From: Candidatus Acidiferrales bacterium
GTDB lineage: Bacteria > Acidobacteriota > Terriglobia > Acidiferrales > UBA7541
DNA: 64,000 nt
Direction of reading: 5' to 3'
Assembly: GCA_035262725.1 (NCBI GenBank)
Contig: DATFSH010000012.1
Span: 688-64,687, forward strand
The translations under genes were made by a program, and so were the position numbers. Shown here piece after piece: positions 1 to 64,000 of the stretch. Under the pieces are notes generated by a model. That model had not been told where the DNA came from. It made no database searches and saw only the letters and a program-made list of their open reading frames with translations. How positions within the stretch are numbered: position 1 is the stretch's first letter; every line of letters begins with the position of its first letter.

Positions 1-90
1 ACACTTTGATTCGCACCTCGAGTCCGAAGCCGCATCAACCCGGCGGGTCGAAGTAGAACGGAAGATGCGGGAGCTTTGAAAGGAACTTTC

Positions 91-720
91 ATGCGTCGCG
101 CGAACTATGCTGTGCTAGTGGCGGTATTCGCAGGGGCCATCTCAGGATGTGGCGGCACGCGTCCCACCAAATACTATGTGCTCGACGTCCCCGCGCCTCC
201 AACCACTCAGTCGCCCACGCCGCTTTCCGTCTCCTTGCTTGTCGCCAGGCCCGTCACTTCGCACCTGTATCGTGATGATCGAATCGTTTATGGTTCGGGT
301 CCCGTGGAACTCGGCACCTACGAGTTTGAGCGCTGGGCACAATCCCCGGCCGACATGATGCAGGATCTCCTGGTCAGCTATTTGCGCGCGTCCAAGCAAT
401 ACCGCTCAGTTCTGCGCCCAGGCAGCAGTGCCAAGGGTGATTTCATCGTGCGCTCCTATCTGAAATCGCTTTATGAAGTGGACACACCCGATTTTGTGGC
501 GCGTTTCGACATCCATATTGACGTATACGACCCGAAGGCAGGCAGAACCGTCTGGAGCGGCAATTATTCCCACGACGAGCCGGTTGGCGGCAAGACTGTA
601 TCGGCTGTTGTCGAGGCCCTCGACAAGAACGTTCGTGCCGGCATGCAGCAGCTCACATCCGAAATGGGACAATACTTCACCGAGCATCCACCTGCACCGC
701 CCTCAGAGGCTGCCAAATAG
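91..720 (+). CDS. PqiC/YmbA-like ABC-transport auxiliary lipoprotein (DUF330-type)
   Basis: ORF 76..720. ATG at 91 gives a signal peptide ending in the lipobox AISG|C, followed by a 'KYYVLD' start typical of this lipoprotein family. A probable upstream partner gene is cut by the window edge. Confidence 0.55.
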   Translation: MRRANYAVLVAVFAGAISGCGGTRPTKYYVLDVPAPPTTQSPTPLSVSLLVARPVTSHLYRDDRIVYGSGPVELGTYEFERWAQSPADMMQDLLVSYLRASKQYRSVLRPGSSAKGDFIVRSYLKSLYEVDTPDFVARFDIHIDVYDPKAGRTVWSGNYSHDEPVGGKTVSAVVEALDKNVRAGMQQLTSEMGQYFTEHPPAPPSEAAK

Positions 721-872
721 CAGCGCTGCCTTAGCTGCCCATCGATCTTTGCCGAATCCGCTGTTCCATTCTGAAATTTTCCCACTGATGCGTATTGGCT
801 CATCTTTTTCCTCCTAGCTGCCGATATGAAATTCAAGGCGCCTATGTCACACGTGTCGTTGCGGGGGGACCT

Positions 873-2282
873 TTGGACTTCCTGGGGAAGCTTTTCGGCT
901 CGGGTAACTTCCAACCACACGGTTTCTGCTATCTCTGGAACGCCCGGCTGGTCTGGCTGCACGCGATTTCTGATCTGTTGATTGCGCTGGCCTATTTCAC
1001 GATCCCGCTCACGTTCGTCTGGTTCATTTGCAAGCGGCGTGACCTCTCCTTCAGTTGGATCTTAGTCTGCTTCGGAATTTTCATCGTCGCCTGCGGCGCC
1101 ACGCACGTCTTGGAAGTCTGGAATCTCTGGCACGCGAACTACTGGCTCGCAGGCTTCCTCAAAGGCATCACGGCTGCTGCTTCTATTGTCACTGCGTTCC
1201 TTCTGATTCGGCTTGTGGCACAGGCCCTCGACCTACCCACCTCGAAGCATGGCTTCTTGCCAACGCCGCGCTTCAACAGGAAGTGAAAGACCGGCGTGAA
1301 CTTGAGCTCAATCTCCGCCTCAGCGAATCCATGTACCGCGAGCACTCCGAGCTCCTCGAACTCACCCACGTCGCGATCTTTGTCCGCAACCTCGAAGGGA
1401 AGATTGTCTTTTGGAACCGCGCGGCCGAGCGGCTGTACTGCTGGCAAAAGGAAGAGGCCCGCGGAAAGGTTACCTACGATCTTCTTCACACTGCCTTCCC
1501 AAGACCGTTGCCCGAAATTAAGGCGGAGGTATTCGAAAGAGGTTCCTGGGAAGGCGAGCTGATCCACACGCGGCGTAATGGGACGCCGATCACCGTCTCT
1601 AGCCGCTGGGCTTTGCGGGTGGACGCCGGCGGAGAACCGCTTTCGATTCTGGAAAGCAATCGCGACATCACCCATCGCAAGTGGAGGAGCAAGAGCGTAT
1701 GCGCGTTTGAATCAAAATTCCGCGAGCTCTTGGAGTCGGCGCCTGATGCGATCGTGATCGTTGATGAGCACGGCCGCATCGTGCTCACAAATGTCAGACA
1801 GAAGCTCTTCGGCTACCCGCGTCACGAACTAATACAGGAGCACATCGAAGTCCTCGTTCCCCCGTCTCGTTGTAGAAGATTATCCCAGCCTGCGCGATCT
1901 CACTTTCGAAACTCACCAACCTCGGCTACAAAGTGATTCTTGCCTCTGACGGCGAACAGGCCCTCCATGAATTCGAAACGCGGCGCGAGCAAATCGATCT
2001 GCTTTTACTGGATGTTGTTCTGCCCAAACTGAGTGGGCCGCATATCTACTCGCGCATCTGCGCAATCAAACCGGATGTTCTTGTAATTTTTGCTACGGGT
2101 CACAGCGCTGATATGGCTTCGCTTCAAAAGGAGCTGCAAAAGGATTGCCGATACTGCAAAAACCCTATTCTCCCCGCAACTTGGCGCGGAAGATTCACGA
2201 TACGCTGGATCAACCCCGCATTTCAGTTGCGCCCAAGAAGCCTCATAACTCGCCTCAGCCCGCCGCCATTCATCACGATTAG
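873..2282 (+). pseudogene. Decayed hybrid sensor kinase: ethylene-binding-domain-like 3-TM sensor + PAS + partial PAS + receiver, kinase core missing
   Basis: At least four frame changes are needed to read it. Frame 0, 873-~1240: 'PHGFCYLW...ISDLLIALAYFTIPL...FIVACGATHVLEVW'. Frame 2, ~1240-1866: PAS 'VAIFVRNLEGKIVFWNRAAERLY' and second PAS start 'LLESAPDAIVIVDEHGRIVLTN'. Frame 0, 1866-1908: 'LVVEDYPSLRDL'. Frame 1, 1912-~2140: 'LTNLGYKVILASDGEQAL..DLLLLDVVLP'. Frame 0, 2142-2282: 'LPILQKPYSPRNLARKIHDTLD'. No HisKA or HATPase_c segment is present. Confidence 0.7.
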
Positions 2283-2584
2283 CGTTGACACCATTTCTTT
2301 CCTCGTGGTATTTCAGAATTAATCCGTGGACACCGGCTTCTTGCCGGGTTGCCGGGTCGTCAGACGCGGAAGTACCATCCAAAGGACGAGCCGGCAACGA
2401 GCCCACCCACCCCGGGAGGTGGAACGCCGCTTGGCTTTCACCTCCCTTTTGCTGCCCGCTGATTTTGCTGATTTCGGCACAGCCGCACGCCGTGCGATCG
2501 CTTGCTAACTCAAGCACTTGCGGGGTTATAATGCGCACTCGGCAGCCACCGGTATTACGCCAGTATGCTGAATGGGGAGGGGAC

Positions 2585-2947
2585 ATGGGCCTGCAAATTG
2601 CCGCGCGAAAAGCCGGAAACGTCACCATCCTCGATCTACGGGGTCGCATTACGATCGGGAACAGCAATGACGCACTGAGCGCCGAATTGCGGCGGCTCGC
2701 CGAAACCGCCCCCTGCGACGTCCTCGTCAATCTCGCCGGCGTTCAACAGGTGGACAGCTCCGGCATCAGCACCCTCGTTCGCTCCTTCGTCACGCTCGAA
2801 CGCAACGCCGGCAGCCTCAAGCTTCTCAACCCTACCGGCCACGTCCGCGAAGTCCTCGAACTCACACGCCTGATCCAATCCATCCCCACCTACACCGACG
2901 AAGCCAAAGCCGTCGCCAGCTTCCGCGGCGGCGTCGCCATGGCTTAA
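2585..2947 (+). CDS. STAS-domain anti-sigma-factor antagonist (SpoIIAA/RsbV-like)
   Basis: ATG at 2585 inside ORF 2285..2947. 'VTILDLRGRITIGNSND...LVNLAGVQQVDSSGISTLV...LKLLNPTGHVREVLELTRL' matches the STAS fold pattern. Confidence 0.8.
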   Translation: MGLQIAARKAGNVTILDLRGRITIGNSNDALSAELRRLAETAPCDVLVNLAGVQQVDSSGISTLVRSFVTLERNAGSLKLLNPTGHVREVLELTRLIQSIPTYTDEAKAVASFRGGVAMA

Positions 2948-3041
2948 TGGATTCGTGTACTATCCCTCGCAACTGATCAAACTATGAAAGCCGATTTGTG
3001 CGAGTAAGAGGTCATTCCCGCCTGCGGTCTTATTTCTGTTT

Positions 3042-3994
3042 TTGGTGCTCGCGGTTTCCCGGCAGGCTGGAGCGCAAGGTCTTGGAACTCAAATGGCCGA
3101 GGCGCTTCAAAAAGCCAAAGTTCGCATTGTCTTGGTTTTTGATTTTATTGGACCTAAGGACGATTTAAACGCGCTCGGCCAGGATCTAGCCGTTAAATTC
3201 AGTACGACGTTGCAGAACAGCTCTTCGAACTTCACAGTCGTGAACCGCGCTGATGTGAAGAAACTCATCGAAACCAACCGTGTCGTGGCAAGTATAGTTC
3301 GTAATACAGAAATTGCGTGGTGGTTAGCGACACAATTGAAGTGGACGCGTTTATTCTCGGGAAGATATCAGTCGACGGGGATACTCTCGAAATCAAGATT
3401 GGTGCCGTCGCCATCAAAAGATGGCAAATCAATCGCCACGTTCTCCGTACCGGCCCCGATCTCCGACGCAATGAAAGCCGCATGGCCATCCCTGTGGCTA
3501 AAAGAAGAGACCTTAACAACCCCCAGGCGTCGGCCCGCAAGGAGAATATGCCCGTTTGCCTGCACTGCCCGAATCCCCAATTTTCTCAAGCAGCCGTTGA
3601 ACACCACGTCGAGGGATCAGTGTTGCTGCTCGTTGTGATTGGGGTAGATGGACGGGCGCGCGAAATAGACATTCAAAACCCGGTATTCTACCAGTTGACT
3701 GAAAAGGCCATCGAGGCGGTTCAGACTTGGACGTTCAAGCCTGCAACATCAGCGGATGGAACAGCAGTAGAAGTGTTAACCCCAATAGAGGTTACCTTCA
3801 GGTTTACGCAATCACAGTTACGCGTTCTTCTTCAGATTCGCAAGCACCAACTTCGCCACTTCCTTCAGTGTATCGAACACTCCCTGCCCCGTAACCGCCA
3901 CAGCCTCCATCGAAGGCTCACCCTTCACGCTGAGCTGCTTCTGCAATTCATCCACAGGCAAAGCGTTGGGCAGATCGCGCTTGTTCAGCTGTAG
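3042..3994 (+). pseudogene. TonB C-terminal-domain protein with a broken reading frame
   Basis: Sensible protein sequence alternates between ORF 3042..3638 and ORF 3317..3994, with switches near 3335, 3420 and 3500-3540. The C-terminus 'GSVLLLVVIGVDGRAREIDIQNP..AIEAVQTWTFKPA..EVTFRF' is TonB_C-like. An ATG at 2984 is also out of frame with the signal-peptide-like 'AVLFLFLVLAVSRQAGA'. The open tail 3818-3994 is antisense to mglA. Confidence 0.55.
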
Positions 3995-4405
3995 CACATA
4001 AGGAATCGTATCGAAATTCAGATTGTGATCCTTCAGGTGTTCGCGCAGATTGTCCAGTGTTTCGAGGTTTGCGTCCAGCCGCTCTTCCTGCGAATCCGCC
4101 ACGAACACCACTCCATCCGCGCCCTTCAAAATCAGCCGTCGGCTCGCCTCGTAAAACACCTGCCCCGGAACGGTATACAAATGAAAGCGCGTCCGGAATC
4201 CGCGCACAGTCCCCAGATCCAGCGGAAGAAAATCGAAGAAAAGTGTGCGATCCGTCTCCGTCGCGAGCGAAACCATCTTTCCCTTTTGATTCGACCCCGT
4301 GTGTTCGTAGATCCACTGCAGGTTCGCAGTCTTCCCGCCGAGGCCGGGACCATAGTAGACAAGCTTGCAGTTAATTTCGCGCGCTGGAAAATTAATAAAC
4401 GGCAC
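3818..4405 (-). CDS. mglA: MglA-family Ras-like small GTPase
   Basis: The 195-aa product is near-collinear with Myxococcus MglA as I recall it: '[18 protein letters not shown]', '[13 protein letters not shown]', '[13 protein letters not shown]', 'LNKRDLP'. Confidence 0.9.
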
Positions 4406-4698
4406 AATTCCTCGGTTTTGCAGCCGGGGTTACTTATAGCACAGGCTCGCACCCACGCCAACGCGACCGCCACCCCATGCTGCGCAATTGACAACTCTCC
4501 ACCGCACTGCCAGTTAGCAGGAATTCAGCCCCGAACTGACATTCTGTGTCCAATTCGCCAAAATCCTCTGGCCAACTACGTTGAGCCCTGCATTGACGCA
4601 AGTGCTCGACTTTGCTATGTTTCCTCGACAGTAATCGGAGCCACCACGTGAAGCATCGTGCAGCCCGCACTTCTCGGTCGCCGCGCGGCAGACAGAAG

Positions 4699-5262
4699 AT
4701 GCTGAAAACAAATAGCTTAAAGACGGGCGCCAAGGCAAAACTGATGCCCCCGGACCCGGACGCCGCTGCCAAGCTGGCTCAGCTCAAATTCTACGAACAG
4801 GCGCTTAAGTACTTTCAACAACAGAAGTTTCAGCGCGCTAAGCAGTCCCTCGAGCGCGCCTTGGAAGGCCCCAGCAAAGAACTTCGCGATCGCGCACAAG
4901 TCCATGTCCGCATCTGCGAACAGCGCATCTCTCGTCTGCCCGCTCCGGCCGCCAAATCCGCCGAAGAACATTACACACAGGGCGTTGCGCTCATGAATCT
5001 CGGCCGCTGGGACGAGGCGCGCGAACACCTCGATCGCGCCCGCAAATCCGCTCCCAAAGCCGACCACATCGTATATGCGATGGCCGCACTCGATTGCCTC
5101 ACCGGCGAAGCCGATTCAGCCATGCAAAATCTGAAAATCGCAATCCAACTCCGCCCCGAGAATCGCTATCACGCCCGTAACGATGAGGACTTCGCATTCC
5201 TGCAGGAAGATCCTCGCTTCACGGAATTGCTCTACCCCGAGCGAGACGGTTCGAGCGCCTAG
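4699..5262 (+). CDS. TPR-repeat protein
   Basis: ATG at 4699 in ORF 4612..5262. Repeated helical 34-residue-like units ('YEQALKYFQQQKFQRAKQSLERAL', 'GVALMNLGRWDEAREHLDRA', 'DSAMQNLKIAIQLRPEN'). Divergent from mglA. Confidence 0.6.
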   Translation: MLKTNSLKTGAKAKLMPPDPDAAAKLAQLKFYEQALKYFQQQKFQRAKQSLERALEGPSKELRDRAQVHVRICEQRISRLPAPAAKSAEEHYTQGVALMNLGRWDEAREHLDRARKSAPKADHIVYAMAALDCLTGEADSAMQNLKIAIQLRPENRYHARNDEDFAFLQEDPRFTELLYPERDGSSA

Positions 5263-5277
5263 CCTCGATTTTCCTCC

Positions 5278-6297
5278 GTGAAAAACAGTTTGCACGCTCG
5301 CATCCGTCCAGTTCGCATCGTGGCACTCGGCGGCGGCACTGGACTCTCCACCGTTCTTCGCGCCCTCAAGCAACACGTCGGCGACCCCAAACGCGGGATT
5401 CAACGCCCCATCTCCGATCTCGCCGCAGTCGTCACCGTCACCGACGACGGCGGCAGCTCCGGCCGACTCCGCCGCGACTATCGAGTCCTTCCCCCCGGTG
5501 ATATCCGCAATTGCATGGTGGCGCTTTCGAAGGACGAGGATCTCCTCGGCAAATTGTTTCAATATCGTTTTTCCGCGGGCCGAGGCCTCGCCGGCCACAG
5601 CTTCGGCAATCTGTTTCTCACCGCGCTCACGAATATCACTGGCGATTTCCCGGAAGCCGTCCATGTTTCCTCGCGCGTGCTAGCCATTCGTGGACGCATC
5701 TTTCCTTCCACCACCGAGAACGTCACTCTCGAAGCCGAACTCGAAGATGGTTCCATCGTAGCCGGCGAAACAAGAATTTCGAGCTCCAAGAAGCGAATTC
5801 GCCGCATCCAACTCGTCCCGCGTCGCGTTCGCCCGCTGGCCGAGGTGCTCACCGCGCTTCACGATGCAGACCTGATTCTCGTCGGCCCCGGCTCTCTCTA
5901 CACCAGCATCATTCCTAATCTGCTCGTCGAGGGCGTCACCAAAGCAATTTCCCGCTCCAGCGGGAAATGCGTCTACATTACCAATCTCATGACCCAACCC
6001 GGCGAGACCGAACACTACTCCGTCGCCGATCACGTCCGCGCCATTTACGAACACACCCGTATTCCCATCTTCCACTCCGCGGTGATCAATCGCACGCCCG
6101 CCTCTCCGCAAATGCTGCGCCGCTATCGCGCCCAGGGCGCCGAGATCGTGAAGCCTTCGCTCAGTGAACTCAAGCGCATGAGCTTGCCCTATATCACCTC
6201 CGATCTCTTGCGGCAGCGCGGCAAGATCCGCCACGATACCAGCCGCCTCGCCGAACTTCTTCTGCGCGAATTCGCCACGCAGCACTCCCACAACTGA
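5278..6297 (+). CDS. yvcK: YvcK/CofD-like gluconeogenesis factor (UPF0052)
   Basis: 'IVALGGGTGLSTVLRALK', 'VTVTDDGGSSGRLRRD', 'PPGDIRNCMVAL' and 'VGPGSLYTSIIPNLL' are hallmark YvcK motifs. Confidence 0.85.
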   Translation: MKNSLHARIRPVRIVALGGGTGLSTVLRALKQHVGDPKRGIQRPISDLAAVVTVTDDGGSSGRLRRDYRVLPPGDIRNCMVALSKDEDLLGKLFQYRFSAGRGLAGHSFGNLFLTALTNITGDFPEAVHVSSRVLAIRGRIFPSTTENVTLEAELEDGSIVAGETRISSSKKRIRRIQLVPRRVRPLAEVLTALHDADLILVGPGSLYTSIIPNLLVEGVTKAISRSSGKCVYITNLMTQPGETEHYSVADHVRAIYEHTRIPIFHSAVINRTPASPQMLRRYRAQGAEIVKPSLSELKRMSLPYITSDLLRQRGKIRHDTSRLAELLLREFATQHSHN

Positions 6298-6481
6298 TTA
6301 CTGTATCGTTTTGTGTCAGTCTGCAGACCATTTTCAAGAAAGCCTTTCTTGCGCCGCGTTCCGCCTGTTCGTATACTTGCCCCCGCTCTTCATAAGCCAA
6401 GTTGGCGCAATTTTGTGACTGCCTATAACAACGAATTCCGAAGGTTTCACTCATGCTCGTCAGATCCCTCCAGGAGGTTGC

Positions 6482-7750
6482 ATGTCTGCGGCTGCGCGGG
6501 ATGAATTAAACGTTTATCAGTCTGCGGAAGCGCGCTTTGAAATCGCCGCGCATAAGCTGAATTTAGAGGATGGCCTTTACCGCTATCTGAAGTACCCCAG
6601 CAAGGAAATCACGGTTTACATTCCCGTTCCGCTCGATAACGGAAAACTCGAAGTCTTCACCGGCTATCGCGTGCTGCATTCCACGATCCGCGGCCCAGGG
6701 AAGGGTGGTATCCGCTTCGCTCCCGACGTCTCGCTCGACGAAGTCCGCGCCCTCGCCGCCTGGATGACGTGGAAGTGCGCCGTCGTCAATATTCCCTTCG
6801 GTGGCGCCAAAGGCGGCGTGATCTGCGACCCGAACAAGCTCTCCAAGAACGAGATCGAGCGCATCACTCGCCGCTACACCGCCGAGCTGAGCGAATGGTT
6901 TGGCCCCGAGCGCGACGTCCCCGCGCCCGACATCGGCACCAACGCGCAAACCATGGCCTGGGTGATGGACACCTACGCGATGCACAGCCGCCAGGCCACC
7001 ACCGCCGTCGTCACCGGCAAACCCCTCGAACTCGGCGGCTCGCAAGGCCGCACCGAAGCCACGGGCCGCGGCTTGATGATCTGCTGCGATAAAGCCGTTC
7101 AAAAGCTCGGAATGCAGCGCCGCGGCGCTCGCGTCATCATTCAGGGCTTTGGCAATGTGGGATCGCAGGCCGCGGACCTGATGCACAAAGCCGGCTACAA
7201 AATTATCGGCGTTGCGGATATTCATGGCGGTCTCTACAACGAAGGCGGCTTCGACATCCCCAAGTTGATCGAATGGGTGTACGGCCAGCGCAAACCGCTT
7301 CCCGATTTCCCCGCTGGCGGCGAAAAAATGAGCGCGCAGGAAGTCCTTTTCCACCCCTGCGAAATTCTGGTTCCCGCTGCCACGGAAAATCAGATCACCA
7401 CGAAAAACGCTCACCGCGTGGATTGCAAGATACTCTGCGAGGGCGCCAATGGCCCCACCACGTCGTATGCCGATCCGATCATCGAGAAGAAAGGGATCTT
7501 TATCATCCCCGATATTCTCGGCAACGCGGGCGGCGTCACCGTCAGCTACTTCGAGTGGGTGCAGGATCGCCAGGGCTTTTTCTGGCGCGAAAGCGAAGTA
7601 AATGAACGCCTACAGGACGTGATGGAACAAAGTTTCGATCAAGTTGTTCTTTACGCCGAAACTCACGGGGTGAATAATCGTATCGCAGCATACATAGTGG
7701 CGATTGATCGTGTGGCTCGCGCCCTGAAATTGCGCGGTATTTACGCGTGA
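6482..7750 (+). CDS. gdhA: Glutamate dehydrogenase (Glu/Leu/Phe/Val dehydrogenase family)
   Basis: 422 aa. Catalytic-Lys motif '[11 protein letters not shown]' and Rossmann 'IQGFGNVGS'. Only 40 nt upstream of the aldolase gene on the same strand. Confidence 0.9.
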
Positions 7751-7790
7751 TCTCGTAGGCAGCCTGCGATCCTGAAGGCATCCGTCGAGG

Positions 7791-8645
7791 GTGCCTGGCG
7801 GATTTCAGCTGCGCGCCCCAGCGATCTCGTATTGGGAGGCATTTCTGTATCCGGAAGCCATTTCGCCGGGCGCTTTAAAAACCGAGGACGAACACCGCCG
7901 CGACATCTGTGCCGTCGGCCGCTGGATTCACGACCGGGGTTACGTCGCCTCCACCGACGGCAACATCTCGCTTCGCCTCGACCCCCGCCGGATTCTCACT
8001 TCGCCCACCGGCATCAGCAAAGGCATGATGACGCCAGACGATCTCGTCATCACCGATCTGTATGGCCGCAAACTGAGCGGCCGTCGCAACGCCAGCTCCG
8101 AGCTCGGCATGCATCTCCTGATTTACAGCCGCCGCCCGGACATCAATGCCGTCTGCCACGCGCATCCGCCCGCCGCTACTGGTTACGCCGCTGCGGGCGT
8201 TCCCCTCAACAAAGCAATCCTCTGCGAACTCGTGCTCTCCCTCGGCTGCATTCCGGTCGCTCGCTACGGCACTCCCGGCACCAGCGAACTCACCGAAGCG
8301 CTCGAGCCTCTCGTCCAGAGCTACGAAGCCATCCTGATGGCCAATCACGGCGTGGTCTGCTACGGCCAGGATCTGCTCAACGCATTTTTCCGCATGGAGA
8401 CCACCGAACATTTCGCCCGCGTCTCCCTCGTCACCGAATTAATCGGCAAACAAGTCTTGCTTTCCAGCGGAGATGTGGAAAAATTGCTCGCGGCTCGCGC
8501 CCGTTACGGCGTTCAAACAGCTTCGTCCATCGGCCCCGACTGTCCAGTCACGGCAGACGGCGCCGATTCCGAGCGCATCACCCTGACGCGTCGCGAACTC
8601 GAAGCGCTCGTAGATGAAGCACAGAAAGAGCGGTCGCGCCGTTAG
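7791..8645 (+). CDS. Class II aldolase/adducin-family protein with N- and C-terminal extensions
   Basis: 'VASTDGNISLRL', 'SSELGMHLLIY', 'VCHAHPPAATGYA' and 'ILMANHGVVCYG' are class II (fuculose/rhamnulose-phosphate type) aldolase motifs. An extra tail of about 45 aa ends in 'ITLTRRELEALVDEAQKERSRR'. The start (GTG 7791) is uncertain. Confidence 0.85.
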   Translation: MPGGFQLRAPAISYWEAFLYPEAISPGALKTEDEHRRDICAVGRWIHDRGYVASTDGNISLRLDPRRILTSPTGISKGMMTPDDLVITDLYGRKLSGRRNASSELGMHLLIYSRRPDINAVCHAHPPAATGYAAAGVPLNKAILCELVLSLGCIPVARYGTPGTSELTEALEPLVQSYEAILMANHGVVCYGQDLLNAFFRMETTEHFARVSLVTELIGKQVLLSSGDVEKLLAARARYGVQTASSIGPDCPVTADGADSERITLTRRELEALVDEAQKERSRR

Positions 8646-8671
8646 CGCAAAGTCCTTGGGCTTTTCGTCAG

Positions 8672-8794
8672 GGCACGGCTTCAGCCGTGCCGTCGCGTGC
8701 AGCAAGCGTTTGTGTTTGACCTTTCGGCGAGCTTTGTAGGCCCCGGCTTCAGCCGCGGCGCAACGCACGCAAGCTTGAAGGGGCTTTAGCCCCT
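8672..8794. repeat. Cluster of three REP-like GC-rich hairpins between the aldolase and BMC-H genes
   Basis: GGCACGGCT-TC-AGCCGTGCC (8672-8691, 9-bp perfect stem). GCCCCGGCT-TC-AGCCGCGGC (8740-8759, one mismatch, preceded by TGTAG). AGGGGCT-TT-AGCCCCT (8779-8794). Confidence 0.65.
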
Positions 8795-8825
8795 GAAGTA
8801 ACGTCCACAAGCCGGAGGAACCAGA

Positions 8826-9122
8826 ATGGGCGAAGCACTCGGTATGATCGAAACGCGCGGCATGGTCGCCATGATCGAGGCCTCAGACGCCATGGTCAAA
8901 GCAGCCAAAGTCACGCTCGTCGGCTGGGAGAAGATCGGTTCTGGCTACGTCACTGCGATGGTCCGCGGCGATGTGGCTGCCGTGAAAGCGGCCACCGATG
9001 CCGGCGCTGCCGCCGCGCGCCGTGTGGGCGAATTGATCGCCGTCCACGTCATCCCGCGGCCACATCAATCGCTCGAAGACGTGTTGCCCATCGGCAAGAC
9101 CCCGATGGCAGCCGCAAAGTAG
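8826..9122 (+). CDS. BMC-H shell protein (PduA/EutM/CcmK-like, single BMC domain)
   Basis: '[70 protein letters not shown]' is almost motif-for-motif PduA-like. GGAGG RBS upstream. Confidence 0.95.
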
Positions 9123-9222
9123 CCGTCGCGAACGGCAAAGCGCCCAGGCTCGGCGCACAAGCGCAGAATCATCTTCGCCGCTATCGGATTCGGATTCACA
9201 GACGTTACCGATCTCAGAAACT

Positions 9223-9525
9223 ATGCTCCTCGCTCGCATCGTCGGCACTGTCGTTTCCACTCGCAAAGACCCGCGCCTCGAAGGCAAGAAGTTGCTCATC
9301 GTAAAACCCGTCAATCCCGAGGGCGCCGACGAATCCGGCTATTTGATTGCCGTCGATACCGTTGACGCCGGTTTCCGCGAAACCGTCCTCGTCGTCTCCG
9401 GCAGCTCCGCCCGCATGGCCGCCGAATGCAAAGACCGCCCCGTCGACGCCGCCATCATCGGCATCGTCGACTCCATCCACCTCGACTCTCATCACGAATC
9501 CGAACTCGCCGCCCGAAAAAAATGA
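9223..9525 (+). CDS. BMC-P vertex protein (EutN/CcmL family), paralog 1
   Basis: 'MLLARIVGTVVSTRKDPRLEGKKLLIVKPV...AVDTVDAGFRETVLVVSGSSARMA...AIIGIVDSI' is the EutN/CcmL pattern. It has a short charged C-terminal extension. Confidence 0.9.
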   Translation: MLLARIVGTVVSTRKDPRLEGKKLLIVKPVNPEGADESGYLIAVDTVDAGFRETVLVVSGSSARMAAECKDRPVDAAIIGIVDSIHLDSHHESELAARKK

Positions 9526-9574
9526 CGATGCAACCAATCATCGCCATCCTGAGTGCAGCGCAGGATCCGCATCA

Positions 9575-9856
9575 ATGATCCTCGGCCGCGTCATCGGCAA
9601 AGTCGTTGCCACCATGAAGAACGTTACGCTCAATGGCCAGCGCCTTCTCATCGTGCAGCCCATCGACCGTCACGGCCGCGACAAGGGTAAAGCGATCGTC
9701 GCGCTCGATGCCGTGGGTGCTGGAGCAGGTGAAACCGTCTATTGGTGCCGGGGCAAGGAAGCCAGCTTTCCGTTTCTTCCCGTCGAGCCGCCCACTGACG
9801 CAACCATCGTCGGCATCGTCGACGAAATCAACGCCGCCAAATCCGGGAATCCCTGA
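9575..9856 (+). CDS. BMC-P vertex protein (EutN/CcmL family), paralog 2
   Basis: 'MILGRVIGKVVATMKN..LLIVQPID...ALDAVGAGAGETVYW..ATIVGIVDEI'. ATG at 9575 inside ORF 9347..9856. It diverges in the segment where paralogs 1 and 3 read 'GSSAR' / 'AEGFSA'. Confidence 0.88.
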   Translation: MILGRVIGKVVATMKNVTLNGQRLLIVQPIDRHGRDKGKAIVALDAVGAGAGETVYWCRGKEASFPFLPVEPPTDATIVGIVDEINAAKSGNP

Positions 9857-10138
9857 ATGCTGATCGCGCGCGTCGTCGGCGACATTGTCGCCACTCAAAA
9901 AGATCCGTCGCACCAAGCCCGCAAAATCCTTCTCGTGCAGCCGCTCAATCTCGACGGCTCCGACCGCGGCGAAGCCGTTCTCGCGCTCGATGCCGTGGAG
10001 GCCGGAATCGGAGAGCGCGTCCTGCTTTCCGCCGAAGGCTTCTCCGCGATGACCGCCGTCGGCCGCCCCAACTCCCCCATCGACACTGCTGTAATCGGCG
10101 TAATCGATGAAGTCACGCTAATCGAAAACGCAAGGTAA
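9857..10138 (+). CDS. BMC-P vertex protein (EutN/CcmL family), paralog 3
   Basis: 'MLIARVVGDIVATQKD..LLVQPLNLDGS..ALDAVEAGIGERVLLSAEG...AVIGVIDEV'. Its ATG directly abuts the stop of paralog 2 (TGAATG). Confidence 0.9.
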   Translation: MLIARVVGDIVATQKDPSHQARKILLVQPLNLDGSDRGEAVLALDAVEAGIGERVLLSAEGFSAMTAVGRPNSPIDTAVIGVIDEVTLIENAR

Positions 10139-10141
10139 CAA

Positions 10142-10167
10142 TAGGGGCGGTCTCAGACCCGCCCGCG
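10142..10167. repeat. REP-like palindromic element (GGGGCGG-TCTCAGA-CCCGCCC family)
   Basis: TAGGGGCGGTCTCAGACCCGCCCGCG lies 4 nt after the last BMC-P stop. Related copies at 56087 and 62273 (inverted). Confidence 0.7.
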
Positions 10168-10378
10168 CAGCCCACACCTCCGCCCAATCCATTCGCCGTG
10201 GCGTATACCTCAGCGCAGGTCTGCCTCCTGCCGCAACACATCGTTTGCCCCTCCAACGTTCAGCAAACCGGATTCACGTGCGTCGCTTCATCTCGTCCAC
10301 CGAAAAAAAGGCAGCGCTCGCTGCATCGAACGCTGCCCATTCCGCGACCACCACGAGAATCCAGCCTGCTCCAGTTCA

Positions 10379-10753
10379 TTACTTCCCTGCTATGGTGCCC
10401 CCCGTAACCGAAATGTATTTCGCCTTGCCGTCAAAATGCACCTCGGTGATCTGGTTACCGTCAGTCACAACGGATGTGTAGGAGGCTTTGCTCTGCCCGT
10501 CTTTCCACTCGATCGGAGCTTCCGCCACCACTTTTCCGTCGCGAGAGACCGTCATCTTCGACCCGTCGGCAGAGACCTGATACGTCCCGGGCTTGAGATC
10601 TTTTCCGGCCAGAGTAGCTGCGCTATGCAGATCGACAGCGACGCGGGAAACCGGCTTGACTGTCTTTGAATCGTCGGCGCGAGCTGCGATTGGAATCACC
10701 AGAGCCAGCGCCGCCAGTATTGTCACCACAAAATTCGTTCGACGATGTTCCAT
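10379..10753 (-). CDS. Small secreted protein of unknown function
   Basis: ATG at 10753 is preceded by AGGAG. The signal peptide 'FVVTILAALALVIPIAARA' is followed by a beta-rich mature part of about 95 aa. Confidence 0.6.
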   Translation of the reverse strand: MEHRRTNFVVTILAALALVIPIAARADDSKTVKPVSRVAVDLHSAATLAGKDLKPGTYQVSADGSKMTVSRDGKVVAEAPIEWKDGQSKASYTSVVTDGNQITEVHFDGKAKYISVTGGTIAGK

Positions 10754-11145
10754 TTTGTTTCTCCTTGTTCTCACTCGCCCCTTGCAAACTCTTAGACGCA
10801 ATGGCTTCTGCACTGGGAGCGCCATTTCAAAAGATTCATAAAAAAAGCCTTGCAGCAATCGTTATAACGAAATCGCTCCGCATACGGACACCGTGCGTGC
10901 GAAAGTGAACAGCTTGCTCGACCGGCGACAAAAATGAGTAAAAACGCAACATTCTCCGAATTTTCGGAGAATGCCGAACGCAGCGGCATGCTGTTTTCGC
11001 AGCGCTCTTCTTGAATACGCTGCGCCCCGGCGATTAGTTCCACCGCAATCACAAATTAACAAATTCATCGATTCGGATTTTCTACTTGTAGTGTGAGTGC
11101 ACCTTTTTGGTGCACGCGCATTTTGTGGGCCTGCGGCGCCCGCAT

Positions 11146-11174
11146 TTGACACCCCGGCGACGCTCAGGAATAAT
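11146..11174 (+). promoter_or_regulatory. Sigma-70-type promoter of ruvA, possibly giving a leaderless mRNA
   Basis: TTGACA (11146-51), 17-nt spacer, AATAAT (11169-74). The ruvA ATG starts at 11183, with 8 nt between the end of the -10 and the ATG. No Shine-Dalgarno sequence lies between them. Confidence 0.45.
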
Positions 11175-11182
11175 CGCTCGAC

Positions 11183-11809
11183 ATGATCGGTTCGCTTCGC
11201 GGCAAGCTCATTGACAAACGCCCCAATCAGATTCTCCTGGACGTGAATGGCGTGGGCTATCAAGTTCAGATCCCGCTCTCCACGTTCGCGAGCCTCGCCG
11301 CCCTGCACGCCGAAACGAACCTCTTGATACACACGCACGTGCGCGAGGACCAGATCACGCTCTACGGCTTTGCTACGGCACGTGAAAAACAGTGTTTTGA
11401 GCTGCTGATTTCCGCTTCCGGCGTGGGTCCTTCGCTGGCGTTAAAGATTCTGTCCGGGATGAGCATCGAAGAGCTGGTGCCCGCAATCCGCAAGAGCGAT
11501 CTCGCGCAGCTCGTGAAAATTCCCGGCGTCGGCCGCAAGACGGCCGAGCGAATCGTCGTCGAGTTGCGTGACAGGCTCGTCGTGATTGATGTTCCGGAAG
11601 CTGGCAAGCCCAGCACGCGCTCTCAACTCGAGGACGACGTGGCCTCCGCGCTGATGAATCTTGGTTACGATGCGAATTCGGTCGAGCGCGCCGTTGAAAA
11701 ATCTCGCGCAGCCGCCGGCAACGACTTCGAGAAACTGCTTCGTTCCTCGCTGCAGATTCTCGGCAGCTCCGCGATGCAAAAATCCGCCCGCGCAGGCCGC
11801 GACGAATGA
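11183..11809 (+). CDS. ruvA: Holliday junction branch-migration complex subunit RuvA
   Basis: '[31 protein letters not shown]' and the HhH region '[19 protein letters not shown]'. Confidence 0.95.
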
Positions 11810-12834
11810 CCGGCGACCGCAACCGGATCATTTCCGGCAGAGCCTTCGAAGAAGACGTGCGACTTGACGCAACGGTGCGCCCGCAGAAAATCGAAGACTT
11901 CATCGGCCAGTCGCGCGTAAAAGAAAATCTGAAAATCGCCGTCGACGCCGCTCGCAACCGGGGCGAGGCGCTCGATCACGTCCTGCTCTACGGCCCGCCG
12001 GGGCTCGGCAAGACCACTCTCGCGCAAATCCTCGCCAACGAAATGGGCTCCGCCATCAAAATCAGCTCGGGCCCGCTGCTGGAAAAAAAAGGCGACCTCA
12101 CCGCCGTCCTCACATCGCTTGACGCGCGCGATTTTTTCTTTCTCGACGAAATTCACCGGCTGCAGCCGGCGCTCGAAGAAATCCTTTATCCCGCGATGGA
12201 GGATTTCCGCATTGACCTGATCATCGGCCAGGGCCCCGGGGCGCGCGTTCATCCCTACCAGCTGAACCGCTTCACGCTGATCGGGGCCACCACGCGCGCG
12301 GGCTTGATTATGGCGCCGCTGCGCTCGCGCTTCGGCATTGTCCATCGCCTGGAATTTTATTCGCCGGAGGATTTGCAGCGCATCGTAGAGCGCTCCGCAA
12401 AAATTCTCGGCATCACCATGGACCGCGAAGGCGCGGGGGAGATCGCCCGCCGCAGCCGCGGCACCCCGCGCGTCGCAAACCGCCTGCTCCGCCGCGTCCG
12501 CGATTTTGCCGAAGTGCGCGCCAAGGGCCACATCACCCTGGGCGTGGCGCGCGATGCGCTCGCCATGCTCGGCGTCGACGAGCACGGCCTCGACGAAGTC
12601 GATCGCAATTTGATGCTCACCATCATTCAAAAATATTCAGGCGGCCCGGTGGGCCTGAATACAATCGCCGCCTCGCTCAGCGAGGAAGAAGACGCCATCG
12701 AAGAAATCTACGAGCCCTACCTGATGCAGCTGGGGCTGCTTGACCGTACGCCGCGCGGCCGCGTGGCAACGGCGCTGGCGTACAAGCATTTCGGCTTCGA
12801 TGAGCCGCGGCGCCAGCCTGCTCTTTTCAGTTAG
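11806..12834 (+). CDS. ruvB: Holliday junction ATP-dependent DNA helicase RuvB
   Basis: '[11 protein letters not shown]', Walker A '[11 protein letters not shown]', 'FLDEIHRL', '[10 protein letters not shown]'. 4-nt overlap with ruvA. Confidence 0.97.
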
Positions 12835-13251
12835 CCCGCCAAATTTTTCCGTTTGAGCCGGGGAACGAGATCAGCTACCCCCCGTTTTCCTGCCGATTAT
12901 AAATTCGCAAGTTATTGATTTACAGCCACTTGCGCGGCGTTTCAATCTACGGTCGCGACCCTGGCGGGCCGCCCTACCTTCTCGCCAAGTACGTCCTGCT
13001 TCCAACTAATTCCACCCTCCTGCTCATTTAGATTAGACGCGCCGCGAGCCGAGGCGGTAACTTCGCCGCAAGAGGCAGGCTGAAATATCTTGCGACTTCA
13101 TCGACCGATTCAGCTTCGCTTTGGTGAATGTGGTGTGACGCAGGGGGTTGCGGCGATGCTGTAACTGAATCTAAACCGTCCCGGCAAGCCAGGGCTATGA
13201 AAGCGGCGACGAGCCGCCGCACTCCAAACAGGCCGCTGTCGCGGCGAGGGA

Positions 13252-13653
13252 TTAAGAGTTCTTCCTGCGTTCGCGGCCATCGACGGACAAGGCGCCGGCT
13301 GAGAGGCCTCCGACGGCAATTCCGCCTGCAGCGAGGCCGCCCATGGCGATTGCGCCCAGCGCCAGGCCGCCCATTGCGATCAAACCCAGCGAGATTCCGC
13401 CTAGTGCGACAACTCCCATTGCTTTGCCGCCGAGAGCGAGGATGCCGCGAGCGTTACCGCCGAGGGCGATGTATCCGCGAGCGGAGCCGCCTAGCGCAAG
13501 CCATCCCCGTGCTTCGTCACCAATGGCGATGATGCCGCGCGCTTTGCCGTGGGGCTCGCCGCGATGTGGCCCGAGGGCGACGTCAATGAGCGGCAATCCA
13601 GCGAAGGTCCGTTCGGAGCGGCTGCGAATCGATTTGTGCGAATCTTTTTTCAT
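13252..13653 (-). CDS. Small protein built from nine decapeptide repeats (G-x-[IL]-A-[LMI]-G-G-x-A-x), basic N-terminus
   Basis: 133-aa ORF. Residues 40-126 read GIIAIGDEAR/GWLALGGSAR/GYIALGGNAR/GILALGGKAM/GVVALGGISL/GLIAMGGLAL/GAIAMGGLAA/GGIAVGGLSA/GALSVDG. No family name is assigned. Confidence 0.6.
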   Translation of the reverse strand: MKKDSHKSIRSRSERTFAGLPLIDVALGPHRGEPHGKARGIIAIGDEARGWLALGGSARGYIALGGNARGILALGGKAMGVVALGGISLGLIAMGGLALGAIAMGGLAAGGIAVGGLSAGALSVDGRERRKNS

Positions 13654-13767
13654 ATATTTGCCGATTGTCTTGAGGCTACGTTGGTGCAGGGCCGACTGTC
13701 AACGAGTGAGCAGGCGCACTGCGCCTGAATCCGATTGGGGCGGATTTGCGTACCAGTGGCAGAGGCT

Positions 13768-14172
13768 ATGAAAACCATTCTTAGAACCTGTTTATTCCTA
13801 GCGTTTGCCGCGCATTCCGTGTTCGGTCAAACGGGAGGATCGCAGGTGAAGCGCGAATCCTCGCAGCACGACGCAGTTCATTCCCAGCAACTAAAATGGC
13901 GGCCGTGGTCGGATGCGTTCGCGGATGCGAAGCGCGAGAAGCGCTTTGTGCTGCTCGATCTGGAAGCGGTGTGGTGCCACTGGTGCCATGTGATGGACGC
14001 GAATACGTATTCTGATCCCACGGTGATCAGGCGAAAGCGGGATTCTAATCCTGCAGCGAGAGGCCGGCGGACGATCGACTCGCCGGTTATTCGCAGCGCA
14101 GGGAGACCATCGGGTCGATGCGGGCGGCGCGGCGGGCCGGGATGTAGCTGGCGAGCAGCGCAATCAGGCTGA
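13768..14172 (+). pseudogene. Truncated DUF255/thioredoxin-like periplasmic protein
   Basis: A signal peptide is followed by 'WRPWSDAFADAKREKRFVLLDLEAVWCHWCHVMDANTYSDPTVI'. Family-like sequence stops near 14030. The remaining ORF is Arg/Gly junk overlapping the 3' end of the convergent permease gene. Confidence 0.5.
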
Positions 14173-16558
14173 GCAGGGCGGCGATTCCCACGAAGGTGGG
14201 CGGGTCGGTTGAACGCACGCCAAAAAGCAGGCTTCGCATCAGGCGAGTGAGCGCGAAAGCGCCGGCAAGACCTATTGCCACGCCCGTCAGGGCGAGAATC
14301 ATTCCCTGGCGCACGATGAGATGGAGAATATTTTTCTGCGTGGCGCCTAGCGCGAGGCGGATTCCGATTTCGCGCGTCCCCTGATTCACCATGTAAGCCA
14401 TCACACCGTAGATGCCGATTGTGGCGAGAGCAAGGGCGAGAGCGGCAAAAAGCGCCAACATCACCATGGAGAAACGGCGGCGCGCCAGGGATTCCTGGAC
14501 GCGGTCGTCCATGGTGCGCACATTGTAGAGCGGGAGATCAGGGTCCAGCTCGCGAATTTCTTTTTTTATGGCGGAGGTGAGCGCAGCGGGCGCGACATTG
14601 CTGCGCAAGACGACGTTCATGGCCTGCGTGGTGTACTGCGAATGCGGAAAATAGAAAGCGATGCGCGGATCTGAATCGAGCGCGTCCTGTTTCACCCGGC
14701 CCACGACGCCGACGATGGTGATCCAGGGCTCTTTGGAATCGAGACCGCCGGAACGAATACGTTTACCAAGAGGATCTTCGCGCGGCCAATACTGCTGGGC
14801 AAAATATTCGTCGATGATGGCTACTTTTTGAGTATCCGGCGTGTCGAGGTCGTTGAAGAAGCGCCCCTGGCGCAGCGGAATCTGCATGGCGTCGAAATAG
14901 TGGCCGCTGACGATGCGCTCATCGGCGTTGATGAAATTTTCGCCGGGAGGCGGCGTGCGTCCTTCGATGGTGATGGGACCCCAGGCAAACATTTCGCTGA
15001 GCGGAAGCGAGGTGACTGCGCCGGCGGCGGAGACTCCGGGAATGCGCTCGAGGCGTACATTCAGCTGGCGGTAGGTGGCGAGGACGGTGGCGCGGTCCTT
15101 GTAACGCAGGCCGCTGGTGGTGAGCTCAAGCGTGAGGACGCCGCGGGGATTGAATCCGGGCGCGACGTTTTCGAGGCTGGCGAAACTGCGAATTAGCAGA
15201 CCAGCGCCGATGAGCAGGACGACCGAGAGCGCGAGTTCGGATACGACGAAGAGGCGGCGAAGATTATTGCCGCGTCCCCAGACGGCGCCTGTGCCGGCGG
15301 AGCCGCGCGTGCCGTCACTCAAGGCGGCGTGCATATCGAGGCGCGCGATGCGCAGGGCCGGAGCGAGGCCGAAAAGAATTCCGGATACAACGGAAAGCGA
15401 CAAGGTGAAGAGCAGGGCTGTGCGGTCGACGCCGATGTCGGTGAGACGCGGAACGCTTTTCGGACCGAGCACGTGAATCCAGTGGACACTGAGAATCGCG
15501 AAGACGATTCCGAGCACGCCTCCGCAAAGCGCGAGCAGGATGCTTTCCGTGAGCAACTGGCGAATGATGCGGCGGGCGCTGGCGCCCAAGGCCGTGCGCA
15601 CGGCGATTTCTTTGCGGCGAGCGACGGCGCGGGAGAGCAGGAGATTGGCGACGTTGGCGCAGGCGATCAAGAGGACGAAAGCGACGGCGCCGAGCAAAAT
15701 GATCAAGGTGCGGCGGGCGTCGCCAACGACTTGGTCCTGGAGCGGGACGATTGCGAAGGTGAGGCCGCCGTTGGGCGGATATTCCTTGGGATGATCCTGG
15801 CGGAGTCGGGCGGTGAGCGTGTTCATTTCGGCTTGGGCTTGGACGGCGCTGACGCCGGGCCTGAGCTTGCCGATGATGTTGTAGTCTTCGTGGTCGCGAT
15901 TCTGCGCGGCATCCGGCTTCATGGGAAAAGGCAGGAGAATTTCGGCCTGATTTTCAGCGCCATAGAGGGTGGGCATCACTTCGCGCGGCAGGGAGAAGGA
16001 TTTCGGGAGGATGCCGACCACTTCGCGCGGCGTGCCGTTGATGGCGATTTTTTTGCCGAGGATTTGCGGGTCGGAGCCAAAGCGGCGAGTCCAGGTGCCG
16101 TAGCTGAGAATCGCGGTGGGATTATGGCCGGCGAGATCTTCGTCGGGGAGAAACAGGCGGCCCATTGCGGCGCGATAGCCGAGCATCGGGAGAAGATTCG
16201 AAGAGACGCGGATGGTGCCGATGCGTTCGGGATCGCCATTGCCGGTGAGGTTGTCGTTGGTGCCGTAGGCGATGGCGGCATCTTCGAAGCCGGAGTGGTT
16301 GTTCTTGATGTCGAAATATTGCGCGGTGGAAAACCAATCCTGGGTGATGCCGAGGCCGGGCGAGGTGTTCCAGAGGATGACGAGGCGGCCGGGGTCTTTA
16401 TAGGGAAGCGGGCGGAGGAGAAGAGCGCTGGTGATGCTAAAGATGGAAGTATTCGCGCCGATGCCGATGGAGAGAGAGAGGATTGCGGCGATGGCGAAGC
16501 CGGGATTTTTGGCGAGGGCTCGAAGCGCGTAGCGAATGTCGCGAATCAGTGCGTTCAT
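14087..16558 (-). CDS. ADOP-type duplicated MacB/FtsX-family ABC permease (orphan, no adjacent ATPase)
   Basis: 823 aa. N-terminus 'IRDIRYALRALAKNPGFAIAAILSLSIGIGANTSIFS' and two FtsX-like 4-TM modules separated by a large periplasmic domain. This is typical of acidobacterial duplicated orphan permeases. Confidence 0.85.
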   Translation of the reverse strand: MNALIRDIRYALRALAKNPGFAIAAILSLSIGIGANTSIFSITSALLLRPLPYKDPGRLVILWNTSPGLGITQDWFSTAQYFDIKNNHSGFEDAAIAYGTNDNLTGNGDPERIGTIRVSSNLLPMLGYRAAMGRLFLPDEDLAGHNPTAILSYGTWTRRFGSDPQILGKKIAINGTPREVVGILPKSFSLPREVMPTLYGAENQAEILLPFPMKPDAAQNRDHEDYNIIGKLRPGVSAVQAQAEMNTLTARLRQDHPKEYPPNGGLTFAIVPLQDQVVGDARRTLIILLGAVAFVLLIACANVANLLLSRAVARRKEIAVRTALGASARRIIRQLLTESILLALCGGVLGIVFAILSVHWIHVLGPKSVPRLTDIGVDRTALLFTLSLSVVSGILFGLAPALRIARLDMHAALSDGTRGSAGTGAVWGRGNNLRRLFVVSELALSVVLLIGAGLLIRSFASLENVAPGFNPRGVLTLELTTSGLRYKDRATVLATYRQLNVRLERIPGVSAAGAVTSLPLSEMFAWGPITIEGRTPPPGENFINADERIVSGHYFDAMQIPLRQGRFFNDLDTPDTQKVAIIDEYFAQQYWPREDPLGKRIRSGGLDSKEPWITIVGVVGRVKQDALDSDPRIAFYFPHSQYTTQAMNVVLRSNVAPAALTSAIKKEIRELDPDLPLYNVRTMDDRVQESLARRRFSMVMLALFAALALALATIGIYGVMAYMVNQGTREIGIRLALGATQKNILHLIVRQGMILALTGVAIGLAGAFALTRLMRSLLFGVRSTDPPTFVGIAALLSLIALLASYIPARRAARIDPMVSLRCE

Positions 16559-16647
16559 CGAGGGCCGGAACCATTCATAGTGGACGATTCACCTGGGCGG
16601 TGGAACAAGACTGCTGGAATTAGACGGCGCTTTCGAGTTTTCGTCTC

Positions 16648-17508
16648 TTACGGGCCGGATGAAAATGTGTTGCAGGACTTGATGCTGCCGGAGGTGAGGC
16701 CCGTCTTGAACCATTGCGCGCGCTGGGCGGAGGTACCGTGGGTGAATTTGTCGGGCATCACGCGGCCGGTGGCCTGTTTTTGGAGACGGTCGTCGCCGAC
16801 GGCGGCTGCGGCATTCAGCGCGGAGGTGACGTCGCTCTGGTCGATCAGGTTGCGCTGCTCGGTGGAGTTGCCCCAGACGCCGGCGAGGCAATCGGCTTGC
16901 AGTTCGAGGAGCACGGAGAGTTGATTGGCGGCGCCCGGATTGCGTTGCTGTTCGGCGCGGACGGTGCGTTCGATGCCGAGGATTTTTTGCACGTGGTGGC
17001 CGATTTCGTGGGCGATGACGTAGGCCTGCGCGAATTCGCCGGAGGCGCCGAAGCGGCTGCGGAGTTCGTCGAAGAAGCCGAGGTCGAGGTAGACCTTTTC
17101 GTCGCCGGGGCAATAGAAGGGACCGGTGGCGGTGCCGGCCTGGCCGCAGGGCGAGTTGGTTTGATCGCGGAAGAGGACGAGCTTGGCGTGGCGGTAGTTG
17201 GGGATCAGCTTGTCCCAATCGGCTTGGGCATCGTCGAGGACGAAGGACACGAACTGGACTTCGCGCGATTCGGCCGCTTTGCGCGCGGGATCTTCGGGGC
17301 GGCTAATGGTGGCGGCGCCACCGGGTGAGCCGGAATTGAGAAAGGGTGAGATCAAATCGCGCTTGAAGATGAAGCTGAGAACGAGCAGGACCAAAAGGCC
17401 GCCGATGCCGAATGGAACGCCTCCGCCGCCGAATCCGAAACCTCCGCCGCCACTGCTATCGCGACGATCTTCGATGTCGCCGCTTACGCCGCTAGGAGTC
17501 CAGCGCAT
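16648..17508 (-). CDS. ypfJ: YpfJ-family neutral zinc metallopeptidase
   Basis: A Gly-rich N-terminus plus TM segment, then 'FYCPGDEKVYLDLGFF' and the zinc motif 'AHEIGHHVQ'. Confidence 0.85.
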   Translation of the reverse strand: MRWTPSGVSGDIEDRRDSSGGGGFGFGGGGVPFGIGGLLVLLVLSFIFKRDLISPFLNSGSPGGAATISRPEDPARKAAESREVQFVSFVLDDAQADWDKLIPNYRHAKLVLFRDQTNSPCGQAGTATGPFYCPGDEKVYLDLGFFDELRSRFGASGEFAQAYVIAHEIGHHVQKILGIERTVRAEQQRNPGAANQLSVLLELQADCLAGVWGNSTEQRNLIDQSDVTSALNAAAAVGDDRLQKQATGRVMPDKFTHGTSAQRAQWFKTGLTSGSIKSCNTFSSGP

Positions 17509-17642
17509 GAATCACCTCAGGAAGGGGTACGAACGTCTAGAAGATTATACGCGACGAAGCTACGTGGGCGGAGCAAATGCTTCGAAGCGGAAATGTGCGG
17601 GTATGATGACTCGGTAAATTAAATTGGAGAGATGCGGCTTAG

Positions 17643-18143
17643 ATGACGACGATTTACTTATCGCTGGGGTCGAATATGGGGAATCGCGCGGAGAATATTG
17701 TGCGGGCGATTGCGGCGCTCGGGCGGCGCGGGGTGCGCGTGACGCAAGAGTCTTCCTTGTATGAGACCGAGCCGCTGGAGATTCGGGAGCAGCCGTGGTT
17801 CTTGAATTGCGCGATTGCGGCGGAGACGGAACTTTCGCCGGAGGGATTGATGGAAATGCTGCTCGAGATCGAGCGCGAGATGGGGCGCGAGAGAATTGTG
17901 CCGAAGGGGCCGCGATTGATTGACATGGATATTCTGCTTTACGGCGAGGATGTTGTGAGGGAGCCGGGGCTCGAGATTCCTCATGCGCGAATGGCGGAGC
18001 GAAAGTTTGTGCTTGTGCCGCTGGCGGAGATTGCCGGGGAGACGACTCATCCCGTTGCGATGATGACGATTGCGGAATTGCTGGAAGCGACGGTGGATCG
18101 GAGCGAGGTGAGGAAGTGGCCAGACAAAATGCGTGCTGGCTGA
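17643..18143 (+). CDS. folK: 2-amino-4-hydroxy-6-hydroxymethyldihydropteridine diphosphokinase (HPPK)
   Basis: 'IYLSLGSNMGNR', 'SSLYETEP', 'GPRLIDMDILLYG', 'IPHARMAERKFVLVPLAEI'. Confidence 0.9.
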   Translation: MTTIYLSLGSNMGNRAENIVRAIAALGRRGVRVTQESSLYETEPLEIREQPWFLNCAIAAETELSPEGLMEMLLEIEREMGRERIVPKGPRLIDMDILLYGEDVVREPGLEIPHARMAERKFVLVPLAEIAGETTHPVAMMTIAELLEATVDRSEVRKWPDKMRAG

Positions 18144-18224
18144 AGGCGGCCTAAGAATTGAAATCCGGCGGCCGGTCGGTGTACGTTATCGGCCTGCCTG
18201 CAACCAATGAATGGAGGGCACTTC

Positions 18225-18980
18225 ATGCGAAGAAGGAGTCTTTTAATTCTGGTCTTGGCGCTGGCGGGCGTATCTCCTTCGCTTCATGGCCAAGATCAGA
18301 AAGCAGAAATTCAAAAGAAATTGAGCGCGGACTTCAAGCGAACTACGCTGACGGCCGACCGATCGGATGTAGCCAAAGCGGGCACCGTTCTGACGCTGCA
18401 CAAAGACAACCTGCTGATGTGCAGCATGGAAGCACATGGCGCTCCGACGAATACTTATAAGAATGGAGCGATCTCCATGGGGCTGGGCGCCACGATGTCG
18501 TGGAACATGTCGTTGAGCTCCGCGGGGCAGCAAGCCGCGAATATTCCGCAGCGCAAGTTCGTGAGCGGCGAAAAAATTTGGCTGGCTGATTTCCAGGTGA
18601 AAGAGGACGGCGTCTATTTGCTATTTTACAGCGACCCGTTTGACAACGTCCGTTACTACGGACAGCTGAAATTTCCGGTTTCGAAGGGCTCCTTTCCGCC
18701 GGCAGACGCAACGATGAAGACAATCACCGAGGTGGTGACGGACGATAGCGCCAGCCAGGAGGCTGCGCCGGCGGAAACTGCTGCGCCGCAAGCTCCGGCG
18801 GGGGGTGGACAAGCGCCACCGGCAGCGACCAAGACCATCACCCTGGGGCAGACGGAGGATGAAGTGGTGCGGATTCTCGGGGCGCCGCAGAAAAAAGTGA
18901 ATCTGGGCACGAAGGAAATTTACTTTTACCCAGACATGAAGGTGATCTTCATCAGCGGCAAGGTCGCCGACGTTCAATAG
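18225..18980 (+). CDS. Secreted protein of unknown function with BamE/SmpA-like C-terminal module (paralog A)
   Basis: ATG at 18225 after GGAGGG. Signal peptide, a conserved domain of about 150 aa, a Pro/Ala/Gln linker, and the C-terminus 'ITLGQTEDEVVRILGAPQKKVNLGTKEIYFYPDMKVIFISGKVADVQ'. Confidence 0.7.
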   Translation: MRRRSLLILVLALAGVSPSLHGQDQKAEIQKKLSADFKRTTLTADRSDVAKAGTVLTLHKDNLLMCSMEAHGAPTNTYKNGAISMGLGATMSWNMSLSSAGQQAANIPQRKFVSGEKIWLADFQVKEDGVYLLFYSDPFDNVRYYGQLKFPVSKGSFPPADATMKTITEVVTDDSASQEAAPAETAAPQAPAGGGQAPPAATKTITLGQTEDEVVRILGAPQKKVNLGTKEIYFYPDMKVIFISGKVADVQ

Positions 18981-19037
18981 CGGGCGTGTGGTGCCTGGTC
19001 GGCGCTATAACGCCACTGCTTAAGGAGAGCTCCAACT

Positions 19038-19364
19038 ATGCGTATGCTACTGAAGGTATCGATACCAGTGGAAGCGGGCAACGCGGCGGCTCGAGGCGGA
19101 AATTTGGGTGAGACGATCAAACGGATTCTTGACGATTTAAAACCGGAGGCCGCGTACTTTGCCGAAGACAACGGCGAGCGGACTGGTTACATTTTCTTCG
19201 ATATGAAGGATTCGTCGCAATTGCCTGCCATCGCTGAGCCGTGGTTTCTAGCATTCAATGCGCGCTTGACGGTGCGGCCTGCGATGAACGCGCAGGATCT
19301 AGCGAATGCGGCGCCAGGAATCGAAAGGGCGGTTCAGGGATTCGGCAAAGCCGCGAAGGCTTGA
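19038..19364 (+). CDS. Small cytoplasmic protein of unknown function (108 aa)
   Basis: Clean ORF with GGAGAG RBS. '[55 protein letters not shown]' looks like a compact alpha/beta protein. No family name can be assigned with confidence. Confidence 0.6.
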
Positions 19365-19366
19365 TC

Positions 19367-19388
19367 AATAGGCTCTGAAGAGCCTATT
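19367..19388 (+). terminator. Hairpin immediately after the 19038..19364 gene
   Basis: AATAGGCTC-TGAA-GAGCCTATT, a 9-bp perfect stem 3 nt after the stop codon. No U-tract follows. Confidence 0.4.
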
Positions 19389-19419
19389 AAGATTGCTGCG
19401 GCACTTGCACACAGGCATC

Positions 19420-19454
19420 AAAAAAATCGCGGGCACATGGCGCGTGCCCGCGAT
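19420..19454 (-). terminator. Rho-independent terminator of the 19474..20274 gene
   Basis: On the minus strand: ATCGCGGGCAC-7 nt loop-GTGCCCGCGAT (11-bp perfect stem) followed by TTTTTTT. It starts 20 nt after the stop codon. Confidence 0.8.
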
Positions 19455-19473
19455 TCTGAAAATCTGCTGAGCT

Positions 19474-20274
19474 TTACTGAACGTCTGCTACTTTGCCGCC
19501 GATAAAAGTTACCTTGATGTCCTTGTAGACGAAAATCTCCTTGGAACCCAGGGCGATTTTCTTTTCCGGCTGACCGATCATGCCGACCACCTCATCCTCG
19601 GTCTGGCCGAGTTGGATTGTCGGAGGAGGCTGAGCAGGAGCCTGTTCCTGAGCAGCTTGCTGCTGCCCCTGGTCTTGTCCCTGTTGTTGATTGCCCGCTT
19701 GCTGTTGATCTCCCTGAGCCGAATCGTCCTGCTGGACTTTGAGGACTTCGCCAACCATGTTCAAGACCTGATCGGCGGGAGGAGTCTGGCCATGTGGGTA
19801 GACGAATTTGAGAGTGCAATAATAACGAACGTCATTAACGGCGTCGGTGAACAGAGTGAAAACAACGCCGTCAGCCAGCGTGTCAATCCTGGTGACCCAG
19901 AACTTCTCTCCAGTGACGTAGTATCGCGTGGTGACGCTCTTCGGAGGCGGATGACCGATGAAGGTGCCGAAACTCTGCGCCTTCTCATGCGCCGCAAAAG
20001 CGCCCGCAGAAAGCTTGCCGTCCTTGTAGGTGTTCTGGGGCGGCGCGCCGGTGGTCGTGGCGTACATCAATAGCCTATCCTTCTCCAGAATGAGAACGGA
20101 GCCGGCGGTGACGATATCGGTTTTGTCAGCGGTGGTCTTGGTGATGGCGTACTTCGTTTCCAACTGCTTCTGGAGTCCAACCGCCTGGTCCGCCCGGCTG
20201 GGAGTTACGCCGAGAGACGAAAATAAGATTGCTGCCACAGCGATTGACTCAACGAATGCTCTCCGCGAAACCAT
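19474..20274 (-). CDS. Secreted protein of unknown function with BamE/SmpA-like C-terminal module (paralog B)
   Basis: Same architecture as 18225..18980. Shared strings include 'TADKTDIV.AGSVL.L.KD.LLM', 'NTYK.G', 'V.GEK.W', 'NDVRYY..LKF' and 'PPAD'. A Gln-rich linker precedes the C-terminus 'IQLGQTEDEVVGMIGQPEKKIALGSKEIFVYKDIKVTFIGGKVADVQ'. Confidence 0.7.
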   Translation of the reverse strand: MVSRRAFVESIAVAAILFSSLGVTPSRADQAVGLQKQLETKYAITKTTADKTDIVTAGSVLILEKDRLLMYATTTGAPPQNTYKDGKLSAGAFAAHEKAQSFGTFIGHPPPKSVTTRYYVTGEKFWVTRIDTLADGVVFTLFTDAVNDVRYYCTLKFVYPHGQTPPADQVLNMVGEVLKVQQDDSAQGDQQQAGNQQQGQDQGQQQAAQEQAPAQPPPTIQLGQTEDEVVGMIGQPEKKIALGSKEIFVYKDIKVTFIGGKVADVQ

Positions 20275-20407
20275 GGTTCCTCACTTATAAATTTCTGCGA
20301 CGCCGAAACATCGGGAATCGTTAGGGGTTAATTTTGGAGCGGAGTCGCGGGAGCCGGAACAAATGCGCTCTGGCTCCCGCGTCCAATCAACTGCGTTACA
20401 TGCCGCG

Positions 20408-22246
20408 TTACTTGCCGCCTTGGCTTGAACCGGCCTGTTGCTGCTGCACTTCCGCTTCGGCCGCGTCGGCATCCTTCTGCTGATCGTTCAACTGCGCCTC
20501 CACATCGAGGTCAGGTTCCACTTTTCCGTCGGGATTCACGCGCCCGCCAGGCTTCGGACCGGCAGGAATGCCATCCTTGCCCTGCTTTTCGGCGAGCGTC
20601 TTGAGACCCTGATCGAGCTGTTCGCGGAAGTGATTATGCATTTCCTGAAGATCGTCCACGGCCATCGCCACTTGCGAACCAGAATTGCAGTCGCCCTTCT
20701 GGCTGCTGCTGACGAGGACCTTCACGTTCTTGTTATCGTCCGGAGTGTCGTCAATGCGGGTTACGACATCACCGGGAGAGAGAGAGCAGTCGGAACCGTC
20801 GGGAGCCTGCTCGGTGAGAACGGTGGCAACGATAAAAGTCCGGTGATTGGGATCGAGCGCGGCAGGCACTTCTTCCTGCTGAGCTCCAGCGCCTCCGGCC
20901 GACGCACTCTGCTGACCACCTGCTGCTGCCCCAGTTGAGCCGGAAGCCGGTGCGACGGCTTGGGCTTTTTCGGCCTCAAGTTGAGCGCGCACTTCATCTG
21001 CAATGGCTTGCTTTACTTCGGGAGTAAGGGCCGGGCCGGCATTGTCGCCGCCTCCGGCGTTATCGGCTTGGCCTCCGCCAGCATAGTCACCCATTGCCCT
21101 GGCGTTCGCCGCTGCGGCCGCATTGGCATTGGCCTGAGCTTGCGCTTCATAGGCTGCCTGCAGGTTCTGGCTGATCAAGTAGTCCGTCATCCAAAGCGCT
21201 GCACTGGCATAGACCGGATACGGATTGAAGTAGTAGCCATAGTATCCGTACCACGGCGCTGCGCCCCAGCCCCACGAGTATGCAACTGGCGCTGCCCACG
21301 GGTTGTATGCCCAGCCGTAGAATGCCGGGCCGTAGTAGTAAGCCGGGACGTAGCCGTAGTAGCAGCAATATCCGCGGTAATAGTAGCCGCGGTAGCCGTA
21401 GGCATAGTAGTGGCCGTGATAGTAGTAGGTGCGGCTAGAGTAATAGTGACCGCCCCGAGCATAGCGGTGATCCACATATCCGCGGCCTCGGCCGGTGTTC
21501 ACCGTGCGCACGTGCTCGCCCTTTGCGTTTACGTGCTCGGACGAAATCGTCCGGCCGCCGCGAGCGTTGCGATTGATGGTGGCACCCTTGGCTGTGTGGA
21601 CCTGACTAACATGCCCGTTGGAGTTGACGCGAGCCGTTGCGCCGCTCTTGGTGCTGACAGTTTTCGGAGTCGCCGCCTTGCCTGCTCCGCCGCCTTTGGT
21701 GCTCGATGTGCCGGCGCCTTTGCCACCTGCGCCCGCTCCGCTGCTCTTGCCGCCAGTCGCAGCGGTGTTGGTCTTGCCGGCCCCAGCAGCAGTCGTGGAT
21801 TTGCCGCCGGCCGCAGTCGTCGTAGTCTTTCCGCCGCCAGCGGTCGTCGTGGTCTTGGCACCGCTCGCGGTGGTGGTTGTCGTGCTCTTACCAGCCGCCG
21901 CACTGGTCGTGGTCTTGCCGCCTGCTGTCGTTGTAGTAGTGGCGCGACCGCCGGTCGTGGTGGTTGTGTGGCCGCCGTTAGTTGTGGTGGTTGTGTGGCC
22001 ACCGGTGTTAGTCGTCGTGGTGTGACCGCTGGTGTTCGTGGTGGTATGACCGGCGCCACCTCCGCCGCTAGGATGGCTTCCGCCGCCACCGCCGCCTGAC
22101 GGGTGCGGCGCTGGCGCGGATTTCGGCGCCGAACCACCACCGCCTCCTCCTCCTTTATTCTTCTGAGCGTGAGCGATGCCGGGAGCGAGAATGAGGGCGA
22201 CCAAAACAAACAAAAACTGAATGAATCTTTGATTCAACTGGGCCAT
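20408..22246 (-). CDS. Secreted low-complexity protein: Gly/Thr nonapeptide repeats + Tyr/Trp/Gly-rich block + Ala/Gln coil + globular C-terminal domain
   Basis: 612-aa ORF with signal peptide 'FLFVLVALILAPGIAHA|Q'. Residues ~31-195 are G/T repeats (GGHTTTTTN, GGKTTTTAA...). Residues ~257-346 hold about 31 Tyr and 5 Trp by hand count. Confidence 0.7.
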   Translation of the reverse strand: MAQLNQRFIQFLFVLVALILAPGIAHAQKNKGGGGGGGSAPKSAPAPHPSGGGGGGSHPSGGGGAGHTTTNTSGHTTTTNTGGHTTTTTNGGHTTTTTGGRATTTTTAGGKTTTSAAAGKSTTTTTASGAKTTTTAGGGKTTTTAAGGKSTTAAGAGKTNTAATGGKSSGAGAGGKGAGTSSTKGGGAGKAATPKTVSTKSGATARVNSNGHVSQVHTAKGATINRNARGGRTISSEHVNAKGEHVRTVNTGRGRGYVDHRYARGGHYYSSRTYYYHGHYYAYGYRGYYYRGYCCYYGYVPAYYYGPAFYGWAYNPWAAPVAYSWGWGAAPWYGYYGYYFNPYPVYASAALWMTDYLISQNLQAAYEAQAQANANAAAAANARAMGDYAGGGQADNAGGGDNAGPALTPEVKQAIADEVRAQLEAEKAQAVAPASGSTGAAAGGQQSASAGGAGAQQEEVPAALDPNHRTFIVATVLTEQAPDGSDCSLSPGDVVTRIDDTPDDNKNVKVLVSSSQKGDCNSGSQVAMAVDDLQEMHNHFREQLDQGLKTLAEKQGKDGIPAGPKPGGRVNPDGKVEPDLDVEAQLNDQQKDADAAEAEVQQQQAGSSQGGK

Positions 22247-22821
22247 TTCACTGCCTCCTGATCACGCAAATCTTTTATTCTCCGCTTCACCATTAAGAAT
22301 GTGCAGCATCCCCGAAACTCAATTCCCACGCATCACGCACAACCTGCCGCGCTTTCACAACTGGAAGCCGCCAACGGAAACATCCAGGGCGATGGCAGCT
22401 TCGTCCGAATTAGAACGTAAGGAACGCGATGAATCCCCGATTTTCGCCGGAATCTTGACCAAACAATAGGGCAGAGTAACTTGCCATGTCAACTCCAGCG
22501 GCGCTCCTGGTTTCGCGCAGGCCGTCACCGCCTAAAGGTAGATCCTTCCAAGCCAGCTATCGGCCAGGCTCTAGCGCTCAGGTCAGTCGGATTGATCCGT
22601 CGAATCGAAACACCCGTCACTTCGCATTGCGTATTTCCCGACCGTTTCCCGTCACGATGGATTCGAGAATCGGCCAGATTCAAACTTTTCACACACGGAC
22701 GCTGTGATTCCTTGCCAGGAGGCCGACTTTCTGCATCCAAGTGAGATTGTCAGAGCTTGCGGCGCGTTGCCTCGCGTTTTTTCCTCGGTTATCATTTGAA
22801 ACAACCGAGGCGCCGCGGGGG

Positions 22822-23526
22822 ATGCTGGTGCGTCTGACGACGGTGCAAAGAATGTCAGAGGGCGACAAACAAGTGGGAAGGGTGAGCACTCCCGTGCTGA
22901 GCATACTGGTTGCTCTCGGCGTCATCGCGCTTCTCGCATGCGCTGAATATGCGATCCCACGATGGTTGTATCCGGGACCGGGCGAGAGCGGATCGTTCTT
23001 CTCGTCGAATAGCCCCGCATCTCGCCCCGCACCGGCGGCAAAACCGGAATCGGCTTCCGATTCTGCTTCCTTCCACAACGACGCGAGGCCTGCGAAAAAA
23101 CACATCCCCACGCGCAAATCCCGTGCGGATGCCGGAGCGAGCTCGCATGCATCGCCAGCTGCGGATCCTCAGGGTTCATCTGAATCGCAAGATGCCAGCC
23201 AACCATCGCGTACGGCTGAACAACCGCTCGCCGCTGACGAAAGTTTACGCGCGACGGAAGAGGCAACCGCACATCTCGTGGAATTAGAGCGTGAAGAACG
23301 CGACCGTCTTTTCGATCGCGCCCGAGCAATGAAAGACCGAATCGAAGCAGCTCAGAAGCGGCAGCCTGCGCCGCGCGAAGATCTTGCGTTCTCGCAACAA
23401 CGATTCCAAAACGACCTGAGCCAGGCAGACGCCGCTCTAAGATCTGCGGATGTGCAGAAAGCGAAAGTCTACCTGGACCTGGCCAAAGGCGAGCTTGAGA
23501 CGATCGCGAAACTCCTCGGCCGTTAA
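22822..23526 (+). CDS. Membrane-anchored protein with disordered Ser/Pro/Ala region and C-terminal coiled coil
   Basis: ORF 22741..23526. ATG candidates at 22822 and 22852. TM segment 'VLSILVALGVIALLACA', then a low-complexity region, then helical 'LVELEREERDRLFDRARAMKDRIEAAQKR...'. The start is uncertain. Confidence 0.5.
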   Translation: MLVRLTTVQRMSEGDKQVGRVSTPVLSILVALGVIALLACAEYAIPRWLYPGPGESGSFFSSNSPASRPAPAAKPESASDSASFHNDARPAKKHIPTRKSRADAGASSHASPAADPQGSSESQDASQPSRTAEQPLAADESLRATEEATAHLVELEREERDRLFDRARAMKDRIEAAQKRQPAPREDLAFSQQRFQNDLSQADAALRSADVQKAKVYLDLAKGELETIAKLLGR

Positions 23527-23571
23527 GAGACGCCGCAGAAATCCCCCATCTGGAATGAAAGTTACGGTTCA

Positions 23572-24753
23572 TTAGCTCGCTCGCAGAACCTTCATCCAGT
23601 GCAATGTGACCGGTTTGGGTTCGAGGGCTTCAATCTCGATTTCGGCTGCAGGTCCTTCCGTCTGTTCGCGCCAGCGGTAAACACCGGGCTCGGTCTCTTC
23701 ACGGATGCGGCCGCTCGCCGGACGCAAAAACTCGCGCGCGTCATCGAGCGAAGCAGTTTCGCGCGTAGCGGGCCGCGAGAGCGCTTCTACGGCGTAGCTC
23801 CGCAGGAGTTTGGGCCAGTAGGTCTCGAATAGAGAGGCGGACGCGAACACATCACTCCACGCCACTTCGCCGCCGAAGGCCACCACCACTCCAACTACGT
23901 CGTGGTCCTTCGTCGTTCGCTCGAACCGCTTTTGCAATTGCCCGGCCAGTTCTTCGACGGATCTTCCGACGCGCGGCGACTCATAGATTTGTTTGTAGGA
24001 CATTGTCGGAGCATTTGAAGCGATCACCGCATCCACATCGTTCTGAGAGAGTGCTGGTGCTGCCGCGGGAGCGCCTGTTGCTGTTCTCGAGCCCGCCGTC
24101 GTGCCGGCGCGAGCGCTGCTCATCGGAGCAGCTCCGCGCACAGCCGCCCACACCTGCGCCTGGCTTTGATCCACGGCTGCTTTCTCGCGCACACTCGGAT
24201 GCACGATCGTGCCGGAAGCTTTGAATTTATCCGTGCCGCCCGTCCAGCGCCCGTGCTCGACGCAGAAAACGCTGAGCGGAAGCGGATCAGCACCAATCGG
24301 AACGATGCGGTCCTTTCCGATCACTCGATCCTGCTTGCCGCCCGAAACCACTTCTCCTGCGAGAAGAAGGAGCGGGCGTTTGCCGCGGTTGATGAGCACC
24401 AGCTGATTTACCTGCGCGCTGCCGTAGGAAGCAGCACCGCCGCCATCGTCTCGAGTGCGGCGCATATAACTGCCTTGCTCGGTGACAATGGCGTCGCCTG
24501 AAGCGAGGGCCTCATCAAGCGTGGCGAATCCGCTCGTTTCGGCTTGCCGCGAAGCGTATACGGGAAACACGGTGAGGTTTTCGTAGGTGACGGCCTCGCC
24601 GAGCCGCCAGCCTCGAGCGGATTTTTCGTCACCGCCAGAAGCGGCGCGGACATTTGAATCGGCGTTGGTCATAAGAATTACTCCCGCCGCCAGGGCGAGA
24701 ACGGAAAGTGCGAGTATTCCGAAGACGTTAGTGCTCTTGGGTCTGGGTGCCAT
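23572..24753 (-). CDS. Membrane-anchored DUF6569/ARPP-1-like protein (unknown function)
   Basis: ATG at 24753. TM anchor, then 'YENLTVFPV', 'LVLINRGKRPLLLLAGEVVSGGKQDRV', 'PLSVFCVEHGRW' and 'VGVVVAFGGEVAWSDVF..YWPKLLRSYAVEAL'. These match my recollection of that uncharacterised family. The family name is tentative. Confidence 0.55.
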   Translation of the reverse strand: MAPRPKSTNVFGILALSVLALAAGVILMTNADSNVRAASGGDEKSARGWRLGEAVTYENLTVFPVYASRQAETSGFATLDEALASGDAIVTEQGSYMRRTRDDGGGAASYGSAQVNQLVLINRGKRPLLLLAGEVVSGGKQDRVIGKDRIVPIGADPLPLSVFCVEHGRWTGGTDKFKASGTIVHPSVREKAAVDQSQAQVWAAVRGAAPMSSARAGTTAGSRTATGAPAAAPALSQNDVDAVIASNAPTMSYKQIYESPRVGRSVEELAGQLQKRFERTTKDHDVVGVVVAFGGEVAWSDVFASASLFETYWPKLLRSYAVEALSRPATRETASLDDAREFLRPASGRIREETEPGVYRWREQTEGPAAEIEIEALEPKPVTLHWMKVLRAS

Positions 24754-24891
24754 TTGGAAGTCCCCCTTGGCCGGTCTCCCCGCCTGGAGCCACTTCGCGG
24801 CCTTCGGTGATGAGAACGAGCGGGCACAGTTTCCTTGCACGTTTTTTTGAAGGAAATTAGCAGGGTTGGAGCAGGCGGTAACGGCCTAAGT

Positions 24892-25518
24892 CTAGAGGTG
24901 TTCCCGGTACTTCTGCTGCTTTTCGCGCTTCTTGCGGTCTTCTTCTTCCTGGTGCTCGAACTCGACCATCTCTTCTTCGCTCATCTGGTAGTCCTCGCGG
25001 GAGGCGAACATGGCGCCGCTGCGCTTGTCGCGCGCGGAACGGGAGCCGTGGCGGCGACGGCGGATGGTGAAGTCCATGCTGCGGATCGGGGAGGCTATGG
25101 CTCCCGCTTCCACCAGAAGATCGCCCACTTTCTCGAGGAATTCATTCAGATGATAGGGCTTGAGCGAATAGGGCAGGCCTTCCCGCTCGAGCACCGGCTG
25201 AGTCTCCTTCGCCGCGAGAATCGGAATAAGGAAAAGTACGCGAATGCGCTTCGGCCGGGCGGCATCGATTTCGGCGTCAGCGGGTGCGTCGGCTTGCCCT
25301 TGGGCGAGCTCCTTGAGGGTGGTGAAAATCGGGCCGCGGATGTCGGTAAGCGCCACGTTGACGATCACCAGGCTCCAGGCGCCGCTGGCAATCTCCGCCA
25401 TCGCGTGGGAGGCCAGCGTGACGATCCGGACGCGCCAACCTTCGGAATCGAGGACGTTTTTGAGCGCGCGTTGGCTCACGATATCGTCGTCAATGATCAG
25501 GATCCCGACTTCGGCCAC
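24892..25518 (-). CDS. Single-domain response-regulator-like protein with Asn at the phospho-acceptor position and a charged C-terminal tail
   Basis: 'ILIIDDD' acidic pocket and a 'SLKPY' Lys are present. The expected acceptor Asp reads 'SLVIVNVALTD'. The C-terminal ~70 aa are Arg/Glu/Lys-rich. Confidence 0.7.
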   Translation of the reverse strand: MAEVGILIIDDDIVSQRALKNVLDSEGWRVRIVTLASHAMAEIASGAWSLVIVNVALTDIRGPIFTTLKELAQGQADAPADAEIDAARPKRIRVLFLIPILAAKETQPVLEREGLPYSLKPYHLNEFLEKVGDLLVEAGAIASPIRSMDFTIRRRRHGSRSARDKRSGAMFASREDYQMSEEEMVEFEHQEEEDRKKREKQQKYREHL

Positions 25519-25728
25519 GGTTGAGTAACCTCGACTCGCTTGCTATGCATACCCTATCGGCTAATCCCTCGAGTATAAGCCGGCCCACGGGGGCGGCAAT
25601 TTTGATTCGCCCGGGGGCGTGCCTAGAGGACATCCTGCCTCTACGGACAGGCGAAATAAAAGCGAAACTTTCACTTGACAAAGCGAAAAAAAAGCGAATA
25701 AGATGCAACTCGTGCAGCGAGGCTTGCA

Positions 25729-26871
25729 ATGGCCACTCTTCCCATACTTCGAGCCGAACCGCCGATGCTCCCGCGTCGGAGGCCCCGGCCGAATCAGACC
25801 AGTCTCACCCTTTTCCCCACAGCCGCTCGCCACGGCGATAGTGAGTCACCTGGCAGTGCTTCCGCGCCCACTCCGGTCCCTGACCGGAGGACGAAGCCTG
25901 CTACGGAACTGGTCGGCATCGCACGCCTCGCTGCTTCCTCCCCCTGCGCGGATGCCAAGCGCGGGACGGAATATTTCCTGCTGCCCGTCCGGTCGATACT
26001 GAACCACTGCGATTCTGAGCGCGTGCCGTTCGCTTGGACCGTGAATCCCTACCGGGGATGCGAATTCGGATGCAAGTATTGCTACGCGCGCTATACCCAC
26101 GAGTATATGGAGCTGGACGGCGGGGATTTCGAATCGAAGATTTACGTGAAGCAGAATGCCGGGCCGGTGACGGAGCGCGACCTGGCGAACGAGAAAATCT
26201 GGGGCGAGCACATCGCCATTGGGACTGCTACCGATCCCTACCAGCCTGCCGAGAAAGAATTCGGCGCCACGCGGGCGGTCCTGGAAAAAATGGCCGAGCG
26301 CGAAGGGCTGAGCCTCTCCATCACGACAAAGTCGAATCAGGTGGTGCGCGATATCGACGTGATCAAGCGGATTTCCGAGCGGTCGTCGATCACGATTCAT
26401 ATGACGGTGACGACGCTGCGCACGCGGCTTGCGCGGATGCTGGAGCCTCGCGCGCCACGCCCGGATTTGCGGCTGGCGGCGTTGCGACAAGTGCGCGACG
26501 CGGGAATCAATGCAGGCGTGAACGCGATGCCTGTGTTACCGGGATTGACGGATCGCGAACAGGATTTGGATGCGCTGGCACGCGCTGCTCGTGACGCAGG
26601 TGCGCAGTGGATTGCGGCGAGCGTGCTGTTCCTGATGCCGTCATCGCTCAAGCAATTTCTGCCGTTCATCGATGCGAAATTTCCGAAGCTGGGGAAGCGC
26701 TACCGCGAATGGTACCAGCGCAAAGGCTATGCGCCGGAAGAGTACCGAAAGGAGATTTCCGAGCGGTTCGAACATCTGCGCCGGAAGTACGGGCTCAGTT
26801 CGAGACCGGAGCGCTACAGCGCGAGCAAGCAGTGGAGGTCGCCGCAATTGGCGCTAGAGCTTTCGGTGTAA
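25729..26871 (+). CDS. Radical SAM protein, SplB/PA0069-like (COG1533-type)
   Basis: 'NPYRGCEFGCKYCYARY' (CxxxCxxC cluster motif). It is preceded by a Pro/Arg/Ser-rich N-terminal region of about 95 aa. The start is uncertain. Confidence 0.75.
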   Translation: MATLPILRAEPPMLPRRRPRPNQTSLTLFPTAARHGDSESPGSASAPTPVPDRRTKPATELVGIARLAASSPCADAKRGTEYFLLPVRSILNHCDSERVPFAWTVNPYRGCEFGCKYCYARYTHEYMELDGGDFESKIYVKQNAGPVTERDLANEKIWGEHIAIGTATDPYQPAEKEFGATRAVLEKMAEREGLSLSITTKSNQVVRDIDVIKRISERSSITIHMTVTTLRTRLARMLEPRAPRPDLRLAALRQVRDAGINAGVNAMPVLPGLTDREQDLDALARAARDAGAQWIAASVLFLMPSSLKQFLPFIDAKFPKLGKRYREWYQRKGYAPEEYRKEISERFEHLRRKYGLSSRPERYSASKQWRSPQLALELSV

Positions 26872-26879
26872 GAGCCTTG

Positions 26880-27530
26880 CTAAGGAATGATGATGCGCGA
26901 GGTTTCTTGCTCTGGTGCCGAGGCCGGCAGAGGAAACTTTGCGCGGAGAAAGCCTAGAAACGCGCGCGAGAGAGGCCGGCCGTTGGTTTCCTGTTTTCCG
27001 ACGCGCAGCAGAAACACGAGCAGCTGAAAAATCTCGGAATCTTTCAAAGTCGAGAAGCCGGCGCACGACCATTCTTCTTTCTTGAATTCCTGCAGAAATG
27101 CGGCGAGGCGCCCATAGAGCGCTCGCGGGGTAGGCAAATTAGGCGGCCGCTCGTAATAGATTCCAGTGCCGAGCGTGCGATACGTTTCCGCGAGCGCTTC
27201 GAGAGCCGCAAGGGCTGCGGCATCGTTTAATTCCTTGTTCTCGAAATGGAAACGATGAATCGTGCCGCCAACGCCTGTGACCACGGGCCACTTTTCGTAC
27301 ACGAAATCCACCGGAAATTGGATGTCAGGATAGGGAAATTCCTCTCGCGGAGCCGGCTTGCGGTGCTCGGCTTCGTAGCGGTGAGCGGCGATCAGGTACG
27401 AGCAGTCAACCGGGCAATCGATCGTCACTTCGCGCCCTTCGCCGCAACAGACCGCACAGATCTTTTCCCCCTTTGCGGGGCAGAACCGCTTGGGTGGCCG
27501 CTTTTCACAAATGGTACAGCTCATGCACAC
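26880..27530 (-). CDS. Cys-rich N-terminal (8 Cys in ~40 aa) protein of unknown function
   Basis: 'CTICEKRPPKRFCPAKGEKICAVCCGEGREVTIDCPVDCSYL' is followed by a helical domain of about 170 aa. Clean 216-aa ORF. Confidence 0.55.
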   Translation of the reverse strand: MCMSCTICEKRPPKRFCPAKGEKICAVCCGEGREVTIDCPVDCSYLIAAHRYEAEHRKPAPREEFPYPDIQFPVDFVYEKWPVVTGVGGTIHRFHFENKELNDAAALAALEALAETYRTLGTGIYYERPPNLPTPRALYGRLAAFLQEFKKEEWSCAGFSTLKDSEIFQLLVFLLRVGKQETNGRPLSRAFLGFLRAKFPLPASAPEQETSRIIIP

Positions 27531-27602
27531 TCCTCATGTCGTTAAAAGAACGCGCTCAATGCAAAGGGAGTCCGAATATAAGAAGAACCTAAATCGCTTC
27601 TG

Positions 27603-28253
27603 CTATCTGCTTGCGGCTTGCGGGACGGGACGCGCATCGAGCAGAGCAATTTCCAGTGAAATTGTTTCCACGGTGTGCTCGTCGCCAAATTTCGAATTGA
27701 TCATCAAGTTGTAGAGCGAGCGCAACGGCCACTCCTTGCCGAAATAGTGGCGAATGAACGCGGCTCGTTCGGCGTCCACTTCTTCGACCAGCTGGGCCGC
27801 CTCTTTTTCGGATTTTCCGAGGCTCATGATGCGGCGAATCTTTTCCTCCACCGGCGCGTAAATAAAAACGTGGAACACATCCGGCCGATTACGCAGAATG
27901 TACGGCGCGCCGCGTCCTACGATCACCGAGTTGCCGCGCGAAGCGACATCCTCAACCACCTTATGCAACACGGCGACCATCCGGTCGGCGTCAAACATCT
28001 GCGATTCGCCTTCGAGCGGCAGGGTGCGCTCGTAGCTGCCGCGTGCATAGACTTTGAAGAGCCGGTGAAGCAGAGAATCGCAGCGTTCATCACAGCGGAG
28101 AGCGGCCCGATGGTCCACTTTGGCGACCCGCGCAATTTCCGCGGTGAGCTCTTCGTCCCAAAGCTTCCAGCCCAGCCGCGCCGCGAGACGCTTCGCGATG
28201 TTGGCTCCGCCGCTGCCGTATTCCCGTTCGAGGGTGACGATCCGGATTGGCAT
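27603..28253 (-). CDS. Cytidylate-kinase-like family protein (Cytidylate_kin2-type P-loop)
   Basis: 'IVTLEREYGSGGANIAKRLAARLGW' and 'VIVGRGAPYIL'. It starts 20 nt downstream of emrB-like, so it is probably co-transcribed. Confidence 0.7.
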   Translation of the reverse strand: MPIRIVTLEREYGSGGANIAKRLAARLGWKLWDEELTAEIARVAKVDHRAALRCDERCDSLLHRLFKVYARGSYERTLPLEGESQMFDADRMVAVLHKVVEDVASRGNSVIVGRGAPYILRNRPDVFHVFIYAPVEEKIRRIMSLGKSEKEAAQLVEEVDAERAAFIRHYFGKEWPLRSLYNLMINSKFGDEHTVETISLEIALLDARPVPQAASR

Positions 28254-28273
28254 CCTGAAACCTACGCTACAGG

Positions 28274-29863
28274 TTAGTGTACCGCCATCGGTCCGCCTGG
28301 CTTCACTTTTTTCATCAGGAAGACAAACGGAATCATAGCGAGAACTGCAACGCCGAGGAGTTTGAAATTGTCGATGTAAGCGAGCATGGTGGCCTGCTGG
28401 TTCACAAGATTGGACACCATCCCGTAGGCCTGATGCGTGGCTTCGTAGCTGCTGGAGCCGCGCGAGACAAATAGGTGCGTCATGGCGTTGATCATCGCTT
28501 GCAGGCGGCTGCTTCCATTATTTACGTGGTCCACCAACTGGTTCTGGTGGAATTGTGACCGCCGCTCGAGCATCGTGGTGACAAGCGAAATTCCCACGCT
28601 TCCGCCTATGTTTCGCGCGAGGTTGATCAGACCCGAAGCGGCGTTGTTCTTGTCTTTCGGCAAAAAGGCGTAGGCAACCGTGTTAATCGGAACGAAGAGG
28701 AATGCCAGGCCAAGAGCCTGAAAGCCGCGGGCGATTGCAACGGTCCTAAAATCGATCGACAGGTCGAAACTCGTCATGTGAAAAAGAGACAAGCCGACGA
28801 CAGTGAGTCCAAATAACAAAAGGATCCGAGCGTCGTAGTGGCCGAGCAGATATCCCACAAGCGGCATGGCCAGGATGATGGCGAATCCGCCGGGCATAAG
28901 CGCGAGTCCCGCTTGTTGCGCGGTGTAACCCATGATGGTTTGGAGAAACAGGGGAATCAGAACCGTGCTCGACAGCAGTGCAAATCCAACCATGAACATC
29001 AGCAGGTTTCCAACGGCGAAGGAACGGTCGCGAAAGAGGTGAAGATCAATGATGGGATCCTTGTGGCGCCACTCCCAGATGATTACTGCGATGAGCGCCG
29101 TAACGCTGATCGCCGTCATCGCAGTGATGAAATGCGAACCGAACCAGTCGTCGCGCTGACCTTTATCAAGTACCACCTGCAGCGTGCCGAGGCCGAGCGT
29201 GAGAAGGCTGAGACCGATGTAGTCGATGCGGAACCCGGTCTTTTTCTCGCGCTGCATGTAGGGCGGATCGGAAATCAAACGATTCGTGAGGAACAACGAG
29301 ATGAGTCCTACCGGGATGTTGATGAAGAAAATCCAGCGCCACGAGAAGTTGTCTGTGATCCATCCGCCCAGTGTGGGTCCGATAGCCGGCGCGAACACTA
29401 CCGCCATCCCGTAGACGGCGAACGCCATGCCGCGCTGCTTCGGCGAAAACGTGTCAGCCAGAATCGCCTGTTCGCTGGGCTGCAGTCCGCCGCCGCCTAC
29501 ACCTTGCAGAACGCGGAAGAAAATCAGCGCGCCGAGAGAAGGGGCGAAACCACAGAGGCACGAGCTGACCGTGAACAGCGCGACGCAGGACATGTAAAAA
29601 CGCTTGCGGCCGATCAAGGCGGAAAACCAGCCGCTCATCGGCAACACGATTGCGTTTGAGACGAGATAAGACGTGAGAACCCAGGTGGCTTCATCCTGTC
29701 CGGCGGAAAGACCTCCGGCAATATGCGGCAACGCAACGTTGGCGACGCTCGTGTCCAGCACTTCCATGAACGTCGCGAGCGTAACGGTTAGCGCGATAAT
29801 CCAGGGATTAACTGTGGGCCGCTCAAAGTCGCGCGGTGCCGAAATGGCCGCGCTGACACTCAT
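28274..29863 (-). CDS. emrB: DHA2-family MFS efflux transporter (EmrB/QacA type, 14 TMS)
   Basis: 529 aa. 'FMEVLDTSVANVALPHIAG', 'GWFSALIGRKRFY' and 'LQGVGGGGL'. 4-nt overlap with the emrA-like gene. Confidence 0.88.
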   Translation of the reverse strand: MSVSAAISAPRDFERPTVNPWIIALTVTLATFMEVLDTSVANVALPHIAGGLSAGQDEATWVLTSYLVSNAIVLPMSGWFSALIGRKRFYMSCVALFTVSSCLCGFAPSLGALIFFRVLQGVGGGGLQPSEQAILADTFSPKQRGMAFAVYGMAVVFAPAIGPTLGGWITDNFSWRWIFFINIPVGLISLFLTNRLISDPPYMQREKKTGFRIDYIGLSLLTLGLGTLQVVLDKGQRDDWFGSHFITAMTAISVTALIAVIIWEWRHKDPIIDLHLFRDRSFAVGNLLMFMVGFALLSSTVLIPLFLQTIMGYTAQQAGLALMPGGFAIILAMPLVGYLLGHYDARILLLFGLTVVGLSLFHMTSFDLSIDFRTVAIARGFQALGLAFLFVPINTVAYAFLPKDKNNAASGLINLARNIGGSVGISLVTTMLERRSQFHQNQLVDHVNNGSSRLQAMINAMTHLFVSRGSSSYEATHQAYGMVSNLVNQQATMLAYIDNFKLLGVAVLAMIPFVFLMKKVKPGGPMAVH

Positions 29864-31158
29864 TTCACATAGACCTTGGGTTCAACGGACATGCCCAGCC
29901 GCAAGTAGTGGTCGCTGTTTTCGCCCGGATCGAGCACGATTTTCACCGGCACACGCTGTACCACTTTTACGTAATTTCCAGTGGCGTTTTCCGGAGGAAG
30001 AAGACTCGTGCGCGCGCCGCTTGAGCCGGCGATGCTGTCCACATGCCCTTTGTATTCGCGGCCGTTGGCATCCACCTGAATTTTCGCCTTCTGCCCGGGC
30101 TTCATATACTTCAACTGTGTTTCTTTGAAATTCGCGGTGAACCAGACTTCGTTGAGCGGAACGATGGTGAATAACTGCTGTCCCGGCTGCACGTTCATGC
30201 CGACCTCGGCATTTTTCATCACTACGCCATCCACCGGCGCCATGAGCTTCGTGTACTGCAGATTCAATTCGGCCTGCTCGACCGCCGCTCGCTTTTGCGC
30301 AACGGTGGCAATTGCCGACCGTGCCCGCGCTTGCGACGCTGCCACCTGCTGCGGGCCGGTCTGTGAAGACCGCCAATTGGCTTCTGCCTGCAGTAGCCGT
30401 GCGCGTGCCTGATGAATCTGTTGTTCTGCAGCGGCGGCGGAAGCCGCGGCCGACGCGACGGTAGCAGTGCTGGCCCGCGAGGCGGCCAACGCCTGATCGT
30501 ATTGCTGTTGCGAAACTTCCTGCTTATCAACAAGCTGTTTGTATCGAACCAGATCGTCTTGCGCTTTTACGTCGTTTGCCTGAGCTTCCGCGAGTTGCGC
30601 TTTTGCCGCGTCAGACTGTTGCTGTGCGCCCGCAATACCCGCCTTTGCATTTTCCACGTCCGCTTCGCTGGCGGAGGTTTGGCTCGTCGTACTGATTGAT
30701 GTAATTGGAACGTTGATGCCCAGAGAGGCGGCCTGCGCTTCGGCATCCGCCAGATTCGCGCGCGCTTGGTCCGCTGCCACTTGATAATCCCGCGGATCAA
30801 TTTCCGCCAGTACCGTCCCGACTTTCACATACTGGTTGTCGTCCACATTTACCTTTTGAATGTAACCGGAAATTCGCGTGCTCAGCGGCATCAGGTGACC
30901 ATCCACTTGCGCGTCATCGGTGCTCTCATAGCTCGCGAAATAGCGCCAGGCGAAGAAGCCGCCAATCAAAAGTACGAGCACGGCGCCAATAATGAGCCAT
31001 CGCGTCGCAGGATTTCTGCGAAACCTGTTTCGTGCGGATCCGGAGGGCGGAGGCGCGGCCGAGTGCGTTTCTGACTGCGGCGCACTTTGAGTATTGGGCT
31101 CTTGCGTGACAGGAGGATTCGGCGACGTTTCGACGTCCGTGCGCTGTGCCATGGTCAT
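29860..31158 (-). CDS. emrA: HlyD/EmrA-family periplasmic adaptor
   Basis: TM anchor, 'STDDAQVDGHLMPLSTRISGYI', a long Ala/Gln coiled coil, and 'YTKLMAPVDGVV'. 4-nt overlap with the upstream TolC-like gene. Confidence 0.88.
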   Translation of the reverse strand: MTMAQRTDVETSPNPPVTQEPNTQSAPQSETHSAAPPPSGSARNRFRRNPATRWLIIGAVLVLLIGGFFAWRYFASYESTDDAQVDGHLMPLSTRISGYIQKVNVDDNQYVKVGTVLAEIDPRDYQVAADQARANLADAEAQAASLGINVPITSISTTSQTSASEADVENAKAGIAGAQQQSDAAKAQLAEAQANDVKAQDDLVRYKQLVDKQEVSQQQYDQALAASRASTATVASAAASAAAAEQQIHQARARLLQAEANWRSSQTGPQQVAASQARARSAIATVAQKRAAVEQAELNLQYTKLMAPVDGVVMKNAEVGMNVQPGQQLFTIVPLNEVWFTANFKETQLKYMKPGQKAKIQVDANGREYKGHVDSIAGSSGARTSLLPPENATGNYVKVVQRVPVKIVLDPGENSDHYLRLGMSVEPKVYVK

Positions 31159-32660
31159 TTTCCTTTGAAGTACTCTTTCACGCCCAGTTCCGCCTGTCCG
31201 ACGGCTCGGGCCAGAGAAATCTTGGCGTAGTTGAAATTGTAGAGGCTCGAGATGTACTGCTCGTTCGCGCTGGCCACTGCTTCCTGCGACTGCACCACTT
31301 CCACCGTGTCCGTTACGCCGGCTGCGAAGCGATCGATGGATTGCGTCAGCGTCTCAGCGGCGAGGTCGATGTTGCTTCGCGCCACCGCCACCTGCTCGGC
31401 CGAAGACTGCAAGTTAAAAATGGCCGTGCGTACGTCCGCGTCGATCTGGCCTCGCAAGCTTTCTGCTCGATCGCGGCTTTGCTGAAGCTGCGCGTCCGCC
31501 TGCAGCACGTCTCCATGAACACTGCCGCCCTGAAAGATTGGAATATTCAGCGTGCCGCGTACGTCGAACACGCCGTGATTCGAGGAAGCATGTTGTCCCG
31601 CAACGCCGTAATCAGCCGCGAATGACAAGGAGGGGTAATACTCCGCCGCCGCCGCCTTGCGCGAAAATTCCCTCGCCTTCACGTCCGAAAGCGCCGCTTG
31701 GTAATCAGACCGATTCACATAGGCGCGCGCCAGCGCTTCATCCACCGCGATTCCTTCGAGCGGCGCGTAGGGCGACTTGTCTGTCAAATCGAATTGCTGT
31801 CCCGGCGCAAGTCCAATCACCCTCGCAAGCGTCAGCTTTTGAATCGCGAAGTCGTTCCGCGCTTGAATCAATTGCTGCTGGCGTGTTTGCAGTTCCACTT
31901 TCGCGCGCAACGCATCGATGGCAGGCGATGTTCCCGCGTTGAAACGATCGTTGGCCTGATCGTAGAGCGCCTGTGCCGTTTTCACCTGCGCGGCGGCCGT
32001 CTCGATCCGCGCTTCATCGGCGATGGCCTGCAGGTAATTGAATCCCACCGCCAGAACCACGAGATCGCGCGCATCCTTGTAGCTGTACTCCGCAGATTTC
32101 ACGCTGGCGTTGGCTGACCGCGTTTTATTAATCGCTTTCCAATCGAACAGTTGCTGGTTCAAGAAGGCGCGTGCGTCAAAATATGAAAATGGGCCTACAA
32201 CGCTGGGAACGTTTTGCCCCGGAATATTGAAGCTTAAACCAAATTCCTTCAGGTTTACTTGCGACACGTCTATCAACGGACTCGCTGTCACGTGTGGCAG
32301 CAGCGCGCTCAATTGTTGCCACCGTGTACCGTGCGCCGCCTGCACGTCCTGATTGGAAAGTAGCGCCCCGAGGTTCTGCTTCAAACCTCGCTCAATCGCA
32401 TCCTCAAGCGTGATCGGCAAAACGCCCGGCACGAATTTCCCCGGCACGCTGCCGGAAAAAGTGCTCTGCGCTTGAGGCGCCGCCGGCGATTGCGTCTGGC
32501 TTCCGCTCGACGAATCGCTCGACGAGCCTGATTGCGGCGCCGATGGTCCAGCCTGTGGGCTCGGTAGTCCAGGCGGCGCTAATTGCGCAAACGCGATCCT
32601 TGTGCTGCCAAACACTAAAAAGGCCAGAGCGAAGAACGACTTGAGAAAACGGCTGTTCAC
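31155..32660 (-). CDS. TolC-family outer membrane efflux protein
   Basis: 501 aa, with a signal peptide and two OEP-like repeats ('LTLEDAIERGLKQN', 'LQQSRDRAESLRGQIDADVRTA'). Confidence 0.85.
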   Translation of the reverse strand: MNSRFLKSFFALAFLVFGSTRIAFAQLAPPGLPSPQAGPSAPQSGSSSDSSSGSQTQSPAAPQAQSTFSGSVPGKFVPGVLPITLEDAIERGLKQNLGALLSNQDVQAAHGTRWQQLSALLPHVTASPLIDVSQVNLKEFGLSFNIPGQNVPSVVGPFSYFDARAFLNQQLFDWKAINKTRSANASVKSAEYSYKDARDLVVLAVGFNYLQAIADEARIETAAAQVKTAQALYDQANDRFNAGTSPAIDALRAKVELQTRQQQLIQARNDFAIQKLTLARVIGLAPGQQFDLTDKSPYAPLEGIAVDEALARAYVNRSDYQAALSDVKAREFSRKAAAAEYYPSLSFAADYGVAGQHASSNHGVFDVRGTLNIPIFQGGSVHGDVLQADAQLQQSRDRAESLRGQIDADVRTAIFNLQSSAEQVAVARSNIDLAAETLTQSIDRFAAGVTDTVEVVQSQEAVASANEQYISSLYNFNYAKISLARAVGQAELGVKEYFKGK

Positions 32661-32760
32661 GTGGTGGCCTCCTCCAGATTCCTCACAATAATTGATGAAA
32701 TGCGGAATTCGAAAGACTCAGTGACGCGCCGATAAAATGGCGCTCAGACTCCTGTAAAAC

Positions 32761-33447
32761 TCAATTTCGCTTACGCTCTGTTCCGCTTCGAACCGCGCCG
32801 GCCCGCAAGCTAGGAGCAATCAAATTCCAGGTCTTGCTTGCGGTCGCTTGGAAATGTGTTTCTGGATTTAGCGCCCAAGCCATCGTAAAGCCGATCACCA
32901 CAGTCTGGATCGCCCGCGCCAGTTCAATTGGAGCAGCGTCGGACCGGATTTCTCCTCGTTTCTGGGCCAAAGAAATAATTTCGGCGAGCATCTTGCGACT
33001 GGTGCGCATCCGCTTCTGCAGTTCCGCGCGAACCGGCGCACACGAGGCATGCGCCGCATAAATCGCTCGAAGCACCGCTGGATTTTCGTGAGACTGGCCG
33101 GCCGAATCCGTGGCAAGCTCTCCAAGCACTTCGAGAACGGAGCCGGTCGTTGCGCGGGCCTTTTCGAGCGCTCGCTCCACAGCGGCGATGCGCTCGCCGC
33201 CATACGCAGCAAGCACGTGCTCTTTAGTGGGAAAGTGATTGAAGAACGTTCCCTTCCCCACATCCGCCGCTTCCGTGATGTCCTCTACCGTTGTCTCGAG
33301 GAAACCGCGCTCGCCAAAAAGTTCCAACGCGGCGCGATAAAGCCTTTCCCTGGTTTCGAGACGGCGGCGTTCGCGGCGGTCCGGGCTGGGATGTACTGCA
33401 GGCGCTCTGCGCTCGCGCCGGGTAGGGGATTGGGCATGGGTTCTCAT
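32761..33447 (-). CDS. TetR/AcrR-family transcriptional regulator
   Basis: HTH 'GFLETTVEDITEAADVGKGTFFNHFPTKEHVL'. First gene of the efflux operon. Confidence 0.88.
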   Translation of the reverse strand: MRTHAQSPTRRERRAPAVHPSPDRRERRRLETRERLYRAALELFGERGFLETTVEDITEAADVGKGTFFNHFPTKEHVLAAYGGERIAAVERALEKARATTGSVLEVLGELATDSAGQSHENPAVLRAIYAAHASCAPVRAELQKRMRTSRKMLAEIISLAQKRGEIRSDAAPIELARAIQTVVIGFTMAWALNPETHFQATASKTWNLIAPSLRAGAVRSGTERKRN

Positions 33448-33449
33448 CG

Positions 33450-33491
33450 TGACTTATAATATGACTTTAAGTCAGTAATGAGTAAAAGTCA
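33450..33491. promoter_or_regulatory. Candidate TetR operator / promoter region
   Basis: Perfect 13-nt palindrome TGACTT-T-AAGTCA (33462-33474). Extra half-sites TGACTT (33450-55) and AAGTCA (33486-91) flank it. It begins 3 nt upstream of the tetR start in an AT-rich stretch. Confidence 0.5.
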
Positions 33492-33601
33492 ATCAATGAG
33501 GCTGGGTCACGCCGAAACGTGTGGGGCTGGATAAGCTGAGTAACAACGAAAGCTCCCGCGCCGAAGCGATTCATCTCCGGCGCGAGCCTATTTCGAAAAC
33601 G

Positions 33602-34321
33602 CTACTTCGCGTGATGCGGCGAATGCTTGGTAAGCGTAGCGAGCAATAACTTCGCCGCCAGAGGAGCAGGCACTGCCTTATGCAGCACGATGTCCTTCGC
33701 TTCGATCTTTTTGCCGTAGAGACGCTCGTTCGCGTCATTGTCCGGGCGGAGCGTGGAGCCCTCCAGCGATACGCCGGCAAACAAACCGCGCGAACGCGAA
33801 TACGTCAGCACTTCCGCTCGCAGAGTCACGTCTGTGGCGGCCGCAGCCGTTCGTCCCACCGGCCCTGCAGCTGCAGAGGCATCGGCGCCGAGTTTTACTT
33901 TGCTGCTCAAGATCGCGCCTGCGCCACGCTCGTTCATGATAAGCAGCACGAAGTCAGTAGCCTGTCCGCCGATCTGAAACCCGAAACTGCCGCCTTCGAG
34001 CGCCATCATCGACGGCGCACCCCAGGGACCGCGAAAGTTGTCGCCGGTACGGCAGGACATGACGCCGCGGCCGTAGCTTGCACCCACTATAAACGCCGCC
34101 TTGAGAACGGACGGCAGGACGATCACGCAATCCGCTTTGTTGATCAAATCCTGCGGAATATCATCGGGGATATCCATAATCTCTTTCGCAACTTTGCCAG
34201 CGTTTCGGACGCGGTCAGCTTCTTTTGTGTCGTCGTCCGCAGCGCTAAGCGGCGCTGGATTTACGAAGGAAAGCAGACCTACGAGCGATGCCGCAATGCA
34301 AAGGTGCCATGCTCTTCTCAT
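33602..34321 (-). CDS. SYLF (Ysc84/DUF500) lipid-binding domain protein, secreted
   Basis: Signal peptide, then 'CVIVLPSVLKAAFIVGASYGRGVMSCR', 'GGSFGFQIGGQATDFVLLIM', 'LGADASAAAGPVGR' and 'SRSRGLFAGVSLEGS'. Confidence 0.8.
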   Translation of the reverse strand: MRRAWHLCIAASLVGLLSFVNPAPLSAADDDTKEADRVRNAGKVAKEIMDIPDDIPQDLINKADCVIVLPSVLKAAFIVGASYGRGVMSCRTGDNFRGPWGAPSMMALEGGSFGFQIGGQATDFVLLIMNERGAGAILSSKVKLGADASAAAGPVGRTAAAATDVTLRAEVLTYSRSRGLFAGVSLEGSTLRPDNDANERLYGKKIEAKDIVLHKAVPAPLAAKLLLATLTKHSPHHAK

Positions 34322-34467
34322 CTAACTTCCTCCTCAGGATGGGCGGGCTTGTTTGAATCCGGGCCACTGTTTACCGCAAGAACTATATCAAACGGAAGAG
34401 GAACCGCGAAGATTGGAATATCGGGGATTGGAATATAATTGTCCGCCTTTAAGCCGGTTGAGCCTCA

Positions 34468-36126
34468 ATGAACTTTCCAACGTCGCCGCGTTCCAGTCGC
34501 GCAAGATCTTGCAGCCGCGCGATTACAATTTCTATCGCAACTTTGCTTGTGATGGCTCGGCCGCTGGCCGCGCAAAAGCCGTGCTGCAGTTCGAAGCCAG
34601 GCCACCAAACGAGTTCGAATGCGGACCTCGAGCGCTTTCGTTCGCGTGTAGAAGCACTCCTGAGCGAAGCTCACGCGCGCAAAGCGGATTGGGGCGTTCT
34701 CATCGCCAATCGCGACACCGGCGAAGCGCTCTTCGACTTGAACGCCGATTGCTACTTTACGCCCGCATCGAACGCCAAACTTTTCACCTCGGTCTTCGCG
34801 TTGGCCACCCTCGGTACCGGTTATCATTTTCACACTACTCTCGAAGCATCGGCTCCACTCGGCAGCGACGGGAAACTCCCTGGAGACTTGCTTCTTGTTG
34901 GACGAGGCGATCCCGATCTTTCAAATCGCAAATTTCCATTCCACGGAAAAGTGGAGCACGATGGTTCGTCCGACAAAATTCTAGCCGAACTGGCCGATAC
35001 CGCTGTCGCCAGCGGATTGAAAGAAGTGGACGGCGAGATCGTCACCGACGATCGTTACATCCCCTTCGATCCGTATCCGGCAGGTTGGAGCATCGGCGAT
35101 CTTTTTTTTTCGTTTGGTGCTCCCGTGACCGCTATAGCCTTCAACGACAATTCCGTCACCATCACCATGTCTCCAGGTGTTCACGCCGGAGATCCCGCAG
35201 TGATAGTTCTCGACCCGCCTGACGCTGCCTCAGGATTCACGCAGCAAATCACCACAAGCGCGCCTGGAACCGATCCGCAACTTGCCGTCGTGCGTCAACC
35301 TGGGCCGAACTTTCTGCTCCTCCGCGGATCGGTGCCGATCGGCCACCCGCCCGTCAAGCTCGATCTCGCCATCACCGACCCTGCGGAGACAGCCGCGCGG
35401 ACACTGCGGCATCTGCTCGAAGCTCGTGGCGTGCATATTAAGGGCGAAGTTCGCGTGGAAGAAGCGCCACCGCCGCAAGCGCTAAAGCCCGGCGAAGCGC
35501 CCGTGGTGCTGGCATCCGAATTGAAAAGCGCGGAAGAAAATTCGGCTGCGAATGCGCGCGTACTCGCCGAGCATGTTTCACCGCCGCTTCTCGAAAGCGT
35601 GCGCGTGCTGAATAAAATGAGCCAGAATCTTCACGCCGAACTGCTTCTGCGCACCATAGCGCGCGAAAAAACCGGAATCGGTTCAACGGAAATTGGATTG
35701 AAGCTCGAGCAGGATTTCTTGAAATCCGTGGGCGTGGCCGAAGCTGACGCCGTTCTTACCGACGGTTCTGGTCTCTCCACGAATAACCTCGTGACGCCGC
35801 GAGCCGTCGTCGCCTTGCTCCAGTACGCAATTCGCCAGCCCTGGGGGCCTGATTTTATGGCCACGTTGCCGGTCGCCGGGGTGGACGGAACGCTTGAAGA
35901 CCGTATGAAAGGCACTCCCGCAGCCGGCTTGATTCAAGCAAAAACGGGCGGCCTCGAGCACGTCCATGCGCTTTCCGGCTATGCCACAACGGTTAGCGGC
36001 GAATATCTCGCCTTTTCAATCTTTGTAAATAACGACCCTGAAAAGGGACGCGAAGCAGTTGCGGCCATCGATGCGATCGCCCTCGCAATGGTCGAAACAA
36101 TAGGCGCTCCGAAGAGTCAAAAATAA
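34468..36126 (+). CDS. dacB: D-alanyl-D-alanine carboxypeptidase/endopeptidase (PBP4, peptidase S13)
   Basis: 'FTPASNAKLFT' (SxxK), 'DGSGLS', 'AKTGGLEHVHALSGY' (KTG). Confidence 0.88.
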   Translation: MNFPTSPRSSRARSCSRAITISIATLLVMARPLAAQKPCCSSKPGHQTSSNADLERFRSRVEALLSEAHARKADWGVLIANRDTGEALFDLNADCYFTPASNAKLFTSVFALATLGTGYHFHTTLEASAPLGSDGKLPGDLLLVGRGDPDLSNRKFPFHGKVEHDGSSDKILAELADTAVASGLKEVDGEIVTDDRYIPFDPYPAGWSIGDLFFSFGAPVTAIAFNDNSVTITMSPGVHAGDPAVIVLDPPDAASGFTQQITTSAPGTDPQLAVVRQPGPNFLLLRGSVPIGHPPVKLDLAITDPAETAARTLRHLLEARGVHIKGEVRVEEAPPPQALKPGEAPVVLASELKSAEENSAANARVLAEHVSPPLLESVRVLNKMSQNLHAELLLRTIAREKTGIGSTEIGLKLEQDFLKSVGVAEADAVLTDGSGLSTNNLVTPRAVVALLQYAIRQPWGPDFMATLPVAGVDGTLEDRMKGTPAAGLIQAKTGGLEHVHALSGYATTVSGEYLAFSIFVNNDPEKGREAVAAIDAIALAMVETIGAPKSQK

Positions 36127-36212
36127 AGACGGCAGAATGTCACGCATTTGCTTTCTTGCTCGATTCTCTTTTCCACACAAAACCAAGCTACAATTCCAAT
36201 TTTGAGGCTTCC

Positions 36213-38633
36213 GTGTCCCGTCACGCAGAACAACTCCTCGAGTTCGATAAGCTCAAGGAAATCGTCAGCGGCTTCACCACTGGCGCACCCGGTCGCCGCG
36301 ACATTTTCTCGCTCAATCCCCAGCACGAAGTCTCCGCCTTGAATTCTGAATTTATTCTGATCCGTGAAGCAGTAGCCTATCTGCGCTCCGGCGCAGAAAT
36401 GGGTTTAAGCTCGCTCGCAGATCCCCAGCACTGGCTCGCGCATATAGGGATGCCGGCATCAGTACTTTCCAGCGCCGACCTGCTGGATGTGGCTTCCTTG
36501 ATGGAAACCGCCAACGGTATCCGGCAGGCATTCAAAGGCGAAGCAGTGAAATATCCGCTCCTTGCCGAAAGAGCGGCGGCCTTCGCGGATTTTCGTCATC
36601 TCCTCACCTCCATCCGCCGCGCGATTCTGCCCAATGGCGAAATTAGTGACGACGCCTCTCCGCAATTGCGCCGAATTCGCACCGGTATCGGACAGGCACG
36701 TGACAAAATACAAAAATCTCTCGAAAGCATCCTTCGCGCCCGTGGCGAGCCTACCGGTGAGGACTACATCACTCTGCGCAACGATCGCTTCGTCATTCCG
36801 GTTCGCGTCGGCGATCGCCGCGCCGTTCCCGGCGTCGTCCACGCGGCCAGCGCCACCGGACAAACCGTTTTCGTCGAGCCGCTCGAAACCATCGATCTCA
36901 ATAATCGCCTCGTTCAGTTTTCCGAAGAAGAGATTGCCGAAATCGCTCGTATTCTGGCGGAACTCACGGAACAAGTTCGCTCGGATCGCGGGCCGCTCGA
37001 ATCCGCTGCCGCTGGAATCGCTCACCTCGATTCCGTTTTCGCTCGCGCGCGATTTGCGCGAGAGTTCGATTGCACCATTCCGGAATTTTCCACCGGTAAT
37101 TCGCTCCGCCTTGAAGCCGCGCGCAATCCGGTTCTCGAACACACGCTGCGCTCACAAGGCCGGAAAGCCGTCCCCTTGACCCTCGCGCTCGGTGGTTCGG
37201 AAACAGTGATGGTCATCAGTGGCCCCAACACCGGTGGCAAGACGGTCGCGCTCAAAAATGTCGGCCTCGCCGCCCTCGCCGCTCAATCGGCGATTCCCGT
37301 CGCGGCCGAACTCGCCGAGTTGCCGCTATTCGATCAAGTTCTCGCCGATATCGGCGATGAGCAGTCCATTGCCGCCGATCTCTCCACGTTTTCTGCGCAC
37401 ATGCTGAATCTGAAATCGATGCTCGAGATAGCAACGGATCGCTCTCTCATTCTCGTCGATGAAATGGGCACCGGCACGGCCCCCGAAGAAGGCGCGGCGC
37501 TCGCCGTCGCGTTACTCGAAGAATTTCGATCCCTGCGCGCATTAACGATCGCCACGACCCACCATGATCGCCTCAAGGCCTTCGCGTCCACTACGCCCGG
37601 AATCGTGAACGCCGCGATGGAATTCGACGAAGAGAATCTGCGACCAACGTACCGTCTGCTCGTGGGTGTTCCGGGTACGTCGAGCGGCCTCGAGATTGCA
37701 CGCCGCTTGGGACTGCCAATTCGCGTTGTGGATCATGCGCGCGCCAGCCTTTCTCCCGAATCGCGAGAAGCGCGCGATTTGATCGCCTATCTGCACCGAA
37801 GCCGCGATGAGATGGACGAGATAAAGCGCCAGGCTCGCGAAGAGCTGGTGCAGCTGGAAGCTGAGCGCTACTCGCTCCAGACCGAGTGGGCCGAACGCCA
37901 GAAAAAACGCATCGCCGAACTCGAAAAGAATTTCGATGCCACTCAGAAGCGACTGCAAGACGAAATCACCCGCCTCGCCGCCGATATGAAGGACAATGCG
38001 TTGCGTGCGCAAATCGAAAAGCAATCCGGTCGCCGTGTCGCAAAGATTGCAGGTGAAGCTCGCGCTCGAGCAGATGCAGCGGTGGTTGAGGCGCTCGCCG
38101 CATCCCAGTCCGACCTCGGCGTTCAGGTGCAACGCCCCGCACAACCGGTCGAACCCAGTCTCCTTGCCGCGGGCCAGCGCATCCTCGTAAAGGGATTCAA
38201 GCAGCCGTTCATTTTCCGCCGCCGCGACGGACGCTCTGCGGAAGTCGAAGCCGGCCCCATGCGCATGAAGGTTCCATTGGCCGACGTGGTCGGAATTGAG
38301 AGCAACGCGCAACAGGCGAAAAGCATTACAACCGACGCCGGGCGCCACACCGGCGTGACCGTGCACGCGCAACCAAGCGATGAGCCCGCCACCGAAGAAA
38401 TCAACGTGATCGGCACCACGGTAGAAGAGGCCACTCGCCGTGTTGACAAATTCATCGACCAAGCCGCCCTCTTGGGCAAGCCCGCCGTCCGCATCATCCA
38501 CGGCCACGGCACAGGCGCCCTTCGCCGCGGCCTGGCCGAATTTCTCAGTACGCATCCGCTCGTCGAAAAAATCGAATATGAGAAACCCGACCGCGGCGGT
38601 GAGGCAATCACGATCGCGGAGTTGAAAAGCTAG
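36213..38633 (+). CDS. mutS2: Endonuclease MutS2 (MutS domain V + C-terminal Smr)
   Basis: Walker A 'ISGPNTGGKTVALK', 'LVDEMGTGTAPEEG', and Smr 'VRIIHGHGTGALRRGLAEFL'. GTG at 36213 after GAGG is preferred to TTG at 36156. Confidence 0.9.
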   Translation: MSRHAEQLLEFDKLKEIVSGFTTGAPGRRDIFSLNPQHEVSALNSEFILIREAVAYLRSGAEMGLSSLADPQHWLAHIGMPASVLSSADLLDVASLMETANGIRQAFKGEAVKYPLLAERAAAFADFRHLLTSIRRAILPNGEISDDASPQLRRIRTGIGQARDKIQKSLESILRARGEPTGEDYITLRNDRFVIPVRVGDRRAVPGVVHAASATGQTVFVEPLETIDLNNRLVQFSEEEIAEIARILAELTEQVRSDRGPLESAAAGIAHLDSVFARARFAREFDCTIPEFSTGNSLRLEAARNPVLEHTLRSQGRKAVPLTLALGGSETVMVISGPNTGGKTVALKNVGLAALAAQSAIPVAAELAELPLFDQVLADIGDEQSIAADLSTFSAHMLNLKSMLEIATDRSLILVDEMGTGTAPEEGAALAVALLEEFRSLRALTIATTHHDRLKAFASTTPGIVNAAMEFDEENLRPTYRLLVGVPGTSSGLEIARRLGLPIRVVDHARASLSPESREARDLIAYLHRSRDEMDEIKRQAREELVQLEAERYSLQTEWAERQKKRIAELEKNFDATQKRLQDEITRLAADMKDNALRAQIEKQSGRRVAKIAGEARARADAAVVEALAASQSDLGVQVQRPAQPVEPSLLAAGQRILVKGFKQPFIFRRRDGRSAEVEAGPMRMKVPLADVVGIESNAQQAKSITTDAGRHTGVTVHAQPSDEPATEEINVIGTTVEEATRRVDKFIDQAALLGKPAVRIIHGHGTGALRRGLAEFLSTHPLVEKIEYEKPDRGGEAITIAELKS

Positions 38634-38663
38634 CGCCGGAGTGCTAAGTCTTAATTTATCTCG

Positions 38664-40406
38664 ATGGCGGAAGCCGGATCATTTGCGGAACGCGTAAAGC
38701 AGCAGGCGGACATTGTTCGCGTGATCGGCGAATACGTCCGCCTGAAAAAATCGGGCGCGAATTTTTCCGGTCTCTGCCCTTTCCATCAGGAGAAAACTCC
38801 ATCCTTCAATGTGCATCCGGTGAAGCAGATTTATCACTGCTTTGGCTGTGGTGTCGGCGGCGACGTCTTCAAATTCGTAATGGAAATGGAGAAGTCCACG
38901 TTTCCCGAGGCGATCCGCACCGTCGCCGAAAAATGCGGCATCGCTATTCCCAAGCCGCGTGAGCGCTCGCCAGAAGAACGGCGCGAAAATCAGCAGCGCT
39001 CCGCGCTGGTCGAAATGCATCGCGAGACCGCTGCTTTCTTCGCCCGCGCCTTACACGATAGCTCCGAAGGCAAAGTAGCCGCAGCGTACCTCGAAGATCG
39101 CGGCCTCGATCGCGAAGCAATGAAGCGTTTCGGCCTCGGTTTCGCTCCCTCCTCCGGCGACGCGCTCCTCCGGTTCCTGAAACAAAAATATCCAGAAAAA
39201 TTGCTCGACGTTTCCGGCCTGATCTCCCGTGACCAAAGTGGCCGCGCCTATGATCGCTTCCGCCGCCGCATCATGTTTCCCATTGCCAATGAGTCCGGCA
39301 AGGTGATCGCTTTCGGCGGCCGCGCGATGGGTGACGACACGCCCAAGTACATGAATTCACCGGAAACCCCGATCTACAACAAAAGCACCGTCCTCTATCA
39401 TCTCGATCGCGCGAAAGAGTCTCTGCGCGAGAGCGATTTCGCCGTCCTCGTCGAAGGTTATATGGACGCAATCGCCGTTGCCCGCGCTGGAATCGCCAAC
39501 GTCGTCGCGAGCTGCGGCACCAGCCTCGCCGAGCCCCAGATTAAATTGCTGGGCCGCTTCACTCGCCGCGTCATCGTAAATTACGATCCAGACACCGCCG
39601 GCCAGGCCGCCACCGAACGCTCCATCGCGCTTCTTCTCGAAAGCGAATTTGACGTTCGTGTGCTCGCACTGCCGGGAAAAGCCGATCCCGATAAATTTCT
39701 AAAGGAACAAGGTATCGACGCCTACCGCAACCTCCTCGCGCAATCGCCCCCCTATCTCGACTACCTGATCGCCCGCGCGCGCCAAATGGACCGAACCACA
39801 GCCGCAGGAAAAGTTGCCGCGCTCAATTTCCTGATGCCTTATGTACAGCGCGTCCCCAATCGCCTTCTTCGCTCGGAATGGGCTACGCGTATCGCCTCCG
39901 AATTGCGCGTCGACGAGCCTGTCCTCCGCGAGGCCTTGCGACGCGCCGCCGCCGAGCGCCGCAGCGAAGTGAAACCAAACGCCAGCCTCCTCGGACCAGC
40001 CGTAAAACCCGCCGAGCGCCAGATTATTCGCATGCTCGTCGAAGCCGAAGGCTTTCGTGAAAAACTCGCCGGTAAATTAGCGCATGACGCGCTTCACCGA
40101 GGCCTCGAGTGCGAAAGCCTCCTCGATCTCCTCATTTCGAAGGTCGGCGAACATCCCGATCCCGCCACGCTGGCTGCGGCTCTGGAGGAAAGAGAGCGCC
40201 GCCTTCTTTTCGAAGTCCTTTTCGAGCCCGTTCCTGAGCCCACCTGGGACGACGCCGAGAATTGCTTGAGCGTTCTCCGTAACCGCCGCGTGGAAGAAGA
40301 ACTTGCCGCGCTGCAGAAGAAGATCGAGGCCAAGCCCACTGCCGACGAATTGCGTGGCCTCCTCACCCGTCGCCTCGAACTTCAGAAACAACTCGCTGCC
40401 AACTAG
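38664..40406 (+). CDS. dnaG: DNA primase
   Basis: Zinc finger 'GLCPFHQEKTPSFNVHPVKQIYHCFGCGVGGDVFKF' and Toprim 'VLVEGYMDAIAV', 'VNYDPDTAGQAA'. Confidence 0.95.
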   Translation: MAEAGSFAERVKQQADIVRVIGEYVRLKKSGANFSGLCPFHQEKTPSFNVHPVKQIYHCFGCGVGGDVFKFVMEMEKSTFPEAIRTVAEKCGIAIPKPRERSPEERRENQQRSALVEMHRETAAFFARALHDSSEGKVAAAYLEDRGLDREAMKRFGLGFAPSSGDALLRFLKQKYPEKLLDVSGLISRDQSGRAYDRFRRRIMFPIANESGKVIAFGGRAMGDDTPKYMNSPETPIYNKSTVLYHLDRAKESLRESDFAVLVEGYMDAIAVARAGIANVVASCGTSLAEPQIKLLGRFTRRVIVNYDPDTAGQAATERSIALLLESEFDVRVLALPGKADPDKFLKEQGIDAYRNLLAQSPPYLDYLIARARQMDRTTAAGKVAALNFLMPYVQRVPNRLLRSEWATRIASELRVDEPVLREALRRAAAERRSEVKPNASLLGPAVKPAERQIIRMLVEAEGFREKLAGKLAHDALHRGLECESLLDLLISKVGEHPDPATLAAALEERERRLLFEVLFEPVPEPTWDDAENCLSVLRNRRVEEELAALQKKIEAKPTADELRGLLTRRLELQKQLAAN

Positions 40407-40517
40407 CCCGAGCCATTTCTTTCGCGGTCCTTTTGAATCGGCGGATTCGTTCATTCATCTATTCAAGTATTTGAGAATCCGAACCGGTAAGAGAAGGGCT
40501 AAATCAAGGAGCATCCA

Positions 40518-40937
40518 ATGCCGCAGGCTACCAATTTTCGAATATTCAATCCCGACACCATGGCAAAACCAAGCGCCGGCTATTCCCAGGTGGCTATCGT
40601 CACCGGCGGAAGTCCGGTTTATATCGCCGGTCAGGTGGCGCTCGATGCAGCAGGCAATTTTGTGGGCAAAGACGATTTCCGGGCCCAGGTCGAGCAGGTC
40701 TTTAAAAACCTGAAGGCGGCCGTTGAAGCCGCCGGAGGCAATTTTCACGACGTCATCAAGCTCAATTTTTACTGTGTCGATAGCGTCGACCCCGCACAGG
40801 TCCCACAGGTCAGGGAAATCCGCGACAGGTACGTCAACACTCAAAATCCACCGACGAGCACGTACGTGGTTGTCCGCGGCTTGGTTCGTCCGGAGTGGCT
40901 GATTGAGGTCGAAGCGGTTGCGGTGGTGCACCGCTAG
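40518..40937 (+). CDS. ridA: RidA/YjgF/UK114-family protein
   Basis: 'YSQVAIVTGGSPVYIAGQVALD', 'QVEQVFKNLKAAVEAAGGNFHDVIKLNFY', 'PTSTYVVVRGLVRPEWLIEVEAVA'. Confidence 0.8.
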   Translation: MPQATNFRIFNPDTMAKPSAGYSQVAIVTGGSPVYIAGQVALDAAGNFVGKDDFRAQVEQVFKNLKAAVEAAGGNFHDVIKLNFYCVDSVDPAQVPQVREIRDRYVNTQNPPTSTYVVVRGLVRPEWLIEVEAVAVVHR

Positions 40938-41238
40938 ACCGCCGCATCAAGCTCGTCAGAACGGAGTTAGTTTCTACTGGCCCATGAATTGACGCAAGTA
41001 CCGGAGCTATTGTATTCTCGTAAGGTTGTGGAGGAAACGGGCGGCGCGCCTCCTGCATCAAATAAGGGGTGCAGTGAGCGCGAGCGTGTTTGGCGCGGGC
41101 ATAGGGCTGGCGACGGGTTCGCAGTATCGTCTTAATTATCCGTTTAAATGTCGTCATTTGACAAGTCGCGTCGGGGTGTCTAACTCCGCGCGCATATTCC
41201 TTTGGCCGCCGCCTTGCGCGGCGCCGTTTCACCTCGCA

Positions 41239-42984
41239 ATGGGAGGAAGTGTGAGTCTGGCTCTTGAGGAAAAATACGATCAGGTACGGCAGCTCATCGC
41301 CATGGGCAAGGAACGCGGTTACCTGCTCTACGATGAAGTGAACGATATCCTGCCCGCCGAGGTGCATTCCTCGGAAGAAATTGACGATCTGCTCTCCACT
41401 TTCGAGCGGTACGGCATTGATGTCTACGAAGATCTAACCAGCGCAAAGGCTGCTCTGGCCGCCGCCGATGGTGCCGATGGGTCGGAAGTCGGCGTCGCAG
41501 TAGAAAAAGAGACGGTGGTTGCCGAAGACAGCGATCTCGATCTCACTCCGGGCACTCTCGAAAAAACGAACGACCCCGTTCGCATGTACCTGCGCGAAAT
41601 GGGCACCGTTCCGCTTCTCACCCGCGAAGGTGAAGTTGCCATCGCCAAACGCATCGAGCGAGGCCAGCTCCTCGTCCTGAAAACCATCACGCGCGCTCCG
41701 CTGATTCTGAAAGAACTCCTGCAAGTCGGCGAAGATCTCCGTACCGGCTCGCGCTCCATCAAGGAAATCGTCCAGTTTGACGACGAAGAGCTCACCGAAG
41801 AAAAAATCGAAGCAAAAACCAAAGAAACCCTCAAGCAGATCGACAAAGTCGCCAAGCTCTACCTCGTGGCCATGAAGCAGGCGCAGAAACTCGAGAAAGT
41901 CCCGCGCTCGAAGAAGCGGCCTTATCTTCGCGCGCGCTACGCGCTCGGCCGCACCCGCGTAGAGATGTCTCGCCGCTTCCGCGAGCTCGATTTCAATCCG
42001 CTCGAAAAGAAGCGCCTCATCGACAAAATTCGCCAGACCGTCGAGCGCGTCCATTTCCTCGAACGTGAAATCGTCAAGCTCGAGCGCCGCGTCGAAGCCT
42101 CCAAAGCCGACGTCCAGGCCGAAGCGCGCAAAGATCTCCGCGCCCGCCGCCAGGAACTTGGCGAAATCGAAATCGCCAGCGAGGTGAGCCCCACCGAGCT
42201 GAAGCGCGCTCTCCAGGTGATTCTTCGTGGCGAAGCGGAGGCTGAGCAGGCCAAGAAGGAATTAATCGAAGCGAACCTGCGCCTCGTCGTTTCCATCGCA
42301 AAAAAATATACGAACCGCGGCTTGCAGTTCCTGGACCTGATTCAGGAGGGCAACATCGGCTTGATGAAAGCCGTAGACAAATTCGAATGGCGTCGCGGCT
42401 ACAAATTCTCCACGTACGCCACTTGGTGGATTCGCCAGGCCATCACACGCGCCATCGCCGACCAGGCTCGTACCATCCGCATCCCGGTGCACATGATTGA
42501 GACGATCAATAAGCTCGTCCGCACCCAGCGCCAGCTCGTTCAGGAACTTGGCCGCGAGCCCACGTCGGAAGAGATCGCCAAGCGCATGGATATTCCGGTC
42601 GCGAAGGTGCGGAAGATCCTGAAAATCGCGCAGGAGCCGATTTCGCTCGAAACTCCCATCGGCGAAGAAGAAGATTCGCATCTCGGCGATTTCATCGAAG
42701 ACAAGGCCGTCGTCTCGCCGTCCGACGCGGTGATCAATCTCAGCCTGAAGGAGCAGACTTCTTCCGTGCTGAAGACCCTCACGCCGCGCGAAGAAAAAGT
42801 CATCAAGATGCGCTTCGGCCTGGACGATGGCAGCGAGCACACGCTCGAAGAAGTCGGCCAGTCCTTCGCCGTCACCCGCGAACGCATCCGCCAAATCGAA
42901 GCCAAAGCGCTGCGCAAGTTGCGCCACCCGTCGCGCTCGCGCAAACTCCGTGCCTTCCTCGAAGGCTCCGCCAACGACTACTAG
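41239..42984 (+). CDS. rpoD: Primary RNA polymerase sigma factor (sigma-70)
   Basis: Region 1.2 '[11 protein letters not shown]', 2.x '[75 protein letters not shown]', 4.2 '[30 protein letters not shown]'. The start is ATG 41239 or GTG 41251 (after GGGAGGAAG). Confidence 0.95.
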
Positions 42985-43005
42985 GTAGAACTCCCGGACG
43001 AAAGA

Positions 43006-43389
43006 GTGATTGTCGGACTGGGTCTGGACATCGCCGAAATCGATCGCATCCAAGCCGCCATCGTGCGGCATGGCGCTCCGCTGATCGAACGGCTGTTCAC
43101 TCCGCGAGAAGCTGCCTATTGCGAAAGCCATCGAGATAAATTCGAGCGGTATGCGGGCCGGTTCGCCGCGAAAGAAGCCGCGATGAAAGCGCTGGGGACA
43201 GGCTGGCGCGCGGGAGTGCGCTGGCGCGACATCGAAGTGATCCGCGAGCCTAGTGGAAAGCCGACGCTATCGCTTCAAGGCGTCGCGCGAGAACGGGCAG
43301 ATAGAATAGGCGTAAAAAATATTTTGCTGACGATCACGCACAGCGGGAATCTTGCTCTTGCCGAAGTGATTTTTGAAAACGGGGCGTAA
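43006..43389 (+). CDS. acpS: Holo-[acyl-carrier-protein] synthase
   Basis: 'IVGLGLDIAEIDRI', 'FAAKEAAMKALGTG', 'LTITHSGNLALAEVIFE'. Confidence 0.9.
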   Translation: MIVGLGLDIAEIDRIQAAIVRHGAPLIERLFTPREAAYCESHRDKFERYAGRFAAKEAAMKALGTGWRAGVRWRDIEVIREPSGKPTLSLQGVARERADRIGVKNILLTITHSGNLALAEVIFENGA

Positions 43390-43490
43390 AGCTCATCGCG
43401 CCATACCCAACGAAAGTATCACCGCCAGGCGCATGAATCGACTGGCCTAGAAATCCACATGGTGAACTCAAGAGGGAAGTAGAGTTTAGA

Positions 43491-43883
43491 CTAGCTTCCT
43501 GTAGCCGCCGCCCGTTTGAACGAAGCGACAGCGGTGCCTTCGTCGGTGCTGATGTCGAAGACTGTATCGAGCTTCGACATTTTCAAGAGATCGAGCACCC
43601 GGGGGGTCGGACTGAGCAGCTTTAGGCTTGCCCCTTGCCTATGTGCGCTCGTCAACGCGCCCGTGAGTTGGCCGACGCCGGAGCTATCCACGTAGGTGAC
43701 TCCAGCCAGATTCAGCAGAATATTTTTGTTTCCCTTTTTGGCCAATTCCCGAACGGTCTCGCTTAGAACCACGCCGCTACCCGGACCGAAGGCCACCGCT
43801 TCACCAAGGCTTAAGCGCCCTGCCAAATCAAGGATGGTAACGTCATCGCGTTGGCGAGTGATGCATTGCATCGTCATGGTCAT
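43491..43883 (-). CDS. STAS-domain anti-sigma-factor antagonist (second copy)
   Basis: 'VTILDLAGRLSLGEA', 'ILLNLAGVTYVDSSGVGQL', 'LKLLSPTPRVLDLLKMSKL'. Confidence 0.8.
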   Translation of the reverse strand: MTMTMQCITRQRDDVTILDLAGRLSLGEAVAFGPGSGVVLSETVRELAKKGNKNILLNLAGVTYVDSSGVGQLTGALTSAHRQGASLKLLSPTPRVLDLLKMSKLDTVFDISTDEGTAVASFKRAAATGS

Positions 43884-44136
43884 TCCTCCCTTGCATTTGC
43901 TCAGGGTCCATCCACGATTTCCGGCTTGGGCCCCCTGCTCATGCGCATCCTATGCTTCCCCCGCCTTGGACACAACGAATTTGCCTCCAGAGAGCCCCCA
44001 TGAATGAGACGGGAGTGAGCGACCTTGCCGGCTCGGATTGCCGTTAAGAAATCGTCTTTTCACCGGCGATATGGAAATCTAGGTAGGACACGGCCACAAA
44101 TACAGCCATTTTGCCGCGGCAAATCTGCGTTCGTAG

Positions 44137-45498
44137 TTAGAGGGATGCAGCGCACCATTCATTGGGTGGCCGCCGTCCCGCAACTTTCACATTAAGATAG
44201 TTGCCGGTTAGAGCTTCCGTCCAATCCTCGCCCGTTCGAGCCAGCGTGAGCGCGCGAAGCCTGAGGCCAGACTGAGCGGCGCGAAACGCGAAGGCCTTTT
44301 TCTCGCCGAGTCTGCGCAGAAAGCGGGCGCGCTCGCGAATTACTCCGAGCGCAACATACTGCCGATCCGGGAACGCAGCCGCGTGTGTGCCGGGTCGCAC
44401 GGAAAACGAGAAAACGTGCAGATAGGTGAGCGGCAACCGCTCGATCAAATCGACCGTGGTCTGAAACTCCTCGTCGGTTTCGCCCGGGAAGCCAACGATC
44501 ACGTCGGCGCCAATCGCTGAGCCCGGAGAATGGCGGCGGATTCGCTGGATCCGTTCCGCGTAATGTTCGGAACGATACCAGCGATGCATCTCTCGCAAAA
44601 TCCGATCCGAGCCGGATTGCAGCGGGACGTGAAAATGCGGCGCGACGCGTTCCGACGACGCAACCAACTCGATGAACTCTTCGGTAACGTCTTGAGGTTC
44701 GACGGAGCTGAATCGTAGTTGCTCCAGAGTGGTTTCGTCCAGAATCCTGCGCACCGTCTTGACCAGTTCAACGCGCGGCGAGAGGTCGCGGCCATAGCTT
44801 CCGAGATTGATGCCGCTGAGGACCACTTCCTTCGCACCAGCATCTACGAGCTTTCGGATTTCTGCGATTACAAAATCCGGAGCCAGGCTGCGGCTTTTGC
44901 CGCGCACGAAGGGAATCACGCAATAGGAGCAGCGGTTGTTGCAACCGTCCTGAATCTTCAGAATTGGGCGCGTGCGGCCGCTGTCGGCGAATTCGGCAGG
45001 CGCGAGTTGCACGGAGGTCTGCTCAAGAATGTCACTGGTAAGAATCTTAGCTGGGCCGCGCGCAAGCGACATTGATTCTCGGTCGATTTCGGCGAGAGGG
45101 ACGAACGTCCCGCGAGAATCCTTCGAGGGAATTTCCGAGTTCGGTGCGGCCGGCGAATCAAGCGAGGCGCAGACCAGGCGAGCAATCTCAGTCTGATGCG
45201 AATTTCCAACGACAAAATCAACGCCCTCAAGCTGCGCGATTTCCTCCGGCGCGCGTTGCGCGTAGCAACCCGTGACGACGACCCGCGCCCTGGGATTTCT
45301 GCGGTGAATTTTGCGCACCGCCTCCCGCGCCCGCGCGTCTGCCGCTGCCGTCACCGTGCATGTATTCAGCACCACGACGTCGGCGTGAGAGTGCTCTTCG
45401 ACGAGCGCAATACCATTCGCGAGGAAGTCGCGGCGCAACGCCGCGGCATCCGCGTCCGTGGCGCGGCAGCCAAAATTTTCAATCGAAAATGTCGTCAT
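44137..45498 (-). CDS. mtaB: MiaB/RimO/MtaB-family radical-SAM methylthiotransferase (most like MtaB)
   Basis: ATG at 45498. N-terminal 'FSIENFGCRATDADAA...VVLNTCTVT', radical-SAM 'IQDGCNNRCSYCVIPFVRG', and 'HFHVPLQSGSDRIL'. Confidence 0.8.
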   Translation of the reverse strand: MTTFSIENFGCRATDADAAALRRDFLANGIALVEEHSHADVVVLNTCTVTAAADARAREAVRKIHRRNPRARVVVTGCYAQRAPEEIAQLEGVDFVVGNSHQTEIARLVCASLDSPAAPNSEIPSKDSRGTFVPLAEIDRESMSLARGPAKILTSDILEQTSVQLAPAEFADSGRTRPILKIQDGCNNRCSYCVIPFVRGKSRSLAPDFVIAEIRKLVDAGAKEVVLSGINLGSYGRDLSPRVELVKTVRRILDETTLEQLRFSSVEPQDVTEEFIELVASSERVAPHFHVPLQSGSDRILREMHRWYRSEHYAERIQRIRRHSPGSAIGADVIVGFPGETDEEFQTTVDLIERLPLTYLHVFSFSVRPGTHAAAFPDRQYVALGVIRERARFLRRLGEKKAFAFRAAQSGLRLRALTLARTGEDWTEALTGNYLNVKVAGRRPPNEWCAASL

Positions 45499-45502
45499 GC
45501 AA

Positions 45503-45931
45503 CTAACCGAACGATTTTGCGCAAGAGTCCACAAGTATAGCAGCCTGCAAACGCATTGAATCAGTACGCCGCAAACGGAGAAGAAGGTCCCGCGCCTCCT
45601 GTCCCGGAGCGAGCGTCAAAATCGCACCTGCACTGGCCGCGGAGTTTTCGCCATATTCTTGTAAGACGTATCCGCTCCACTCTACACGCAGCCGATAGCG
45701 GCCTGGCTCAATTTTGTCGATCGCAAAACGGCCCATCGAGTCGGTGTGGGTCAAATAGCCTGAGCGCGGGTCGTCAGCTTTCTGCAAAGAAATTCCCGAT
45801 TTTCTCACATGATCGGAGGTGCCCGACTTCAGTACACTCCCGGCCATGCTGCATGTCGCTTTGCTTGCATCAGTTTGCGTCTTCGGCGCGCGGAACGCTG
45901 CTGGGCCCCAAAAGCAACGGGTCCAAATCAA
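45503..45931 (-). CDS. Carboxypeptidase-regulatory-like (CarboxypepD_reg) domain fragment, possibly a gene remnant
   Basis: 'GSVLKSGTSDHVRKSGISL...THTDSMGRFAIDKIEPGRYRLRVEWSGY..ILTLAPGQEARDLLLRL'. There is no signal peptide. The ORF ends 4 nt before the mtaB start. This fold normally heads much larger proteins. Confidence 0.35.
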   Translation of the reverse strand: MIWTRCFWGPAAFRAPKTQTDASKATCSMAGSVLKSGTSDHVRKSGISLQKADDPRSGYLTHTDSMGRFAIDKIEPGRYRLRVEWSGYVLQEYGENSAASAGAILTLAPGQEARDLLLRLRRTDSMRLQAAILVDSCAKSFG

Positions 45932-46070
45932 AGAGAATGGATATTCTCGTAAGGAGGCAGCGCATCAGACTGCTATAGCCGCGAAAGCTATACTAATTCC
46001 TATAGTGTCGAGAGTCTATTGCTGCGAAAGGCCTGGGGCAAGCGGATGCTTGGAGCGGCGAGTCTGGCGA

Positions 46071-46745
46071 TTAATTAGGCGCACGGCGCTGGTAGCACAG
46101 CAGAATTAAATCAGCACGGCGCCGGACGCCGAATTTTGCCAGTAGGTTCGAAACGTGAAATTTCACGGTGCGCTCTGAAATATGCAGGCGATCTGCCACT
46201 TCTTTGTTCGCCAAATTTTCTAGCAGGCCGTTGAGCACTTCTTGTTCGCGCCGGCTCAGTTCGGCCGGTGAATCGCTGCGCAGCCGGCGTCCCTGCGTGG
46301 TGCTCAGAATCGAATCCACGAATCGCGAGAGCACAGTCCGCGGCACCCAAAACCCTCCAGCGGCGACGAGCGGCAGCGCGCGCGGAAGTTGCTCGCGAGC
46401 TTCCGCATAGTTCAGGATCCCCTTCACTCCCTGGCGCAGCAAACTGTACGCATCAGCTTCTTTCAGCTTGTCACCAACCACCAGCAAGCGCGCGCCCGAA
46501 TGCTTGTCGAGAATATTTCCGAGTAATGCTCCGGTGGCCTGCCGAGCGGCATGCGCATCAATCACGTAGATACTGGCTTTGGGAACTTCGAGATTGCGCA
46601 GATCGGGAGCCAGCATGGAATCCAGCTGCCGCGATACCATCTGGAAGCCAGACTCCGATAGGAGGCGGTTGAATTCGTCCAACACCATCGGGTGCGGCGA
46701 GAGCAGACAGACTCTCAGGTGCGGTTTAGCGGAGTTTTTGGCCAT
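46071..46745 (-). CDS. LuxR/FixJ-family response regulator with a degenerate acidic pocket
   Basis: C-terminal GerE HTH 'LSRREQEVLNGLLENLANKEVADRLHISERTVKFHVSNLLAKFGV'. The receiver reads 'RVCLLSPHPMV' where DD is expected. 'IYVIDAHA' keeps the Asp. Confidence 0.8.
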   Translation of the reverse strand: MAKNSAKPHLRVCLLSPHPMVLDEFNRLLSESGFQMVSRQLDSMLAPDLRNLEVPKASIYVIDAHAARQATGALLGNILDKHSGARLLVVGDKLKEADAYSLLRQGVKGILNYAEAREQLPRALPLVAAGGFWVPRTVLSRFVDSILSTTQGRRLRSDSPAELSRREQEVLNGLLENLANKEVADRLHISERTVKFHVSNLLAKFGVRRRADLILLCYQRRAPN

Positions 46746-46911
46746 CGTAGTTTAGAGATTTAGGCTAACGAAATTGTTTCGGCGGGGCAAGGAAGTCGAA
46801 ACCAAGGTTTCCCATCAGATACGGGGGTGCACGATTGGGCGAATCCAAAGAGAAGGATTCAGATCGGCGAAATTAGTGCAGGTTGATGCGAAACATCAGA
46901 AACAAAGAGAG

Positions 46912-47997
46912 TTAGTCAGCTTCGGCCGTGGAGTTTCCCACTTCAAGGGAACCTGTAACATCTTCAATTTTTCGTTGCAGACGCTTTGCCGGAAGACCCG
47001 CCTGGCGAACTTTATACAAAAGTGCGCGATAGCTGATCTTGAGCACCTCGGCGGACTTCCTGCGGTTCCAGTGATTTTCCTGCAGAACCTTCAAGATTAG
47101 ATCCCGTTCCATCCGACGTGTCACCTGTTGCGCGAGGCGCTTGAGCGGAATCTTGCCGTCATCGGAAAGCTCATAGGAGAAGTTGAACGGCTTCTTCTCT
47201 TCCCCCGGACATTCCAGATGAAACGCTTCCTCCGAGCCGAGGATCACGTAGCGCGCCATGCAATTCTCCAGCTCGCGGATGTTCCCGGGCCAAGTTCGTT
47301 GTTGCAGGAGCTGCAACACTTCGCGAGATACGGGGTGCGCGTCGCGCTGGTAGCGCCGATTGAACTGTTGGCGCAGATATTCAACGAGGTAAGGAATATC
47401 CTCGCGGCGGTCGCGCAGCGGCGGTAAGGTAATGCTGATCACGTTGATGCGGTAAAAGAGGTCGGCGCGGAATCCGCCCGACTCGATTTCGTGCTGCAGC
47501 TGCCGATTGGTCGCGCAGATTACGCGCGCATCCACTCGCTTCTCTTCGTGGTCGCCGATGCTGGTGAAATGGCCGTCTTGCAGAACATGCAGCAGCTTGG
47601 CCTGCAGGCTCGCGTCGAGTTCGGCGATTTCATCGAGGAAAAGAGTTCCACCTTGCGCCAGTTCCATGCGGCCGGGTTTCGATGCGTGCGCTCCCGTGAA
47701 AGCTCCTTTCTGAAATCCGAACAACTCGCTTTCGAGAAGCGTGCCAGGGATTGCCGGGCAGTTTACCTTCACGAACGGGCCTCCCTGCCAGGGAGATCGT
47801 TCGTGAATGAAACGCGCCAGCACCTCTTTTCCTGTGCCGCTTTCACCCAGGACGAGCATGGGCACGTTTAAGCCGGCCGCGCGGAGTACCTTCTGCCGCA
47901 CAGCCTGCATCGTAACCGACGGTCCGAAAAAGACGTTGTCAGGTGGTAGTTCGAGGGATTGGACCGAATTCAGCCTTGCTTCCGCCGCAGATGCCAT
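46912..47997 (-). CDS. Sigma-54-dependent enhancer-binding protein lacking an N-terminal sensory/receiver domain
   Basis: ATG at 47997. The AAA+ core starts about 25 aa from the N-terminus: 'LVLGESGTGKEV', 'ESELFGFQKGAFTGA' (GAFTGA), 'LFLDEI', 'RADLFYRINV'. C-terminal Fis-type HTH 'NRRKSAEVLKISYRALLYKVRQ'. Confidence 0.85.
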   Translation of the reverse strand: MASAAEARLNSVQSLELPPDNVFFGPSVTMQAVRQKVLRAAGLNVPMLVLGESGTGKEVLARFIHERSPWQGGPFVKVNCPAIPGTLLESELFGFQKGAFTGAHASKPGRMELAQGGTLFLDEIAELDASLQAKLLHVLQDGHFTSIGDHEEKRVDARVICATNRQLQHEIESGGFRADLFYRINVISITLPPLRDRREDIPYLVEYLRQQFNRRYQRDAHPVSREVLQLLQQRTWPGNIRELENCMARYVILGSEEAFHLECPGEEKKPFNFSYELSDDGKIPLKRLAQQVTRRMERDLILKVLQENHWNRRKSAEVLKISYRALLYKVRQAGLPAKRLQRKIEDVTGSLEVGNSTAEAD

Positions 47998-48299
47998 TGA
48001 GTCTAGAGCCGCCCCCGCGCCGGAATCGGCGCCGCCACACCGGATGCACATAAGCCGCCAAACGTCACAAGGGGTTTAAGCGGGGCAGCAGGTCCGTTTT
48101 GTTTCAACTGTTTACGTTTGGCGCCTGCTGAGGCGATCTGACGCGCAACCGACCCTGAAACCCTATCGGCGCGAATTCGAGGCGAAAAAGCAGTAGGGAA
48201 AGAAAGTAATTGTCTCTTTCGGGAAGTCACTTTCCCACGCCAGAGGCGTAGGCACCTCATTAACAAGGTGTTATGGATTCCATTGTGCTACAGGTTGCC

Positions 48300-48734
48300 C
48301 TATCGCTGGGGGAAAATCAGGGCCTCGAGCATATCCGCGCGCGCTTTTTGGTCGGAGGCAAACAATTTCAACAGGTCCGTTACCGAAATCATGCCCTGAT
48401 AGCCCTTCTCGTGATCAAGGACAACGAGATGATAGATACCGTTTTGCTCCATCAGACGCAGGCAATCTTCCAGCGATGTGTCGGGGGTAGCTGTAACGAG
48501 CTCCCGCGTCATGATCTCTGTGACCCGCATCCACGCCGGGCATTTATTTTCGGCTGCGACCTTGTCGGAAACGTCGCTCTGCGACACCACTCCCTGCAGC
48601 ACTCCGTGTTTGTCGCACACCCCGACGGCACGGACCTCGCGTTGCCGCAAGTATCGAGCAGCATCGTGAACCGTCGTGTCCTCCGGTATCGAGTAAACTT
48701 CCCGGCGAGATGAAATCAGGTCCGCGATTCTCAT
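48300..48734 (-). CDS. Stand-alone CBS-pair domain protein
   Basis: Two CBS units ('VYSIPEDTTVHDAARYL..VRAVGVCDKHGVLQGVVSQSDV' and 'IMTRELVTATPDTSLEDCLRLMEQNGIYHLVVLDHEKGYQGMISVTDL'). Confidence 0.85.
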   Translation of the reverse strand: MRIADLISSRREVYSIPEDTTVHDAARYLRQREVRAVGVCDKHGVLQGVVSQSDVSDKVAAENKCPAWMRVTEIMTRELVTATPDTSLEDCLRLMEQNGIYHLVVLDHEKGYQGMISVTDLLKLFASDQKARADMLEALIFPQR

Positions 48735-48916
48735 CGGACCCTCCTAGGATTCAGCTACATTCATGCTAGGCCCAGTTCCATGGGAAAGGCAACAGAATTT
48801 CGGGAGATGCGCGTTCCGAGAGCTTCCCAGATGGAAATGGCAATGTGAGATGACCATGCGTCGGCAACGTGACGCCACAGTCGTTATGAGCCTTCGGGAC
48901 TCGCCACTTCAGGAAA

Positions 48917-49255
48917 CTACGCGCGAGCGCCGTCGCCCCGAATGATGTCGTAGCGCTCAATCACCGCCGCTACTCCGATCGATTCTTGGTCATCGTCGCG
49001 CTGTTTATCCACGCGAACCACACGTCCGTGGGCGCGCACAAAAACTTCCGATCCGCGGGTGATTTCGGCCGGTAACGTGAGTGTAAAATCCACTTCAGTG
49101 CCGGGAGAGAGTTCCTTTTGCATGATGAAGTAAACGCCGCGCGTCGAGATATCTCGAGTCTGGCCGTCGTGCGTTCCAGGCTCTCGGGTAATCGGGAGGC
49201 GAACGTTTACTGGTAGCGACAAATCATAACGGCGGGCCAAGCGACGCTCCGTCAT
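48917..49255 (-). CDS. Stand-alone PilZ-domain protein (c-di-GMP receptor motifs intact)
   Basis: 'ERRLARRYDL' (RxxxR) and 'DISTRGVYF' (DxSxxG). 112 aa. Confidence 0.8.
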   Translation of the reverse strand: MTERRLARRYDLSLPVNVRLPITREPGTHDGQTRDISTRGVYFIMQKELSPGTEVDFTLTLPAEITRGSEVFVRAHGRVVRVDKQRDDDQESIGVAAVIERYDIIRGDGARA

Positions 49256-49279
49256 TCCCGCTGCTCCTCCAGGACTGGA

Positions 49280-49495
49280 TTAGAAGTAGTACACCACCCC
49301 ATCACAAACCGTAGCAATCGCTCTTCCAAAAACCTGCAAGCGACCAGCTTGCGCACGCGTTACCGCAGTTGTGTTCTCGCGCACAACGCAGCCAAATTTT
49401 GCTTGCCGGCCAAACGCTTTGGAAACAGCGATTAAGGATTCCTCGAGACTACGCGTAAGTACGGGCCGTTTTACCGAGTCGGGGAAATGACCCAT
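49280..49495 (-). CDS. Small hypothetical protein (71 aa), weak call
   Basis: ORF 49280..49507 with ATG at 49495. It ends 24 nt upstream of the PilZ gene on the same strand. No recognisable motif and no clear RBS. Confidence 0.25.
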   Translation of the reverse strand: MGHFPDSVKRPVLTRSLEESLIAVSKAFGRQAKFGCVVRENTTAVTRAQAGRLQVFGRAIATVCDGVVYYF

Positions 49496-49581
49496 TTCGG
49501 AGGGCAATACTAGACTAAGCCTAACACGTTGGGTAGAGATATTTCTGTACTGTTGCTCTTGTTATGCAACTCTTTTCAGGA

Positions 49582-49606
49582 CATAGGACGCACGGACCGT
49601 CCTATG
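49582..49606 (-). terminator. Hairpin downstream of the NtrC-like gene (non-canonical terminator candidate)
   Basis: CATAGGACG-7 nt-CGTCCTATG, a 9-bp perfect stem about 100 nt after the stop. No U-tract on the minus strand. Confidence 0.3.
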
Positions 49607-49706
49607 CCGCCCTAGTACTCCGCGTACTTTATTAACACGAGCGGAACGTAGCTGGATCTAACCCCGCAGAATCCCGAAACACCTTGCTTTTGTCGGATCG
49701 CTCCGG

Positions 49707-51215
49707 TCACGAACCTCGGATTGCTGGCGTGGTCGGCGATGCCTCTTTTGCCGCAGCTTCGGCTGCGGCCGCTTCTTTCAACGCCGCTTCTTTGGCAGCT
49801 CTCGCGGCTGCGTTGCGCGAACCGCGTCCCGAGTCCAAATTGAATTGCCGCATTTTGTAAAGTAATGCTTTGTAGCTGATGCCCAGCATTTTCGCGGCAT
49901 CCTTGCGGCACCAATTCGTTTTATCGAGCGCTTCGGCGATCGCTTCCATCTCCGCTTCATCTTTCAAGCCGCGCACCAGGGCCTTCAGCCCCTGCTCTTT
50001 GGGAGCGGCAGGTTCTTCGCGCGGCGCGGTGCGATGTTGTTGTCCCGTCATCTCGACCAGTTCGCGGAAGCTCCCTTCGTCATCCTCGAGAATCACGTAG
50101 CGCTTCACAAAGTTTTCGAGCTCGCGCAAGTTTCCCGGCCACGAGTAGCGTAGCGCGGCTTCCAGCAAATGTTTCGAAGGCTCCATCGCCGGCTTCTGGT
50201 ATTTCTCCGCGTACTTCACCAGGAAATGCCGGAACAGCAGCGGAATTTCCGACGTTCGCTCTCGCAGCGGCGGAATGTGAATCGAGAGCACATTCAACCG
50301 GTAGTACAAATCTTCCCGAAACCGCCCGCTGCGCATCGCTTCCTTCACGTCCATATTGGTCGCGGCCAGCACGCGCACATCCACGTTCACCACCGAACGC
50401 GCCCCCAGCCGCGAATACTGGCCGTCTTGCAGCACGTGCAGCAGCTTCGCCTGCAGATGCGGGCTCATCTCCGCAATCTCGTCGAGGAAAATCGTTCCTT
50501 TGTTCGCCAGTTCGAATTTACCAGGCTTCGACCGCACGGCGCCGGTGAACGCTCCCTGATCGTATCCAAATAATTCCGACTCCAGCAGTTCCCCCGGCAG
50601 TGCCGCACAATTCACTTTAATAAACGGCAATTGCCGCCGCATCGAGCGCAGGTGAATCATCCGCGCTACCACTTCTTTTCCCACCCCGCTCTCGCCGCTG
50701 ATAAACACCGGCACATCCACCGGTGCAATCTGCAAAATCTGCTGGCGGATTTTCAGCATTTGCGGGCTGGACGCCAGGAACGAGAGGTCTTCGGTAAGTT
50801 GCTCGCAGTATTCCCTCAGCGCCTGGTTCTCCGAACGCAACTGCTGCTTCTGCCGCACTTTCAAAAATGCGGCGTCCAGTTCTGGTTTCTCAAAGGGTTT
50901 CGTCAGGTAATCGAGCGCACCCAGGCGGATCGCTTCCACCACCGTGGTCACTTCGTTTGAGCAGGACAGCATGATCACGTTCAGCGACCGGTCGAGTTGC
51001 ATCAACTGCCGCAACGTCTCCAGGCCGTCTATCTCCGGCATCAGCACGTCGAGGATCACGAAATCGGGGCGATCGCCCGAGCCGATTTTCTGCAGCGCGT
51101 CCTTGCCGCTCGGCACGGCTTCCACCGCGAAACCGTCGACCTCGAGCAGCGTTTGCAGATACTTTCGTATGCTCGGTTCGTCGTCTACTACCAGAATTTT
51201 CTCTTTGTCGGCCAT
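49707..51215 (-). CDS. NtrC-family sigma-54-dependent response regulator (REC + AAA+ + Fis HTH)
   Basis: 'ILVVDDEPSIR', 'DFVILDVLMPEIDG', 'ISGESGVGKEV', 'ESELFGYDQGAFTGA', and HTH 'CRKDAAKMLGISYKALLYKMRQ'. Ala/Lys-rich C-terminal tail. Confidence 0.9.
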   Translation of the reverse strand: MADKEKILVVDDEPSIRKYLQTLLEVDGFAVEAVPSGKDALQKIGSGDRPDFVILDVLMPEIDGLETLRQLMQLDRSLNVIMLSCSNEVTTVVEAIRLGALDYLTKPFEKPELDAAFLKVRQKQQLRSENQALREYCEQLTEDLSFLASSPQMLKIRQQILQIAPVDVPVFISGESGVGKEVVARMIHLRSMRRQLPFIKVNCAALPGELLESELFGYDQGAFTGAVRSKPGKFELANKGTIFLDEIAEMSPHLQAKLLHVLQDGQYSRLGARSVVNVDVRVLAATNMDVKEAMRSGRFREDLYYRLNVLSIHIPPLRERTSEIPLLFRHFLVKYAEKYQKPAMEPSKHLLEAALRYSWPGNLRELENFVKRYVILEDDEGSFRELVEMTGQQHRTAPREEPAAPKEQGLKALVRGLKDEAEMEAIAEALDKTNWCRKDAAKMLGISYKALLYKMRQFNLDSGRGSRNAAARAAKEAALKEAAAAEAAAKEASPTTPAIRGS

Positions 51216-51268
51216 TATTTGTCCTGATTTACCTGGGGAAACATTGTCGCTCCAACAATTGCGTTCGC

Positions 51269-52471
51269 CTACTCCGCATTCATAGGCAGTAAGAATGAAA
51301 ACGTGCTTCCGCGTCCCACTTCGCTATCCACCCATACCTTGCCACGATGCGCCTGGATCAATCTTTTCGTGATCGCCAGGCCCAGTCCCATCCCGGACGA
51401 CGACGGATCGACGCGCACGAATTCTTCGAAAATTTCCTGGTGATACTCCGCCGCAATTCCCGCCCCGCTGTCGTTTACCGAAATCAACATGCTGTTCGGC
51501 CGCGCTCCTGTCCCACGCCGGCGCCGTTCTGTGGAAGGGGGCGCATCCGAAATTCGCCGCTCCCAGAAATGCAATTCCGCTCGCAACGTCACCGTGCCGC
51601 CCGCCTGCGTGTGTTTTAGCGCGTTATCCAGTAGGTTGGCCATGCATTGCTGCACTTTCTGGTAGTCGAATCTAAAATGAGGCATTTCGTCGGACATTTT
51701 GATTTCGAGATGAACGTCAGCCCGCTTGAACGCGTCCTGCCAGCGGCAGGTCAAATCCGTCACGCAGTCCCGCAGGTCGTTGTCGCGCAACTGCAACACC
51801 AGCTTGCCGCTCTCCAGCGCCGAGTAGTTCAGGAACATCGAAACCAGCCGCACCAGCCGGTCGCAGCTCTCTTTGGAATCCTGCACGATCTCGCGCTGCC
51901 GATCGCTCAATTTTCCGAGCGATCCCGAAAGCAGCAAATCGTAGTAGCCCTTCATCACAGCTAGAGGAGTTTTCAGCTCATGTGCGGCCGACGCAAGGAA
52001 CACTGTCTTTTGCCGGTTCGCTTCCTGCAGCCGCAGGTAAGCCGCGAGAAGGTTTCGATAGGTGATCTCGCGCTCCTGCATCAGCTCCTGCACCGTTTGC
52101 CGCATGGCCGCTTCATCCGCAGGTGCATCGGCCGGTGCGGGCTCGATGTAAATAACCAGCCAATCGGGCTCAGGCAGCCAGCGCACGCGCGCGCGTCCCT
52201 TGCCCTGCGCCTGGGAAAATGGCAGGCTTACTTCCTGCTCGCCGGCTTGCAGTTGAGTGAGGACACTCTTCCCGTCGGTATTTAGAAATTCCGTGAAGAT
52301 ATTGAGGTCCGAGTTGATGTCGAGCCCGCGCGCGCTCAGCATGTCCTGCGCGTGCAGATTCGTGAACAAGATCCGTCCGCCGCGATTCGCCACAAGCAGT
52401 GGCCGGTCAAACGCGTCCAGTAAGCTCGTAACCAGGCTTAGAACGGCGGGGCCGCTCGCAGCTTGGTCCAT
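51269..52471 (-). CDS. Cytoplasmic PAS-type sensor histidine kinase
   Basis: ATG at 52471. PAS-like 'PLLVANRGGRILFTNLHAQDML', H-box 'FLASAAHELKTPLAVMKGY', N/G boxes 'LDNALKHT' and 'DSGAGIAAEY..GMGLGLAI'. 53 nt upstream of the NtrC-like gene. Confidence 0.88.
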   Translation of the reverse strand: MDQAASGPAVLSLVTSLLDAFDRPLLVANRGGRILFTNLHAQDMLSARGLDINSDLNIFTEFLNTDGKSVLTQLQAGEQEVSLPFSQAQGKGRARVRWLPEPDWLVIYIEPAPADAPADEAAMRQTVQELMQEREITYRNLLAAYLRLQEANRQKTVFLASAAHELKTPLAVMKGYYDLLLSGSLGKLSDRQREIVQDSKESCDRLVRLVSMFLNYSALESGKLVLQLRDNDLRDCVTDLTCRWQDAFKRADVHLEIKMSDEMPHFRFDYQKVQQCMANLLDNALKHTQAGGTVTLRAELHFWERRISDAPPSTERRRRGTGARPNSMLISVNDSGAGIAAEYHQEIFEEFVRVDPSSSGMGLGLAITKRLIQAHRGKVWVDSEVGRGSTFSFLLPMNAE

Positions 52472-52813
52472 AGCTAAGTTATTGGACAGAAAGAACCTCC
52501 TAGGACGTTCCCACTCACCGGGGCGAAGACACCCTTCTTTCCCAGAGCCGTTGTGAAAGAGGAGGGTTCCTTGCGCTCGCGAAAGTGATGCTCGCAAAGG
52601 GCAAAAAAAGTGTCAATGGTAAATGCGTTCTACTTTGCACAAATGAGGAACGTACCGGGCCAAAAATAACAATTATGACCGCTAGTCATTATAGTGTCGA
52701 TCTGCTGACTCTCTGTATATTGTTGAAACTAAAGCCTGCAAATCTTTAGCAGGGTTTGACCAAGTCTTGCATTCAAATTGCGAGTTAGAGCAGTACTAAA
52801 ACCGGGGTACCGA

Positions 52814-53176
52814 ATGTCCGTTAAAGAGACCGTAACCCAGCACCGTCTTGGCGTAGTGCAGACATATGAAGAGCGTCGGCGATTTCAAAGACTCCGTCTC
52901 CAGGTCCCCATGTTCATCCGGGGCCGGGATGCGTACGGTGAACAGTTCCTTGAATTGGCTAAGACTCTTGATATCAGTGCGATAGGTGCATTTATAACCA
53001 GCCCTCGTCCCTTGGCCGTTGGCGAGATGATTACGCTCACGATCCCGGCTCCTTCAATCACTTCGTCAGCCTTGGTTCCCTCGGGAATGCCGCCTATTCA
53101 GGCCAAGGTTAAGCGTTGCCAGGAAGCTGGCGACGTCCAGTTGATCGGCGTCGAGTTCCTCAAGCCGATTGGCTAA
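52814..53176 (+). CDS. Stand-alone PilZ-domain protein (second)
   Basis: ATG at 52814. 'EERRRFQRLRL' (RxxxR) and 'DISAIGAFI' (DxSxxG). Divergent from the kinase gene. Confidence 0.8.
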   Translation: MSVKETVTQHRLGVVQTYEERRRFQRLRLQVPMFIRGRDAYGEQFLELAKTLDISAIGAFITSPRPLAVGEMITLTIPAPSITSSALVPSGMPPIQAKVKRCQEAGDVQLIGVEFLKPIG

Positions 53177-53362
53177 ACTTCTTCTGCTTGTGCCTGCCTC
53201 GATTTGAAAAAACTGTAGTGGAATAGTCGAAAAGGCGAAACGTTTTCTCACTCCCTCTACCTGACCGCTTTGAAACACCCATCGCGGCATATCCACAATG
53301 CTACAACTATCGATTTAAGAGCAGCTTACATGTTTTTCCGGTAACGATTTCCGGCTTTCAAT

Positions 53363-53378
53363 TGGGCTGCTCCTTGCT
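53363..53378 (+). promoter_or_regulatory. Candidate sigma-54 (-24/-12) promoter upstream of the GGDEF-PilZ gene
   Basis: TGGGCT-GCTCC-TTGCT has GG and GC at the canonical 10-nt separation (compare TGGCAC-N5-TTGCW). It ends about 70 nt before the start codon. It overlaps a possible sigma-70 -10 (TATAGT), so it is ambiguous. Confidence 0.3.
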
Positions 53379-53448
53379 ATAGTATCCGTGCCCCGCAGGG
53401 TTCCCTGATTAGCTTCGGGGAAAATAGAACTCTATTCGGAACCTATTG

Positions 53449-54759
53449 ATGCCTGTGCCCGGCGAAGCTTCCCAGCCGCAGCCGTCGCCCGAAGACTCGT
53501 TCCTGGATCTCTTAATTGAGACCCTCGAGGGCCTTGATGCCTCGGTGCGCGGCCAGTTCCTACGCCAATATTTCCGCACGATTGCGCAGATCGACCTCAC
53601 CGAGACGCAGAGCAACGAATACTGGCAGCGAATACTCGCCCGCCGCCGCGAACTAGCCGAAAGTCTCGGGCGTCCCGTTTCCCTAAAGACTGCCATGGTC
53701 GATGTGCTCGCCACGACGAACTTCTTCCGCGTTCCCATCTTGATGGAATACGAAGAATTCAAGAAACTTCAGGTCAACGCCGCCACCGATGCATTGACCG
53801 GCCTCTACAACCGACGCCTCTTTGACGAGTACAGCGAAAAGGAACTGAATCGCGCGAAACGCTACAACCAGCAGCTCGCCTTTGTGATTCTCGATGTGCA
53901 CAAATTGAAAGAAGTGAACGATCGCCGCGGGCATCTGCAGGGCGACCAGATCCTGCAACTCGCTGCCACCATGCTCAGAAAAACAATGCGCGCCTCCGAT
54001 TTCGCCTTTCGCATTGGCGGCGATGAATTCGCGCTGCTGCTGCCGGAAACCGATCCCGAACAGGCCAATACGCTTTGCCGCCGTATCCGCACGCAGTTTG
54101 AAAACGATATTCGCGAAATGAAACTCGATATTGGCGTCACCTTGGATTTTGGAATCGCGGTTCATCCCCAGGACGGAGACTCCAAGCGCACTCTTCTCGG
54201 TTTGGCGGACAAGCAGTTGTATGAATTGAAAAATATCGGTCGCGATGCAGGGCCCACGCCGTTTTCACGTCGCGGGCGCCCGGAAACCTTCCCACCTCGC
54301 GAGGAGAAGGAAAGCCCGCGTGAAACTGCTACTCCCGAAGCTCCTCCGAAAAATGCAGCGCGCAATGAATCTGCTTCGCGCACAACGCCGCCGCGCGAAA
54401 TTCCATCGGTTCCGCGTACGCCTTTCGCGCGGCCCTCACCTCCAGCTGGTTTTCCCCATGCCCCGCAACCGCCGCGAGCCGAGCCGGATGTCGAGCATCG
54501 CAAATTTGAACGCGTCTCTTTGGCCGGCACGAAAGCCTATGCGGTTCTCGCGGAAGCCTCTCAGCACCACGCGGCCGTCGTAGACCTCAGCTATGGGGGA
54601 GTTGCGCTGCTAGTCGAAAAGCCTGAAGAACTTCCGGCACAATTCAACGCTATCCTGCACGTCCCGATTCTTCCGCCTGTGCGCGTCGTTCTGCACAAGA
54701 CTTACACCCAACACCTCGAAGGCGGTCGCTCCCGCGTCGGTTGTTCTTTCGTCTCCTAG
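53449..54759 (+). CDS. Diguanylate cyclase (GGDEF with RxxD I-site) fused to a C-terminal PilZ domain
   Basis: 'TDALTGLYNRR', 'RASDFAFRIGGDEFALLL' (I-site RASD five residues before GGDEF), and a Pro-rich linker. PilZ follows: 'EHRKFERVSL' and 'DLSYGGVALLV'. Confidence 0.88.
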   Translation: MPVPGEASQPQPSPEDSFLDLLIETLEGLDASVRGQFLRQYFRTIAQIDLTETQSNEYWQRILARRRELAESLGRPVSLKTAMVDVLATTNFFRVPILMEYEEFKKLQVNAATDALTGLYNRRLFDEYSEKELNRAKRYNQQLAFVILDVHKLKEVNDRRGHLQGDQILQLAATMLRKTMRASDFAFRIGGDEFALLLPETDPEQANTLCRRIRTQFENDIREMKLDIGVTLDFGIAVHPQDGDSKRTLLGLADKQLYELKNIGRDAGPTPFSRRGRPETFPPREEKESPRETATPEAPPKNAARNESASRTTPPREIPSVPRTPFARPSPPAGFPHAPQPPRAEPDVEHRKFERVSLAGTKAYAVLAEASQHHAAVVDLSYGGVALLVEKPEELPAQFNAILHVPILPPVRVVLHKTYTQHLEGGRSRVGCSFVS

Positions 54760-54770
54760 TCCCATCCTCG

Positions 54771-55019
54771 CTAGTGCACCAAATCATTTCCGGTATCAGG
54801 CCCGTCGGTCTTTTCGAGTTCGTGTTCGGCCTCGAGCCACTCATCCAGCGTATACCCGCCGCTTACCGCGCCGTGCTGATGGTGAATCTCGCAGGCCCGG
54901 CGCTGTATATCCTCCAGGCTGGGTGGGTGATGATTCTCATGCCCTTCAGACTTTCCCTCGAATAGAAGCACCGCCTTACTAAGGCGTTCTACCTTATGAA
55001 TTTCCGCAAACATATCCAC
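54771..55019 (-). CDS. DUF2934-family small protein
   Basis: 'EDIQRRACEIHHQHGAVSGGYTLDEWLEAEHEL' matches the DUF2934 pattern (rAyeIw..rG...g.dldDWl.AE.el). Confidence 0.65.
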   Translation of the reverse strand: MDMFAEIHKVERLSKAVLLFEGKSEGHENHHPPSLEDIQRRACEIHHQHGAVSGGYTLDEWLEAEHELEKTDGPDTGNDLVH

Positions 55020-55233
55020 AGAGCCTCTTCTCAGGCAACTTCTTTCTCCTCCAATTTTGCCTGCTATCTATTTGACGCTTTCGCGACAGCGCTGGTTGCG
55101 TTTTTCACGCGGAAGAGCGACGCTTCGTCTGCGTGAAAAAAACAAAAGCGGTCGCGGCCAGCTAGTTACACGACGTCGCCGGTGGCACCCTGCACCGAGG
55201 CTCAAAGTCTCATCGCAATTGGAGCGTCGAAAA

Positions 55234-55650
55234 ATGAATTCCGAGTGGGCAAAGAATCTAGCCGAACGCAAGAAAAGCGAGCTCGAAGCCAAGAGACTTC
55301 AGCAGGAAAAGGATCTCAACGACCGTAAGCTCCTCGACACGAATGCCGACAAGATGTGGGTCGAAGTTCGCCGCGCCGCCTCTGGTTGTTGCAGGGAACT
55401 CAACTCCTCGATGGGAAGCGACTACATAAAATTTGAAGGCGCCTCCTACCACAACAGCTTTACCTTGATCACTCCGGAAGCCACTTACACGGCAACATTC
55501 AGCCCTCAGACCTGGCTCCTCTCCGCGCAGGGAACCACATACACGTTGGTCGTAACGGAAGGAAACTCAGTGCTTTGGAAAGATACCCAGGGAAATACAT
55601 TGCCCTCGGAAAGTGTCGCTCAAAATATCGTCGGCGCCGCTTTTCGATGA
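55234..55650 (+). CDS. Hypothetical protein (138 aa)
   Basis: ATG at 55234 after GGAGCG, inside ORF 55057..55650. N-terminal coiled segment, then a beta-rich part. No family recognised. Confidence 0.45.
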
Positions 55651-55652
55651 TT

Positions 55653-55680
55653 TTGCAAAAACAACGTGCTGCCGTATAAT
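55653..55680 (+). promoter_or_regulatory. Sigma-70-type promoter of rpmE
   Basis: TTGCAA (55653-58), 16-nt spacer, TATAAT (55675-80). It lies about 85 nt upstream of the rpmE ATG. Confidence 0.5.
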
Positions 55681-55765
55681 AGGAGTTTCCCGCTGGCCTA
55701 GCGACGTGACTGTAGTGTCTGAAACCAATCGTCACGCAGACCGGCCAGCCGGTAGGAGCTTTTCA

Positions 55766-56002
55766 ATGAAAGATGGAATTCACCCCGACTATCATCCCGT
55801 TACGGTCCACTGCGCCTGCGGAACCACGTTCCAGACGCGCTCGACCGCAAAAGGCGAGTTGATCCGCGTTGAAATCTGCTCGCAGTGCCATCCATTCTTC
55901 ACCGGCAAACAGAAGCTGATTGACACGGCTGGCCGCGTCGAGCGCTTCCAAAAGAAATACGCCGATAAAGCCGCCGCCACCGGCGGCACAAAGAAAAAGT
56001 AA
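55766..56002 (+). CDS. rpmE: 50S ribosomal protein L31
   Basis: '[27 protein letters not shown]...[31 protein letters not shown]'. TAGGAG RBS. Confidence 0.95.
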
Positions 56003-56086
56003 CCGCGCCGCTCGTCCCCGTCGTAAGTCCTCCCGCATTCGCATCGCCGGCGGACCGCATAGCCATTGGCCGCCGTCGCCCATCAG

Positions 56087-56113
56087 TAGGGGCGGGTTTA
56101 AGACCCGCCCGCG
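56087..56113. repeat. REP-like palindromic element
   Basis: GTAGGGGCGGGTTTAAGACCCGCCCGCG lies about 85 nt after the rpmE stop. Same family as 10142 and 62273. Confidence 0.7.
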
Positions 56114-56522
56114 ACGCCCGCCTCACTCCCTGCGCCATTGCTGTGCCAGCGTTTCTGAAAACAGCCACCGCGAAAATTTTTTGTCATCGCCCGCTTTTAG
56201 GCCCCTGTCCTTGTTCTCGACGAACGACCAGTCAAGTTTCCAGCCCCATCTGTGAGACGCTCGTCTTTGGGGGTCTGTGTGATGAAAGAAAACAGAAAAC
56301 TGAAAACAACAATGAAGTTAGGATCAGAGCAGGATCGGGCGGCGCAGTGGCACCTCACTCCTTTCCGCTATAACGCCGGCCTGCCCAGAGCCTCGAAGGG
56401 CATCTTGCCTGCTCTCCTCCTCTTGGCTTCGCCCTTCAGTGGCGCAGACACCACCGTGTTTAGCCACGCGCGGCATCTCCCCTCAAGGCTCGAACAGTGC
56501 CGCCACTACGGCAACGAGTAAG

Positions 56523-56552
56523 ATTTCTAATCGAGACACCGCGATTAGAAAT
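56523..56552. promoter_or_regulatory. AT-rich 11-bp inverted repeat upstream of the ABC exporter operon (operator or RNA hairpin candidate)
   Basis: ATTTCTAATCG-N8-CGATTAGAAAT is a perfect inverted repeat. It ends about 125 nt before the ABC ATPase start codon. Confidence 0.35.
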
Positions 56553-56675
56553 TCGCGTAAGTCCAAGAAAACAAATCCAATCCAAGATTCCTATCGAGAC
56601 AAATCAGGCACTTTGGGCCGTCACAAGCGCCGCCACCTTCAGCCCTTTCCGGCTCTGTGCTAGAGTCGAAAATTC

Positions 56676-57500
56676 ATGAACTCCGCTGCCATCGCCACGC
56701 AAGGCCTGACGCGACGCTTCGGCGCTCTCGCCGCAGTCGACGACGTGAATCTTCGCGTTGCCCCCGGACAGTTCTTCGGTTTCCTCGGGCCCAACGGCGC
56801 TGGAAAATCCACCACCATCAAAATGCTCACCGGCCTGCTCGCTCCCACAGCCGGACGCATCGAAATTCTCGGCCTCGATCTCGCCGCGAACTCCCTCGAA
56901 GTGAAACGCCAGATCGGCGTCGTGCCCGAAGGCATGGCCCTCTTCGGACGCCTCACCGGCGCCGAGTATCTGAATTTTGCCGGCCGCATGTACGGCCTCG
57001 ATCGCGAAACCGCCGCCAACCGAGCCGCCGAACTTCTCGATTTCATGCAGCTCGCCGACCAGCCCAAAAAGCTCGTCACCGATTACTCGCACGGAATGCA
57101 GAAAAAATTGGCCTTGGCCGCCGCCGTCATCCACGGCCCGAAGATTCTTTTTCTCGACGAGCCTTTTGAAGGTGTGGACGCAATCGCTTCCGGCACGCTC
57201 AAAGTGATGCTGCAGAGCATGATCGCGCGCGGCGCCACGATTTTTCTCACCTCGCATGTGCTCGAAATCGTCGAGCGCCTCTGCAGCCATCTCGCCATCA
57301 TTCATCGCGGCAGGCTCGTCGCGCAGGGCTCGCTTGAGGAACTTCGCGCCGGCGTTGAAGCGCAAGCTGCCGCCGCGTTACCGGAAGATGGCGCTCACGC
57401 CCCAGCCGTGCCAGGAGAAAAACTCACCCTCGAAGAGATTTTCCTGCGCATCGTCGGCGGCTCCCGTCCCGTGGATCAGGAGCTTTCGTGGCTGAGCTGA
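56676..57500 (+). CDS. ABC transporter ATP-binding protein
   Basis: Walker A 'GPNGAGKST', signature-like 'YSHGMQKKLALA', Walker B 'ILFLDEPFEGVD'. Confidence 0.9.
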   Translation: MNSAAIATQGLTRRFGALAAVDDVNLRVAPGQFFGFLGPNGAGKSTTIKMLTGLLAPTAGRIEILGLDLAANSLEVKRQIGVVPEGMALFGRLTGAEYLNFAGRMYGLDRETAANRAAELLDFMQLADQPKKLVTDYSHGMQKKLALAAAVIHGPKILFLDEPFEGVDAIASGTLKVMLQSMIARGATIFLTSHVLEIVERLCSHLAIIHRGRLVAQGSLEELRAGVEAQAAAALPEDGAHAPAVPGEKLTLEEIFLRIVGGSRPVDQELSWLS

Positions 57501-59155
57501 CTGTCGCCCCGGGCGTTCGAGAGCAGCTCGCGGCCGTCGCACGCGTACGCTGGCAACTCTTCGTCAACTCTCTGCGAACGCTTCGCGGTCGCATGGAGTT
57601 GGTCTCGCACATCTTCATCACGCTCGGTTTCGTCGCCGGCGGAATCGGCGGTCTGGCGGCGTCATGCGGCGCCGCTTACTACGTGGTTTCCAGCGGTAAA
57701 GCGGAATGGCTCGCTATAATCCTCTGGCCGATATTTTTCTTCTGGCAGCTGTTTCCGGTAGTTGCCACCGCGTTCACAGAAAATTTCGACACTTCGAATC
57801 TTCTCCGCTTTCCACTCAGCTATTCATCTTTCGCCCTGATTCGAATTGTCTACGGGTCGCTCGAGCCGGCCACTATGCTCAGCTCTCAGTGGTTGTTGGG
57901 AGTCGCGTCCGGAGTGGCAATGGCTTCGCCGCCTCTCTTTCCGTGGGCCGCAATCGCGCTGCTCCTCTTCGCAGCGGTGAACATTCTGCTTGCTCGCATG
58001 ATCTTTTCTTGGGTCGAACGATGGCTGGCCCAGCGGCGCACCCGCGAAATTCTCGGCGTATTTTTTCTCTTGTTCATCATCAGCTTTCAGCTAATTGGGC
58101 CGTTGATGAGCCGCTACGGCCGCAGCGCCCATCCGGATCTGCGTCAATTCGCGGACAGAGTCTTGCCGATTCAGCGCTTACTGCCTCCGGGAACGGCCGC
58201 TTCTGCCATCGCGAGCGCAGCCGATGGGGACTATGCAATCGCCGCCGGCACCCTCGGAATTCTGGGCATCTATGGCGCTGCGATTTTCTGGTTTTTGGAC
58301 CTTCGGCTGCGCGCTCAGTTCCACGGGGAGAACCTCAGTGAAGCGCCGGCGCTTGCGGAATCGTCGGGACAACGCGGAATCGTGCGCGCAGGCTGGAGTT
58401 TTCCTGGAATTCCCGGCTCTGTGGCGGCGATCTTCGAAAAAGAAATGCGATATCTTTCTCGCAGCGGGCCAATGCTTTTCACCTTGATCATGCCCGTATT
58501 CATTCTTTTTATCTTCCGGCTCACGCCTTCCACTTCTCACAGAGGTTCGGGCTCATTCCTCGGCGGCTCGTCCGACATGGCTTTTCCCATCGGCGCCGCC
58601 TACGCACTGCTGATCCTGACAAACATGGTGTACAACAACTTTGGATCCGAGGGCGCCGGCGTCCAGATGTATTTCACCGCGCCCGTGCTAATCCGCTCCG
58701 CGATACTGGCGAAAAATCTCGCTCATTCCACAATTCTCGCTCTCGAAATGGTTCTCGTTTGGATCGGCGCCAGCCTCATATACAAACCGCCCGCCCTGGG
58801 AACCACCCTCGCCACGCTCTCCGGAATTCTCTTCGCGCTGCCCGTTAATCTCACAGTTGGCAACCTGCTCTCGATTTCGTCTCCCAAGAAAATCGATTAT
58901 GGCACTTTCGGCCGCCAGCGCGCGTCGAACACCACCGTCTTCGCAAGCTTCGGCGTGCAAATTGTTGTCGTCGGCCTTGCAGCCGTCACGCTCATGGCAG
59001 GCCGCAGCTTCGACAGAGTTTGGCTCGCCACGATTGTTTTCCAGGTATTCGCCGCGGTCGCCTGGGTAGTGTATTCAGTAGTGCTGAAAAGCATCGAACA
59101 CATGGCATTCGGCCATCGCGAAGAACTGATCGCTGAGCTGACCCGCGCCTCTTAG
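57488..59155 (+). CDS. Polytopic membrane protein, putative ABC exporter permease partner
   Basis: 555 aa with many TM segments. 13-nt overlap with the ATPase gene. No classical ABC-2 motif was recognised by eye. Confidence 0.6.
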   Translation: MAELTVAPGVREQLAAVARVRWQLFVNSLRTLRGRMELVSHIFITLGFVAGGIGGLAASCGAAYYVVSSGKAEWLAIILWPIFFFWQLFPVVATAFTENFDTSNLLRFPLSYSSFALIRIVYGSLEPATMLSSQWLLGVASGVAMASPPLFPWAAIALLLFAAVNILLARMIFSWVERWLAQRRTREILGVFFLLFIISFQLIGPLMSRYGRSAHPDLRQFADRVLPIQRLLPPGTAASAIASAADGDYAIAAGTLGILGIYGAAIFWFLDLRLRAQFHGENLSEAPALAESSGQRGIVRAGWSFPGIPGSVAAIFEKEMRYLSRSGPMLFTLIMPVFILFIFRLTPSTSHRGSGSFLGGSSDMAFPIGAAYALLILTNMVYNNFGSEGAGVQMYFTAPVLIRSAILAKNLAHSTILALEMVLVWIGASLIYKPPALGTTLATLSGILFALPVNLTVGNLLSISSPKKIDYGTFGRQRASNTTVFASFGVQIVVVGLAAVTLMAGRSFDRVWLATIVFQVFAAVAWVVYSVVLKSIEHMAFGHREELIAELTRAS

Positions 59156-59166
59156 GATGACTTGAG

Positions 59167-61440
59167 ATGAAAATTCACCGCTCAATATTCATCAGTCTCA
59201 TGTGGGCAATATTTCCCGGTGGCGCTTTGCCTGCTCGCGGGCAGTCCGCTCAGCAGGACGCTTTGCGCCAGGCTACTTTCGACAATCTGAAATCGCTCGA
59301 CGACGTGATCGCGATTTCCGGATACGAAAAGCCGCTCGTGGATCAAATCAGTTCGCGGGTCGCGGCATTTCATCCGCAAGTGGACAATCTCGGCGACGTC
59401 GTTATCACGCTGGGCAGCGGCGCTCCGCACCGCCTGCTGGTCACCGGCATTGACGAGCCCGGCTTTGTCGTCAGCGCCATCACCGACGATGGCTACATTC
59501 GCGTGCAACGTTTGCCGCAGGGCGGCCTGCCGCCGATGTTCAACGAACTGTATTCCGCGCAGCCTGTAAAAGTAGGCACGACGACGGGCGGCTGGATCGA
59601 TGGCGTGGTAGCGGGCCTCTCCGTGCATCTCGCGCCAGGGCGCGCGAATACCCCGAAATCGAACGACCTCGATGAGATGTACGTCGACATCGGCGCATTT
59701 TCCGCCGACGAAGTCCGCAAAGCGGGCGTTGACGTACTGAGCCCGATTGCCATCACCCGCAGCCTTTTCGATCTTGGTAACGCCGAATTTGCAGGCGCCG
59801 CCGTGGGTGATCGCTTCGGCGCGGCCGCGCTTATCGAGCTATTGACGCTTATTGATCCGGCACAGGTAAAAGGGACACTAACGATTGCCTTCGTTGTGCA
59901 GCAATGCACCGGCGCGCGCGGCCTGGAGCGCATCATCACCACGATGCAGTTCGACGAAATGATCTATGTGGGACGCCTGTTTGCTGGCGGCCCGGTGACC
60001 GGTGCCGAGAACCTGCGCCGCGCCCCGCGAAAAGAGCCAGGCAGCGGCGTTCTGGTCGCGGGAGAGGAAGCCAATGCGCCGCCCAACGCCTTCGCGGACG
60101 AACTCAAACGAGTCGTCGCAACGAGCAAGGTTCCTCTCGTGCCGGACTATTCAGCTCCGGTGATTCCGCCCAACTATCTTGCAGCGCCTCCGATGCCGCC
60201 GAAGTCCGCGCACATCGGCATTGCCACCGCGTGGGCCGACACGCCCGCTGAAACCGTCAATGTAGCCGACTTCAACAATCTCGTAACTGTGCTGGTCGCC
60301 TATTCGAATGCATACGGCAAGTCTTCGCTGAAGTTCGAACCCAATCCCGCGGGCATTGCTGCCGAGGGCCAGCCGAAGAAAGGCGCAAACACCTCTTCAG
60401 TTACCGACCTCCTGCAACATTTGACGGAAGCCTACGGGGTGAGCAACCACGAAGAGCGGGTGCGAGAGATGGTTCGGTCACTGCTGCCCGCCTGGGCAAC
60501 ATCGGAGACGGACGCCGCGGGGAATCTGGTCGTGCGCGTGGGAATTACGCCAAAGGGTTCGCAGGCGCCCCGGCTGCTCTTCGTCGCACACATGGATGAA
60601 ATCGGATTCGAGGTGAAATCCATCGCCTCCGATGGCCGTCTCGAAGTGGCCTGGAAAGGCGGAGGAGTGCAAAGCTATTTTTCCGGCCACCCGGCTCTGG
60701 TTCATACCGGCACCGGAGACCGCGAAGCGGTGGTAGAGCTGCCCGAAAACTGGGACATGCCGAAATTCCAGTGGGCACCGGACGCCGCGAAATCGGTGCG
60801 TGTGGACGTGGGGGCGCGAACCCCGGAAGAAGTGGAGAAGCTGGGCATTCACGTGGGCGATTCGATCACGATTCCGAAAGCGTACCGGCCGCTGCTCGGG
60901 ACGCGCGCCAATGGGCGCAGTTTCGACGACCGCGTGGGAGACACTGCGTTGGTCGCGGCGCTCTGGGCCCTTGGCAATCCAGTGAAAGACCGCGACATCA
61001 CCTTCGTATTTTCGACGGGCGAAGAGTTGGGTCTGGTCGGCGCAGGGACGCTGGCAAAGAGCCTGGCGTCTCAGAACCGTGCTCCGGACTTCGTCTTCAA
61101 CATAGATACCTTCGTCAGCGCGGATTCGCCGCTCGAATCGAAACGGTTTGGCGACGCCCACGTCGGGAAAGGCTTCGTTGTCCGCGCAATGGACAATTCG
61201 AATATCGTCCCGCGCCCATTCGTTGAAAAAGTGATGAAGCTGGCTCGCGACAATCAGATCGCAGCACAGTTCGGCGTCACGGGAGGAGGCAACGACGGCT
61301 CGGCATTTGTGCGCTATGGCTCGATTGACGTCGCCCTCGGATGGCCGCTGCGCTATTCGCACTCGCCTGCGGAGGTGGTCGACACGCGCGATGTAGACGC
61401 GCTCGGAAAGATCGTAGCTGCGATCGCGCGCAGCTGGTGA
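59167..61440 (+). CDS. Secreted tandem M42-family (FrvX/TET-like) aminopeptidase: degenerate N-terminal copy + intact C-terminal copy
   Basis: The C-terminal half has 'FVAHMDEIGFEV', 'GRSFDDRVGD', 'FSTGEELGLVGA' and 'GGGNDGSAF'. The N-terminal half has the same spacing but reads 'LLVTGIDEPGFVV', 'AAVGDRFGAA' and 'FVVQQCTGARGL'. Signal peptide at the N-terminus. Confidence 0.75.
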   Translation: MKIHRSIFISLMWAIFPGGALPARGQSAQQDALRQATFDNLKSLDDVIAISGYEKPLVDQISSRVAAFHPQVDNLGDVVITLGSGAPHRLLVTGIDEPGFVVSAITDDGYIRVQRLPQGGLPPMFNELYSAQPVKVGTTTGGWIDGVVAGLSVHLAPGRANTPKSNDLDEMYVDIGAFSADEVRKAGVDVLSPIAITRSLFDLGNAEFAGAAVGDRFGAAALIELLTLIDPAQVKGTLTIAFVVQQCTGARGLERIITTMQFDEMIYVGRLFAGGPVTGAENLRRAPRKEPGSGVLVAGEEANAPPNAFADELKRVVATSKVPLVPDYSAPVIPPNYLAAPPMPPKSAHIGIATAWADTPAETVNVADFNNLVTVLVAYSNAYGKSSLKFEPNPAGIAAEGQPKKGANTSSVTDLLQHLTEAYGVSNHEERVREMVRSLLPAWATSETDAAGNLVVRVGITPKGSQAPRLLFVAHMDEIGFEVKSIASDGRLEVAWKGGGVQSYFSGHPALVHTGTGDREAVVELPENWDMPKFQWAPDAAKSVRVDVGARTPEEVEKLGIHVGDSITIPKAYRPLLGTRANGRSFDDRVGDTALVAALWALGNPVKDRDITFVFSTGEELGLVGAGTLAKSLASQNRAPDFVFNIDTFVSADSPLESKRFGDAHVGKGFVVRAMDNSNIVPRPFVEKVMKLARDNQIAAQFGVTGGGNDGSAFVRYGSIDVALGWPLRYSHSPAEVVDTRDVDALGKIVAAIARSW

Positions 61441-61561
61441 TCTGCCGCAGCCACGTGGCTCGAGGAGCCAGATCGCGACTTCGTTCGGCGGTGATTCGTT
61501 GACGAACGTTCTTGTCGCCATGTCTCTGGCGTTTCGCACGACTTTGCTATAATCGCGCGCC

Positions 61562-62212
61562 GTGACCGGCCCCAAATTTAAGTCCCCGCGGTATATCGTG
61601 ATTGAAGGGCCGATTCGCGTCGGCAAATCCACACTCGCACGCGTCCTTGCCGAACAGATGCACGCGCGGCGCATCCTCGATTGCGAGGAAAACCCCTTCC
61701 TCGCGGAGTTCTACAATGAAAAGCCCGGCGCCGCCTTCCAAGCGCAGATGCATTTCCTCTACGAGCGGCACAGGCGGCTGCTCGAAGCGCACCTGGAGGA
61801 CAGCGCGGTTCCGGTGGTCTCCGATTTCCTTTTCGAAAAGGACAAGATATTCGCGTACATCAATCTGGATAACGAAGAGCTGAAACTCTACGAGCGCTAT
61901 TTCGATATGCTAGCTCCGTCGGTTCCCGCACCTGACCTGGTGATCTATCTTCAAGCCAAGCCGAATGTGCTACAAAAACGCGTCACAAAAAAAGGCGATC
62001 CTTCGGAAACCGAGATTTCTCCCGATTACCTCGAAGCTGTCTCGAATGCCTACGAGCACTTTTTCTTCCGCTATTCCGCTTCGAACCTGTTGGTGGTGGA
62101 CACGTCGGATATCGACTTCGTCGAACGCAATCATGATTTGCAGGAGCTTCTGCGGCGGCTCCGCCAACCGGTGAAAGGCACGCAGTATTTTCTGCCGCTG
62201 GGCCAGAGTTAG
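61562..62212 (+). CDS. Deoxynucleoside kinase family protein
   Basis: GTG start. P-loop 'IVIEGPIRVGKSTLA', 'ENPFLAEFY', 'VVSDFLFEKDKIFA', 'PDLVIYLQAKPNVLQKRVTKKG'. Confidence 0.8.
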   Translation: MTGPKFKSPRYIVIEGPIRVGKSTLARVLAEQMHARRILDCEENPFLAEFYNEKPGAAFQAQMHFLYERHRRLLEAHLEDSAVPVVSDFLFEKDKIFAYINLDNEELKLYERYFDMLAPSVPAPDLVIYLQAKPNVLQKRVTKKGDPSETEISPDYLEAVSNAYEHFFFRYSASNLLVVDTSDIDFVERNHDLQELLRRLRQPVKGTQYFLPLGQS

Positions 62213-62272
62213 GAGCGGTGAAGAAAGACATCGGATGGAGCGGAGAATGGGTCCGCTTCGAGTCATAGCTGA

Positions 62273-62300
62273 CGCGGGCGGGTCTTAGACCCGCCCCTAC
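62273..62300. repeat. REP-like palindromic element (inverted orientation)
   Basis: CGCGGGCGGGTCTTAGACCCGCCCCTAC is the reverse complement of the 56087-type element. It lies about 60 nt after the kinase stop. Confidence 0.7.
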
Positions 62301-62418
62301 AAGCTCTTTTGCCTCGGCAGATCCTTGGGAAGGAAGCGTTCCGGAACGGGTAATCCCACCAGATCACCCGCTCCGGCCAGCTTTGTGTGAGGGCGAACTA
62401 ATCCGAACGTGATTTAAG

Positions 62419-62904
62419 TCAGGCGGCTTTGTAGGGCCCTGACAACTGATGCCGCCATTTTCCCAGTGCGCGGTTCACGGGGTGGCTGCGGTGAAGAAAA
62501 GTCAGCACCGGAGGACGGCGCACGCCAATTCTTTCGAGGGCCCGGCGGATGCGGAAATCACGTCCGGCCGAAACCATGCCTTTCTCAAGCGTGTCGATCG
62601 CTTCGGATGTGCGTCCGGCCTGGTGATACACCTCGGCCAGATTCAGATAGAGCTGAGCGTGGTTCACTCTCATTCCCAGAGCTTCGCGGCAGAGCGATTC
62701 GGCGTCGCCGAATCGCTTCTCGGAAACGGCAGCGAGCAAGCCCGTGTAAGAGAGGTAGAACGGATTCTTCGGAGCAACTCCCAGAGCGCGCCGGGCATGC
62801 TGCAAGGCCTGTTCAGCTTGTCCGTCGCGAAGGTACTTCAGGCATTCCTTAAAGTCGGTCATTCCTGCATCGGTGGGGGATGTGGTTCCAATCCAGTGGG
62901 ACAT
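62419..62904 (-). CDS. TPR-repeat protein
   Basis: 161 aa. 'ALQHARRALGVAPKNPFYLSYTG', 'AESLCREALGMRVNHAQLYLNLAEVYHQAGRTSEAIDTLEKG'. Confidence 0.6.
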   Translation of the reverse strand: MSHWIGTTSPTDAGMTDFKECLKYLRDGQAEQALQHARRALGVAPKNPFYLSYTGLLAAVSEKRFGDAESLCREALGMRVNHAQLYLNLAEVYHQAGRTSEAIDTLEKGMVSAGRDFRIRRALERIGVRRPPVLTFLHRSHPVNRALGKWRHQLSGPYKAA

Positions 62905-63132
62905 AGGCTCCTTCCTTTCCTCGCCAGGGAACTCTGCGAGGACGCTAGGGAAAGCCTAGCGCCTGGACTTGCCGGAGGATATAGAACGCGCGGCCAGATT
63001 TCGTCCTAGTCCGATTTCCTGTACGGAATGACAGGCGAAAGCTCCCCCACCTTGAAAATCGGCTGAGAAACTGAACTCTTCAGCTTCGGTGAGCGAAGGG
63101 CGCCTCGTTTTCACAACCGGAACGAAATTGTA

Positions 63133-64000
63133 CTATTTCCGGCTGCCAAGGTATTGGCCGAACCACGCCGCGGTGCGGTCGATCACGTCCCGGCTGTGCT
63201 CGGGATTCGCGAACAGATGGCCTTCGTTCGGATAAATGACGAATTCGGTGGGCACGCCCAGCGTCTTGAGAGCGTGCCAGAATTCGTAGGATTGCGGCGC
63301 GGGGCATTCGCCATCCCGATCGCCGACGACGATGAGCGTGGGCGTATTCGCTTTCTTGATGAAATTGATGGGCGAACTTTTGGCGTAGACGACCGGGTCG
63401 TCGTAAGCGGTGGCGCCGAAATAGGGAATCATCCATTGATCGATTTTGTTTTCGCCGTAGTAACTCAGATAGTTTGAAAGGCCCGCGCCGGCTACCGCGG
63501 CGCCGAAGCGGTTCGTCTGGGTTACGGCCCACATGGTCATGAAGCCGCCATAGCTCCAGCCGGTAATACCTAGCCGCGCCGGATCAACCGGAGCTTCCTG
63601 AATGGCCTTGTCAACTCCGGCCATGATGTCCAGAAAATCGCCGTAGCCGAAATCCCTCACGTTCGCCTGTGTGAATTTCTCGCCCATTCCATAGCTGCCG
63701 CGGGGATTGGGTTCGAAGATGAAGAAGCCGCGCTCGGGCAAGGCGAAAGGATAATTCCATCGGCTGGGAAACTTGGGTGTGTACGCCCATGCAGGGCCGC
63801 CATGAACGTAAACGACGAGCGGATATTTTTTTGCGGAATCGAAGTCTTTCGGATAGATGAGCCAGCCCTGGACGGAGCCGATACTCGTGGTCCAGCGGAG
63901 GCTTTTGGCTTCGCCCCATTCGGGTTTCAGGCTGGCATTCACGTGCGTGATCTGCTTCCAATCTCCCACCGGGCCGGCCGATACCTCGGGCGGGTTGGAG
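63133..64000 (-). CDS. Prolyl-oligopeptidase-family (S9) serine peptidase, C-terminal catalytic domain; 5' part beyond the window
   Basis: 'VYVHGGPAWAY', nucleophile elbow 'GWSYGGFMT', 'VGDRDGECP', 'YPNEGH'. The reading frame stays open up to base 64000. Confidence 0.85.
   Translation of the reverse strand, partial: SNPPEVSAGPVGDWKQITHVNASLKPEWGEAKSLRWTTSIGSVQGWLIYPKDFDSAKKYPLVVYVHGGPAWAYTPKFPSRWNYPFALPERGFFIFEPNPRGSYGMGEKFTQANVRDFGYGDFLDIMAGVDKAIQEAPVDPARLGITGWSYGGFMTMWAVTQTNRFGAAVAGAGLSNYLSYYGENKIDQWMIPYFGATAYDDPVVYAKSSPINFIKKANTPTLIVVGDRDGECPAPQSYEFWHALKTLGVPTEFVIYPNEGHLFANPEHSRDVIDRTAAWFGQYLGSRK

Follow-up and report, generated by a model that had tools for sequence, protein, structure and literature searches.

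The locus lies in a 64-kb window (the whole stretch of DNA analyzed), on a contig of soil origin, ENA contig ERZ27264385:k141_489041, and carries six genes on one strand: a glutamate dehydrogenase gene (gdh), a class II aldolase gene, and genes for one hexameric (BMC-H) and three pentameric (BMC-P) shell proteins of a bacterial microcompartment (BMC) (Table 1). All six were scored against Pfam and passed the gathering thresholds, and both this gene list and the 40-nt gap between gdh and the aldolase gene agree with a preliminary description of the DNA. The true start of BMC-P paralog 2 is 9575; the longest open reading frame, from 9347, overlaps paralog 1. The stop codon of paralog 2 abuts the start of paralog 3 (TGAATG). 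The convergent gene that had been proposed to close the unit was found with its own terminator (10309-10338). It is kept downstream in relatives with as well as without shell genes and is the boundary of the unit, lying outside it.

Table 1. Features of the locus and their positions in the window
Feature	Position	Strand	Remarks
gdh (glutamate dehydrogenase)	6482-7750	+	PF02812 + PF00208
Class II (FucA/DrdA-like) metal-dependent aldolase	7791-8645	+	PF00596, 160 bits, residues 38-212
Encapsulation-peptide-like aldolase tail, residues ~259-284, ERITLTRRELEALVDEAQKERSRR	8565-8642	+	Beyond FucA fold
Aldolase-BMC-H spacer, 180 nt, three REP-like GC stem-loops	8646-8825	+	
BMC-H hexamer shell protein, PduA/EutM-like, 98 aa	8826-9122	+	PF00936, 103 bits
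BMC-P pentamer paralog 1, 100 aa	9223-9525	+	PF03319, 104 bits
BMC-P pentamer paralog 2, 93 aa	9575-9856	+	PF03319, 95 bits
BMC-P pentamer paralog 3, 93 aa	9857-10138	+	PF03319, 85 bits
GC hairpin GGGCGG-N8-CCGCCC, 6-bp stem	10145-10164	+	Directly 3' of last shell gene, without U tract
Convergent gene, 124-aa protein, signal-peptide-like N terminus	10379-10753	-	Without family match

The neighbors of the locus are the housekeeping genes cofD, gdh, ruvA, and ruvB, and there are no fucose or rhamnose genes among the called genes of the window. The gdh product is GdhA-like in NCBIfam (score below the cutoff), and a search of it for a motif resembling an encapsulation peptide (EP) found none. Its adjacency to the aldolase gene is kept among relatives regardless of the presence of shell genes. 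We regard gdh as a conserved, probably cotranscribed neighbor of the aldolase gene rather than as an established microcompartment cargo.

The BMC-H protein scored above the cutoff of the EutM equivalog (149 versus 133 bits), and its motifs (D..K, the KIGSG pore, and IPRPH) could be read directly. BMC-P paralog 1 has orthologs in the same position in every cassette, and paralog 2 is 42% identical to paralog 1 and 38% identical to paralog 3. Strong purifying selection acts on each of the four shell genes (dN/dS of 0.03 to 0.16), with values of 0.03 for BMC-H and 0.08, 0.16, and 0.12 for BMC-P paralogs 1, 2, and 3, respectively.

The aldolase is the signature enzyme of the locus and its sole predicted locally encoded cargo. 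More than 120 protein clusters match it at 73 to 97% identity, and its best solved homologs are DrdA (6BTD) and FucA (4C24), both of which end at about residue 242. These share the fold and the metal-binding and catalytic residues of the window aldolase but are only ~31 to 35% identical to it; they are cytosolic enzymes of ~215 residues and lack a C-terminal tail. Residues E104, H123, H125, H186, and Y239 align with E73, H92, H94, H155, and Y209 of FucA; by this alignment, the metal ligands and the catalytic Glu are retained. DrdA and FucA score about equally against the aldolase and every NCBIfam equivalog falls below its cutoff, so no substrate can be assigned. The AlphaFold model (pLDDT of 40) was too poor to use.

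The tail follows a variable linker (residues ~241 to 258) and has the highest helical hydrophobic moment among the last 85 residues of the aldolase. It was kept in all 120 close homologs examined as well as in distant EP-bearing aldolases, and it is conserved at the level of the catalytic core, whereas the linker is not. A hidden Markov model of the tail matched aldolases only, and its ELxALV core recurs in the N-terminal EP of a small Cys-rich protein encoded in the canonical ACI loci described below.

The preliminary description had reported no aldehyde dehydrogenase, PduL/Pta, alcohol dehydrogenase, acetate kinase, BMC-T, or DeoR gene in the window, and both domain profiles and phmmer bore this out. 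The called genes of the contig contained no PF00171, PF06130, PF01515, PF00465, or PF00871 domain, no second PF00936 domain, and no DeoR regulator. Escherichia coli EutE, EutD, EutG, EutL, and AldA had no match in a six-frame translation of the whole window, in which the positive controls EutM and EutN were matched as expected. Across ~190 related loci, which together span 2.55 Mb, no EutE- or AldA-like aldehyde dehydrogenase and no Pta, alcohol dehydrogenase (ADH), or BMC-T gene lay within 10 kb of a cassette.

An aldolase locus of this composition has been cataloged. The ACI type, known from Acidobacteria alone, was described in a survey that included 125 such loci (Sutter, Melnicki, Schulz, Woyke & Kerfeld 2021, Nat Commun 12:3809; PMC8217296). 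Its main locus encodes a PF00596 aldolase that bears an EP at its C terminus, a BMC-H protein, and a BMC-P triplet, and in most ACI genomes an EP-bearing aldehyde dehydrogenase (AldDh) is encoded on a separate satellite locus (PMC8217296). The window locus likewise has an EP-tailed PF00596 aldolase, one BMC-H protein with standard motifs, and three adjacent, mutually divergent BMC-P proteins in the same order, in a main locus without an aldehyde dehydrogenase. The nearest relatives are named Candidatus Acidiferrales (Terriglobia, Acidobacteriota), in line with the acidobacterial origin first guessed. In canonical ACI loci (e.g., L090, L143, L153, and L178), the genes run in the order YHS-like small protein, aldolase, H, P1, P2, P3, small Cys-rich EP protein, and 2-hydroxyacid dehydrogenase (2-Hacid_dh). 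The window cassette has this gene order in common with them, at identities of 44 to 52% (aldolase), 84 to 88% (H), 64 to 70% (P1), 51 to 60% (P2), and 47 to 53% (P3); BMC-H identity is 84 to 100% throughout ACI-type loci. By these comparisons, the five-gene cassette is orthologous to and collinear with the canonical loci. Across 80 loci the divergence of shell proteins was correlated with that of the aldolase (Spearman 0.77 to 0.88), which indicates that the cassette is inherited as a unit.

Unlike the canonical ACI loci, which belong to subdivisions 4 and 6, the window locus is from Terriglobia (Acidiferrales) and sits in a housekeeping neighborhood (cofD-gdh ... ruvAB). It also differs in its lack of the 2-hydroxyacid dehydrogenase, the YHS-like small protein, and the ~75-aa Cys-rich EP protein, none of which is encoded in the 64-kb window; the dehydrogenase and the Cys-rich protein were absent from all Terriglobia-type loci examined. 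This reduced layout was found in every close relative examined and also in Bryobacterales, Solibacter, and Sulfopaludibacter. The catalog trees label the shell proteins of Solibacterales, Solibacter Ellin6076, and Sulfopaludibacter SbA3 as ACI, and BMC-T satellites are recorded for the latter two (PMC8217296). The locus is thus a stripped-down member of an already cataloged type rather than the functionally undescribed one that had been suggested.

The combination of an aldolase with a BMC-P triplet had been taken as a hallmark of PVM and PVM-like loci, but HO (Haliangium ochraceum type) loci combine both too, and the matching type is ACI. PVM and PVM-like loci share with the window the class II aldolase as signature enzyme and the BMC-P triplet, and the presumed chemistry is the same (ketose-1-phosphate to DHAP and lactaldehyde, in fucose/rhamnose catabolism). 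They come from other phyla (Planctomycetes-Verrucomicrobia), however, and have two BMC-H genes rather than one; genes for AldDh, PTAC, acetate kinase, and other enzymes lie beside their shell genes, and none of these enzymes is encoded in the window. The ACI aldolase is closest to those of HO and MIC3, whereas for the ACI AldDh the nearest counterpart is in MIC3, the Planctomycetes "incomplete core" type (PMC8217296). HO and MIC3 occur outside Acidobacteriota; by catalog description, on which our comparison is based, their shell proteins include BMC-T and their AldDhs are placed on the catalog tree. In type I HO loci, an aldolase gene and BMC-P genes are split from the main locus.

Taken together, the locus probably represents (we estimate a probability of about 0.7) an ACI-type main locus in the reduced form typical of Terriglobia. 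One BMC-H protein and three nonredundant BMC-P paralogs would build a small polyhedral shell, into which the metal-dependent aldolase would be drawn by its C-terminal amphipathic EP. There it may cleave a phosphorylated ketose, with fuculose-, rhamnulose-, and 5-deoxyribulose-1-phosphate as candidates, into DHAP and a reactive aldehyde (lactaldehyde or acetaldehyde). Disposal of this aldehyde would fall to enzymes whose genes most likely lie at other sites in the genome and which are targeted by EPs of their own, as in the published ACI type. Our searches recovered no satellite locus, but they ranked matches by their resemblance to main-locus proteins, covered only ±10 kb, and were blind to distal loci; a distal core with a satellite aldehyde dehydrogenase, as described for ACI, therefore rests on the literature for the Acidiferrales lineage. 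Of the earlier interpretation, the gene content, the missing local aldehyde core, and the taxon stand, the PVM hallmark and the satellite label do not, and the option of an undescribed type finds no support.

That same blindness tempers the rather unlikely reading in which the Acidiferrales shell encloses the aldolase alone, with no aldehyde dehydrogenase or other partner targeted to it. No protein but the aldolase bears an EP, whether in the window or in any of the related loci, the accessory genes of canonical ACI loci are missing, no ALDH, Pta, ADH, or BMC-T gene lies near the ~190 cassettes, and every BMC-H relative inspected adjoins an aldolase, with no satellites seen. Most ACI genomes nevertheless have an EP-bearing AldDh on a satellite locus (PMC8217296), and a shell from which the aldehyde would leave unprocessed would bring no obvious benefit. 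Also unlikely is a reading in which the tail has a role other than, or besides, that of an EP and the aldolase does housekeeping work in the cytosol, its gene lying in a conserved gdh-aldolase-ruvAB setting, with the shell an accessory module for perhaps other cargo (a DHAP shunt or 5-deoxyribose salvage would be example roles). In 23 of 71 related species genomes, an EP-tailed aldolase has no shell gene within 10 kb, which could mean either dispersed shell genes or a shell-independent role of the tail, which stays as conserved there as the catalytic core. The housekeeping neighbors, the lack of fucose or rhamnose genes, and a best solved homolog (DrdA) that is a 5-deoxyribulose-1-phosphate aldolase also fit this reading. 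Against this, canonical ACI aldolases and distant aldolase representatives bear the same tail motif in their sequences, the motif has its core in common with the EP of a second ACI cargo protein, and aldolase and shell genes are coinherited. Moreover, Acidobacteriaceae aldolases have no tail and no shell genes nearby, and the aldolases of L033 and L037, loci that have lost the shell genes, are tailless as well.

Close relatives with an EP-tagged aldolase at the same syntenic site and some or all shell genes gone appear to be undescribed. Relatives as a whole form a graded series from the full cassette through aldolase plus BMC-H only (L102 and L105) and tailed aldolase alone to tailless aldolase (L033 and L037), and in several loci insertions of unrelated selfish genes separate BMC-P genes. 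Both observations would fit a decaying relic, nearing loss in the Acidiferrales lineage and no longer a working organelle. We consider this very unlikely, as the cassette-bearing clade has four intact shell genes under strong purifying selection at a dS of ~1, and 228 blocks of the contig collection list a BMC-H protein identical to that of the window. Least probable of all is satellite status, with a complete PVM or PVM-like locus elsewhere in the genome. Although PVM loci too have the aldolase and the BMC-P triplet, the catalog defines a locus as a main locus when BMC-H and BMC-P occur in it together (PMC8217296), and in each of the best 80 genome matches the aldolase locus was of the Acidobacteriota type and had this synteny (other phylum names are attached to a few of the bins).

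The spacer between the aldolase and BMC-H genes has stem-loops at 8672-8691, ~8739-8760, and ~8774-8799, followed by a GGAGG ribosome-binding site. Its predicted RNA fold has an energy of -76.9 kcal/mol (z = -1.98), and it had no match in Rfam. Spacer length varies in relatives (53 nt in L007 and 146 nt in L009), and partial copies of the three hairpins occur at nonhomologous sites of related loci. The hairpin at the end of the unit, previously called a REP element, does lie at 10145-10164 and has one partial second copy (62273-62291); the label is supported only in part. The stability of the hairpin does not exceed that of shuffled sequence (z = -0.53), and it is kept at the same position in L013, L093, and L101.

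ORF listing and Pfam scans recovered all six plus-strand genes of the preliminary description: gdh, a class II aldolase gene, one BMC-H gene, and three BMC-P genes (P1, P2, and P3). The spacing is tight, with 40 nt between gdh and the aldolase gene and with P2 and P3 contiguous; the start of P2 lies downstream of the longest-ORF start. The convergent gene said to close the unit is also present, with its own terminator. We estimated dN/dS for the shell genes from ten Acidiferrales loci bearing the cassette of aldolase, BMC-H, and three BMC-P genes (dS of ~0.9 to 1.3). The BMC-H protein exceeds the EutM equivalog cutoff, and the usual D..K, KIGSG, and IPRPH motifs can be read from its sequence. 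Judging from these features and the low dN/dS values, the shell genes are maintained and are not relics.

Genes and other features of the locus, with dN/dS of the shell genes
Feature	Position	Strand	Pfam family	dN/dS
gdh	6482-7750	+	PF02812, PF00208	
Class II aldolase	7791-8645	+	PF00596 (residues 38-212)	
BMC-H	8826-9122	+	PF00936	0.03
BMC-P P1	9223-9525	+	PF03319	0.08
BMC-P P2	9575-9856	+	PF03319	0.16
BMC-P P3	9857-10138	+	PF03319	0.12
Short GC hairpin ending the unit	10145-10164			
Convergent gene, 3' of the hairpin	10379-10753	-		

The catalogue of Sutter et al. (2021) defines an Acidobacteria BMC type (ACI) from 125 loci, all of them in Acidobacteria (PMC8217296). Its main locus features a PF00596 aldolase that carries an encapsulation peptide (EP) at its C terminus, a 2-hydroxyacid dehydrogenase, one or more BMC-H, and an adjacent BMC-P triplet; the aldehyde dehydrogenase (AldDh) with an EP is, in most ACI genomes, off-locus, in a satellite, PduS/PduT-like pairs are occasional satellites, and the ACI locus is always the sole BMC locus of its genome (PMC8217296). 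The catalogue trees place shell proteins of "Candidatus Solibacter" Ellin6076, "Candidatus Sulfopaludibacter" SbA3, and an unclassified Solibacterales in ACI (PMC8217296). As in ACI, the aldolase, BMC-H, and BMC-P triplet stand side by side in the window, and the window BMC-H is 84 to 88% identical to that of canonical ACI loci. The host is likewise acidobacterial, the closest proteins being named Candidatus Acidiferrales bacterium (Acidobacteriota; Terriglobia). The order aldolase-H-P1-P2-P3 is identical in canonical loci from our scans of related genomes, metagenomes, and contigs (e.g., L090, from Vicinamibacterales, and L143, L153, L157, L160, L167, L176, and L178) and in others. We therefore consider it very likely that the window locus belongs to the ACI type.

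The preliminary description had compared the locus with the PVM and PVM-like types and overlooked ACI. In those types, AldDh (PF00171), PTAC/PduL (PF06130), and acetate kinase (PF00871) genes lie beside the shell genes and the hosts are Planctomycetes/Verrucomicrobia or gut bacteria, whereas the window has none of these genes and an acidobacterial host. Its reading of a satellite locus serving a core elsewhere does not agree with the catalogue definition, by which BMC-H and BMC-P together make a main locus and a satellite lacks one of them (PMC8217296); the window has one BMC-H and three BMC-P genes. Its other suggestion, a functionally undescribed BMC type, gives way to an anatomy that is that of ACI without the lineage-specific accessory genes. 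One could argue that the reduced cassette is an undescribed reduced sub-architecture.

Next to the canonical loci, the window differs by what is missing. The 2-hydroxyacid dehydrogenase (PF00389/PF02826), which lies directly 3' of P3 in canonical ACI loci, is absent from the 64-kb window and from every Terriglobia-type locus examined. An HMM of the small Cys-rich protein of canonical loci (ELRALVRD...CNHCGYC) matched canonical loci only and gave no significant match in the window or the Terriglobia-type loci, apart from one marginal match in the related locus L144 (E value of 8e-4). A YHS-like protein was likewise not seen in those Terriglobia-type loci that the metagenome scan had supplied, and the window annotation has none.

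Relatives of the aldolase form more than 120 protein clusters (73 to 97% identity), and those named by NCBI belong to Candidatus Acidiferrales bacterium. Six close-homologue contexts, including contigs of 5.43 Mb and 2.04 Mb, share one neighborhood: STAS, Arf-like (minus strand), TPR, cofD, gdh, aldolase, BMC-H, three BMC-P genes, a small secreted protein (minus strand), ruvA, and ruvB. The same layout recurs in ten contexts of the exact window BMC-H and in five of a BMC-H that is 89% identical. The comparison of synteny with relatives, which had been proposed earlier, found the block conserved in the contexts of close homologues. We then scanned one genome per GTDB species with the aldolase alignment and kept the best 80 loci (aldolase identity from 97% down to 47%), all of which were of the Acidobacteriota type. 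A metagenome scan with a BMC-H added 80 further loci, and all were annotated by BLAST, HMM searches, and clustering.

Just two cassette architectures occur among the annotated loci. The Terriglobia form consists of aldolase-H-P1-P2-P3 with nothing further conserved and is found in Acidiferrales, other Terriglobia, Bryobacterales, Solibacter, and Sulfopaludibacter. The canonical form runs from a YHS-like small protein through aldolase, H, P1, P2, and P3 to a small Cys-rich EP protein and a 2-hydroxyacid dehydrogenase. The shared genes keep the same order in both forms, and P1, P2, and P3 each have their own orthologue in every locus. Identity of the shell proteins was correlated with that of the aldolase over 80 loci (Spearman coefficient of 0.77 to 0.88), and the three BMC-P paralogues are only 38 to 42% identical to one another. 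On these comparisons, the five genes are an old, co-inherited cassette, of which the window holds the reduced form. Recent duplication was rejected as the source of the BMC-P trio, as orthologues across orders are 47 to 77% identical, above the identity among the paralogues.

The genes around the cassette vary. In the canonical form, the Cys-rich protein is ~75 aa long (M.E.ELRALVRD.IAR ... C.IEP.V.CNHCGYC.S.GH; e.g., L178, 7422-7649, and L153, 11148-11366) and has 7829 relatives (E value of ≤0.001). We had searched with its profile on the conjecture that the domain of ~50 aa following the EP of AldDh might be a homologue; the best 120 of the 7829 were all stand-alone proteins of ~75 aa without a Pfam domain. 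The gene directly 3' of P3 differs by lineage, encoding an aldo/keto reductase (L032, 12312-13412), a glyoxalase/VOC-family protein (L106-L110, ~11973-12410), or, in canonical loci, a 2-hydroxyacid dehydrogenase (e.g., L090, 5939-7033). It is plausible that these are C3 aldehyde or hydroxy-acid enzymes; visual inspection of the reductase and the glyoxalase-family protein showed no obvious EP. At the other end, the adjacency of gdh and the aldolase gene (gap of ~10 to 230 nt) is kept in Acidiferrales and their sister clade with or without shell genes. We rejected gdh as BMC cargo because of this and because its product has no EP-like extension. Farther away, a PF20208 (ARPP-1) gene (window 23572-24840, minus strand) adjoins several genes without a family match; in several related loci, homologues of it recur on the 3' side of ruvB and HPPK.

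The catalytic residues of the aldolase are conserved, with E73, H92, H94, H155, and Y209 of Escherichia coli FucA corresponding to E104, H123, H125, H186, and Y239 of the window protein, positions that are invariant across the family. FucA and all solved homologues stop at approximately residue 242 to 245 of the window aldolase, which runs 39 aa past the FucA fold. A variable linker (residues ~241 to 258) is followed by a conserved, amphipathic tail, ERITLTRRELEALVDEA(V)QK(D/E)R.RR, with the highest helical hydrophobic moment within the C-terminal part of the protein. We regard this tail as a putative C-terminal EP, which would give the window the PF00596 aldolase with EP that is expected of ACI. 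The motif ITLTR.EL..LI..AV also ends many distant aldolase representatives, and the canonical Cys-rich protein has an N-terminal EP (M.E.ELRALVRD.IAR) with the same ELxALV core as the tail. When the window and the first ~110 related loci were scanned with an HMM of the tail, no protein besides the aldolase matched. The AlphaFold model of the aldolase, built on a shallow alignment, had a pLDDT of 40.

All NCBIfam equivalogs scored far below cutoff for the window aldolase. The best-scoring solved homologue was DrdA (PDB 6BTD), marginally above FucA of Streptococcus pneumoniae, so the aldehyde product could be acetaldehyde instead of lactaldehyde. DrdA is a 5-deoxyribulose-1-phosphate aldolase of radical-SAM by-product salvage. 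Short aldolase calls in several assemblies (179 to 206 aa; L093, L095, L097, L099, and L100, region ~9000-9950), among them calls of 205 to 206 aa, were considered as pseudogenes and rejected, as their ORFs are intact from approximately residue 12 to 18; the start codon assignment for the family is tentative (GTG at 7791 in the window). Real frameshifts in the aldolase occurred only in the error-prone long-read contigs L094, L098, and L101. A scan of viral contigs with the aldolase gave no match.

The absence of an aldehyde-processing core from the window, reported in the preliminary description, held in both Pfam and phmmer searches. The window makes up nearly all of a 65.8-kb ENA contig (ERZ27264385:k141_489041). 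Pfam annotation of the called genes of this contig and a scan of the remaining ORFs found no PF00171, PF06130, PF01515, PF00465, or PF00871 gene in the window and no second PF00936, further PF03319, or DeoR gene. With phmmer, E. coli EutE, EutD, EutG, EutL, and AldA had no match among the six-frame ORFs of the window; EutM and EutN, used as positive controls, matched as expected. We extended the search to ~190 related loci totaling 2.55 Mb (80 from species genomes, 80 from metagenomes, and ~30 contig contexts). Within 10 kb of the cassette, phmmer searches with EutE and AldA of E. coli found no member of the aldehyde dehydrogenase (ALDH) superfamily, nor was there any Pta, Fe-ADH, or EutL-type BMC-T, and PROSITE ALDH patterns near the cassette in these loci hit spurious frames only. 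The lack of a nearby ALDH in ~190 loci is consistent with the off-locus AldDh of the catalogue. Satellite hexamer paralogues were also sought with the BMC-H; each of the best 120 clusters and of the 19 contexts that we inspected represented the aldolase-adjacent gene.

Shell genes are not present in all relatives. Enough sequence 3' of the aldolase was available in 71 of the best 80 species loci: 27 carry the cassette, 23 have a recognizable tail on the aldolase with no shell gene within 10 kb, and 21 have neither detectable tail nor shell genes. In shell-less Acidiferrales loci, the order gdh, aldolase, secreted protein (minus strand), ruvA, and ruvB is intact, with only 20 to 130 nt from the aldolase to the next gene. 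The aldolase neighbor-joining tree nests shell-less lineages at several points within the cassette-bearing clade, and one whole sister clade is shell-less as well. In the shell-less groups, the tail is as conserved as the catalytic core; in the sister clade, mean pairwise identity is 80.6% (core), 66.3% (linker), and 77.1% (tail). The loci L033 and L037 have kept the synteny and lost the tail. The shell genes of shell-less tailed loci may be dispersed elsewhere in the genome, or else the function of the tail may be independent of the shell. Tailed aldolases of this kind lie at ~10001-10810 in each of L016-L019, L021, L025-L027, L031, L035-L047, L055, L070, and L071. Two loci named "Candidatus Acidoferrum typicum" (L102, 3835-5527, and L105, 150-2973) have the aldolase and BMC-H with all three BMC-P genes missing; the BMC-H is followed by a 23S_rRNA_IVP-family gene fragment, a small reverse-strand ORF, and ruvA. 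From the NCBI name "eutM 1," one might suspect a further hexamer gene in another part of this MAG. A metagenome scan seeded with the "eutM 1" protein found main loci only.

We favor the reading in which the tagged aldolase would release its aldehyde within a small H+P shell, and partners whose genes lie elsewhere in the genome would dispose of it. Taking the ACI assignment jointly with this standard metabolosome logic, including the distal partners that we infer, we put the probability at about 0.7. The five-gene cassette of Acidiferrales might instead be a self-sufficient, aldolase-only microcompartment, a dispensable add-on in genomes with no aldehyde-oxidizing core anywhere. In sister species, the shell genes are gone from the exact same site and the tagged aldolase is retained, as with a dispensable add-on. 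We judge this possibility to be improbable. If true, it would suggest a role of the shell other than that in the classical aldehyde-to-acyl-CoA metabolosome, e.g., in sequestering the aldolase itself or in its kinetic control.

Under the ACI assignment, the minimal invariant core of the type would be five genes, encoding a tagged aldolase, one hexamer, and three pentamers, and the other "canonical" ACI genes would be lineage-specific additions. The Terriglobia form would therefore be the simplest natural template for reconstitution of an ACI shell, needing four shell proteins and a single native cargo tag. Acidobacteria are a very abundant soil phylum, and to our knowledge the ACI type has no characterized member and no assigned substrate. 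General knowledge of microcompartments is unchanged by this locus. The most interesting by-product is the presence and absence of the shell in close relatives, a natural loss series that begins with the full cassette and passes through aldolase plus hexamer and tagged aldolase alone to untagged aldolase. Such a series could help to study the contribution of the shell and the rate at which an EP decays after shell loss. For close relatives in both states, complete genomes are available; sequences with the cassette include ERZ25039491:contig_27579 (5.43 Mb) and ERZ25039555:contig_14942 (2.04 Mb), and those with an EP-aldolase but no cassette include OY970264.1 (complete, 4.56 Mb), CAWEST010000003.1 (2.13 Mb), and CAVZWO010000004.1 (2.93 Mb).

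The spacers of the cassette have features of their own. The 180-nt spacer between the aldolase and BMC-H genes (8646-8825) contains three GC-rich stem-loops, the loops of which read UUCA or UUAG; its length among relatives ranges from 53 to ~260 nt. These stem-loops and the hairpin at the end of the unit have partial copies at nonhomologous intergenic sites in the window (for the end hairpin, at 62273-62291) and in related loci. The stability of the end hairpin, which had been called a REP hairpin, is not above that of shuffled sequence, so the partial copies make the REP-like label acceptable but weakly supported. An Rfam search of the intergenic regions gave no match. Related loci repeatedly have unrelated small genes inserted between their BMC-P genes (L010, 12046-12474; L011, 11797-12006; L012, 11783-12226; L106-L110, ~10676-11191), among them GIY-YIG, HicB-like, SRPBCC/polyketide-cyclase, DinB_2, and 23S_rRNA_IVP four-helix-bundle genes. 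The cassette spacers appear to be insertion hot spots.
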